From: a bacterium
Lineage (GTDB): Bacteria > Patescibacteriota > Gracilibacteria > Absconditabacterales > Absconditicoccaceae
Direction: 5' to 3'
NCBI GenBank assembly: GCA_030429145.1
Contig: JAUIDC010000001.1
Location: 427,204-467,203 of the forward strand
Length of the DNA: 40,000 nucleotides
Shown: positions 1-40,000 of the stretch, in pieces
Layout of the letters: every line of letters starts with the position of its first letter
Position numbering within the stretch: position 1 is the stretch's first letter
The notes under the pieces: model-generated
What the model saw: the letters and a program-made list of their open reading frames with translations, nothing else
The model's database searches: none
What the model was told of the DNA's origin: nothing
Program-made: the position numbers and the translations under genes

Positions 1-162
1 CACGATATTATAGATGCAATCAAAAAGGAATTTGCTGAAAAGGCTATCTCAGAGGATCAAAAAAAGGCATTTGAAGGAGAGGCTGATGACATGACAAAAG
101 AGTTTGTAGCGAAGATAGATACAGCTGTGAAAGCAAAATCGGAAGATATTATGAAAGTATAG
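1..162 (+). CDS. frr: ribosome recycling factor, C-terminal 53 aa (5' end cut by window edge)
   Basis: Frame 1 is open from base 1 to TAG 160-162. The translation HDIIDAIKKEFAEKAISEDQKKAFEGEADDMTKEFVAKIDTAVKAKSEDIMKV fits the conserved RRF C-terminal helix pattern (ISEDxx...TdkyixkiD...KekEimev). Confidence 0.65.
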   Translation, partial: HDIIDAIKKEFAEKAISEDQKKAFEGEADDMTKEFVAKIDTAVKAKSEDIMKV

Positions 163-193
163 TCCGCTATTCGTTACTCGGAGAGAAAAAAGG

Positions 194-226
194 AAAGAGT
201 TTGCGCCTCGCAAAACTCTTTTTTTA
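194..226 (+). terminator. rho-independent terminator after frr
   Basis: Stem AGAGTTTGCG (196-205), loop CCT, stem CGCAAAACTCT (209-219, one bulged A), followed by a T7 run. Confidence 0.6.
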
Positions 227-238
227 GTTTTTTGTTAT

Positions 239-266
239 TTGCATTTTTTTTCTAAACAGATACAAT
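239..266 (+). promoter_or_regulatory. candidate sigma70-type promoter of the giant ORF
   Basis: TTGCAT (239-244), 16-nt spacer, TACAAT (261-266). It lies about 40 nt upstream of ATG 306, which is preceded by GAGGGAG. Confidence 0.35.
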
Positions 267-305
267 AATAGGGATTATGTTTTTTACACATTCTGAGGGA
301 GAAAT

Positions 306-3300
306 ATGGCAAATAAACGCCCTGATGAAGAGCAAAATGAACAGGAAAAAAAACAGGAGCAGGAAAAGAAAAAGTCGCATGCGGAGCTCTTGCAAAAGTG
401 AATAGCAGAGCGCGTGACAGAATTTTTGTCTACTCAGGAATGAAAAAATGCCCTTGCCAAGGGGAAGGACTCTTTCGTTGAAGCTTTCTTACAGACGCGG
501 GAAAAGGCAGATGAAAATATGCTCACCTCTTATAAGGAGTTGATAGGAAAGAAGGCGGATGAAGAGTTGACTCTAGATGATTTGAAAGATGTTCGTATCA
601 ATTATGAACAGACACTGGATAGTTATATAACTACTGCAGAGAGTTCTCATATTGCTGAGTTGCAGGAGAAGAGCGTTGCTCATGCATTTATGCAGAAGAT
701 GAGTGACGAGATTGCCTCGAAGCACTTCTCGCAGGAACATCGTGATGCATGGCAACAATACGTACTTTCTCATGAAAAACAGATAGACGATCGCTCGGAT
801 CTTGAACGCCTCTTGAAGAAATTTTTTGAACAGACGGGAGTGGTTATCTCTGCTGAGCAAAAGAAGCGCCTGCAGAAAGTGTCGATAGATTTTCGCGATG
901 TGGCTGACTACATGAAGACACAAGATGGCTTTGAAAAGGAGGCGCTCGACAAACTCAATAAGAAAGGAATTATCACTGCGAATACCGACGCTGAGAGTAT
1001 GGTAAAGTCTTTCCTTCGTACATATGTAAAAACGGAAGTTGCCCCTGCCTACCAGCGTCAACAGGAGAAACTGTACAATATACAGTCGATCTACAAGGTG
1101 CCATGATTTCAAAAGGTACTACAAGAGTACGACCTTTCTGTTGATAATCTTCGTGCGCACGATAAGGCATTTAATATCGTCTATGCAAATGAGACGAAGA
1201 GTAATGAGGAGAAGCTCATTGCACAGCAGAAGGCTATCGTTTCTTTGGTGGGCAAGAAGGATCCTACATTAGCTTCACTTATGGAGAAGCTTTTTCATAG
1301 CAATTATAATCTTGCAAAACTTGATGCAAAACAGCAGCAAGAGTATATAGACCGTTTCCATCATATGTGGACGAATAGCTCTGAGATGAAGGTGTTTGAT
1401 GAGCTACTTGAACAGTTTGGTAGTTCGGCGCAAGAGCGTCAGGAGCTTATGAAGCAGGCGTTCGATCTTTCACAAAAAGAGCTTCGCATCAAAGATAAAC
1501 AAGGAGTAGATCGCGTTATTTCACTTGATAAAAAGATCGTTGATCGCAATCGAAGTGCGGAAAACATGTCTGAGTCTTTGGCTCATGCCGTGCCATTGGT
1601 ATTTTTGATCCAGCCGAATGAAACTCTAGAGAAAGAGTATGTACAACAACTAGCTAATGTAGACGACAAAAATTTTCAGCTCAAAGATGCGGATGGAAAA
1701 GACATCGAGTTGTTTCCTGGAAATCATGTAGAGATAACAACAAAGGACGGGAAGAAACACACAGGATATATCTACAAGGACCCTGAAGGAAATGTCTTTC
1801 TGAGTGAACAGCCTTGAAGCGATAAGAAGATAGAAATTTCACAAAAAGAGCTTCAGGAGTCAAAAAGTCGTCTCTTGGACGAAACCTACGTACTTGAGCC
1901 AGAAGCGCTGCCTGCACTTATGACCCACATGGCCCTGTTGAAAGAAGTGAATGCTCGTGACGAACAGGAAAATCGCGATGCCATAGACGAAAGAAATCAT
2001 GACATAGCTCAAAATGCCCTACATAAGGACTTTGATAAGGAGGAGTCTCTGGCTTCTCATGAGAGTCCGACCGACGAACAAATAGAAAATACCAACTGGG
2101 ACAATGAAGAGGCTGTTGATGGCATCAGTGATGAACAGAAAAAAGAACGAATAGCTTATACAGATGCTCGCCTTAAAGAGAACAATAAAAAGATTGAGAA
2201 ACTTGATAAACAGATCAGAGAACAAGATAACATCATCAAGGATTTGCAAAAAGAACTCAAGGTTGCACACGCGAAAAAGCCTCTTGATGAGGAACAAGTG
2301 CAACGCCTTGAGCATAATTTACATGAGGCTGAAAAGAAAAGAGATAGTCTCATAGATGACAAGTACGTTCTTTCGGCAAAAAATGACAGCCTAGAAAAAG
2401 CAAACAAGAAGCTGCGTGAGCAGAAAAAAGAAAAAACTGATGATAAACAGGAAGAGGCTGCCAGAGAACAATCTGAGGGGAAAAACTTTCATGAAATCTG
2501 GTCTGAGCTTCTCGGAGACAAGACGATAGATGAGCCGATCCCTGGCAAGACGACTTTTATGGCTCTGCTTCCTGATGCTACCTCTTCTCGCAGTGGTGGC
2601 GGTGGCGTTTGGGTCAGAGGTGAAATCATAGGGTACGACAAAGACACTCATACGATCCAGGTAAAATGGCACGGAACAGAAGGAAAACTTTCAAGCAAAG
2701 AAACAGGAGAGAACCTAGAATGAGCGGTTTCTACCGTGCATGGTGCGGAAGGGCTGAGTGCTCTCAAACGTGCCATGGGAAAGGTCTACAAATTCAAAAA
2801 ATATTCAACGATTACACAGTGGGGACTCGATCTTAAAGGTGGAGTAACTACTGCGGACGATGATACCACGACGACTGGAACTCACTTCCATTTTGATAAG
2901 AAATATGAGGGATGGCGAAATCATCTTAAGGAGGATATCAATTTTTCAAGTATGAAAAACCAACAGACAGGAAAAGATATTAGATATTTTGGTAAAAAAA
3001 TTGGAGATACGAGAGCGTGGTATGAGATAGATTTGAAGGGCGACGCGGTGAGCGTAAGAGAGATCCAGATAGAAGATGAGAAGAATGATGATGATCAGAT
3101 TGTCAAAAGAACAAAGAAGATTATGTACGAGCAGACCATGCCTGTCAATGATTTTATGATGTTTGCTATGGAGAAAGACCTCAGAGGGTATACGCAAGAG
3201 GATGTCGATAAGGCGAATGGTGCGGATGAGGATAAGAGCAAGGCGTGAAAAGATTATATTGATGATGTTGTTGAAGAGGTTGCTCAACCAGCGAGTAAGT

Positions 3301-5201
3301 TTGGAGGTGGTTTGTTTGGTTTGAAGCGAGGTAGTATAGCTGGTGTTATGTCTTCATGGGATGTGGTGAAGAAAGGGATGAAGAACTACTTTGATGAGAA
3401 AGGGAAAAAGGAGAAATCAAAGGTTGAAAATGCGATGCTTAACTCATCGTGGTTTAAGTGATTGGAGAAGATGCCGATCTTAGGAAAGGGATTTGAGGAC
3501 ATTAGATGAGGTATAGAAAGCAAACTCGATAGTGAAAAGAAAAAAAGGATCAATGAGTATAAGGATGAGGTTGGAACGAAGAAAGACTCAAGTTCGTCAG
3601 GCGCGAGTAATTTTATCAAGAACATGCTTGAGGATGGAAAGACTGCTCGCAAGGAGCCTGAGAAGGCTGCAGGCTACTATTTGCACGCACTTGAGCAAGG
3701 AAATCCATACTTTAGAACACTGAAGGAGTTCGAAGGAACTGGTTGGTGGATAAAACAAATTCTTGGTGACGACTATCAGAAACAGTACTTAGCATACATC
3801 AAAACGGTTGAAGAGGATCTGAAGAAAAATCCAGATAGTAAGGAGCTTCAAAATGACTTTTCGATGGGAGAGCTCTGATTTATGCAGAAGGTGTTCAACA
3901 CAGGCTCAAAAAAGATGAAGACGCATTTGACGGATATGCTTGGTAACTGGTTCTTTACTGGTGGACTATGACAGGCGCAGTATGGTATGCGATATAACTC
4001 TTCTAAGATAGAAGAGGTAGTGAAAAATGAATGAGCGAAGCCGTTCCATCAGCTCATGAAAGACTCACGAACGGGTCATTATGAGGCCTTTAGAGTCAAT
4101 GACTATATGGGTATCTTGAAACTTCTTTCAGAGAAGGTAGGTAGCAATGAGGACTACTATTATCAGTGGGCGGGCTCTATGCTCCTGCCATTGCTCAATG
4201 GCCAATATAGAAGCGATATGAGTGCTTCATATAAGTCCATCTATCAGCAGCTTGCTAGACAAAACGCCTTCCCATTTGCTGCATATATTACAGAAGGAAA
4301 TGCGACAGAAAAGATAACAGACCTTATCGATATCTTTGCTGGTGGTTCGCTCTCGTCAGCCATGAAAGATGCCAAGAAGCCGATAGATCGTACGAAGGCA
4401 TTTAAGAAATGGCGAGAGAATCCAAATGGACAAGCTCGCTCTGTTCTTGATGCGCTCCAAAATCCAAAGGAGCTCTTTGCGATGAAAGAGAAGCTGAAGA
4501 AAGAGTCAGCAGACCAAGAGAAACTCAATCAGTACAACATCCTTTCAGACTATATCAACAATAAGTTTAATGATGATGATCGTAGTGGTATCACTGAGCA
4601 GGTAGACGGAGAGTCTATCATCTACCAGAAGAATATCTTCTCTGCACCGACGGGTTTTGTGAAGGAGCAGATGTTGAACTTTAGTAACGGACAGTTTAGG
4701 GGAAGGTCTGAGAAAAATGGACCAGAACTTTGGTCTGCGCTTAAAACAAAGCTTAATGAGATCAATAGTTTGCCGGAAGATCAGATGACACCGGACTTCT
4801 TTGAGTTTATACTCAAGAGGTATTTTGCCATGTTTAGTCAAAAATACAATGGTACGGCAAAGAGAACATTCATCGGTACTTTAAAATACCCAGATCTACC
4901 AGGAATATTCCAGCTTAACGTGAGAGGTGTCTTTGATAAAAAATGGTGAGGCGTAGACCTTCCGAGTGAGGTGGAAGATTCGTTAGTGATATTTGAGCAG
5001 ATCTTCAAAAAGTTTTCGGGACTGATAAAACAGCATCCTGAAATGCTTGGTGACGTCTTTGATGATGCCAGAATGGTTGATTATTATAAAGAACTTACTC
5101 CTCAAGAGATGGCTAAAAAAGCAGACAATATGAAAACGCTACAAAATAAAGTGAAGGAAGCGAGTGAGCTCTATGGCGATGAAGGTAGTCGGTACGAATA
5201 A
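306..5201 (+). CDS. giant orphan protein, 1631 aa, K/E/D-rich with coiled-coil-like stretches, no recognisable domain
   Basis: One continuous frame runs from ATG 306 to TAA 5199-5201. It joins track ORFs 519, 1245, 1875, 2736, 3624, 4056 and 4971 (all offsets are multiples of 3) through 12 in-frame TGA. There is no signal peptide or TM segment. A heptad-like K/E-rich stretch lies around 2150-2450 (KKIEKLDKQIREQDNIIKDLQKELKVAHAKK...). Confidence 0.75.
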
Positions 5202-5346
5202 CAATCTATAAATATCATATATTTTCTGTCACAAAAGGGGGCATTATTCGTATATCCGAGTGTGAAAAGGTAACTGATATTGCTGACAAATAGGAGAAAA
5301 GGTAGATAAATAAGCCATTTATGACCTCTTTTTGTGTATTGATTTG

Positions 5347-6621
5347 ATGAAACTTCGTGATTATTTTATCTCACAGAAAAAGCTTTCTATAGAGCCGGAG
5401 CGTAAGGTTTCGATCTATGAGAGCGTCATGCAGAAAACTCACGCTCCCGTGAGTATTTTTGCGAGGATGAGTTTTTATACGAAGGTTTCTCTCTATACAT
5501 TTGTTGGTTTGGTGTTCTTGGCATCACTCTATATCCCATATTTTTCTTCACTTGTTCGTCAGTCAGACGGAGTGATCACAACGACTCCTGGAGGTGTCGG
5601 AGTACAGGCAGACTATATAGCACAGATTATCGAAACGAAGGGAGACATAGATATCTACAATGAGGGACAAAAGGTGGAAAGTAAGCTCTTCCGCGCAGGA
5701 GATAGGATTGTTCTTTCCGAAGGGACAGAGATCGTCTTTCATATAACGACCATCGCACAGGCGAAAGTGATTGGACCTGCAGAGTTTCACATCGAGAAAA
5801 ATGACGCTGGTTATACTATTCAGCTCGTGAGAGGACAATATGTGGAACTACAATCATTGAAAGATCAGCAGCAAGCTGAGCAGCAAAAGAAAGAGTCTGT
5901 CGCTTTACGCTCTTCACGTGTTTCTATAAAGGCAAAAGAGGGAGAAAATATACACTTTACCTATACGGAGGACGGAGAAAAAGCTATTATTGATAATCAG
6001 TGAGATGGCTCGCTCGTAGTAGCAAAGGCTGATGATGAAACGACTCAGGAGGAGTTGGCACAACACTCTACTGCGGAGCTTGGTACAGGAACAGACATTT
6101 TCGTGCAAACAGGAACAAGGATGACTCCATCTCAGGTTGCAAATGTGCTACGTAATGCCCCACAGGAACCAGAAGATACAAAGATTTTGATTTCAGGCGA
6201 TCAGCACAATACTATCAAGGCTATCTTATCTGCAGAGTTTCTTGCAGCAGATGTCCAGAATGTGACAGAGGCGTATCTAAAGGGAGATGATCGTGCTTAT
6301 GAGGTTGCATATCTTAACCTCTACAATAAGGTGAATCAAATCTATAACCTTATGGGTATAACGGTGCCAAACAAGATTTCAGATGCTCGCTATACGCACT
6401 CGCTCAGTGTTGTTATCAGTATGATAGAGCATCTCTTGCAGCAGATGGACCAACACTTTTACGTGGCTCAGTCGCACCAGGCAAGATTGAAGAAACTCCT
6501 TGGATGGCTCTATGCTCTTCGCGAAGAAAACTATAGTAGTCAAGCTGGCTCAACATTGACAGGATCAGCTCTTGTCGGCACGCTCAATTTAGACGACTAT
6601 AAGGATCTTTTGGGCAATTAG
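5347..6621 (+). CDS. single-pass membrane protein with FecR-like beta domain (424 aa)
   Basis: ATG 5347 to TAG 6619-6621 joins ORFs 5332 and 6055 through TGA 6001-6003. An N-terminal TM segment (VSLYTFVGLVFLASLYIPYF) is followed by GDIDIYNEGQKVESKLFRAGDRIVLSEGTEIVFHITTIAQAKVIGPAEFHI, which resembles the FecR (PF04773) pattern G-v-v...L..GD.i.t..g.a.l.l...l.l.p.s.l. Confidence 0.5.
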
Positions 6622-6654
6622 TTTCGTAAAATAAAAAGAATAAAAGAGGAAAGG

Positions 6655-6682
6655 AGGATGTCTGTTATGGACATTCTTTTTT
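6655..6682 (+). terminator. rho-independent terminator ending the giant-ORF/FecR-like unit
   Basis: Stem GGATGTC (6656-6662), loop TGTTATG, stem GACATTC (6670-6676), then a T6 run. Confidence 0.5.
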
Positions 6683-6762
6683 GTATATGTCAATTATTTT
6701 ATATAAAAATATGAAAACTGTGTGCCCATTAGACTTTCTTTTACAGAGAGGCGGGGGCTTTT

Positions 6763-6791
6763 TTGACAAAGCTGAAACGCAGAGATACAAT
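6763..6791 (+). promoter_or_regulatory. near-consensus promoter of the sortase / LytM-like unit
   Basis: TTGACA (6763-6768), 17-nt spacer, TACAAT (6786-6791), about 70 nt upstream of ATG 6862. Confidence 0.5.
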
Positions 6792-6861
6792 AGGTTAAGA
6801 GTAAAAAGTAGCTCTTCTCAAAAACCTAAAAACAATTTATTAAACCTAAACAGAAAAAGCT

Positions 6862-7752
6862 ATGCAGTATATCACGCTGGAGCACATCGACCAGTATATC
6901 GCAGACAAAATAAAACAAAAAAAATATCTTTTCCGAAATATCTGTAAAGAGGTATTTCAGTTTGGAGCGGTATTTTTGTCTGTTTTCTTGCTTAGTACGA
7001 TCATCGTCAATGCAAACCTTTTCTATCATACGGTAAAAAATATCTTTACGCCAGTAAGTGCAGATAATACACCAGTTATCTCTGCTACTCTTTCACAAAG
7101 TGGTGATGAGAAGAGAGAGGCGCTTGCAGAGCAATCTCGCAATATCGAAGAGAAGGTACAACAGTCTGTGAGATCACAACCAGTGTTGCCTGACCATAGA
7201 GAGACGATGAGTTACTATCTCTCTGCTAAGGCGAAAACGTATGCGTTTGAGTACAATACGCTGCCGCCGGAAAACAGATTGATCATCCCTGCTATCGGTG
7301 TAAACGCGCCTATCGTGGATGTTTCGGCGGCGACTGAAGAGAAACTAAGAAAAGGAGATTTTGACCAGGAGCTCTACAGCGGAGTGGTAAAATATCCATC
7401 TACTCCAGAGCCAGGAAGCACAGGAAATGCTCTTATCTTTGGACATACAAGTTACTACCGATGGAAGAATAATCCATTTGCTGAGATCTTTTCAAAGCTT
7501 ACTGCCTTGAAAGAAGGAGATCTTATCCAGACGCTTTGGCATGGGCAACTTGCTGAGTTTGAAGTGGTAGCAAAGATCGTTGTTAATCCAGGTCAGGTAG
7601 ATGATGCCTATATGAAATATACAGACGGTAAATATATTACACTGATGGGATGTTACCCTATCGGATCAGATGCGAGAAGAATACTTATTGTCGCAAAAAA
7701 GAAAGAAACAACTTCACTCTCTACAACTAATTTATCTCTTGCTCAGAAATAG
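6862..7752 (+). CDS. sortase-family transpeptidase (296 aa, N-terminal membrane anchor)
   Basis: TM segment FGAVFLSVFLLSTIIVNANLF. Sortase hallmarks appear in the expected order: LIIPAIGVNAPIV, catalytic His in LIFGHTSY, Cys in TLMGCYP, and Arg in DARRILIVA. The gene contains no in-frame TGA. Confidence 0.7.
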   Translation: MQYITLEHIDQYIADKIKQKKYLFRNICKEVFQFGAVFLSVFLLSTIIVNANLFYHTVKNIFTPVSADNTPVISATLSQSGDEKREALAEQSRNIEEKVQQSVRSQPVLPDHRETMSYYLSAKAKTYAFEYNTLPPENRLIIPAIGVNAPIVDVSAATEEKLRKGDFDQELYSGVVKYPSTPEPGSTGNALIFGHTSYYRWKNNPFAEIFSKLTALKEGDLIQTLWHGQLAEFEVVAKIVVNPGQVDDAYMKYTDGKYITLMGCYPIGSDARRILIVAKKKETTSLSTTNLSLAQK

Positions 7753-7758
7753 GTAACG

Positions 7759-9675
7759 ATGAAAAAGATACTAACATGCATGAGTTTGCTATGTGTGAGT
7801 GCTGTGGCATTGCTTCAGCCATCATTGGCGGATAATGACTCTTTGGAGAGACGCATCCAAGAGACTCTTTCTCGTTATGAGCAGATCAGATGAGTGGAAA
7901 CCTATGTTGATGATAGTGATATGGCTGGTTTTGACACAAAACAGGCCATCAGAAAGATAAATGAGCTAGGTGGTGATGTTTCAGGGATTATTGCAGAGAT
8001 AGAATCTGTACAGCAAGAAAAGAAAGAGAATGAGGGGAAGTATCAAGCGATGCTCAGACAGGTAAAAAAAGTGATTATTGATATCAATGAGACAAAGAAA
8101 ACTGTTGGAGATGCAGTCATGAAGATGAATGTGTACAATAAAGAAATTGCAGAGACGCTTCGTAGTCTACAGGCTACTAGATCGTATATCATTGCTTCAA
8201 AGGAGTCGCTCAGTCAACTTGTGCAGCTTCTCTACCTCGTACAAAACGACTACTATATGGGAGGAGGAGAACAGATAGATGATATCAAACTTTTGCTTAA
8301 ATCAGACAACATTAGTGAGACGCTTTCAACTGATGAGATCATGAACTCATTGATTACGCAGTTCGATACGCTTGTAGAAGATCTAACTGATCATCAGGAG
8401 ACATACACAAAGAACTATCATGCGCTTATGGATTTAAGAGCTGACTATAAAAATACGGTGCTCGCTTATGAGGATAAGATCATGACGCTTGAGGAACAAA
8501 AGGCATATCTCATGGACTTCTTGAGATTGTATAAGTCAAACAAAGCGGTACTGGACGCTCAGATGAATGATCTTTTCCAAACAAGATCGCAACTCAAAGA
8601 GAAGATTTCTACTGTTGTTCGCTCTATCCGTGACCACTCACACAATCAGGCCTTTCTCAACTCAGAGAACTATCAAACATTTAGCAAGCAATCAGACATT
8701 AGAGAGGAAAGAAGAAACTTCTTCCTTTGGCCCGTGCTGCCAGTCTCTCGTATAAAGAGCTACTTTGCAACAGGGACAACAGCAGATGAATTTGCTGGTA
8801 TTACCATAGAAGCAAAGCAGTTTGATCCAATCTACGCGCCAGCTGATGCTATTGTCTACAAGGTGGCAGACCAAGATGGTATCGCTGTAAATCGGTTGAT
8901 GTTGGCACACCGCGAAGGATATGTTACCGTGTTTACCAATATCAATAAAGCTCTTGTGAAAGAGGGTGATATCATCAAGCGTGGGCAAATCATTGGGCTC
9001 GTTGGTGGACAGGAAGGAACAAGAGGTGCAGGATTTGAGGCGAAATGAGAAGCTCTCTATATGCAGCTTTATGAAAATGGTATCCCTATTGACCCACTCA
9101 CAGAGTTCGACCTTAGTGTTATGAACAAAGATGTACTTTCGTCGACATATCGAGCAAAATATGAGTTTGATCTCTCAGAAAGAGACAAGCCTATTAAGAT
9201 CTCAGATGTACCATTCATTACAGAAGGGAAAACTGCTCGTGATAGGTCAAAAGCATTCTTAGAGAAATATGCAGCAGGACCATATGCTGACATTGCTCTT
9301 TGGGAGCAGGCAGCAAAGGATACATACGTAGATCTCGATATGGGTATCTGTATCGGTCTGGCAGAAACATCGCTAGGAAGATACTTTGCCTCTTCGAATA
9401 ATATTGGTAACGTCGGAAATAACGACCGTGGTGATAGAGTTGATAAAGACTCTCCACTCGCTGGAGCAAAAGCTATCTACCAGACACTCAATAACTCATT
9501 CCTCGGAGGATACCACACTATCTATGAACTCTCTGGGTATGGGAATAAAGAAGGAGCTATCTATGCATCTTCTCCATATAACTGGCAGAAAAATGTGAGT
9601 AGGTGTCTATCAAGCATTAAGTGATACATCGTCCCAGAGGACTACCCATTTAGACTCCACAAAGAGAATAAATAG
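7759..9675 (+). CDS. secreted coiled-coil protein with a degenerate LytM (M23) domain and a C-terminal glucosaminidase(GH73)-like region (638 aa)
   Basis: ATG 7759 to TAG 9673-9675, read through TGA at 7891, 9046 and 9622. Signal peptide MKKILTCMSLLCVSAVALLQPSLA, then a long coiled-coil-like region. The LytM fold pattern is present (PIYAPADAIVYKV...GYVTVFTNINKALVKEGDIIKRGQIIGLVGG...IPIDPL), but the metal ligands are replaced: HxxxD becomes FAGITIE and HLHFE becomes ALYMQLYE. The C-terminal GLAETSLGRYFASSNNIGNVG resembles the glucosaminidase motif A.LESGWG...S..NN.FGIK. Confidence 0.6.
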
Positions 9676-9701
9676 ACCTTATATACAAAAGGAAATAAAG
9701 A

Positions 9702-9730
9702 AAAGTCGACCGTTTTTGGCCGGCTTTCCT
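9702..9730 (+). terminator. probable terminator after the LytM-like gene
   Basis: Imperfect stem AAAGTCGACCG / TGGCCGGCTTT around a TTTT loop, followed by a T-rich tail. Confidence 0.35.
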
Positions 9731-9792
9731 TGTAATAAAGAGAAACGTGGTTATAGTAGAAAGTAGTTTTATTTGTTAAATAATATATTGCC

Positions 9793-10185
9793 ATGCAACA
9801 ACCATTTCACGGTAATATGGAGCAATTGACGCTCGAGAACACTTTTTTTAGAAAGGTATTGTATACTGGGCCTCACTCTCAGCTTGTGGTAATGTGTTTG
9901 CAGCCAAATGAAGAGATTGGTATGGAAGTACACGACAAGGAAGATCAGTTTATCAGAGTAGAGAAAGGGACAGCAAAGGCTATTCTCGCTGGGCAAGAGT
10001 ATGAGCTTGGTGCGGATATGGCGATCATCGTTCCTGCAGGCATGGAGCACAATGTGATCAACACGTCGGGAACTGATACTCTTCAGCTCTATACGATCTA
10101 CTCTCCAGCGCATCATCCGGAGAACACGATCCACAAGACAAAAGCTGAAGCTGACGCAGCAGAGGCTGAAGAACATGGTCACTAA
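9793..10185 (+). CDS. cupin-domain protein (130 aa)
   Basis: Intact ORF with the Cupin_2-like two-motif pattern: GMEVHDKEDQFIRVEKGTAKAIL ... IIVPAGMEHNVINTS. Confidence 0.6.
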   Translation: MQQPFHGNMEQLTLENTFFRKVLYTGPHSQLVVMCLQPNEEIGMEVHDKEDQFIRVEKGTAKAILAGQEYELGADMAIIVPAGMEHNVINTSGTDTLQLYTIYSPAHHPENTIHKTKAEADAAEAEEHGH

Positions 10186-10198
10186 AAAATGACCAAAA

Positions 10199-10230
10199 AG
10201 AAAAGCGGCTCCAATCGGGTCGCTTTTTTG
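10199..10230. terminator. bidirectional terminator between convergent cupin and SemiSWEET genes
   Basis: AAAAGCG (10201-10207) pairs with CGCTTTT (10221-10227), flanked by an A-run on the left and a T-run on the right. Confidence 0.5.
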
Positions 10231-10235
10231 CATTG

Positions 10236-10496
10236 TTAAAGAAAGTAAGTGATAATGGATGCTAATGATGCAAAGATACCGACAGCATTGCATATCATGA
10301 GCGGACGGTCTTTCCTTTGTTGAGCATAGATAGTCCAGAGAATACAGTTGAAGAATGTTGCAATAGGAAGAATGATGGATCCCTTGCTCCCTTGTAAGTT
10401 GAGCCTTGCTTGATCTAGATTAGACAAAAACATAATGATAGCCAGAACGGAACCAGTTCGCCCAATGATGCCAATTGTTTTCTTTGAGAGCTGCAT
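10236..10496 (-). CDS. SemiSWEET / MtN3-family sugar transporter (86 aa, 3 TM)
   Basis: Size and three-helix topology fit. The MtN3-like pattern is present: FLSNLDQ...LPIATFFNCILWTIYAQ...ICNAVG (P..N...W..Y ... N..G). Confidence 0.55.
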   Translation of the reverse strand: MQLSKKTIGIIGRTGSVLAIIMFLSNLDQARLNLQGSKGSIILPIATFFNCILWTIYAQQRKDRPLMICNAVGIFASLASIITYFL

Positions 10497-10533
10497 GATT
10501 ATTGTGTAACCAAGTAAATATGACTGGATGTAG

Positions 10534-11085
10534 TTATTTTTTATAGAAAAACAATCTTTCTTTTCCTTTTTTATCTGTAACTATCTTGGTCGGTTGGCGG
10601 TTTAAAAAAGGAAAGGCATTGCATATTACTACCGTTTCTGGGTCAATGCGCTCAAATAGTCGTGGCTCAACTTTTTCCATGAAATCAGGTAGTAAAAACA
10701 GGTAGACATAGTCGTATCATGTGAGATCTGCACGAAAAAGGTCATCATGTATCAGTGTTATATTCTTTTTTCATAAAATCTTATTTATAAACTTTCACCG
10801 ACGAATGGCGAAATTATTGATATCATATCCTACTGCTTTTTTACATCCATACTCCTTCTCAAATAGTCTGAGCATTGTTCCATCTCCACAGCCGAGATCA
10901 AGTATCGTAGAACCTTTATGAACAGGAAGGTTCTTGCGAAAAAGGTATCTTTGTCGAGGATAGGTGTTGAGATAGGGTGGCAGTCCCTTTTTGCTTGCCT
11001 GAAAAGAATTTCGGAGATACGATCCGAGAAAAATGATAAAAACACTAAGGACGACGATGAGAATCATCGAAATAATGGCTGACAT
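10534..11085 (-). CDS. class I SAM-dependent methyltransferase with N-terminal TM anchor (183 aa)
   Basis: ATG 11085 to TAA 10534-10536, read through three in-frame TGA below track ORF 10795-11085. Motif I is ILDLGCGDGTM; downstream come GYDIN and DYVYLFLLP. Confidence 0.6.
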
Positions 11086-11157
11086 ACGAGATGTATATTG
11101 ATTTTTCTCTCAAGTTTAATAGAATGTTCAAACAGCAAAACGAGAGTATAAAATAGC

Positions 11158-11230
11158 GCCGCAGTAGCTCAGCTGGTAGGCGATTCCCCATTGCAAGGGT
11201 GAGCTCTAAGGGTTCAATCCCCGTCAGAAT
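11158..11230 (+). pseudogene. degenerate tRNA-like copy (paralogue of the adjacent tRNA-Thr) that cannot form a cloverleaf
   Basis: It shares three segments with the tRNA at 11245: the first 22 nt (GCCGCAGTAGCTCAGCTGGTAG), AAGGGTGAG, and the T-arm GGGTTCAATCCCCGTC. However, the 3' end CAGAATA cannot pair with the 5' GCCGCAG, the D-stem 3' strand reads GGCG instead of GAGC, and the anticodon stem has a mismatch. The loop ATTGCAA would read UGC. Confidence 0.4.
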
Positions 11231-11244
11231 ATAGTAAGTAAGAT

Positions 11245-11320
11245 GCCGCAGTAGCTCAGCTGGTAGAGCGCACCCATGGTAAGGGTGAGGCCGCGGGTTC
11301 AATCCCCGTCTGTGGCTCCA
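11245..11320 (+). tRNA. tRNA-Thr (anticodon GGU), CCA encoded
   Basis: Full cloverleaf: acceptor GCCGCAG/CTGTGGC (one G-U), D-arm GCTC-AGCTGGTA-GAGC, anticodon arm CACCC-ATGGTAA-GGGTG, T-arm GCGGG-TTCAATC-CCCGT, discriminator T, then CCA. Confidence 0.9.
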
Positions 11321-11321
11321 T

Positions 11322-11346
11322 ATATCGCACTAAGCGGTATTTTTTT
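11322..11346 (+). terminator. terminator after the tRNA pair
   Basis: Stem ATATCGC, loop ACTAA, stem GCGGTAT, followed by T6. Confidence 0.45.
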
Positions 11347-11413
11347 AAACCTCTGTTGCAAAAGTGGCAGAAGATGAGTACAAACAAGGCATATTTACTA
11401 TAGATGGAAAGAA

Positions 11414-13303
11414 ATGATCCTAGAAAATTATAAAAAACAGTTTGCGGAGCTTTTGGCAAAGAAGGTAGAGCTGTCCGCTGAAGAGATAGAAGGGCTTATC
11501 GAGTATCCGCCACAGACGGATATGGGAGATTTGGCGTTTCCGTGTTTTTCATTGGCAAAGACAATGAAGAAGGCGCCGCCGATGATTGCACAGGAGCTCT
11601 CAGAGTGACTAGAGGCAGAGTGATTTACAAAGATTGTGCAGATGGGGCCGTATGTAAATGCATTCATTGATAAGTCTGTTTTTGTGAAAGATATACTGAC
11701 TAGCGAAGCGAAACAGCAAAAAAACAGTCAGAAAGTACTCCTTGAGTACATGGGATGAAATCCCAATAAGCCACTGCATGTAGGACATGCGAGAAATGTA
11801 TGTTTGGGTGATACACTGCGCCGTACATTTCAGTATTTGTGATATGATATTACGTGTTCGCACTATGGAGATGATAGTGGTGTGAATGTTGGATATAATA
11901 TTGTGGGACATTTGTATTATGACATTCCATTGGAGAGTGAAAAGAAGTTTGATCACTACTGTGGAGATGTTTACCTGAAGATGCGTCAGCAGGATGAAGA
12001 TCCAGTGTTTAAGGAGCGCTTGAGCAAGGTACTACTGGCTATAGAAAAGGCGAATGACCCTGAGATAACCAAGCTTCACAAAGAGTACGTAAAGAAATGT
12101 ACGATAGAACAACTTCGTACCTGTTGGAGACTTGGTGCGTCATTTGATATGATTAACTGGGAGACAGACATATTACATCTCGATCTCTTTGCAGAGGCTT
12201 TGGAGATGCTCAAAAAAGATGGGCATGTGAAGTTTATGGAAGAGGGAGACGCAAAAGGATGTTGGATCATTGATCTTTCGTCGCTACCTGAATATGCAAA
12301 AGAAGAAAAGCAGTATCAGATACTCGTAAAGTCAGACGGTGTCGCTACCTATGTGGCAAAAGATATCGCTTTTGCGATGTGGAAGCTCGGCTTTCTGCAG
12401 AAACAGTTTCATTTTCACTCGTTCACGAAAGAACCTTCGGGAAATGTTGTCTACTCGACGACCTCTGATGCGTCTCTTGATGAGAATAAAGAGTTTGGGA
12501 ACGCTGATATAGCTATTACTATCATAGACAATCGTCAACTCCCTGCGCAGTCGGTAGTAAGATCGTCTATGCAGCTGATGCACTTGTTGACAGAGAAAAA
12601 AGACTATCAACCGCTTGGCTATGGTGTACTTTATCTGACTCCAAAGACACTGTTACAGTCAGGGTTTTCGCTTACTGATGAGGAGAAAGAGCAAAGCCGT
12701 CTTCCATTTGCTTCGCGTAAATGATGGACAGTAACGGTTGATCAAATGCTTGACCTCCTACAAGAGAGAGCCTATGAGGAAACAAAGAAGCGTAATGCTG
12801 ACAAGGATGAAGAGCGGCTTCGTGCAACTGCAGAGAAGATTGCCATCTCGTCGCTCAGATTTTTCCTTACGAAGACCGATCTGATAAAAGATATTACATT
12901 TGATATCGATGAGGTGCTGGATATGGAAGGAGAGACCGGTGCGTATGTGCTCTATACCTATGCCAGACTTCTTAGCGTGCTCAACCAAAATGGTTATAGC
13001 GCAGATGCAACAAAAGATATCGACTACTCACTCCTCACTGATGAGACAGAGCGGGAGATTGTCAAAGAAATTGATTCGTTTTCTCATGTGATGAGCCAGG
13101 CAAAAGAGGGACTTGCGCCACACCTTGTGTGTCGTTATGTGCTTGGTATGGCGTCATTGTTTAATAAGTACTATAGCAAGGTGAACATTAAGCAAAGCGA
13201 TGAGGCGAATAGGTCAGCAAGACTTATGTTGCTCGGGAAACTACAAGAGACATTGCTACAGGCAATGCATATCATAGGGTTGCAGGAAGTAGAGAGAATG
13301 TAA
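11414..13303 (+). CDS. argS: arginine--tRNA ligase (629 aa)
   Basis: ATG 11414 to TAA 13301-13303 joins ORFs 11414, 11882 and 12746 (offsets 468 and 864 nt) through 5 in-frame TGA. It has the class I HIGH motif NPNKPLHVGHARN and the C-terminal anticodon-binding (DALR-type) region ...YVLYTYARLLSVL.... Confidence 0.9.
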
Positions 13304-13379
13304 AAATTTTCGTCACATTTCAATAGTAGAGTCGTTTGAGATAGTAAGAAGATATTTTTATCCTTTTATTGTAATAAAA

Positions 13380-14321
13380 ATGACAAAAAAACTTTTGGTT
13401 GGAGCGTTTCTCGCCTTTTTTGGGCTAGCTATGGTTAACGTAACATTCGCAAATCATGAAAATATCGCATGTACCATGCAGTATGATCCTGTATGTGGAA
13501 CCGATGGGAAGACTTATGGTAACGCATGTACAGCAGGTGCGGCTCATGCAGAGATTGCTTATGAGGGAGAGTGTAAAGCAGAAGACAAACCAGCTGTATG
13601 TACAAAAGAGTACAGACCAGTGTGTGGAGAGGTGCAGGTACAGTGTGTGACAGCGCCTTGTTATCCAGTACAGCAGACTTTTGGAAACAGATGTATGGCT
13701 GAGGCAGCTGATGCTATGAACATCCAAGAAGGAGCATGTGATGCTCAGTCTCAAGATCTCGTAGGAACGCAATGGGAGCTCAAGATGTTCAATGGTGAGC
13801 CAGTGGAAGGAAAGAGTACATTGCAGTTTGAAGCTGACTCTTTCTCAGCAAAGGTATGTAACAATAAAGGTGGAGATTATCAGCTTTCAGGTAACATCAT
13901 CTTTGCAGACAGGGTATTTACGACTGAGATGTTTTGTCTTGGACCAGTAGGCACATATGAGGCGGCTTTTGATCTCAATGGCTCTCTCTACAATGTCTTT
14001 GGTAACAGACTCACTATTGATACGGTCGATGGAGATAGATTTACATGGAAGAAAGCAAGAGCGAGAGTTGAACTTCCTGTTTCAAGAGAGTGGAAGAGGT
14101 ACGGACGTACTATCTGGCAACTCAATCAAATTGCTGAAGCAAAAGGATATGACACTGTAGAAGAGAAAAAGTCTATGGCGACAGATATCCTTGAGAGAAT
14201 TAACTACTTCCTTTCGGTAAGCACTATGACTCGTCTAGGAAATATAAGAATCATGTATATCAAAGCTGCTGTACAGTTCTATCACGACCATATTGGTGAA
14301 GGGGTGTTTGATAACTTCTAA
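13380..14321 (+). CDS. secreted protein: two Kazal-like Cys-rich modules + META (HslJ-like) domain + C-terminal helical region (313 aa)
   Basis: Signal peptide MTKKLLVGAFLAFFGLAMVNVTFA. Kazal-like core CTMQYDPVCGTDGKTYGNACTAGAAHAEIAYEGEC, with a second copy CTKEYRPVCGE...TFGNRCMAEAADAMNIQEGAC. META pattern LVGTQWELKMFNGEPV...LQFEADSFSAKVCNNKGGDYQLSGNIIFADRVFTTEMFC. Confidence 0.6.
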   Translation: MTKKLLVGAFLAFFGLAMVNVTFANHENIACTMQYDPVCGTDGKTYGNACTAGAAHAEIAYEGECKAEDKPAVCTKEYRPVCGEVQVQCVTAPCYPVQQTFGNRCMAEAADAMNIQEGACDAQSQDLVGTQWELKMFNGEPVEGKSTLQFEADSFSAKVCNNKGGDYQLSGNIIFADRVFTTEMFCLGPVGTYEAAFDLNGSLYNVFGNRLTIDTVDGDRFTWKKARARVELPVSREWKRYGRTIWQLNQIAEAKGYDTVEEKKSMATDILERINYFLSVSTMTRLGNIRIMYIKAAVQFYHDHIGEGVFDNF

Positions 14322-14436
14322 ACGAAAAACCGACTCCGCTGAGTACAGAAGAGCCGGTGTTCGGATAGTTAGTAAGCACAATCCAACAAAAATAGTACAT
14401 ATTATATGGAGGAATACAAGAAGAGCTAGTTGTAAG

Positions 14437-14465
14437 AAAACCCTGTCCTCAAGACAGGGTTTTTC
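14437..14465. terminator. bidirectional terminator between the Kazal/META gene and the aquaporin gene
   Basis: Stem AAAACCCTGTC (14437-14447), loop CTCAA, stem GACAGGGTTTT (14453-14463). Confidence 0.65.
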
Positions 14466-14486
14466 TCTTATTTGAGCAATTATTCT

Positions 14487-15107
14487 TTATTTGTCTTTAC
14501 AGTTGCACGCATTCACCCATCCTGCTACTGCGCCTCCAGCAACTGTTGCTACGAGGAACATCCACAGATAAGGAAGTGTGATTCCTCCGTCGAGTGCATC
14601 GATGAGGATCGGTCCTACTGCTACGGCAGGGTTGAACACACCAGCACTTATTGCGCCGACGGACATGATACCAACAAATACGGTTAAGCCGATAGCAAGT
14701 CCCCGGTAGCTATTTTCTTTCACTTCTTTAGCGAAAGCTGTTCGATAAACAACCATAGCAAGGAGAAATGTGAAGATAAACTCAGCTACGAGTATCTGCC
14801 ATACAGCTACGCCGTCATTTGGGAGAACAAGCATCGTTGATCCTCTGAGGAGCCGGTAGATAAGAGCGCCAAGCAGACCTCCGATCAACTGCCAAATCCA
14901 ATACTTTGCTGCCACAGACCAAGTCACTTTCTTGCTAATAGCGAGGGAGAGTGTTACTGCTGGATTGAGATGTCCGCCAGATAGTGGTCCTGTCACATAG
15001 ACCAAGATAGCTAGTGCGATACCGACAGTCAGTGCATCGCCACCACTCAGTCCAATAATCAATACGAAGAGCATGACACCCAAAAACTCTGCAATATACT
15101 TCTTCAT
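14487..15107 (-). CDS. MIP-family channel (aquaporin / aquaglyceroporin, 206 aa)
   Basis: Two NPA boxes: SGGHLNPAVTLSLAI and GVFNPAVAVGPIL. I chose the start at ATG 15107 (MKKYIAEFLGV...). The track ORF extends to 15209, but that extension is not MIP-like. Confidence 0.85.
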   Translation of the reverse strand: MKKYIAEFLGVMLFVLIIGLSGGDALTVGIALAILVYVTGPLSGGHLNPAVTLSLAISKKVTWSVAAKYWIWQLIGGLLGALIYRLLRGSTMLVLPNDGVAVWQILVAEFIFTFLLAMVVYRTAFAKEVKENSYRGLAIGLTVFVGIMSVGAISAGVFNPAVAVGPILIDALDGGITLPYLWMFLVATVAGGAVAGWVNACNCKDK

Positions 15108-15221
15108 GAAAAACATAGATAAAAAATAAATACTAACTTCATATCTATCCTGCGCACTGTTGCAATACCAAATCAAATCATTACAACTAATATACTTCTT
15201 TATTACCAATATTATTCAAGG

Positions 15222-15632
15222 ATGTCAGATGGACTTAAAAGAACGATAGCGGCTATTATAGGAACGGCTGGTATTGCATACATAGCGTGGCTTATTGCGC
15301 AGGGACAAAGATTCGTTCCAGAGCAGTATGCCGCTAATGAACTTGTTATAGGCATTGTCTTTATTGCTCTTTTCTTTTTCTTTGTACTCTGGCTAGCAAT
15401 CAGACCGCTTGCTATAAAAAGAGTGAAGCGATGGGTAGTGCTTTATGCGATTGTGCTTATCTTGCTTGCAAACTACTTCCTTATCGACAAAGCCGATCAA
15501 GGAATCTATGCTGGAGATATCGTTTCAGTTATAGGGGTCATTATCTTCTTCCTCGCTATCTCAGGTGTGATCCTCACAAAGAAAGCAAAGAAGAAGTTGG
15601 AGTCAAGAATACAGGAGGTTATAGAGGTGTAG
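15222..15632 (+). CDS. hypothetical 4-TM membrane protein (136 aa)
   Basis: Intact ORF with four hydrophobic segments and a K-rich C-terminus. I recognise no motif. Confidence 0.45.
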   Translation: MSDGLKRTIAAIIGTAGIAYIAWLIAQGQRFVPEQYAANELVIGIVFIALFFFFVLWLAIRPLAIKRVKRWVVLYAIVLILLANYFLIDKADQGIYAGDIVSVIGVIIFFLAISGVILTKKAKKKLESRIQEVIEV

Positions 15633-15699
15633 GTCCTTGTTAATCTTGCACTTTCGGAGAAAATCACTATAAGTTTCTTCCCCGAGCAATCGGGGCTAT

Positions 15700-15776
15700 G
15701 CGGAATTAGCTCAATTGGCTAGAGCGTGTCCTTGCCAAGGACAAGGTTGCGAGTTCGAGCCTCGTATTCCGCTCCA
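15700..15776 (+). tRNA. tRNA-Gly (anticodon GCC), CCA encoded
   Basis: Acceptor GCGGAAT/ATTCCGC (perfect), D-arm GCTC-AATTGGCTA-GAGC, anticodon arm TGTCC-TTGCCAA-GGACA, T-arm GCGAG-TTCGAGC-CTCGT, then T-CCA. Confidence 0.92.
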
Positions 15777-15806
15777 AAAAAACGACCTGTATGAGTCGTT
15801 TTTTTG
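15777..15806 (+). terminator. terminator after tRNA-Gly
   Basis: Stem ACGAC, loop CTGTATGA, stem GTCGT, flanked by an A-run and followed by T7. Confidence 0.5.
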
Positions 15807-15880
15807 ATTGTCGAGAAGCCTTGCAAACGAGATTATAAGTATTATACAATAGGTGTTTTTATCTTTTCTCAATATTTATT

Positions 15881-16135
15881 ATGGCAGAAAGACATAATAG
15901 CGGAGGAAATTTGATTGTAGCATTGATCATTGCGATCATTGTCGGTTTAGTGGTTTTCTTCCTCCTTGATAGCAAACCAGTTGGTCAGCCTGACGACCAA
16001 AATCCTTTGATGACAGGTAATGAAGCAATGATGGAAGACGACACTAATACTGAAGACACGAATAATGAAGGAGACGAGATGATGTCAGGAGAGATTGATG
16101 CTGGGATTGAAGTAGATGCGGGAGTAACTCCATAA
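15881..16135 (+). CDS. small bitopic membrane protein with acidic tail (84 aa)
   Basis: ORF preceded by TTGCAA...TACAAT promoter-like elements. One TM segment (LIVALIIAIIVGLVVFFLL), then a D/E/N/T-rich tail. Confidence 0.45.
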   Translation: MAERHNSGGNLIVALIIAIIVGLVVFFLLDSKPVGQPDDQNPLMTGNEAMMEDDTNTEDTNNEGDEMMSGEIDAGIEVDAGVTP

Positions 16136-16221
16136 TAGTAAGTTTTTTGGAGAGTAGAGAGATTCCTGTAGTGGAGTTGTTATTTGTTGTGTGATAAAAT
16201 TTATATTATTATTTTTCTTTC

Positions 16222-16743
16222 ATGAACGAACAGCATGGTGCCAGTCATTCGCACCACACACATCATTTCCGTCATAGACGGGGATTTTTACATGACCTAG
16301 AGAAACTAGGTGACGAGCATCTGGTAAGGAAAGCTCCTTTGCAGATACCACATAAGTGGAAAGCTATCATAGCGAAATTGCTACCGATACTTGTTTTGGT
16401 GGTGGCTATTGTATCGGTTCCAGGTATCGTTGCGTGAGCGTTGTTTGTGCTTGGCTTTGCTGGTCATGGTATGATGGGGTACGGAGGTGTCTATAATTCG
16501 TATCGAGCGGCGGCATATCCGATAGTGTTGATCCAGTTGGCCATCACGATAGCGATTACAGTCTTCTACTTTAAGGCATTCAACCTGCTCAGAGCAAAGA
16601 AATATCTGGGGTGGGTCTATGTATTTTATGGTGGACTTTTGGGCCTTGTGGTCAATCTGATAGATGGAGGGATCGTATGAGCCTTAGTGTGATTTTTGAT
16701 AAGTATGTACCTGCTGTTTCAGGCGAAAGAATTGTATCATTAA
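16222..16743 (+). CDS. hypothetical membrane protein with His-rich N-terminus (173 aa)
   Basis: ATG 16222 to TAA 16741-16743 joins ORFs 16222 and 16441 through TGA at 16435, 16678 and 16690. N-terminus HGASHSHHTHHFRHRR, followed by several TM segments. Confidence 0.5.
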
Positions 16744-16755
16744 ATATGACATTAT

Positions 16756-16785
16756 AAAAAATCCGACCAGCTGGTCGGATTTTTC
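16756..16785. terminator. bidirectional terminator (perfect palindrome)
   Basis: AAAAATCCGACCAG / CTGGTCGGATTTTT (16756-16785), lying between two convergent genes. Confidence 0.7.
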
Positions 16786-17232
16786 TTATTGAGCGTCTTC
16801 TGTATTCATCTGTCTTCATTTTAGTGATAGTATCAGGATGGTGATGATGATACCCGTGCAGAGCAAACAGAGGAGGCAAAATGATTTGATGACAATAGCT
16901 TCTGTGAAAATGAAGTAGGTATTGAAGAGTAATCCTGCAGCTGAAAGATAGGTGAGAATATCATATGCCTTTGCTGATCTTCTCTTTTTGAGCCCCCAGA
17001 TAGCTATGGCTATGAGAACAGGATAGACGACTAGTGCTATCGCGGGAAATGGAATGGAACCAAACCATGCCTGCGGAGTCGTAAAGACATTTGAGCACGA
17101 GATAGTGCTTGATATGTCGCAGAATCATTTTGCATCAGTGTTATCCCTCACTTTGAGCGCAAGCTCGGTGAGATATGATGCATTGATGAATGCAACGATG
17201 CTGAGTATGATGATAACGTGTAGTTTTCTCAT
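16786..17232 (-). CDS. vitamin K epoxide reductase (VKOR) family protein, DsbB-analogue (148 aa)
   Basis: This gene is absent from the ORF track because it contains 2 in-frame TGA. Translation: MRKLHVIIILSIVAFINASYL...FCDISSTISCSNVF...WFGSIPFPAIALVVYPV...SFCLLCLLCTG.... That gives the loop Cys pair, the FGiP.a..G..aY-like segment and the CxxC in the last TM, as in bacterial VKOR homologues. The frame is 447 nt (149 codons including the stop). Confidence 0.6.
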
Positions 17233-17291
17233 GGCGGAGACATTAATGCTGTAAATTGCTTTGTTTTTACGTTTCTATTAAGCATTTTCAA

Positions 17292-17324
17292 TCTAAAAAG
17301 TAGCGCATAGATAAAGCGCTACTT
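17292..17324 (-). terminator. terminator of the 17339-17794 gene
   Basis: Stem AAAGTAGCGC (17297-17306), loop ATAGATAA, stem GCGCTACTTT (17315-17324). On the minus strand it is followed by TTTTTAG. Confidence 0.6.
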
Positions 17325-17338
17325 TGATAGTCTCTGGC

Positions 17339-17794
17339 TTACTCATTGACTGCCTTGATGGTTGTTTTTGAGAAAACTCGTTTGTTCTCATCGGAGATGA
17401 TAAATTCCCATGTCTCCTTGTTGTCTTCGGTGATGTTAAGAGTTGCGGTAAACTCGTAACTCATGTCGGGCTCTAGGGGGATATATATGTCAGATGATAT
17501 TCTATACCCTTTTTGTTTTGTTTGTGTGATAGCTTCTCTGCGTATTCTCCCTGCGTTCCATGCCGCACCAAGCGTTACAAAGATCTGCTGTAAAAACTCT
17601 ACAATGCTGACATAGTTGATGTGTCCTCTCTGTGCTATTTTGATGTCTTTTGCCGGAAATACACAAATCCCTTTGATGCTTTCTGTTTTGTCTTGCCTTG
17701 TGTAAACAATTGGACTGTCTGGATCGAGGTAGTGTGGTGCAGGAATCTTGTCTGCATAGTCCTTAAAGTACAATGTTGTTGTTTCTGTTATCAT
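17339..17794 (-). CDS. hypothetical protein (151 aa), possibly hotdog-fold-like
   Basis: Intact ORF with its own terminator. There is only a weak resemblance (GHINYVSIVEFLQQ) to hotdog-fold enzymes, and I assign no function. Confidence 0.4.
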   Translation of the reverse strand: MITETTTLYFKDYADKIPAPHYLDPDSPIVYTRQDKTESIKGICVFPAKDIKIAQRGHINYVSIVEFLQQIFVTLGAAWNAGRIRREAITQTKQKGYRISSDIYIPLEPDMSYEFTATLNITEDNKETWEFIISDENKRVFSKTTIKAVNE

Positions 17795-17862
17795 ATTCTT
17801 TTGTTTTAGTTATACGGCAAATTATGTATCAAAGTGAATAGATATCAATACTTAATATGTAA

Positions 17863-17892
17863 AATATGCCGTTGAAAAATATCGGCAATATT
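17863..17892. promoter_or_regulatory. inverted repeat (candidate operator) over the TrmB-like gene promoter
   Basis: AATATGCCG (17863-17871), 11 nt, CGGCAATATT (17883-17892), immediately upstream of TATAAT 17894-17899. A third half-site, ACGGCAAATTAT, lies at 17814-17825. Confidence 0.35.
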
Positions 17893-17926
17893 CTATAATA
17901 AATTTATTTAGCCATAAGTATATTAT

Positions 17927-18670
17927 ATGGAGCTTGAAAAAATACTGTCAGAATTTGGCTTTTCAGAAAGAGAGGCAAAGATTTATTTAGCTATTTTATC
18001 TTTGCCGGAGGCGACGATAGCTGCGATCGTAAGAAAGTGTAAAGAGAAGAGGTCGACGGTATATAGTGTTGTTAAAGAGTTGGTGCGTAAAAATTTTGTT
18101 TCAGAGGTTTCTAAAAATAAAGTGCTTTCTTATAAGGCCGTAGAGCCTAGTAGAATCTTAGATGCTTTTGAGGAGCGTTCAGCTTTATTTAAATCGCTCT
18201 TGCCCCTTTTTAGCGTATATATGGAAAAAGAGTGAGTCGCTCCCAAGGTCGAATTCTATGAGTGAATAGAGGGTGTAAAAAGTATGTATAATGACATACT
18301 CACTTCCTTGGAACCAGTAAAGGCTTTCTTGTGAACGTTGGTATTTCCAGAGGAGATAAAACGTTATATTTATAATAGTTATTACCCTGTAAAGGTAAAA
18401 AATAATGTGTTCTCGCAAACTATTGTTGCAGATTCTATAAAGAACAAAACCTTAATAAAAAAAGAAAAAGACTCCTTATATAAGAGAGATAGGAGAATTG
18501 TGGCAGGATTGTCGTTTCCTAGCGATATTATTATAAATATGTATGGTCCCAACAAGATTATGTTGGTGGCATTCGCTAATAACCGCCCCTTTGGGGTGGT
18601 TATTTCTAGTATATATTTTTATGAGACTATGGTCAGCATGTTTGATTTTTTGTGGAAGCTGGGTAGGTAA
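17927..18670 (+). CDS. TrmB-family HTH transcriptional regulator (247 aa)
   Basis: ATG 17927 to TAA 18668-18670 joins ORFs 17927 and 18338 through three TGA. The N-terminus LSEFGFSEREAKIYLAILSLPEATIAAIVRKCKEKRSTVYSVVKELVRKNFV matches the TrmB winged-helix pattern. Confidence 0.6.
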
Positions 18671-18684
18671 GCGGCCAATATTGA

Positions 18685-19665
18685 CTATTTCACAGCAACG
18701 AAATAAGCAATGTCACAGTTGTTAACATAGTTGAGCCAGTACTCTGACGGATATTCGTTGATACCTTCAGGGGAGATGAGAGGCTTTTTTCGTTCTACAG
18801 AGCTGTATCAAAGATCGAGAAGGGTTTTTTCGATGGTCTGTTTCCTATAGAAGCAAGAATAGAGTGTACACAAGAGATTGTTACCGTTGAACAGTTGGAG
18901 TTCGAGAAGCGCCCCATCGTTCATCTTGCCAGAAGGAATGGTTTTTATAGATCAGTACTCTTTGTTGTTGTGTACGATGTCATGAGGAGCGTCAATAAGT
19001 CCAACTAATTTACCTCACTTCTTTAAAGAGTCGTAAAAGTTTTTAAATAATAGTTTGAGTTCTTTTGTGCTTTTCGAGTAGTTGATGACAAAAGGTGCAC
19101 AAATGCTGTCGAGTCATGCTGGTGGATAGTTATACTGTCGCATGTCAGAGAGGATGTAGTCAACATTGGGGACTCATAGGTGTTTGCCAATCTTCTTTGC
19201 TCATTCAATCTGTTTAAAAGTGTTGTCTATCGCCAGTATCTTTTTGCTGTATTTTGCCAATGCGTGTGTAAAATATCCGGTTCAGCATCCTATGTCTGCT
19301 ATGATATCTTCGGTTTGTGGGTTGAGGTAGTGGAGCATCGTATAGAGCATGCTATATTGTTTGTCTGGTTTGATGTCGGTTTGTAGATAGGATGAAAAAA
19401 GCGCAGTGTAGTTGTTGATGTGAGACATTCCAATGTCTTTCTTCAAGAGAAGATTGAAAATGTTTGTGTATTGTTGTATTCTTATTTGAATGGTGTTGGT
19501 AATAATGTCTTCGTCGTCGCTTTGTGAAAGATCTTTTTGTGTACGCAAAAATCTGCTGATTGTAGAGGGATTTCTTTGCATTTGACGAGCGATACCTCTG
19601 TGCGAAACTCCTGCATGAAAGAGGCTGATAATTTGTTGCTTTTCGGTGTCAGTAAGATGGGTCAT
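18685..19665 (-). CDS. fusion protein: IS30-like HTH domain + class I SAM-dependent methyltransferase (326 aa)
   Basis: ATG 19665 to TAG 18685-18687, 981 nt, read through 7 in-frame TGA below track ORF 19282-19665. N-terminus LTDTEKQQIISLFHAGVSHRGIARQMQRNPSTISRFLR. MTase motif I is ADIGC(TGA=G)TGYFTHALA, followed by ILAIDN and LKKGGKLVGL. Confidence 0.6.
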
Positions 19666-19741
19666 AATAAGGGAAGTGTTGATTAAATACGTTATGGCAA
19701 CTGGTTAATCATGATGTGAGAAATTATATATTGCTGTAAAT

Positions 19742-19773
19742 AAAAAACAACACCTTTGTTGGTCAAAGTGTTG
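19742..19773 (-). terminator. minus-strand terminator-like hairpin in the thrS / HTH-MTase spacer
   Basis: On the minus strand: stem CAACACTTTG, loop ACCAA, stem CAAAGGTGTTG, followed by TTTTTT. Confidence 0.45.
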
Positions 19774-19839
19774 CTTTTGCTGGTGCTATTATCATGAGAA
19801 AACGCTTGTAATCTTTCTATATTACTCTATAATCTCCTT

Positions 19840-19930
19840 GCATCTCATAAGACGCAGGGGAGAGAAAGGGGTGTTGAGTAAACATAGGTAAACGGCACGA
19901 GGCTTCGGGTTTTCCCGGCCTCGTTTTTTT
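19840..19930 (+). ncRNA. candidate small RNA (about 90 nt), function unknown
   Basis: Bounded by the promoter TTGTAA (19806-19811), 16 nt, TATAAT (19828-19833), and by a strong hairpin ACGAGGC..CGGG-TTTT-CCCG-GCCTCGT (19897-19924) followed by T7. It contains no ATG-initiated ORF, and there is no plus-strand gene downstream. Confidence 0.25.
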
Positions 19931-19935
19931 ATTGC

Positions 19936-21819
19936 CTATAAACTTCTCTCAGTGTACTCTTTTACTCTCTCTGCAATGAACTCGTTTGCTGAAAGAGTGG
20001 CTTGCTCTTTTGTTTTGTAGACACGAATAGAAACAGTCTTGTCGTTTACTTCTTTTTCTCCGATAATGGCGATGTAAGGTATCTTATCGAGCTCTGCATT
20101 ACGAATTTTTTTGCTAAAGCTGTCATCGCTTGTGTCGACTTTTGCTCTGAGATTGTTCTTTGCACACTCTTCTTGGAGCTCCTGGCAGTAGTCGGTGAAC
20201 TTTTCTGCAACTGGTACGAACATGATTTGTGTTGGAGCGAGCCAGAGCGGGAATACTCCTGCAAAGTGTTCTATCATGACACCCATAAACCTTTCGAGTG
20301 ATCCTGAGATAGCACGATGTATCACAACAGGTCTTTCTCTTTCGTTATTTTCATTGATAAATGCGAGGTCGAATCTTTCGGGAAGATTGAAATCACACTG
20401 GATAGTCGCTAGTTGCCACTCACGACCGATAGCATCTTTGAACATAAAGTCGAGTTTGGGACCATAGAATGCAGCTTCATCAACTCCCACTTTGTATGGA
20501 AGGTCATATTTTTCAGCAGCATCTTTGAGCGCTGTTTCTGCCTTTTCCCATACTTCATCGCTTCCGAGATATTTTCCTTCAGGGCCTCTGATAGAGAGTC
20601 TTACCCAGTAGCCATCAATCATCCCCATAGTAGTATAGAACTCTTTGATGATGCTTGCTACTGTTCCTACCTCCTGTGATATCTGGCTTACACGACAGAA
20701 GAGATGACCATCGTCTTGTGTGATAGCTCTTACGCGAGTAAGTCATGAAAGTTGTCCTGTTTTTTCATCACGATAGACAGTTGCAGGTTCGAAGTATCTT
20801 ACTGGCATGTCACGATATGAGAAAAGATTGTCAGAGAATATCTGCATGTGGTGAGGACAGTTCATCGGTTTCATGAAGAAGTCATCATCGCTTCCTTTTA
20901 CTCTAAAGAGCTCGTCACCGAACTTGTCTGCATGGCCTGATGTCTTATAGAGGTCTTCTTTTGCAAGGTGGGGAGTTCGGACTCTGCTATATCCCTTATT
21001 TTTATGTAACTCCCAAAGATATTCTTCAATCTCGCGTCTGATGATCATACCATTTGGCTGGAGAAGCGGTAGTCCAGCTCCAACAAGAGGAGAGATAGAA
21101 AAGAGCTTCATCTTTTGACCGATTACTCTGTGGTCTCTTTTTCTTGCTTCTTCCAGCATCTCTTGATGTTTTTTTAGTTCATCTTTCGACGCAAAAGCAA
21201 GCCCGTAGATACGAGTCATCATAGGATTGCCTTCTTTTGCTTGCCAGTATGCACCAGCAACTGTATCTAGTACAAACGAACCTGGGTCAATCTCTTTGGT
21301 TGTCTCTACGTGAGGACCTTCACAAAGGTCGAGAAATGTCACAAATTGATCATCATTGATAGCTCCTTGTTTTGCAAAGTAGTCAGAAATGTCTTGGTAG
21401 ATATTCATGTATTCTTCTCTTGCGTAGCTGAGTACTTTAGGAGCTGCGGCAGCAGGGATTACATTGAGATAGAAGGTGTAGTCAGTGATGCCTTTGTCGG
21501 CAAACTTTGTTATAAGCTCTTTTTTGAAACGAGAAGCATCGCCATAGAAGTTCATGATTTTTTCAGCTTCAGCTTTGTCTTTTGCCTTGTAGAAAATGAA
21601 AGACTGGTTTTGTTTCACAAGTCATTGGATAGTCTTTGTGAGGTCTTTGAGGTTGTCCTCACCGAACTCGATTCATTCGCTGAGTAGTACATCATAGTAA
21701 AATCAGTCTTCGACCGCAGGTCATGTTCCGAGGGCAACATGTGGGTCGATAGTTTGTTGTACCGCCTGCGCAAGGAGATGTGCGAGGGAGTGGCGGGGTT
21801 TAAGTATTTCAAGTTCCAT
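19936..21819 (-). CDS. thrS: threonine--tRNA ligase (627 aa), begins at the editing-domain HxxxH motif (no TGS domain)
   Basis: ATG 21819 to TAG 19936-19938, 1884 nt, joins ORFs 19936, 20743 and an N-terminal segment through 5 TGA. Motifs: RHSLAHLLAQAV, GFYYD, RDHR, MNCPHHMQIF, QLS(TGA=G)LTRVRAITQDDGHLFC. Confidence 0.92.
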
Positions 21820-21848
21820 GGTTACTATTCGTGATAAATGATAAAGAA

Positions 21849-21876
21849 AAACCTCATACCGCGATGGCAAGAGGTC
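21849..21876 (-). terminator. attenuator terminator (segments 3:4) in the thrS leader
   Basis: On the minus strand: stem GACCTCTTGCC, loop ATCGC, stem GGTATGAGGTT (one T-T mismatch, two G-U pairs), then TTTCTTT. It ends about 25 nt upstream of the thrS ATG. Confidence 0.6.
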
Positions 21877-21906
21877 TTTTGCTAGCAATGAGAAACTCTT
21901 ACCAAA

Positions 21907-21954
21907 CTATTGGGTTGACGTAGTCGTTGTGGTAAGCGTAGGCTGTCGGAGCAT
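21907..21954 (-). CDS. thrS leader peptide MLRQPTLTTTTTSTQ (15 aa)
   Basis: Sequence: ATG CTC CGA CAG CCT ACG CTT ACC ACA ACG ACT ACG TCA ACC CAA TAG. Seven of 15 codons are Thr, with five consecutive. It lies between a promoter and an intrinsic terminator, upstream of thrS. Confidence 0.6.
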   Translation of the reverse strand: MLRQPTLTTTTTSTQ

Positions 21955-21987
21955 TGGTTGGCTAGCGAATGGATAAATATTAGCTCA

Positions 21988-22016
21988 TTTATAGGGAAGT
22001 GTCGTTGAGGTTGCAA
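21988..22016 (-). promoter_or_regulatory. thrS leader promoter
   Basis: On the minus strand: TTGCAA (22016-22011), 17-nt spacer, TATAAA (21993-21988). Confidence 0.55.
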
Positions 22017-22097
22017 CAGTTTTTTTACTCTGTTTCTGCATTGAAAAAGAAGAAAGAAACACTAGATTTACGGTAGTTTACTATTGATGCGATAGAA

Positions 22098-22451
22098 ATG
22101 GCGAAACTGCTTGCTACAAGTACGCTTGGTATAGATTGCGGAGACAATGCACAGAATTTGGCCAATGGTCAATGTTCTTTCAATATCTATGAAACGGTTG
22201 GTATCAGAAAAGATCAGCCTGATACGGAGGTGGGAACTTTCGTGCAAGACGCGTTTCTTGCGGCGACATTTTTTATCGGTACGGTAGTGGCTGTTGCGCT
22301 GATCTACTCAGGCATCATGTATATCATGGCGAAGGATGACAGCGCTGCTAGCAAGGCGAAAAATGGTATCAAATGGTCGCTTATTGGTCTTGCGCTTGTG
22401 ATGTTCAGTTACACGATTGTGAGACTCGTGCAGTACATCGCTAAGGGATAA
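22098..22451 (+). CDS. TrbC/VirB2-like (T4SS-type) pilin-like membrane protein (117 aa)
   Basis: The C-terminal architecture is TM, Y.G, short K-rich loop, TM (FLAATFFIGTVVAVALIYSGIMYIMAKDDSAASKAKNGIKWSLIGLALVMFSYTIV). It is shared with the genes at 25570 and 26056. The N-terminus lacks an obvious signal peptide. Confidence 0.5.
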   Translation: MAKLLATSTLGIDCGDNAQNLANGQCSFNIYETVGIRKDQPDTEVGTFVQDAFLAATFFIGTVVAVALIYSGIMYIMAKDDSAASKAKNGIKWSLIGLALVMFSYTIVRLVQYIAKG

Positions 22452-22474
22452 TTTTCATCATTACATTATACTAT

Positions 22475-23056
22475 ATGTTATTTGCTAATATTTCTGCGGA
22501 CAAGATACAGTTCATCATAGACGGAAAGGAGACGCTCGTGGAGCATGGAGATCTGGAAAAGAGTATTGCTGATTTTATGTATGCTCAAAAGGCTATTCCG
22601 TCGGTATTTATCATCAATGGTCCTGGTTCTTTCACTAATCTACGTATCTGTAGCCTCGCATTTAACATGTACAATTTTCTTCATGGTGGGCAAGCAGACT
22701 ACTATTCTCTAGATAAACTCTCTCTCTATAAAAAACTATATCAACAAAATATACTTCCACGTCATGGCTATATCTATATCGGGCAGAAAAAAAACCGACG
22801 AAAGGTCGATCTCGATACTATGGAGCATGAGGTGGTACAAGAGATGAATGATGAGACAGTATTCGTTGATCAGGTATTTGAGGGAGAAGAGAGAGAGAAT
22901 AGCGTGCAGTTTGCATGGAAGAACGATACGTTGATCGTACATTATCAATGAAAGGAGCATGAAGTTGCCTTTAATGACCTCTGAGTAGAGCCTGAGAAGA
23001 CCATAGAAGCAAATTATATGATGAAGCCAAATGTGACCGTAAAGAAATTTCACTAA
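22475..23056 (+). CDS. tsaB: TsaB/YeaZ-like protein (t6A biosynthesis partner, 193 aa)
   Basis: ATG 22475 to TAA 23054-23056, read through two TGA. It has the diagnostic NGPGSFTNLRI motif (GPGSFTGLRIG in TsaB). Confidence 0.5.
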
Positions 23057-23060
23057 GCAG

Positions 23061-23088
23061 AAAGCCCTGGATATGCCAGGGCTTTTTT
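23061..23088 (+). terminator. rho-independent terminator
   Basis: Stem AGCCCTGG (23063-23070), loop ATATG, stem CCAGGGCT (23076-23083), followed by a T-run. Confidence 0.65.
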
Positions 23089-23183
23089 GTGTCAGTGATT
23101 TACGTAAAAGATATATGACTACAAGTTGAATTTGGTGGGTTGTCAGATATATTTGCGTGGTATTTACTCTATAGTCAGATGAA

Positions 23184-23750
23184 ATGGAAATAGATAAAAG
23201 AGTTCCTGCACATGCTAAAATAATGTATAAAGGCCAAAGACGAACAATCTGGCAGCGAGAACAACAGGGATTCAATGGAGAGAGTGAACTATATGAGGTG
23301 GCACAGAGATTTGATAGTGTACAATGAATAGTCATAGATGGAGATAAGATTTTATTGCCACAGGAGTTACATCCCCGCCGAGAAAGGGAGCAGATAGGGA
23401 TGTTTGGTGGAATGATTGATGAGTGAGAAGAACCCTTGGTTGCCATCAAAAGAGAGTTTTTAGAAGAGGCAGGAATGACGGGTGATGTTTCCCATTGGAT
23501 GACTAGGTCTAAAACGGGTAATATGATAATGGATATGCACTATTATATCATTAGAAATCCAATTAAAATACAAGAGCCTCGCCATGAACCAGGAGAAAAG
23601 ATTGAGCTCGTCCGTTTTTCATTTGAAGAATTTTTACATGAGGTGGCACAACCTAGGTTTAGAAATAGTGATTTTGCTATGTATATCATTACAGAGTATA
23701 TCCTGCCAGGGAAACAAAATGAGCTTAAAGAGCTATTATTTAGCGAGTAG
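23184..23750 (+). CDS. NUDIX hydrolase (188 aa)
   Basis: ATG 23184 to TAG 23748-23750, read through TGA at 23325 and 23424. The Nudix box is GGMIDE(TGA=G)EEPLVAIKREFLEEAGM, matching GX5EX7REUXEEXGU. Confidence 0.75.
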
Positions 23751-23790
23751 ATTGTTATTATATCTTAGTATTTAATTTGAAGAAAAATTG

Positions 23791-25455
23791 ATGTCAGTAG
23801 AATTAGCAAACTTATTGTTTCCAAATGTGGAAGAGACATTAGAGGACTTGATGAAGCGTTATCCAAGACGTCCTGAGGGACAGATGGTGACGCGTTTTGC
23901 GCCTAGTCCTACATGATTTTTGCATATTGGTGGGGTGTCTACTTGATTGATTGCAGAGAGATTTGTGCATCAAGACAATGCTAACGGAATTGTATTCTTG
24001 CGTATTGAAGATACCGATCAGGAGAGATCTCTTGAAGGAGGAATAGATCTTATCATTCAAGGATTAAAGAATTTCCATATTCAGTTTGATGAAGGTCCAT
24101 TGGGTGAAAACAATCAGGATGCTGGCAATTATGGGCCATATATTCAGTCGCAACGCAAAAACCTTTACCATGTTGTAGCGAAACATCTGGTAGCACAAGG
24201 AGATGCATATCCGTGTCGGATGACCTCTGAAGAGCTAGAAGCGACAAGAAAAAGCCAGCAGGACAATAAGAAAATTCCTGGTATCTATGGTTCTTACTCT
24301 AAGTGGCGTGATGCATCGTTTGATGAACAGAAGAAGATGGTAGAGTCAGGAACTCCTTTTGTTATTCGCCTACGTTCTCATGGAGACATGACGAAGAGGG
24401 TGAAGGTATCAGATATTATTAGATGAGATATTGAGATGCAGGATAATTTCTTAGATGTTGTCCTTATTAAGGCAAAAGATAGTCTGCCAACCTATCATCT
24501 GGCTCATCTAGTTGATGACTATCTTATGGGAACAACTCATATCATTCGTAGTGATGAGTGGTTGGCTAGTTTGCCATTGCACCTGCAGCTTTTTTCGCTC
24601 CTTGGTGTAAAACCACTACAATATGCACATGTCTCGCCGCTGCTCAAATTGGATGATGGAAAGAAGAGAAAACTTTCGAAGCGTAAAGATCCAGAGGCAA
24701 ATATTGAGTGGTTTTTTGAACAAGGTTATCCAGTCGATGCGATCATAGAGTTTCTTATGAATATCATTGATCCTTCATTTGAAGAACGACAAAAGAATAA
24801 CCCTGAAAAAAAATATACAGATTTCGTTTTCCAGCTCTCTCATATGAATGAATCAGGAGCATTGTTTGATCTAGTCAAACTCGACTTTGTGTCAAAAGAG
24901 TGGATAGCAAAGCTTGATAAAAAACTGTTTGTAGAAAAGTGCCTAGAGTGGGCTCACAAGTATAGCCCTGAGCTTCATGAGAAGATGGTTAATAATCAAG
25001 AGTATACATTTAAAGCACTCAATATAGAGCGCTGTACGGAGCTTGATCCAAAGAGATTTACCAAATTTTCTGATATTGTTGAGCAGTTGCCAAACTTCTA
25101 TGATGAGGTCTATGAGGCGAACTATGAGAATAAGCCAGAATTGCCTGAAAACGTGACACAAGAGATTATCAATAAGTTCGTGAGCGTCTATCTCGAAAAG
25201 ATGGACCTTCATTTAGAAAAGGATGCGTGGTTTGAGCAATTTAAAGAGATCGCTGCAAATCTTGGAGATGGGATGAATTTTGCTGGAAATAATAAAGAGT
25301 TTAAAGAGTGAGGATATGTGGGGAAAATAGGAGATTTAGCTATGTTTCTGCGTATTCAGCTCCTTTTATCAAAGGCGACGCCAGATCTTTCCGAAACCAT
25401 GAAAGTAATGTGAGCGGAGAGGGTGAAAAAGAGGCTTCAGAAAGCAGTAAAATAA
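23791..25455 (+). CDS. gltX: glutamate--tRNA ligase (554 aa)
   Basis: ATG 23791 to TAA 25453-25455 joins ORFs 23947 and 24436 through 5 TGA. Motifs: PSPT(TGA=G)FLHIGG (HIGH region), IEDTDQERS, LSKRK (KMSKS). Confidence 0.92.
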
Positions 25456-25569
25456 AATCATTGACGTTTTTGTGTTTTTTGATGAAATAGGGGTTTTTCT
25501 TGGTGAAAAGAGGGTTTTTTCAAAGTTTTGCTTATAATAATAAGTGTTATTCACCTTATAGAAGAGCTC

Positions 25570-26040
25570 ATGAAAAAACTTATTACATTGATCTTGTTGG
25601 TTGTTGTTGGGTGGTCGACTGTCTCGGCTATCAGCTTTTTCGATAATACGTCGAGTGTTTATACAAGAGATCAGCAAGATGCGGTAAAGACAGATGATAT
25701 CTGTGCGACAGATCCACTGAGATGTGGCATGGATAATCCAGGAAGTCGTATACAGGGACTCTATTACAATGGTCCAATTTCAACAGTCTATGAGGCGCAA
25801 AATCAGACGCTGGGATATGTGCATAATATCATCAATTGGGCGTTATCACTCCTTGGGCTGATAGCTCTTTGTTATCTTGTTTATCACGGATTTAATATCG
25901 TGTTAGGTGTAGGTGATGAGGCAAAGACAAAAGCGTGATGGAAAGGACTGAGGACTGGAGCAATTGCTATCGCAGGTGTTGCGTTGAGCTGGTTTATCGT
26001 GAGTCTTATCGTCTATATGATAGATCTGTTTATCCAATAA
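25570..26040 (+). CDS. TrbC/VirB2-like (T4SS-type) pilin-like protein (156 aa)
   Basis: Signal peptide MKKLITLILLVVVGWSTVSA. The C-terminus is TM, YHG, loop (GDEAKTKA-TGA-WKG), TM. One in-frame TGA at 25936. Confidence 0.55.
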
Positions 26041-26055
26041 TATTTGAAAACAAAA

Positions 26056-26520
26056 ATGAAAAACATAAAGCATAGAGGAATTCTTGGGTGGGTCATCGTG
26101 GCGATGATGAGCTTGATGCAGGTTGTGCCTGCTGTCAATGCTATCGATCGAGACCCATACTATCAGGAGATGGAAAACGCTGGAAGACCTACTGCTGATG
26201 CAGGAAGTATCGTTGGTGACACCAATCAGCAGGGTAGTCTTTTAGAAACGCTTCTTGATGTATTTGATATCAACTACGCCGGAGATGGGAAAGCATTGAA
26301 ATATGTACAGGTTGTGATTAATTATGTAATATCATTTGCTGCGTTTATTGCATTGATAGTTATCATCTATGGATTTTATATGATGTTCTTCCGTGAGCAG
26401 GATAAGTGATTTAGTTCTGCAAGGAAAACGATCATTGGTGCAGCGATAGCTCTCTTTGTGATAGGAATCTCTCGAATATTTGTTAACTTTGCGTTTTACG
26501 TGTTCAATAGAGGAATTTAA
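26056..26520 (+). CDS. TrbC/VirB2-like (T4SS-type) pilin-like protein (154 aa)
   Basis: Signal peptide ...ILGWVIVAMMSLMQVVPAVNA. The C-terminus is TM (FAAFIALIVIIYGFYMMF), loop (REQDK-TGA-FSSARK), TM (IIGAAIALFVIGISRIFV). Confidence 0.55.
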
Positions 26521-26549
26521 TAATATCTTATAGTTCATAACTTATTACC

Positions 26550-27260
26550 ATGGCATTTAAACTCTTTAACTTCGAAAAAGGAAAGATACAGAAGGGGCAA
26601 CGTGAGCAGGCTTTCAACACTGAAACGATGCTGCCTATTTCTGAGATCAGAGGAAATACAATGGTGCTGAAGGATGGTGGCCTGAGAGCTGTCATCAAGG
26701 TCTCTGGTCTCAATCTTGATCTCAAGAACTCTGATGAGCAAGAGATAGTCATCCAGCAGTATAAAAGATTTCTCAATGGACTGGATTTTCCTATCCAGAT
26801 ACTTGTTCGTAGTACCTATCTCGACCTGACACACTACCTCAACTATATGAAAGAAAATGTGAATGCGATAGACAATGATACGCTCAAGAGCCATGGAGAG
26901 CAGTATGTGTCATTTTTAGATGAGATTAATTTGGCACAAGGGTTGATCTATGTAAAGGAGTTTTACATCATTGTGCCGTATTATGACCAAGGAGGAGAAG
27001 ATGAAAATCAAGTAAAGAAGTCATGGCGACAGAAGTTTCTCAATGTGTTGGAGAGTAAAGATAGTGCAGAAAAGATAGTACAGAGATATCGCTCGTTTGT
27101 GAAAAATAGAAAATTTTTGGATACGAGATGTGCGTTGATTATGGAAGGGTTGAAAGGATTGAATATTGATACGGAGAGATTGGCTCTGACTGATATGGTC
27201 TCGCTACTCTTTAAGTTTTACAATCCGACCATGCATAACGATCAGGCAGAGACAAAGTAG
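26550..27260 (+). CDS. VirB4/TraE N-terminal-domain-like protein, no ATPase domain (236 aa)
   Basis: LPISEIRGNTMVLKDGGLRAVIKVSGLNLDLKNSDEQEIVIQQYKRFLNGLDFPIQILVRS resembles the N-terminal region of Gram-positive conjugative VirB4-type ATPases. The ORF ends at a true TAG and is followed by a terminator. Confidence 0.4.
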   Translation: MAFKLFNFEKGKIQKGQREQAFNTETMLPISEIRGNTMVLKDGGLRAVIKVSGLNLDLKNSDEQEIVIQQYKRFLNGLDFPIQILVRSTYLDLTHYLNYMKENVNAIDNDTLKSHGEQYVSFLDEINLAQGLIYVKEFYIIVPYYDQGGEDENQVKKSWRQKFLNVLESKDSAEKIVQRYRSFVKNRKFLDTRCALIMEGLKGLNIDTERLALTDMVSLLFKFYNPTMHNDQAETK

Positions 27261-27280
27261 TGTAAAAACCTTGTGATAAT

Positions 27281-27312
27281 AGGAGAGAGTGCTATACTCT
27301 CTTTTGTTTTTT
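27281..27312 (+). terminator. terminator ending the pilin/VirB4N-like unit
   Basis: Stem AGGAGAGAGT (27281-27290), loop GCTAT, stem ACTCTCTTTT (27296-27305), then GTTTTTT. Confidence 0.6.
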
Positions 27313-27328
27313 ATATAAAAAAGAGTGC

Positions 27329-28003
27329 ATGTTCGGGATAGTGGCGCTGATGTTAGGATTGCCTTGAGGTATGGCTTTGCAGCCATTGGTAGAGCAGGTT
27401 GACTCGTACGTCTACGCACAACAGGTAGATATTTTGACTGATGATAGTATCGCAAGATTTGTTGGTCCCAATGATCCGTTGACAACGCCTCGTTATAGGC
27501 CAGATGATCTTGTAGATTTGACCGATGCAGCATTTATTCGTGTGCAGTGAGGCATAGGATATTTGAGAAAAGAGGCCTTTGATCAGCTTGCAGATATGGC
27601 GTATCATTTTTATGAGGTCTTTCAAAGGCATCTGACAGTGGTAAGCTCTTTTAGAAGTTATGGGCTACAGAATATGCTTTTTGAAGCATATACAGAATCC
27701 CATGGGTTAGCGGCAGCAGCAACTTTTTCAGCATTGCCCGGCCGCAGTGAACATCAGCTCGGCTTGTCGGTAGACCTTTTTACCGCAAATGACGTAGACG
27801 CGGCTGGCTATCAGGGCTATTATGACCGGCTCAGGAAAAGTGCTCACAAGCGATGATGGACGCAGTCATATCAGAAATGATCCCAAATAGACTGATATAT
27901 TGTAGAGCCGTGGCATCGGCGCTATGTGGGAGAAAGGCTTGCTACAGAGCTATATGAGCAGGAATTAACCTTTAGTGAATGGGTAGAGAGATATAAAAGA
28001 TAA
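27329..28003 (+). CDS. VanY-type D-alanyl-D-alanine carboxypeptidase (peptidase M15B, 224 aa)
   Basis: ATG 27329 to TAA 28001-28003, read through 5 TGA. Motifs: VVSSFRSYGLQ, GRSEHQLGLSVDL, (TGA=G)WTQSY, VEPWHRRYVG. Confidence 0.75.
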
Positions 28004-28059
28004 ACATTGACTTATTTTGTATTTCGAATATAATAAAAATATAAACAAAAACCGAAAAA

Positions 28060-28410
28060 ATGAAAAAACTACTTTTATTGGGCTTATTTGTCCTGCTTAT
28101 TGTTGCTATTGTTTGCTCTACTGGGGCATTTAGGGATCTTACTCATTCCAATCAGAATGTTCGTACAGAGGTCTCAGACACTTCAGTTGTTGTTGCCAAT
28201 GGTTCAACCGCCAATGACAGTGCATTTATGCACAGATTGGTGGCCCAATGGGAAAGCTTGAACTGGGATACTGTTCAGACTCCGCTTACCGTACAAGATT
28301 CTCTCTTTATGGTCGATGCCGTAAAAACTTGGCAGACCTTTATTGGGGCGCCCAAGGGGGAGGGTTCTTTGTATCAGTGGGCTGACGCCTACATAACAAA
28401 GCACCAGTAA
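28060..28410 (+). CDS. hypothetical membrane-anchored/secreted protein (116 aa)
   Basis: Intact ORF with N-terminal MKKLLLLGLFVLLIVAIVCSTGA. I recognise no motif. Confidence 0.45.
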   Translation: MKKLLLLGLFVLLIVAIVCSTGAFRDLTHSNQNVRTEVSDTSVVVANGSTANDSAFMHRLVAQWESLNWDTVQTPLTVQDSLFMVDAVKTWQTFIGAPKGEGSLYQWADAYITKHQ

Positions 28411-28432
28411 AATCTAACAAGCATTGTTGTTC

Positions 28433-28462
28433 GGATGGTAAGTCTTTCTTGCCATCCTTTTC
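28433..28462 (+). terminator. rho-independent terminator
   Basis: Stem GGATGGTAAG, loop TCTTTC, stem TTGCCATCC, followed by TTTTCT. Confidence 0.6.
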
Positions 28463-28485
28463 TAAAAATTGTAGATATTTCACTC

Positions 28486-28516
28486 TTGACAAACACTATT
28501 TATAGACTACTATAAT
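28486..28516 (+). promoter_or_regulatory. promoter of the 45-aa peptide gene
   Basis: TTGACA (28486-28491), with either TACTAT at a 16-nt spacer or TATAAT (28511-28516) at a 19-nt spacer. Confidence 0.45.
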
Positions 28517-28538
28517 CTCACACCAAAGAATAAAACAT

Positions 28539-28676
28539 ATGGGAACGGTTCGCAGAAACCTACATCCAGGCACCCGCAGGGCTATTGCGGCTTGTGTGGT
28601 TGTAGTACTAGGCATTATTGCCTTCGCAGCGGTGCAGCTTTGGCCTAATATCCAAAAAGTCATAGCAGCACTTTAG
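28539..28676 (+). CDS. small hydrophobic peptide (45 aa, one TM): MGTVRRNLHPGTRRAIAACVVVVLGIIAFAAVQLWPNIQKVIAAL
   Basis: ATG 28539 to TAG 28674-28676. It has its own promoter and terminator. It is below the track's size cutoff and visibly more GC-rich than its surroundings. Confidence 0.4.
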   Translation: MGTVRRNLHPGTRRAIAACVVVVLGIIAFAAVQLWPNIQKVIAAL

Positions 28677-28700
28677 AAAAACTTATTATCAACGTATTAA

Positions 28701-28730
28701 AAAAAGGATAGCGTATGAGCTATCCTTTTG
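28701..28730. terminator. bidirectional terminator (small peptide gene / murB)
   Basis: Stem AAAGGATAGC (28703-28712), loop GTATGA, stem GCTATCCTTT (28719-28728). Confidence 0.65.
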
Positions 28731-28733
28731 TCG

Positions 28734-29795
28734 TTATCCAATGAAATTGACTTCTGGTTCGATGGCTATACCAAGTTTGTCATGACACTCTTTTTGTATT
28801 TTTCTTGCAAAGTGTAGTATCTCTTGTCCGCTTGCTCAGCCATAATTGACGATACATAGTGCTTGCTTCTCCCGGCATCCGACATTTCATTCGCGATGGC
28901 CACGATAGCCTAGGACATGGTCTAGAACTCGTCCAGTAGGAATCTTTATGAACTCCTCATTGATAGGATAGTGTTCTATAGTGAGATCCGGTTTTATGCG
29001 ATGCACTCTTTCTGTAAAATCTTCAAACTCTTCCTGTGTGAGGACGGCGTTTTTGAAAAAACTTCCTCATGTTCCGACTTTATGTCGATCGGGTAGTTTC
29101 TCCGCTCTGATCTCGGTAATGGTATCAATCATATGACGAGGAGTGGGTTTTGTGATGCCTTTCTTTGCTAGCTCTTCGGCTACAGAGCCATAGTTACTAA
29201 TCGGAGCATAAGTGTCAGGATCAAAATGTTGTAGACGAAATGTAACGTCAGTGATGAAAAATTCATCCTTGCGGATTCCCTTAAAGATACTATCGCGATA
29301 TCCAAAGAAACACTCTTTATGCGAAATGGTCTCGTATTCCTTGGTCTCTAGGTTGTATCCTCATACGCTTACGATAGCATTACCTATCTCGGTTCCATAG
29401 GCTCCAATGTTTTGAATAGGTGCGGCGCCAACCTTTCCAGGGATGCTTATTAAATTTTCTATACCATATAACCCATGGTCGATGGCTCGCTCTACAAAGG
29501 AGCTCCACTCTTCTCACGCACCTGCTTTTATAAATACTTCATGTTCATGGTCAGTCACGATCTCTTTCCCTAAAATATTGTTGCAGACAACCAGTCCATC
29601 AAATGTTGGAGAGGTGAGCAGTATATTTGAACCTCCTCAGAGAAAGAGGATCCTTTCTTTATAGTGCACCCATTCACGACTTTGGAGTAACTTCAAAAAG
29701 TCTGCAGCTGTTTCGATAGAAACAAATTGTTTTGCCTTACAGTCTACATGAAAGGTGTTGTACTCTTTGAGTGAGATGTTATGTTGGATTTCCAT
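28734..29795 (-). CDS. murB: UDP-N-acetylenolpyruvoylglucosamine reductase (353 aa)
   Basis: Invisible in the standard-code track because of 6 in-frame TGA. ATG 29795 to TAA 28734-28736, 1062 nt. Motifs: [12 protein letters not shown](TGA=G)[35 protein letters not shown]. Confidence 0.85.
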
Positions 29796-29888
29796 GAGAA
29801 AAGAGCGTGTAGGTGGGAAATAAGTAAAGATATTTTTTGTTTATATGTATATAAGAAGGATAGGCAATGTAAAAAAGTTCTTCTCTTT

Positions 29889-29897
29889 TGGTATAAT
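29889..29897 (+). promoter_or_regulatory. extended -10 promoter element (TGgTATAAT) upstream of recA
   Basis: TGGTATAAT at 29889-29897. A second candidate promoter is TTGACA (29945-29950), 16 nt, TATTGT (29967-29972). Confidence 0.35.
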
Positions 29898-29916
29898 TTG
29901 GGACATAGTATATAAG

Positions 29917-29932
29917 TAGAACGTTCGTTCTA
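29917..29932. promoter_or_regulatory. candidate LexA/DinR-type SOS (Cheo) box upstream of recA
   Basis: TAGAAC-GTTC-GTTCTA has perfect 6-nt inverted arms and matches GAAC-N4-GTTC. It lies 20 nt downstream of the TGgTATAAT element and 116 nt upstream of the recA ATG. Confidence 0.45.
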
Positions 29933-30047
29933 TAAGTGAACTGTTTGACATTATCCGAACTAAAGTTATTGTAGGGGTGAAAGGGGTTGTTTTTGCAAAA
30001 AAACTCTGTATGACTTTCCCGTTTTATTATTAATTGAATGAACGAAG

Positions 30048-31097
30048 ATGGCAAGTAAAAACCAGGTATTGGATGAAGCGAGGAAGAACATTGAGAAGAA
30101 GTTTGGTAAAGGCGCTCTCATCCGCATGGGTGACAGTAGCAATGTATGACTGGTAAATACATTTCATTCCGGATCATATGTACTAGACCTTATTCTTGGT
30201 GGAGGATATCCAGAAGGACGTGTAGTAGAGATATACGGACCAGAATCATCAGGTAAGACAACCATAGCACTTCATGCGATAGCGGAGATTCAGAAGCGTG
30301 GGGAAACGGCTGCATTTATCGATGCGGAGCACGCGTTGGATCCTGCGTATGCACGTACGTTAGGTGTAGATACAGAAAATTTACTTTTATCACAGCCAGA
30401 TTTTGGTGAGCAGGCGCTTGAGATTGCTGAAGAGCTTGCGAAGACGGGGGCTATTAAGCTTATTGTGATCGACTCGGTTGCTGCGCTTGTGCCAAGAGCA
30501 GAAGTAGAAGGTGACATGGGTGATAGTCATATGGGGCTCCAGGCTCGTATGATGTCACAAGGACTCAGAAAACTGACATCTATCATGGCGAAGACAGGAA
30601 CAACTATAGTATTCATCAATCAGATTCGTATGAAAATTGGTGTGATGTTTGGTAATCCTGAGACCACAACTGGTGGTAATGCGTTGAAGTTCTACGCTTC
30701 TCAAAGACTCGAGATTAGACGCGGAGAGAAGATAGAAGAAAATAAGGAACTGATCGGATATGCAACGAAGGTAAAGATCGTAAAAAATAAGATCGCTGCT
30801 CCGTTTAGAAGTGCTGAGATACCAGTGAAATTCAAACAAGGTATCGACAGGGGGCTTGATATCATTGAAGCAGGACTTGCTCTTGGACTTATCGAAAAGG
30901 GTGGAGCTTTCTATACTCTACCAGGAAAGAAAGAGAAAGTGCAAGGTAAGGACAAAGTATTAGAGGTATTGAACAGCGATGAAAAACTTTATAACTCTCT
31001 CAATACAGATATCCAAAACAAGATCAAAGAGCTTCGTTCAGGTAAGAAAGTTCTTCCAGAAGAAGCTTTGGAAGAGATTGAAATGGAAGAAGAATAA
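30048..31097 (+). CDS. recA: recombinase A (349 aa)
   Basis: ATG 30048 to TAA 31095-31097, extending track ORF 30336 upstream by 288 nt through one TGA. Motifs: [12 protein letters not shown] (Walker A), [21 protein letters not shown], the [15 protein letters not shown] loop. Confidence 0.93.
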
Positions 31098-31133
31098 ACC
31101 TCTGTTAGTGCAGATATGAATTATTTCATATAC

Positions 31134-31168
31134 AAAAAACCGTCCTTTGCGCTTTGGGACGGTTTTTT
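31134..31168. terminator. bidirectional terminator between recA and the pilin gene
   Basis: Stem AAAAAACCGTCC (31134-31145), 11-nt loop, stem GGACGGTTTTTT (31157-31168). Confidence 0.65.
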
Positions 31169-31727
31169 AGTATCCACAGATGTAATTGGTGTCGAATCGC
31201 GTTGAGGCATTATATGTTGGTGAGACCTTTTCATCTCCGTTGTTGTAATGAATGTACGTCCGAGTAGTGGGGCTTTCTCTGAAGTAGCCAATGTGTAATC
31301 ACTCTCCAGTAATAGCTCCATTGATGCTATACTTATAACAAAAATAACGATAGGAGAATGTTCCGGTTCCAGCGCCAAATCCTGGGAGATGGACTGCATT
31401 GTTAATGGGATCTACAGGGACGGTATTCATGATGCCTCCTGAAATAAGCCATATGAGAAATTGTCCTGATGAACTGTAATCCCGTCCTCATCGAGAAGCT
31501 ATTTCGGTTCCTCCACTATATCTGTATGTGTGCATCAGAAAACCATTGTCCGCGTTGTAGAGAGAAAAAGCATTGTAGATTTGGCTCATGTCTGCTTTAC
31601 GTTTAGCATCTCTTGCTCTTCATTGCACGTCTCTCAGTCTTGGTACAAGCGCCGCCGCCAAAATACCTATTATCACGATGACAATAAGCATTTCAATAAG
31701 CGTAAATGATGGTTTTTTTGTAGTCAT
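31167..31727 (-). CDS. type IV pilin / pseudopilin with prepilin-type N-terminal methylation motif (186 aa)
   Basis: Absent from the track as a single ORF because of 3 in-frame TGA. ATG 31727 to TAA 31167-31169, 561 nt. The N-terminus MTTKKPSFTLIEMLIVIVIIGILAAALVPRL is the class III signal/methylation motif. Confidence 0.7.
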
Positions 31728-31792
31728 AGAAAGAAAAAAGAATGACTAGAGGTTTTCAATATAGCAAAGCCTACTGGATAAGCAAGAAAAGA

Positions 31793-33202
31793 TTAAGCTT
31801 TTCTTATCTCGTAGTCGAGTCATCAAGCAGTAAAGAGTACAACTAGTTCGCTTTCTAGAGCAAGTTCCATAATTTCTTTTACTTGTTCTATAGTATCAAT
31901 ATACATGGCATCAATTTGTGATGCAAGAAAAGAGCTGATTCATTCGATGGTGGTCACAGCCTCTAATAGATCGTGCTTGTATTCCTTGAGTAACACTGCT
32001 ATGTCTTCTCTGGCGGCATAGATAGGGTAAATAATCACTTTGTCAAACTGTTTCAATACTCTGATCCACTCAGGCCAGAACTCTAATACACGACGCATCT
32101 GGTGAGGCTGCACGATGGCGATTATCTTTTTATCAGGAAATTTCTCTCTGAATGCTTCATAGACAGCATTGATCTCAGTAGGGTGATGTCCATAGTCAGT
32201 ATAAATGTTTGCTCCGTTATCATTTGTTTTGAGATATTCCATCCTTCTTCGGAGCCCAGTAAATGCACTCATGGCTGCAACGAGTTCTTCGTCTGGTCCA
32301 ATCTCATAGGTCTTGCGTCAGAAGAGATTTGCAATCAATGCATAGACGAGTGAAGCATTCTTCTGGTTGTGCTTTCCAAAAATGTGCTGGAGCGAAATTG
32401 GATATGGTGTAATGCGCTGTAACACATCATTTTGGAGTCCTTCTGCAAAGCGTTCAACGCCTTTTTCGCCATCGATCACCCGGATATTCTTCTTTGTCTT
32501 ATTGCCGAGTTGATGGTAGGCTTCGAAGTAGACTTCCTCATTTTTGTAGACGTCGCTATGATCGAGTTCTACATTGAGAACGATAGCGTGGTCGACATCA
32601 AGATAGAGGAAGTGACGATTGAACTCGTCGGCTTCGATAACGAAGCGATATTTTTTGCGAAGCGATTCATCTCGCTCTGTCTGCTTACCATGTAAGATAT
32701 GTTCAAAGATGCTTTTGATATCATCTTTTGCTTTCATATTGAGCCAATAGTTTTTGTTGTCGAGCTGCGGAACGAGTGCTCCTAAGATACCTAGGCCCAG
32801 CTGGTTATCTAGCTGGCTCAACGTGTAGGTTGCAAGAGCAGTTGTCGTCGATTTGCCATGAGTGCCGGCGATGGCGATAGTTTCAAAATGCTTGCTAAGC
32901 TCGCCAATAAATTGGTGATAGCTCAGTGGATAACGAGCTTTTCTCTCGTTGTTTTCTGCAAGCTCTAGAGCATCTTTCACCTCCTTGCTCTCTGCTCGTG
33001 CGTCTGAATAGATGACAAAATCAGAAGCTTTCACCTTGTAAGATCCGTCGGAAATGATCTTATATCATAGCTTCTCTAGTTCGTCGATAATCTGCGTTCT
33101 ATTGGGTTCAATTCATATGACGTTATCTATTCCCAAGTCTTTAAGAATAAACGCAAGCGATGACAATCCGCTTCCTCCTGCTCATACAAGTACTATATTC
33201 AT
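31793..33202 (-). CDS. murC: UDP-N-acetylmuramate--L-alanine ligase (469 aa)
   Basis: ATG 33202 to TAA 31793-31795, 1410 nt, joins ORFs 31940 and 32318 and an N-terminal segment through 7 TGA. Motifs: V(TGA=G)AGGSGLSSLA, IAGTHGKSTTT, DYGHHPTEI. Confidence 0.88.
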
Positions 33203-33276
33203 AGACGATAGCCTCAATAGGTAAAATCTCATTTGTTTATACGGGTTGCATGATTGTTTGCAAAGAAAAACATTAA

Positions 33277-33304
33277 TTGACATCAATCTCTATATCCCTA
33301 CAAT
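33277..33304 (+). promoter_or_regulatory. near-consensus promoter
   Basis: TTGACA (33277-33282), 16-nt spacer, TACAAT (33299-33304). It lies inside track ORF 33246-33524, which argues for the downstream ATG 33330 as the start. Confidence 0.5.
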
Positions 33305-33329
33305 TTTACAGCACCAACCTGATATAACT

Positions 33330-33524
33330 ATGCATCTCACAACTAATAAGTGGTTCGAAATGGCTTGGCCTTTGTGGGTGTGTTTGCTCTTTATAGCTAT
33401 TCCCTTGCTCTGTGCAGGGTATGTGCTATGGGTTTTTATCCAGGCCATCAGAGTTTCTATACACCCATCTCTTTTGGATGAGTACTCACGCAACCGGGTC
33501 AAGCATAAAACAATATTATCGTAA
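33330..33524 (+). CDS. small single-TM membrane protein (64 aa)
   Basis: ATG 33330 sits downstream of the promoter. TM segment WPLWVCLLFIAIPLLCAGYVLWVFI. A terminator follows at 33526-33555. Confidence 0.35.
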   Translation: MHLTTNKWFEMAWPLWVCLLFIAIPLLCAGYVLWVFIQAIRVSIHPSLLDEYSRNRVKHKTILS

Positions 33525-33525
33525 A

Positions 33526-33555
33526 AGGTAGTTGGCATCACCAACTCCTTTTTTG
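33526..33555 (+). terminator. rho-independent terminator
   Basis: Stem AGGTAGTTGG, loop CATCA, stem CCAACTCCTT, followed by TTTTG. Confidence 0.45.
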
Positions 33556-33659
33556 TTTACCCTGATAAATAGGGTGAAGTCAATAGAGTAATGGGCAATT
33601 GGCGTTTGAAAATACCTCTAAATATGTAGGATGAGAATGATGTTTATTTTTTTAGATAA

Positions 33660-34739
33660 ATGATGGAAAATTTTACTATGATGCGAAATTATCTTACAGA
33701 AACCGTATGGTGGAATAATACACTTATGCAGTATGTTGCAGCAGTGCTTTTGGCTGTAGGTAGTTATCTTGTATTGTGGGTGTTTAGAAATCGCGTGGTT
33801 CGCTATCTTAAGGATTGGACACATAAGACGCAAAATAGAAGAGACGATGTAATAGTGGGGTCGATAGGAGAGATCCCAGCATATTTCTACCGGGTTATCA
33901 GCTTGTTCGTTGCTGCTCAGTCGTTACATCTCAATCCTGACATCCTTACAGTGCTTGATGTGCTTTTTGTGGTGATCGTGCTTGGACAACTAGCATTTGC
34001 TGTGAAAAGAGTGGTGTTGGCACTTATGAGCCAAGATAAAGAACATGAACATGCTGGGTCACCAAAGATTATGTGATTTGCAAACTTCTTGGTGAATGTG
34101 ATTGTTCGAGTATTGCTCCTTATGCTCGTGTTGAACAATATGGGCATAGCTATCACGCCGCTTCTTACGAGTCTTGGTGTCGCATGAATTGCGGTTGCCT
34201 TTGCGCTACAAAACATCCTTGAAGATGTGTTTTCTTCTATCTCTATCCACGTGGATAAACCTTTTCGCGTAGGTGATTTTATAGAGGTAAATGATGTGAG
34301 TGGAACGGTTATTAATATTGGCATCAAAACAACCCGTCTGAGAACGATTCAGGGAGAGGAAGTAGTGTTGGCCAATAAAAATGTTATCAATGAAAACCTC
34401 CATAATTATGGAAAGATTCAGGAGAGAAATGTGAGAACGACTATCGGTGTTACGTATGATACCAGTCGTGAAAATCTTGGTCGTATCCCTAGTCTTTTGA
34501 AGCAGGCCGTAGAAAATGTAGAGCATGCAACTTTTGCAAGAGCTCACTTTGTAAACTTTGGTGCTTCATCTCTCGACTTTGAATTTATGTATGCCATAGA
34601 TAATAAAGACTATAATCTCTTTCTTGATGTGCAACAGGAGATTAACTTACATATTGTTGATCTCTTTGCAGAACATAAGATAGATATAGCATTTCCTACG
34701 CAGACGGTGTATGTGCATGGCAATAGCGTGAAAGAGTAG
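33660..34739 (+). CDS. MscS-family mechanosensitive channel (359 aa)
   Basis: ATG 33660 to TAG 34737-34739 joins ORFs 33660 and 34227 through 2 TGA. Motifs: LTSLGVA(TGA=G)IAVAFALQNIL pore helix, FRVGDFIEV...GTVINIGIKTTRLRT beta domain. Confidence 0.8.
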
Positions 34740-34755
34740 ACTATTTTGTTAAAAG

Positions 34756-34790
34756 AAAAAGACTCGGCCCTTTATGGACTGAGTCTTTTT
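34756..34790. terminator. bidirectional terminator between mscS-like and secF
   Basis: AAAAAGACTCGG pairs with CTGAGTCTTTTT around an 11-nt loop. Confidence 0.6.
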
Positions 34791-34803
34791 TATAGCTGAT
34801 TGA

Positions 34804-35757
34804 TTATTGTCTCTTTTGAAATGTCTTGATAACAACGTATGCAAAAGGAACTGCGATGAAGATAGATGAGAGTGTTCCTGCTATCAGTCCAATACCAATA
34901 ACGAATGCAAATGTTTGCATGATACCAGTACCAAAGATCCACATACAGATAACGATGAGAAGTGTTGAGAGTGATGTTCCAATTGTTCTTCTCATGGTCT
35001 GCCAGATACTGTCATCGAAGAGTTGTGCATATGTCATTTTCTTCGTTGCAATCTGTTGAGAGTGAGCTTTCATGTTCTCTCTGATACGGTCGAAGACGAT
35101 GATCGTATCGTTGATACTATAACCCATGATAGTCAGTATCGCGAGGACGAATACTGTATCTACTTGTACAGTCCCATTGATAGCCATGAGAATACCATAT
35201 GCTCCTGCAGGTATTGCGATGTCGAAGAAGAGAGTACTCAGCGTGAGGAGTCCAAGCACTGTTGGAGAAATAAACTCTCTTACCCCCATGAATGCAAAGG
35301 CTACATAGATGGCGATAAATAAGAGACCCAACGCTAGCGCCCAGATGGTGCTATTTTTTACATAATCACCGATACTTGCACCAATAATTGCTTGTTCAAG
35401 GATCCCTCTTCCATCTTCAATATATTCACTTTCTATAAGGTATTGCTGGATACTTGTGCTAAGCTCGTTTACTTTTTCCTGATTGTCTACGGGGATCTGT
35501 AGAAGGATGTTGTCGTATCCGTCTTTTTCACCGACGCTAACAGAAGGAGAAGTGTATCCTTCCTCTTCAAGTAGAGCAACGAGATCTGACTCCACTTTGC
35601 TCTCATCGAGCTGAGCGTCTACTTTCAGTTCCATACCACCAGTGAACTGGATAGAAAGATTGAGATTGGTAAAGAAAAGATATGCTCATGCTACAGCGAG
35701 GATAGCCGAGATAATAAGCCATAGGCCACTACGTTTGATAATAGGAAAGCGTTTCAT
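34804..35757 (-). CDS. secF: protein translocase subunit SecF (317 aa)
   Basis: ATG 35757 to TAA 34804-34806, extending the track ORF by 123 nt through one TGA. Motifs: NLSIQFTGG, GYSINDTIIVFDRIREN, and the C-terminal TM bundle. Confidence 0.82.
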
Positions 35758-35786
35758 ATGCGCTGATTGATAAGATTAAAAATAAA

Positions 35787-36530
35787 CTATTGTGATGATT
35801 GCTCTTCTGCTTGCAGTTTCTCGTAAGCGATACGAGCTGCGTCGTCTTGAGCTTTCTTTTTATTTGGTCCGTATCCGACGGCTATCTCTTTGCCATCTAT
35901 GATGACACGAGAGAGATAGGTAGTCACGTTCCCTTTGGTATCCTGTTCGTAGGGTTCGTCGATATAGAGAGGGATGTTTTTATGTATTTTTTGGACTTCT
36001 TCTTGAAGGAGGGTTTTATTACTTTTTACCTGTCCTTTCTGAATAATTTCCACCTTGCTATAGATATACTTTTTGATGACATTTTCAACGGTTTCTGCGC
36101 CCAAATCGAGGTAAATATAGCCTAGGAGCGCTTCCATACAGTCACAAAGGATAGTTATCTTGTTTCTTCCGTCATTTTTCAACTCGCCTCTACCGAGAAA
36201 AATGGCTTGATCGAGACCAATATCCTGTGCTGCTTCTGCAAGAGTTTCGGCTCTGACGAGCGCTATCTTGTAGAGCGTGAGGGTAGATTCTGGCTCGTCG
36301 GGGAAATCTTTGAAAAGATGGACATTGACTGTTGCACCAAGGATAGCGTCACCAACGAATTCAAGCCTCTCATTGTGAGGTACTGGGTCGCGAAAGTCTG
36401 CAGCATATGACTTGTGGACGAATGCAGTGAGAAGGAGATTCTCGTCTTTGATAAGGCTAGGGTCTATGCCAAGTGTCGAAAGAAAGTTTTTGCAGTTTTC
36501 GAGCTGTGATGTGATGAATTCGGGGAACAT
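35787..36530 (-). CDS. rnc: ribonuclease III (247 aa)
   Basis: Intact ORF with the RNase III signature NERLEFVGDAILG, MEALLGYIYLD, and a C-terminal dsRBD (GPNKKKAQDDAARIAYEKL). Confidence 0.88.
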   Translation of the reverse strand: MFPEFITSQLENCKNFLSTLGIDPSLIKDENLLLTAFVHKSYAADFRDPVPHNERLEFVGDAILGATVNVHLFKDFPDEPESTLTLYKIALVRAETLAEAAQDIGLDQAIFLGRGELKNDGRNKITILCDCMEALLGYIYLDLGAETVENVIKKYIYSKVEIIQKGQVKSNKTLLQEEVQKIHKNIPLYIDEPYEQDTKGNVTTYLSRVIIDGKEIAVGYGPNKKKAQDDAARIAYEKLQAEEQSSQ

Positions 36531-36653
36531 GCGTGGTTGCTATGAGTAAAATCATAGCCCAATAGCAGAAAAGCATAAGAAAACATACTGTTGTGCTGTT
36601 GGACTACTGGTAGTTTTAGTGATTTTTGTGGATTTTGCAAAAGAAAGGAGGTA

Positions 36654-36681
36654 TTGACAATTTTGTGTTAATAGATAGAAT
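36654..36681 (+). promoter_or_regulatory. promoter of the 36705 gene
   Basis: TTGACA (36654-36659), 16-nt spacer, TAGAAT (36676-36681). Confidence 0.45.
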
Positions 36682-36704
36682 GTGTTCGCACAAAAACGTA
36701 AAAC

Positions 36705-37199
36705 ATGGAATCATTATTTGAAAAAATTAAAAATGTTGCTAACTCTTATCTGCCTGAATTCCTGGAGAAGAATAAAGCATATATCTCAGAGGAAAAAAGA
36801 GGTCTTTATCTTTCGGGATATCAATTTGTTCCGATAGAAGATGAGTACACTATGTCTGAGGGTGGTGGTGCTGTTATAGGACACTTACCTGTTGGGAAAA
36901 GAAAAGAGACGAGATTTTTTTCTACAGAAAAATCAACGCGTCTTTTGAATAGAAGGTTATCGGGCCACAAAGATAGGACTAGTTTAGTAACACAAAGCTA
37001 TCGTCTTAGTCAATACGGAGGCGCTGTTTGTGCAGACATTGGAGATGGTCGGTTCTATATACTCTCTGCATCGAATCTACCGCCTTTCTATGACACGCTT
37101 TTCGTGATAGATGTGTTGTTTAAGGCTGGGCTTATTGATGAAGCACAGCAAAAACAAATTAAGGCAGAGGCAACACAGCATGAACACACAGGAGAATAG
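36705..37199 (+). CDS. hypothetical protein (164 aa)
   Basis: Intact ORF with its own promoter and terminator. An internal duplicated GGGAV/YGGAV motif is present. I assign no family. Confidence 0.45.
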   Translation: MESLFEKIKNVANSYLPEFLEKNKAYISEEKRGLYLSGYQFVPIEDEYTMSEGGGAVIGHLPVGKRKETRFFSTEKSTRLLNRRLSGHKDRTSLVTQSYRLSQYGGAVCADIGDGRFYILSASNLPPFYDTLFVIDVLFKAGLIDEAQQKQIKAEATQHEHTGE

Positions 37200-37215
37200 C
37201 AAAACTTATTGTATG

Positions 37216-37243
37216 AAAAAGCGGGGCTTATCCCCGCTTTTTT
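37216..37243. terminator. bidirectional terminator (36705 gene / nusB)
   Basis: AAAAAGCGGGG, loop CTTAT, CCCCGCTTTTTT. Confidence 0.7.
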
Positions 37244-37244
37244 C

Positions 37245-37808
37245 CTATTTCTTTTCTTTTTCGTCTAACTCAGCTATCACTTTATGGAGTATTCCATTCA
37301 CTAGCTTTGGGGTTCCATCATCTCAGTACTTCTTTGCTAGTTCTACCATCTCATTCATGACGATTTCTTTTGGTGTCTTGAGTGATCTGTACTCGGCGTA
37401 GCCGAGGAGGAAGATGACTCTGTCGATGAGATCCATGTCTTCGTATTTGAAACTTGTAGCAAACTTGTTTACACCAGCTGCGATGTCATCTTTGTATTGA
37501 TCATATGTTTTCCCTACTGTCTGGATATATTCAAAATCGATGCCAGACTCGACATGTTTTTCGAAGCTATTTTTGACAATATAGGTAATGTCCTCGTCAA
37601 ACTCTTTTGCAGAAAATTGAGCCGAGAGAGAGGACTTTACTTGTGGAGTTGCGTCTTCTTCTTTTTGTGAAAGAACGGATGTTGGAAGTGAAATGTTTTT
37701 AATTTCTTCCAGCATATGATCGTTGCTGACTAGATAGTCTGCTATCATCTTCTCATAAAAGTAGGTGAGGACAATTTTTCTGGCAACGATACGTGCAGCG
37801 ATGTTCAT
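37245..37808 (-). CDS. nusB: transcription antitermination factor NusB (187 aa)
   Basis: ATG 37808 to TAG 37245-37247, extending track ORF 37323-37811 through one TGA. The C-terminal motif is VMNEMVELAKKY(TGA=G)DDGTPKLVNGILHKV (NusB pattern E.VelAKkyg....kFVNgVLdk). Confidence 0.7.
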
Positions 37809-37882
37809 CAATGACCGTAGAAAGGGTTAAATATGGTATTATTATAAGGAAATAGAGGTGGAAAGCAAAAAGTAAGTAGATA

Positions 37883-37910
37883 TTGACAAGTGTGTTTTTA
37901 TGTTTATAGT
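37883..37910 (+). promoter_or_regulatory. promoter of the 37935 gene
   Basis: TTGACA (37883-37888), 16-nt spacer, TATAGT (37905-37910). Confidence 0.45.
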
Positions 37911-37934
37911 TGAGATTCAATAAAAATAAATAGA

Positions 37935-38372
37935 ATGAAAAAATGGCTTTTTAAAAGATGGTATTTACTCAGGGCTGTGCTTCTGGGTATGGTATGCGCT
38001 GCTATGGTTGGTATAGTAACTGCCTTAAATTTTAATTTGACAGCATTTGCTGGCGTCTCATTTGCATCTATTTCTTTTGGATCGATGTTGATGTCCTACG
38101 AGGCAATTGCAGTACTACCAGCAAAAACCGCAGAGGATAAGCTCCTTGGTAAATTGAGATTGTATATTGGTATAGTAATTTTGATAGGCGGAATGCTCAT
38201 GTTTGTGATAGGCGGAGTGCTTAAGTTGCTGGTACCGGTTTCTCAAGGTCTGGGTGGAGACAAATTTTCATTTTTTTGGTGGATAATGTTGTTTGTTATA
38301 GCTGTTCCAAATATAGGTGCCGTTTCTGCTTACCCATGGCTTCAGCCACCCACCAAGAATGTAGAAGCGTAA
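37935..38372 (+). CDS. hypothetical 4-TM membrane protein (145 aa)
   Basis: Intact ORF with hydrophobic segments and flanking promoter and terminator. I recognise no motif. Confidence 0.45.
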   Translation: MKKWLFKRWYLLRAVLLGMVCAAMVGIVTALNFNLTAFAGVSFASISFGSMLMSYEAIAVLPAKTAEDKLLGKLRLYIGIVILIGGMLMFVIGGVLKLLVPVSQGLGGDKFSFFWWIMLFVIAVPNIGAVSAYPWLQPPTKNVEA

Positions 38373-38378
38373 CATTGT

Positions 38379-38407
38379 ATGAGAAGGTACTCCTTCTCAT
38401 TTTTTTG
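38379..38407 (+). terminator. rho-independent terminator
   Basis: Stem ATGAGAAGG, loop TACT, stem CCTTCTCAT, followed by T7. Confidence 0.7.
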
Positions 38408-38465
38408 TGTAAAAAAACGAGCTGAAAGCCCGCTTTGTTATTGAAGAAAATATCGTGTTACGCTT

Positions 38466-38684
38466 CTACAGTGCTACTCTTGTCTTAGACTTGATAGTGA
38501 GCACTTGTTTTCCTGCGTAGTATCCACATGAAGGACATACTCTATGAGATAGTTTATACTTTCCACAGTTAGAGCACTTTACTCTCTGGTATTTCTCAGT
38601 AAGTTTCACCAAATTGTTTCTGAGCCATGCAGAGTGTCTGATATGTTTCTTGTGTATCGAATTCTTTTTCCTAGGTACTGCCAT
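38466..38684 (-). CDS. rpmF: 50S ribosomal protein L32 (72 aa)
   Basis: MAVPRKKNSIHKKHIRHSAW...CSNCGKYKLSHRVCPSCGYYAGKQV carries the L32 N-terminal MAVPK(R)K motif and the zinc-ribbon CxxC...CxxC. Confidence 0.88.
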   Translation of the reverse strand: MAVPRKKNSIHKKHIRHSAWLRNNLVKLTEKYQRVKCSNCGKYKLSHRVCPSCGYYAGKQVLTIKSKTRVAL

Positions 38685-38717
38685 AATCAATAAACTGGAA
38701 TAGGTAAAATAGAGCGG

Positions 38718-38996
38718 TTATGATTGTTTTACTTCAACAACTGTCTTGAGGTATGTTCTACCGTCAAATTTCTTGAAGTTCTTCTTTCTGAAAGAAACAA
38801 TACCATCCTGAGAGGCGTGGATAGAGAAATCTCTTCCCTTATATGTTCCTTCACCGCACTCGTACTTATCACCTTTTTGTCTGATGATAATATTGCCAGC
38901 TACTGCAGGCTGACCGCCGAAGACTTTGACTCATCTATATTTAGGCTTCGAGTCTCTGAGGTTTTTAGCCGAACCAGCGGCTTTTTTATGTGCCAT
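38718..38996 (-). CDS. rpmA: 50S ribosomal protein L27 (92 aa)
   Basis: Not in the track as one ORF. ATG 38996 to TAA 38718-38720, 279 nt. Translation: MAHKKAAGSAKNLRDSKPKYR(TGA=G)VKVFGGQPAVAGNIIIRQKGDKY.... The TGA at 38931-38933 falls on the invariant Gly of the KrLGVK.fGG motif. Confidence 0.9.
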
Positions 38997-39030
38997 TGTG
39001 GGTTTGTATAAACTAAAGTGTAGGTCATAA

Positions 39031-39068
39031 AAGCCCCAATATCCCATAGACATGGTGTATTGAGGCTT
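39031..39068 (-). terminator. terminator downstream of rpoC
   Basis: On the minus strand: stem AGCCTCAATA, 16-nt loop, stem TATTGGGGCT, followed by TTTTAT. Confidence 0.55.
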
Positions 39069-39174
39069 TACTACGCGTTTCGTCCTGTATCACTAGTTTT
39101 GACCTATGGTCTTTGGTGAAACTTTTACGAGACGCTTCATAGTGCCTATATAGTTAGGCATTATAGATATTTTC

Positions 39175-40000
39175 TTACTCATTTCAAGAGATTTCTTCTT
39201 CAGCTTGAGGTATCTCATTTTCCTCATTTTCAAGCAACTTTTGTCTGTAGATTTCTCCGACAGGGAGGAGACGACCGATGATCACATTTGATTTAAGATC
39301 TGTGAGGTTGTCGATGCTTCCCTTGAGAGAGTTGTCTACCATAACACGGATTGTTTCTTGGAACGAAGCAGCTGATAACCAACTGTCTGTCTCTTTCGCA
39401 ATCTGTGTCAGACCAAGCGCAAGACGTTTACCTCTTGCCGCTTGCTTCTTCTGCTCTTCGAGCTGTTGATTGACTGAGACGAACTCTTCGTATTTGACCA
39501 TAGTTCCTGGAACAAAGCTTGAGTCTCCAGCATCTTCGATAAACACTTTTGAGAAGAGCTGTTTCACAATCACTTCCATATACTTGTCGTTCACGTCCTG
39601 ACCTTGAGATGTATATACCTTTTTCACTTCTCTTACAATATACTTCTGCGCTTCAAGGTCACCAACGATGTTCTTGTACTCTTCAATATCGAGAGATCCT
39701 GTAGAAAGCACCTGTCATTTCAAGACAGTAGCACCAGACTTCACTTTGAGGGTAGTACCTCCTGAAAGCGACTTCTTGTATTTCTGTACTACACCAACAG
39801 TAACATACTCTTTATGAACCTCCAATACCAATCCGTCTTCTTTCAATTTCAACTTACTTCTTCCTGATATTGCATAATCATCTCCCTTCTTTACTTCCTG
39901 TCATACTTTCACGGTTGATTTATAACCATCTTTAATGATATATGGCTTTGGTTCTGGCTCTCCAATGATCTCTACATCGAGCTGTTTTCCAACTTCTGCG
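39175..40000 (-). CDS. rpoC: DNA-directed RNA polymerase subunit beta', C-terminal part (5' end beyond the window)
   Basis: The frame is open from the window edge to TAA 39175-39177. The standard-code stop at 39184-39186 is a TGA, and the frame continues for ...EEIS-G-NE. Motifs: LGLTQIAKETDSWLSAASFQETIRVMVD and NVIIGRLLPVG. At least 3 more in-frame TGA lie upstream. Confidence 0.88.

Follow-up and report, generated by a model that had tools for sequence, protein, structure and literature searches.

A probable threonine-codon leader-peptide attenuator upstream of thrS in bacteria with a reassigned TGA codon

Control of aminoacyl-tRNA synthetase (aaRS) genes by leader peptides is already known or predicted in several bacterial groups. 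The leader feedback of pheST in E. coli has been cited as a gamma-proteobacterial precedent, and leader-peptide attenuators have been predicted for trpS and leuS of Streptomyces (PMC1262725). Leader-peptide candidates have also been put forward for alaS, thrS, trpS, and leuS in S. lividans (PMC8079986), and in Bacillus a His leader was found to precede each of two paralogs of hisS, namely hisZ and hisS* (PMC2965389). The S. lividans thrL peptide has 2 Thr among its 18 residues; it is leaderless and, according to its authors, has no clear U-rich terminator (PMC8079986). It is the sole earlier thrS candidate that was found. The present case concerns thrS in a lineage that uses genetic code 25.

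The closest described systems differ from this locus in informative ways. Like pheST (pheM) of E. coli, the element described here has a leader ORF rich in cognate codons before an aaRS gene, a terminator/antiterminator pair, and a proposed feedback through charged tRNA, whereas pheST senses Phe in a proteobacterial host with Shine-Dalgarno sequences and the standard code. The Gram-positive aaRS leaders (Streptomyces, S. lividans, Bacillus) share the same principle and the same class of target; compared with S. lividans thrL, which belongs to a different phylum and holds only 2 Thr, the present family holds 4-9 Thr, has a canonical hairpin that runs into a U-tract, and shows covariation over about 74 loci. 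The Thr_leader of thrABC (RF00506) likewise joins a leader peptide rich in Thr codons to a terminator/antiterminator switch, but it controls threonine biosynthesis in enterobacteria, whereas the present element lies before a synthetase gene. The Thr_leader also contains Ile codons. The thrS T-box of Firmicutes has the same gene, the charging of tRNA-Thr as signal, and transcription antitermination as output in common with it, although a T-box makes direct contact with tRNA and works without an ORF, while the sensor proposed here is a translating ribosome. Negative feedback on the same gene in E. coli comes from the protein itself, whose binding to a tRNA-like operator located at the ribosome-binding site prevents translation; the present hairpin and U-tract, by contrast, are set apart from the start codon of thrS.

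Nearly all Absconditabacteria (SR1) and Gracilibacteria are uncultured, and their genomes are tiny and have a reassigned stop codon; in this lineage TGA is decoded as glycine, and Shine-Dalgarno sequences are largely missing. The literature searched contained no described case of gene regulation in these two groups, nor any report of the element, whether in general or for CPR or code-25 bacteria. The initial annotation, which was made from the sequence of part of one such genome, had named a ribosome-mediated attenuator before thrS and stated that no thrS example was known to have been described; the latter statement holds for CPR and code-25 bacteria as far as the searches reached, and is slightly too broad in view of the S. 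lividans proposal (PMC8079986). The stretch of DNA analysed, referred to below as the window, comprises 40,000 nucleotides.

The regulated gene, thrS (19936-21819, minus strand), encodes a threonyl-tRNA synthetase (ThrRS) of 627 aa when TGA is read as Gly, with Pfam matches to the class II core (tRNA-synt_2b, 2.9e-42), the anticodon-binding domain (HGTP_anticodon), and tRNA_SAD. Upstream of it on the minus strand, a putative promoter consists of a -35-like hexamer TTGCAA (22011-22016) and, after a 17-nt spacer, a -10-like hexamer TATAAA (21988-21993), from which transcription would be expected to start near 21981. The leader mini-ORF MLRQPTLTTTTTSTQ extends from the ATG at 21954 to the TAG at 21907 and has 15 codons, of which seven encode Thr; five of these (ACC ACA ACG ACT ACG, 21919-21933) are consecutive, the two others lie outside the run at 21937-21939 and 21913-21915, and all four ACN codons are present. 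Segment 1, CGCUUACCA (21930-21938; core CGCTTACC, 21938-21931), overlaps the beginning of the Thr run. Segment 2, UGGUAAGAG (21896-21904; core GGTAAGAG, 21903-21896), begins 2-3 nt past the TAG and can pair with either segment 1 or segment 3. Segment 3, GACCUCUUGCC (21866-21876; core CTCTTGCC, 21873-21866), is common to the antiterminator and the terminator, in which it forms the 5' arm, the 3' arm being segment 4, GGUAUGAGGUU (21850-21860). The predicted terminator hairpin, GACCTCTTGCC-ATCGC-GGTATGAGGTT (21876-21850), is followed by TTTCTTTAT, and the U-tract of this predicted intrinsic terminator, UUUCUUUAU (21841-21849), stops 21 nt short of the thrS ATG. Between segments 2 and 3 lies a spacer element, CAUUGCUAGC (21881-21890), whose GCTAGC (21886-21881) is the 3' arm of an outer helix enclosing the 1:2 domain, the 5' arm being GCUAGC at 21961-21966. 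Reading of the minus strand placed promoter, mini-ORF, segments 1-3, terminator, and outer helix exactly where the initial annotation had them, and corrected only its distance of about 25 nt from the U-tract to the thrS ATG.

The gene upstream of the leader, a T4SS pilin gene, is divergent, which rules out the hairpin as the terminator of that gene. A Shine-Dalgarno sequence precedes 1 of the 32 genes in the window, and its absence from the leader is thus the norm in this genome. Among the other synthetase genes of the window, argS sits after a tRNA-Thr gene and gltX lies within an operon, and no leader was found before either of them. A simple promoter/terminator scan of the window listed neither the promoter nor the terminator of the leader, because its hexamer rule demands a T in the sixth position, where TATAAA has A, and because the terminator stem has a U-U mismatch; with such strict rules the scan is uninformative here.

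Taken as a whole, the element is very probably a ribosome-mediated transcription attenuator that sets thrS expression according to the supply of charged tRNA-Thr through translation of a leader peptide. RNA polymerase would start about 27 nt before the leader ORF, and a ribosome would translate the leader behind it. With ample Thr-tRNA, the ribosome would reach the TAG and cover segment 2, the 3:4 hairpin would form, and transcription would stop at the U-tract ahead of thrS. When Thr-tRNA is scarce, which is to say when there is too little ThrRS activity, the ribosome would stall in the Thr run and cover segment 1, so that segment 2 would be left free to pair with segment 3 while segment 4 is still to be transcribed; no terminator would then form, and thrS would be transcribed. 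Untranslated RNA of the window is predicted to adopt 1:2 and the outer helix, so its default would be termination.

The predicted folding of the leader agrees with this scheme. The minimum free energy (MFE) structure of the 140-nt leader consists of exactly the outer helix, 1:2, and 3:4, at -34.4 kcal/mol (z = -3.5; none of 200 shuffled sequences folded as well). The outer helix and 1:2, in which segment 1 pairs with UGGUAAG, are present in both the MFE and the centroid fold. In the window the 3:4 hairpin (-13.3 kcal/mol) is more stable than 2:3 (-9.5 kcal/mol), so at equilibrium the terminator prevails and antitermination must be kinetic. The trp leader of E. coli likewise favours its terminator at equilibrium. 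When the footprint of a ribosome was masked and the nascent leader RNA of the window was refolded, an A site at Thr8, Thr10, or Thr12 gave 2:3 at -13.8 to -15.8 kcal/mol, while an A site at Thr14 or at the stop codon left segment 2 covered and segment 3 unpaired. In the family, the median distance between the first base of the stop codon and the start of segment 2 is 2 nt (range -9 to +7); the segment ends at +14 relative to the stop codon, and lies 13 nt past the last Thr codon and 32 nt past the first Thr codon of the Thr-dense stretch. With this spacing, the antiterminator would be blocked by a ribosome standing at the stop codon and permitted by one at the Thr codons.

The distribution of the element was surveyed in 160 thrS loci of relatives, from genomes and metagenomes, with a covariance model built from 30 leaders. 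Full-length matches came from 44 of the 78 genome loci and from 30 of the 80 metagenome loci, about 74 in total, and every strong match lay upstream of thrS on the same strand; the carriers are uncultured SR1/Absconditabacteria and Gracilibacteria loci. The closest relative, L001, has 75% ThrRS identity, and the metagenome scan gave none above 66%. The element is absent from 15 of the 54 loci with an in-frame TGA in thrS, and in about 11 relatives unrelated accessory genes stand between the element and thrS. The association with thrS was also seen with a simple definition of a Thr-rich mini-ORF (at least 5 Thr in 8 residues) applied to the loci of the 78 relatives, in which 21 such ORFs occurred within 250 nt upstream of thrS, the remaining 1.32 Mb contained 7, all of them farther upstream of thrS on its strand, and none was found in the 1.32 Mb outside the same-strand regions upstream of thrS. 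A search for similar leaders of other amino acids in the window and the 160 loci returned only noise. The promoter-like site, TTGCA(A/T) followed after about 17 nt by TAnAnT, is found at the same distance before the leader in eight relatives (L004, L009, L011, L018, L019, L023, L026, and L028), and it is kept immediately before thrS in L010 and L012, both of which have no leader.

The leader peptides of the family are 13-20 aa long and hold 4-9 Thr, usually in runs, while their sequences vary freely outside the Thr run; L004 and L005 share the ends of the window's leader, MLRQ...TQ, and some Gracilibacteria homologues have few Thr codons, such as L047 (MVAQLDTDMHSFFLTIS) and L068. In the family alignment, the A and C of the Thr codons are fixed and the third base is free, with entropies of 0-0.9 bits at codon positions 1 and 2 and 1.85-1.99 bits, close to the 2-bit maximum, at position 3. 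This strict period of three means that the selected feature is the identity of the codons. Indels in the leaders keep the reading frame. L038, L053, and L068 have an in-frame TGA in place of CAA, each at the same codon of the leader, and the leaders of L027 and L045 contain other in-frame TGAs; in all five, translation can get to the Thr codons only by decoding TGA as an amino acid, as thrS itself requires, and these leaders thereby lend independent support to the reassignment of TGA to an amino acid. The period of three, the frame-keeping indels, and the in-frame TGAs speak indirectly for translation of the leader.

Covariation connects the three segments downstream of the Thr run. In a structure-blind MAFFT alignment, RNAalifold chose the 2:3 helix (8-9 bp), with compensatory changes in 6 of its 8 pairs. 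The terminator 3' arm was out of register in this alignment (74% pairing in the best register), and the leaders were therefore realigned with a covariance model that held only the terminator structure, which means that the pairs of 2:3 were counted on an alignment not fitted to them. In these counts, 85% of the cells were paired for 2:3, compared with 75% in shuffles and 35-55% with the partner slid, and none of 500 shuffle controls scored as high. Duplexes of segments 2 and 3 from the same locus had an energy of -10.97 kcal/mol, compared with -8.19 kcal/mol for segments from different loci (p <= 1e-4). For the terminator, 80.9% of the 3:4 cells were paired across the family and 8 of 10 pairs changed on both sides, giving a covariation of 0.394 compared with 0.210 in shuffles, a value matched by none of 500. 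The columns of segment 3 thus covary with both segment 2 and segment 4. A terminator-like hairpin is found in every member of the family, and the columns of the T-run are invariant or nearly so (alignments A1 and A3). With the Thr-codon ORF, the terminator, and 2:3 conserved and covarying in about 74 loci, the comparison with relatives, which the initial annotation had itself proposed as a check on the Thr run and the helices, came out in favour of a Thr-sensing attenuator before thrS.

The conservation of the 1:2 pairing and of the outer helix is a different matter. The 1:2 helix that had been described for the window is present in its own MFE fold and in those of several SR1 members, whereas across the family the matching of partners from the same locus is weak (p = 0.03), and in ribosome-free nascent RNA 1:2 dominates in 7 of 30 members and 2:3 is preferred in 23 of 30. 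Segment 1 is not conserved, and its site differs by lineage, being formed by the Thr codons, by the start-codon region (L004), or by the last codons of the leader (Gracilibacteria). Either the default state varies among members, or thermodynamic folding misjudges co-transcriptional folding. From the weak matching and the 7 of 30 it follows that the conserved logic is a stop codon adjoining segment 2 and not a strict scheme of three hairpins. Similarly, the helix said to sequester the start codon exists in the fold of the window, where the outer helix with CCAAUG buries the start region of the leader, but it is specific to the window; L001, L006, L009, and L026 (SR1) have a different long-range helix there.

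The same observations bear on other explanations of the locus. An independent small gene, encoding a Thr-rich micropeptide or an sRNA of about 140 nt, with thrS expressed by constitutive read-through or otherwise, would account for a unit that owns a promoter-like site and a terminator and that can be separated from thrS by the accessory genes mentioned above. Such a gene would nevertheless have to tolerate a peptide that varies freely apart from its Thr run and ranges from 13 to 20 aa, would always have to lie upstream of thrS on its strand, and would have no purpose for the covariation between segment 2 and the 5' arm of the terminator; moreover, the 21 nt between terminator and ATG are too few for a second promoter, so thrS has none of its own there. 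This reading is considered very unlikely.

A translation-free riboswitch of the T-box kind, in which the ACN repeats bind the anticodon of tRNA-Thr and stabilize the antiterminator, deserves mention since T-boxes classically control thrS in Firmicutes (PMC2494555, PMC7583486), and anticodon pairing would also produce conservation of ACN with a period of three; the UGGU that is frequent in segment 2 might, in addition, pair with the ACCA 3' end of tRNA. That UGGU, however, lies inside the 2:3 helix and not in a bulge, and it is missing in most Gracilibacteria members, while in every case the Thr run lies between an ATG and an in-frame stop codon adjoining segment 2, and an in-frame TGA can stand in for CAA. 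The folds of the window show no Stem I/specifier-loop architecture and, of the segment helices, just 1:2, 2:3, and 3:4. The T-box model RF00230 gave no match at E <= 10 in 21700-22200, nor at its gathering score in the window and 17 relatives, and the same holds for Thr_leader (RF00506); a direct tRNA sensor is rated slightly below the small gene, as hardly probable. Over all of Rfam, searched in the region at E <= 10 and in the whole window and 17 relatives at gathering score, only tRNAs passed, and Rfam 15 contains no family for the element. The trpB motif RF04312, which aligns near the leader with 22.9 bits compared with a gathering score of 59 (E = 0.74), covers mainly the terminator and was rejected; the paper checked for it (PMC8632094) does not mention that motif. 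Autoregulation by ThrRS, with hairpins that mimic the anticodon arm of tRNA-Thr and repress when ThrRS is bound, draws on the binding of E. coli ThrRS to its own mRNA leader (PMC2965389), and is judged the least probable of these alternatives: a U-tract follows the hairpin and the structure does not overlap the translation start of thrS, the loops are not conserved and that of the window (AUCGC) lacks all of the anticodon triplets GGU, UGU, and CGU, and neither the Thr-codon ORF nor the covariation of 2:3 would be explained.

If the leader-peptide attenuator operates as proposed, it would imply that Absconditabacteria and Gracilibacteria use intrinsic termination, that their translation and transcription are coupled closely enough for attenuation, and that translation can start on an ORF of only 15 codons that has no Shine-Dalgarno sequence. 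The thrS gene would also be added, as a strongly supported example, to the few synthetase genes under leader-peptide control. A broader and rather doubtful idea is that leader peptides of aaRS genes replace T-boxes in the code-25 clade and that leaders bearing UGA also report the decoding of UGA as Gly. Should it be true, the UGA before the Thr run (L038, L053, L068, L027, and L045) would be a second input tied to the altered code, and the conserved 5' nucleotides of the leader (GCACAACUUG / ACAGCUUAC), together with CCAACC before the ATG, could signal initiation or pausing where a Shine-Dalgarno sequence is lacking. The covariance model could serve to annotate the element in metagenome-assembled genomes, and the leader of the window, which contains no TGA, could be tested directly in E. 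coli or B. subtilis.

The thrS gene (21819-19936, minus strand) encodes threonyl-tRNA synthetase (ThrRS; Pfam tRNA-synt_2b at 2.9e-42, HGTP_anticodon and tRNA_SAD). It falls into fragments under the standard bacterial code, its open frame requiring that TGA be read as an amino acid. Long genes in the window are open only with TGA as sense (code 25), one in-frame TGA of thrS being at 21727-21729, GTGPAVEDGFYYD in ThrRS. The leader lies in the intergenic region between thrS and a divergent gene for a T4SS-pilin-like small membrane protein (22098-22451, plus strand; Pfam T4SS_pilin), and reading the minus strand over 21700-22200 bore out, at every coordinate, the elements that the initial annotation had listed there. 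A promoter-like -35 hexamer TTGCAA (22016-22011) is separated by 17 nt from the -10 hexamer TATAAA (21993-21988), with transcription inferred to start at about 21981. The mini-ORF, from its ATG at 21954 to its TAG at 21907, specifies the peptide MLRQPTLTTTTTSTQ, in which seven of 15 codons are Thr codons, five of them in a row and with all four ACN codons present. Segment 1 CGCTTACC (21938-21931), segment 2 GGTAAGAG (21903-21896) and segment 3 CTCTTGCC (21873-21866) come next, segment 3 lying in the 5' arm of a terminator-like hairpin, GACCTCTTGCC-ATCGC-GGTATGAGGTT (21876-21850), with its U-tract TTTCTTTAT. The two outer-helix arms, GCTAGC at 21966-21961 and GCTAGC at 21886-21881, face each other.

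The 140-nt leader RNA (inferred start at about 21981, end at the U-tract) has a fold of -34.4 kcal/mol (z = -3.5) that combines the outer GCUAGC helix with the 1:2 protector hairpin and the 3:4 terminator, an energy equalled by none of 200 dinucleotide shuffles, and a ribosome-free nascent RNA ending before segment 4 adopts 1:2 and the outer helix with segment 3 unpaired (-18.7 kcal/mol). When a ribosome was simulated as a masked 28-nt footprint, placing its A site on any of Thr codons 8, 10 and 12 made the 2:3 antiterminator the fold of minimum free energy (-13.8 to -15.8 kcal/mol); an A site at Thr14 or at the stop codon hid segment 2 and made 2:3 impossible. As isolated helices, 3:4 (-13.3 kcal/mol) is more stable than 2:3 (-9.5 kcal/mol), so antitermination must be kinetic, with 2:3 predicted to form ahead of the synthesis of segment 4; antitermination in the E. 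coli trp leader is likewise kinetic.

A ThrRS protein search, restricted to one genome per species, yielded 80 loci from SR1/Absconditabacteria, Gracilibacteria and other CPR bacteria, the closest ThrRS showing 75% identity. Many of these relatives carry Thr-rich mini-ORFs at the matching place, starting 130-170 nt and stopping 85-115 nt before thrS, with leader peptides such as MKQARQLTTTTTTGTTP (locus L001), MRQLTTTRTTTTD (L006), MSYSTTTTTTTTTD (L018), MKHIHSTTTTTTTTTIV (L022), MKKLLMTTTTTSTTTSR (L026) and MVAQLVTTTTNLTSS (L042). Defined by an ATG start, 8-30 codons and at least 5 Thr per 8 residues, 21 such mini-ORFs were found within 250 nt before thrS (19 kb in total), and seven in the remaining 1.32 Mb on both strands, all seven upstream of thrS on the same strand and parted from it by inserted accessory genes. 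No other amino acid was enriched in mini-ORFs of the thrS-proximal zone, and the combination of a mini-ORF rich in one amino acid with a terminator gave 28 + 21 cases for Thr and scattered noise for the others. A covariance model (R1), built from a MAFFT alignment of 30 leaders (A1) with the terminator as its only structure input, gave full-length matches (E 1e-20 to 1e-3) in 44 of 78 analysable genome loci and in 30 of 80 loci added from metagenomes, the strong matches all being upstream of thrS and on its strand. The conservation in relatives expected of the Thr-rich mini-ORF and of helices 2:3 and 3:4 was found. Of the 54 loci with in-frame TGA in thrS, 39 carry the element, as do five further SR1/Gracilibacteria loci whose thrS has none; among the other CPR loci without in-frame TGA in thrS, none carries it.

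Several features indicate that the mini-ORF is read codon by codon. A strict period of three marks the Thr run in A1, with entropies of 0-0.9 bits in the A and C columns and 1.85-1.99 bits in the third columns, and near relatives differ in whole codons (for example, L018 and L019). Moreover, five leader ORFs have an in-frame TGA ahead of their Thr codons (L038:2964-3017, L053:3808-3870, L068:1752-1810, L027:320-383 and L045:3858-3976), so that these codons, like thrS itself, can be reached only with TGA as sense; in L038, L053 and L068 the TGA takes the place of a CAA codon of other Gracilibacteria (GCA TGA CTT GTA ACC versus GCA CAA CTT GTA ACC).

Every member has a hairpin with a U-tract 21-49 nt past the leader stop, together with a segment at the stop codon whose sequence complements the 5' arm of this hairpin. 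On the structure-blind A1, RNAalifold returned 2:3 as the consensus, with compensatory pairs at six of eight positions, and did not return 3:4, the 3' arm being out of register. Paired cells of 2:3 amounted to 85.0% on A1 against 74.8% after shuffling (0/500; 35-55% if slid), with a covariation score of 0.477 against 0.301. On A3, an alignment of 38 sequences to the covariance model and fitted to the terminator only, the corresponding values were 74.7% against 67.8% for 2:3 and 80.9% against 70.4% for 3:4 (0/500 in each case), with covariation scores of 0.356 against 0.254 and 0.394 against 0.210, and both-side changes in 7 of 9 and 8 of 10 pairs, respectively. Same-locus partners also formed stronger duplexes than different-locus partners (2:3, -10.97 versus -8.19 kcal/mol; 3:4, -11.29 versus -6.72 kcal/mol; p <= 1e-4 for both), and the segment-3 columns are common to the pairings with segments 2 and 4.

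Measured from the first base of the stop codon, the median start of segment 2 is at 2 nt (range -9 to +7) and its median end at +14, so that it would be covered by a ribosome whose A site holds the stop codon. It follows the last Thr codon by 13 nt and the first Thr codon in the dense window by 32 nt, so that stalling at most of the Thr codons would leave it free. The three-hairpin scheme of the initial annotation holds for 2:3 and 3:4, which covary across the family, and is weak for 1:2. Segment 1 varies in position: many SR1 members have it on the Thr codons, L004 on the start-codon region and Gracilibacteria on the last leader codons. The partner-matching test for 1:2 reached only p = 0.03, and the ribosome-free nascent RNA thermodynamically favours 2:3 in 23 of 30 members and 1:2 in seven, including the window. 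From these comparisons, the conserved logic is a stop codon abutting the 5' strand of the antiterminator, the protector hairpin being either lineage-specific or under a kinetic control missed by equilibrium folding.

The hairpin might instead terminate the upstream gene, a reading ruled out by the divergent orientation of that neighbour (22098-22451, plus strand), and the 21 nt between U-tract and ATG leave thrS without a promoter of its own. The element failed the T-box and Thr_leader model tests, and Rfam 15 holds no family for it. The lack of a Shine-Dalgarno sequence in the leader is no objection, since only 1 of 32 predicted window genes has an SD-like 4-mer at -20 to -4 (25 nt upstream examined); these upstream regions are A/T-rich, and translation initiation in this organism appears to be independent of Shine-Dalgarno pairing.

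Among synthetase genes, pheST is the established case of leader-peptide attenuation. Predicted cases are trpS and leuS in Streptomyces (PMC1262725), two hisS paralogs in Bacillus with a His leader (PMC2965389), and alaS, thrS, trpS and leuS in S. lividans, where the thrS candidate differs in having two Thr codons and, according to its authors, no clear rho-independent terminator (PMC8079986). Neither this element nor any attenuator in CPR bacteria turned up in a literature search. Apart from a conserved 1:2 hairpin, the element has all the sequence-level features that define the attenuator class, and the comparative tests support the proposal that it is a ribosome-mediated attenuator sensing Thr codons ahead of thrS, which on sequence grounds is very probably correct. 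It would be a new, well-populated case of a known regulator type, in a little-studied lineage that has reassigned a stop codon and lacks Shine-Dalgarno sequences.

In L014, L020, L021, L027, L038, L047, L050, L051, L062, L065 and L068, 0.6-2.6 kb of unrelated genes separate the attenuator from thrS and would fall under Thr-dependent control; by eye, they resemble HD-domain, IS200-type transposase, Fic/DOC-type, KilA-N-type and VKOR-type membrane protein genes. Some Gracilibacteria homologues, such as L047, L062 and L068, keep the leader 5' end (MVAQL...) with few Thr codons, and genes other than thrS come next after the element in these homologues. In the oral SR1 loci L010 (1790-2019) and L012 (2200-2429), the conserved promoter (CTCTTGCAT...TAAAAT) is kept and directly precedes thrS, and leader ORF and attenuator are both missing, as if the element had been lost. 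Downstream of thrS in L130, a weak full-length match (4566-4684; 26.4 bits, E = 9e-5) comprises a mini-ORF MQNFINIIRRHTALELSLGVCLCI, a hairpin and a U-tract before a gene with an Asp/Glu racemase-like N-terminus (by eye), and may be an unrelated attenuator or merely a terminator.

A CCAACC-like motif precedes the leader ATG by 3-20 nt in SR1 and Gracilibacteria (window 21955-21966; equivalent positions in L004, L005, L026, L034, L039, L047, L050, L051, L062, L067, L068, L069 and L076). The first leader codons also have conserved nucleotides, ACAGCUUAC in SR1 and GCACAACUUG in Gracilibacteria, which outlast amino-acid changes (Q/R/G/L). Either feature may signal initiation or pausing, or may serve as a pairing partner.

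Elsewhere in the window, partial model matches on both strands at 16732-16851, between the convergent genes 16222-16743 (plus) and 16786-17232 (minus), look like a bidirectional intrinsic terminator and suggest that hairpin and U-tract terminators are used at gene ends in this genome; similar partial matches occur 3' of thrS in L064, L080 and L160. Two more small membrane proteins (25570-26040 and 26056-26520) resemble that at 22098-22451 in size and hydrophobic pattern, as judged by eye. The window also carries genes for tRNA-Thr(GGU) (11245-11320) and tRNA-Gly(GCC) (15700-15776), the former directly 5' of an arginyl-tRNA synthetase-like gene (identified by eye from its translation; ORF 11276-13303), whose true start is probably near 11411.
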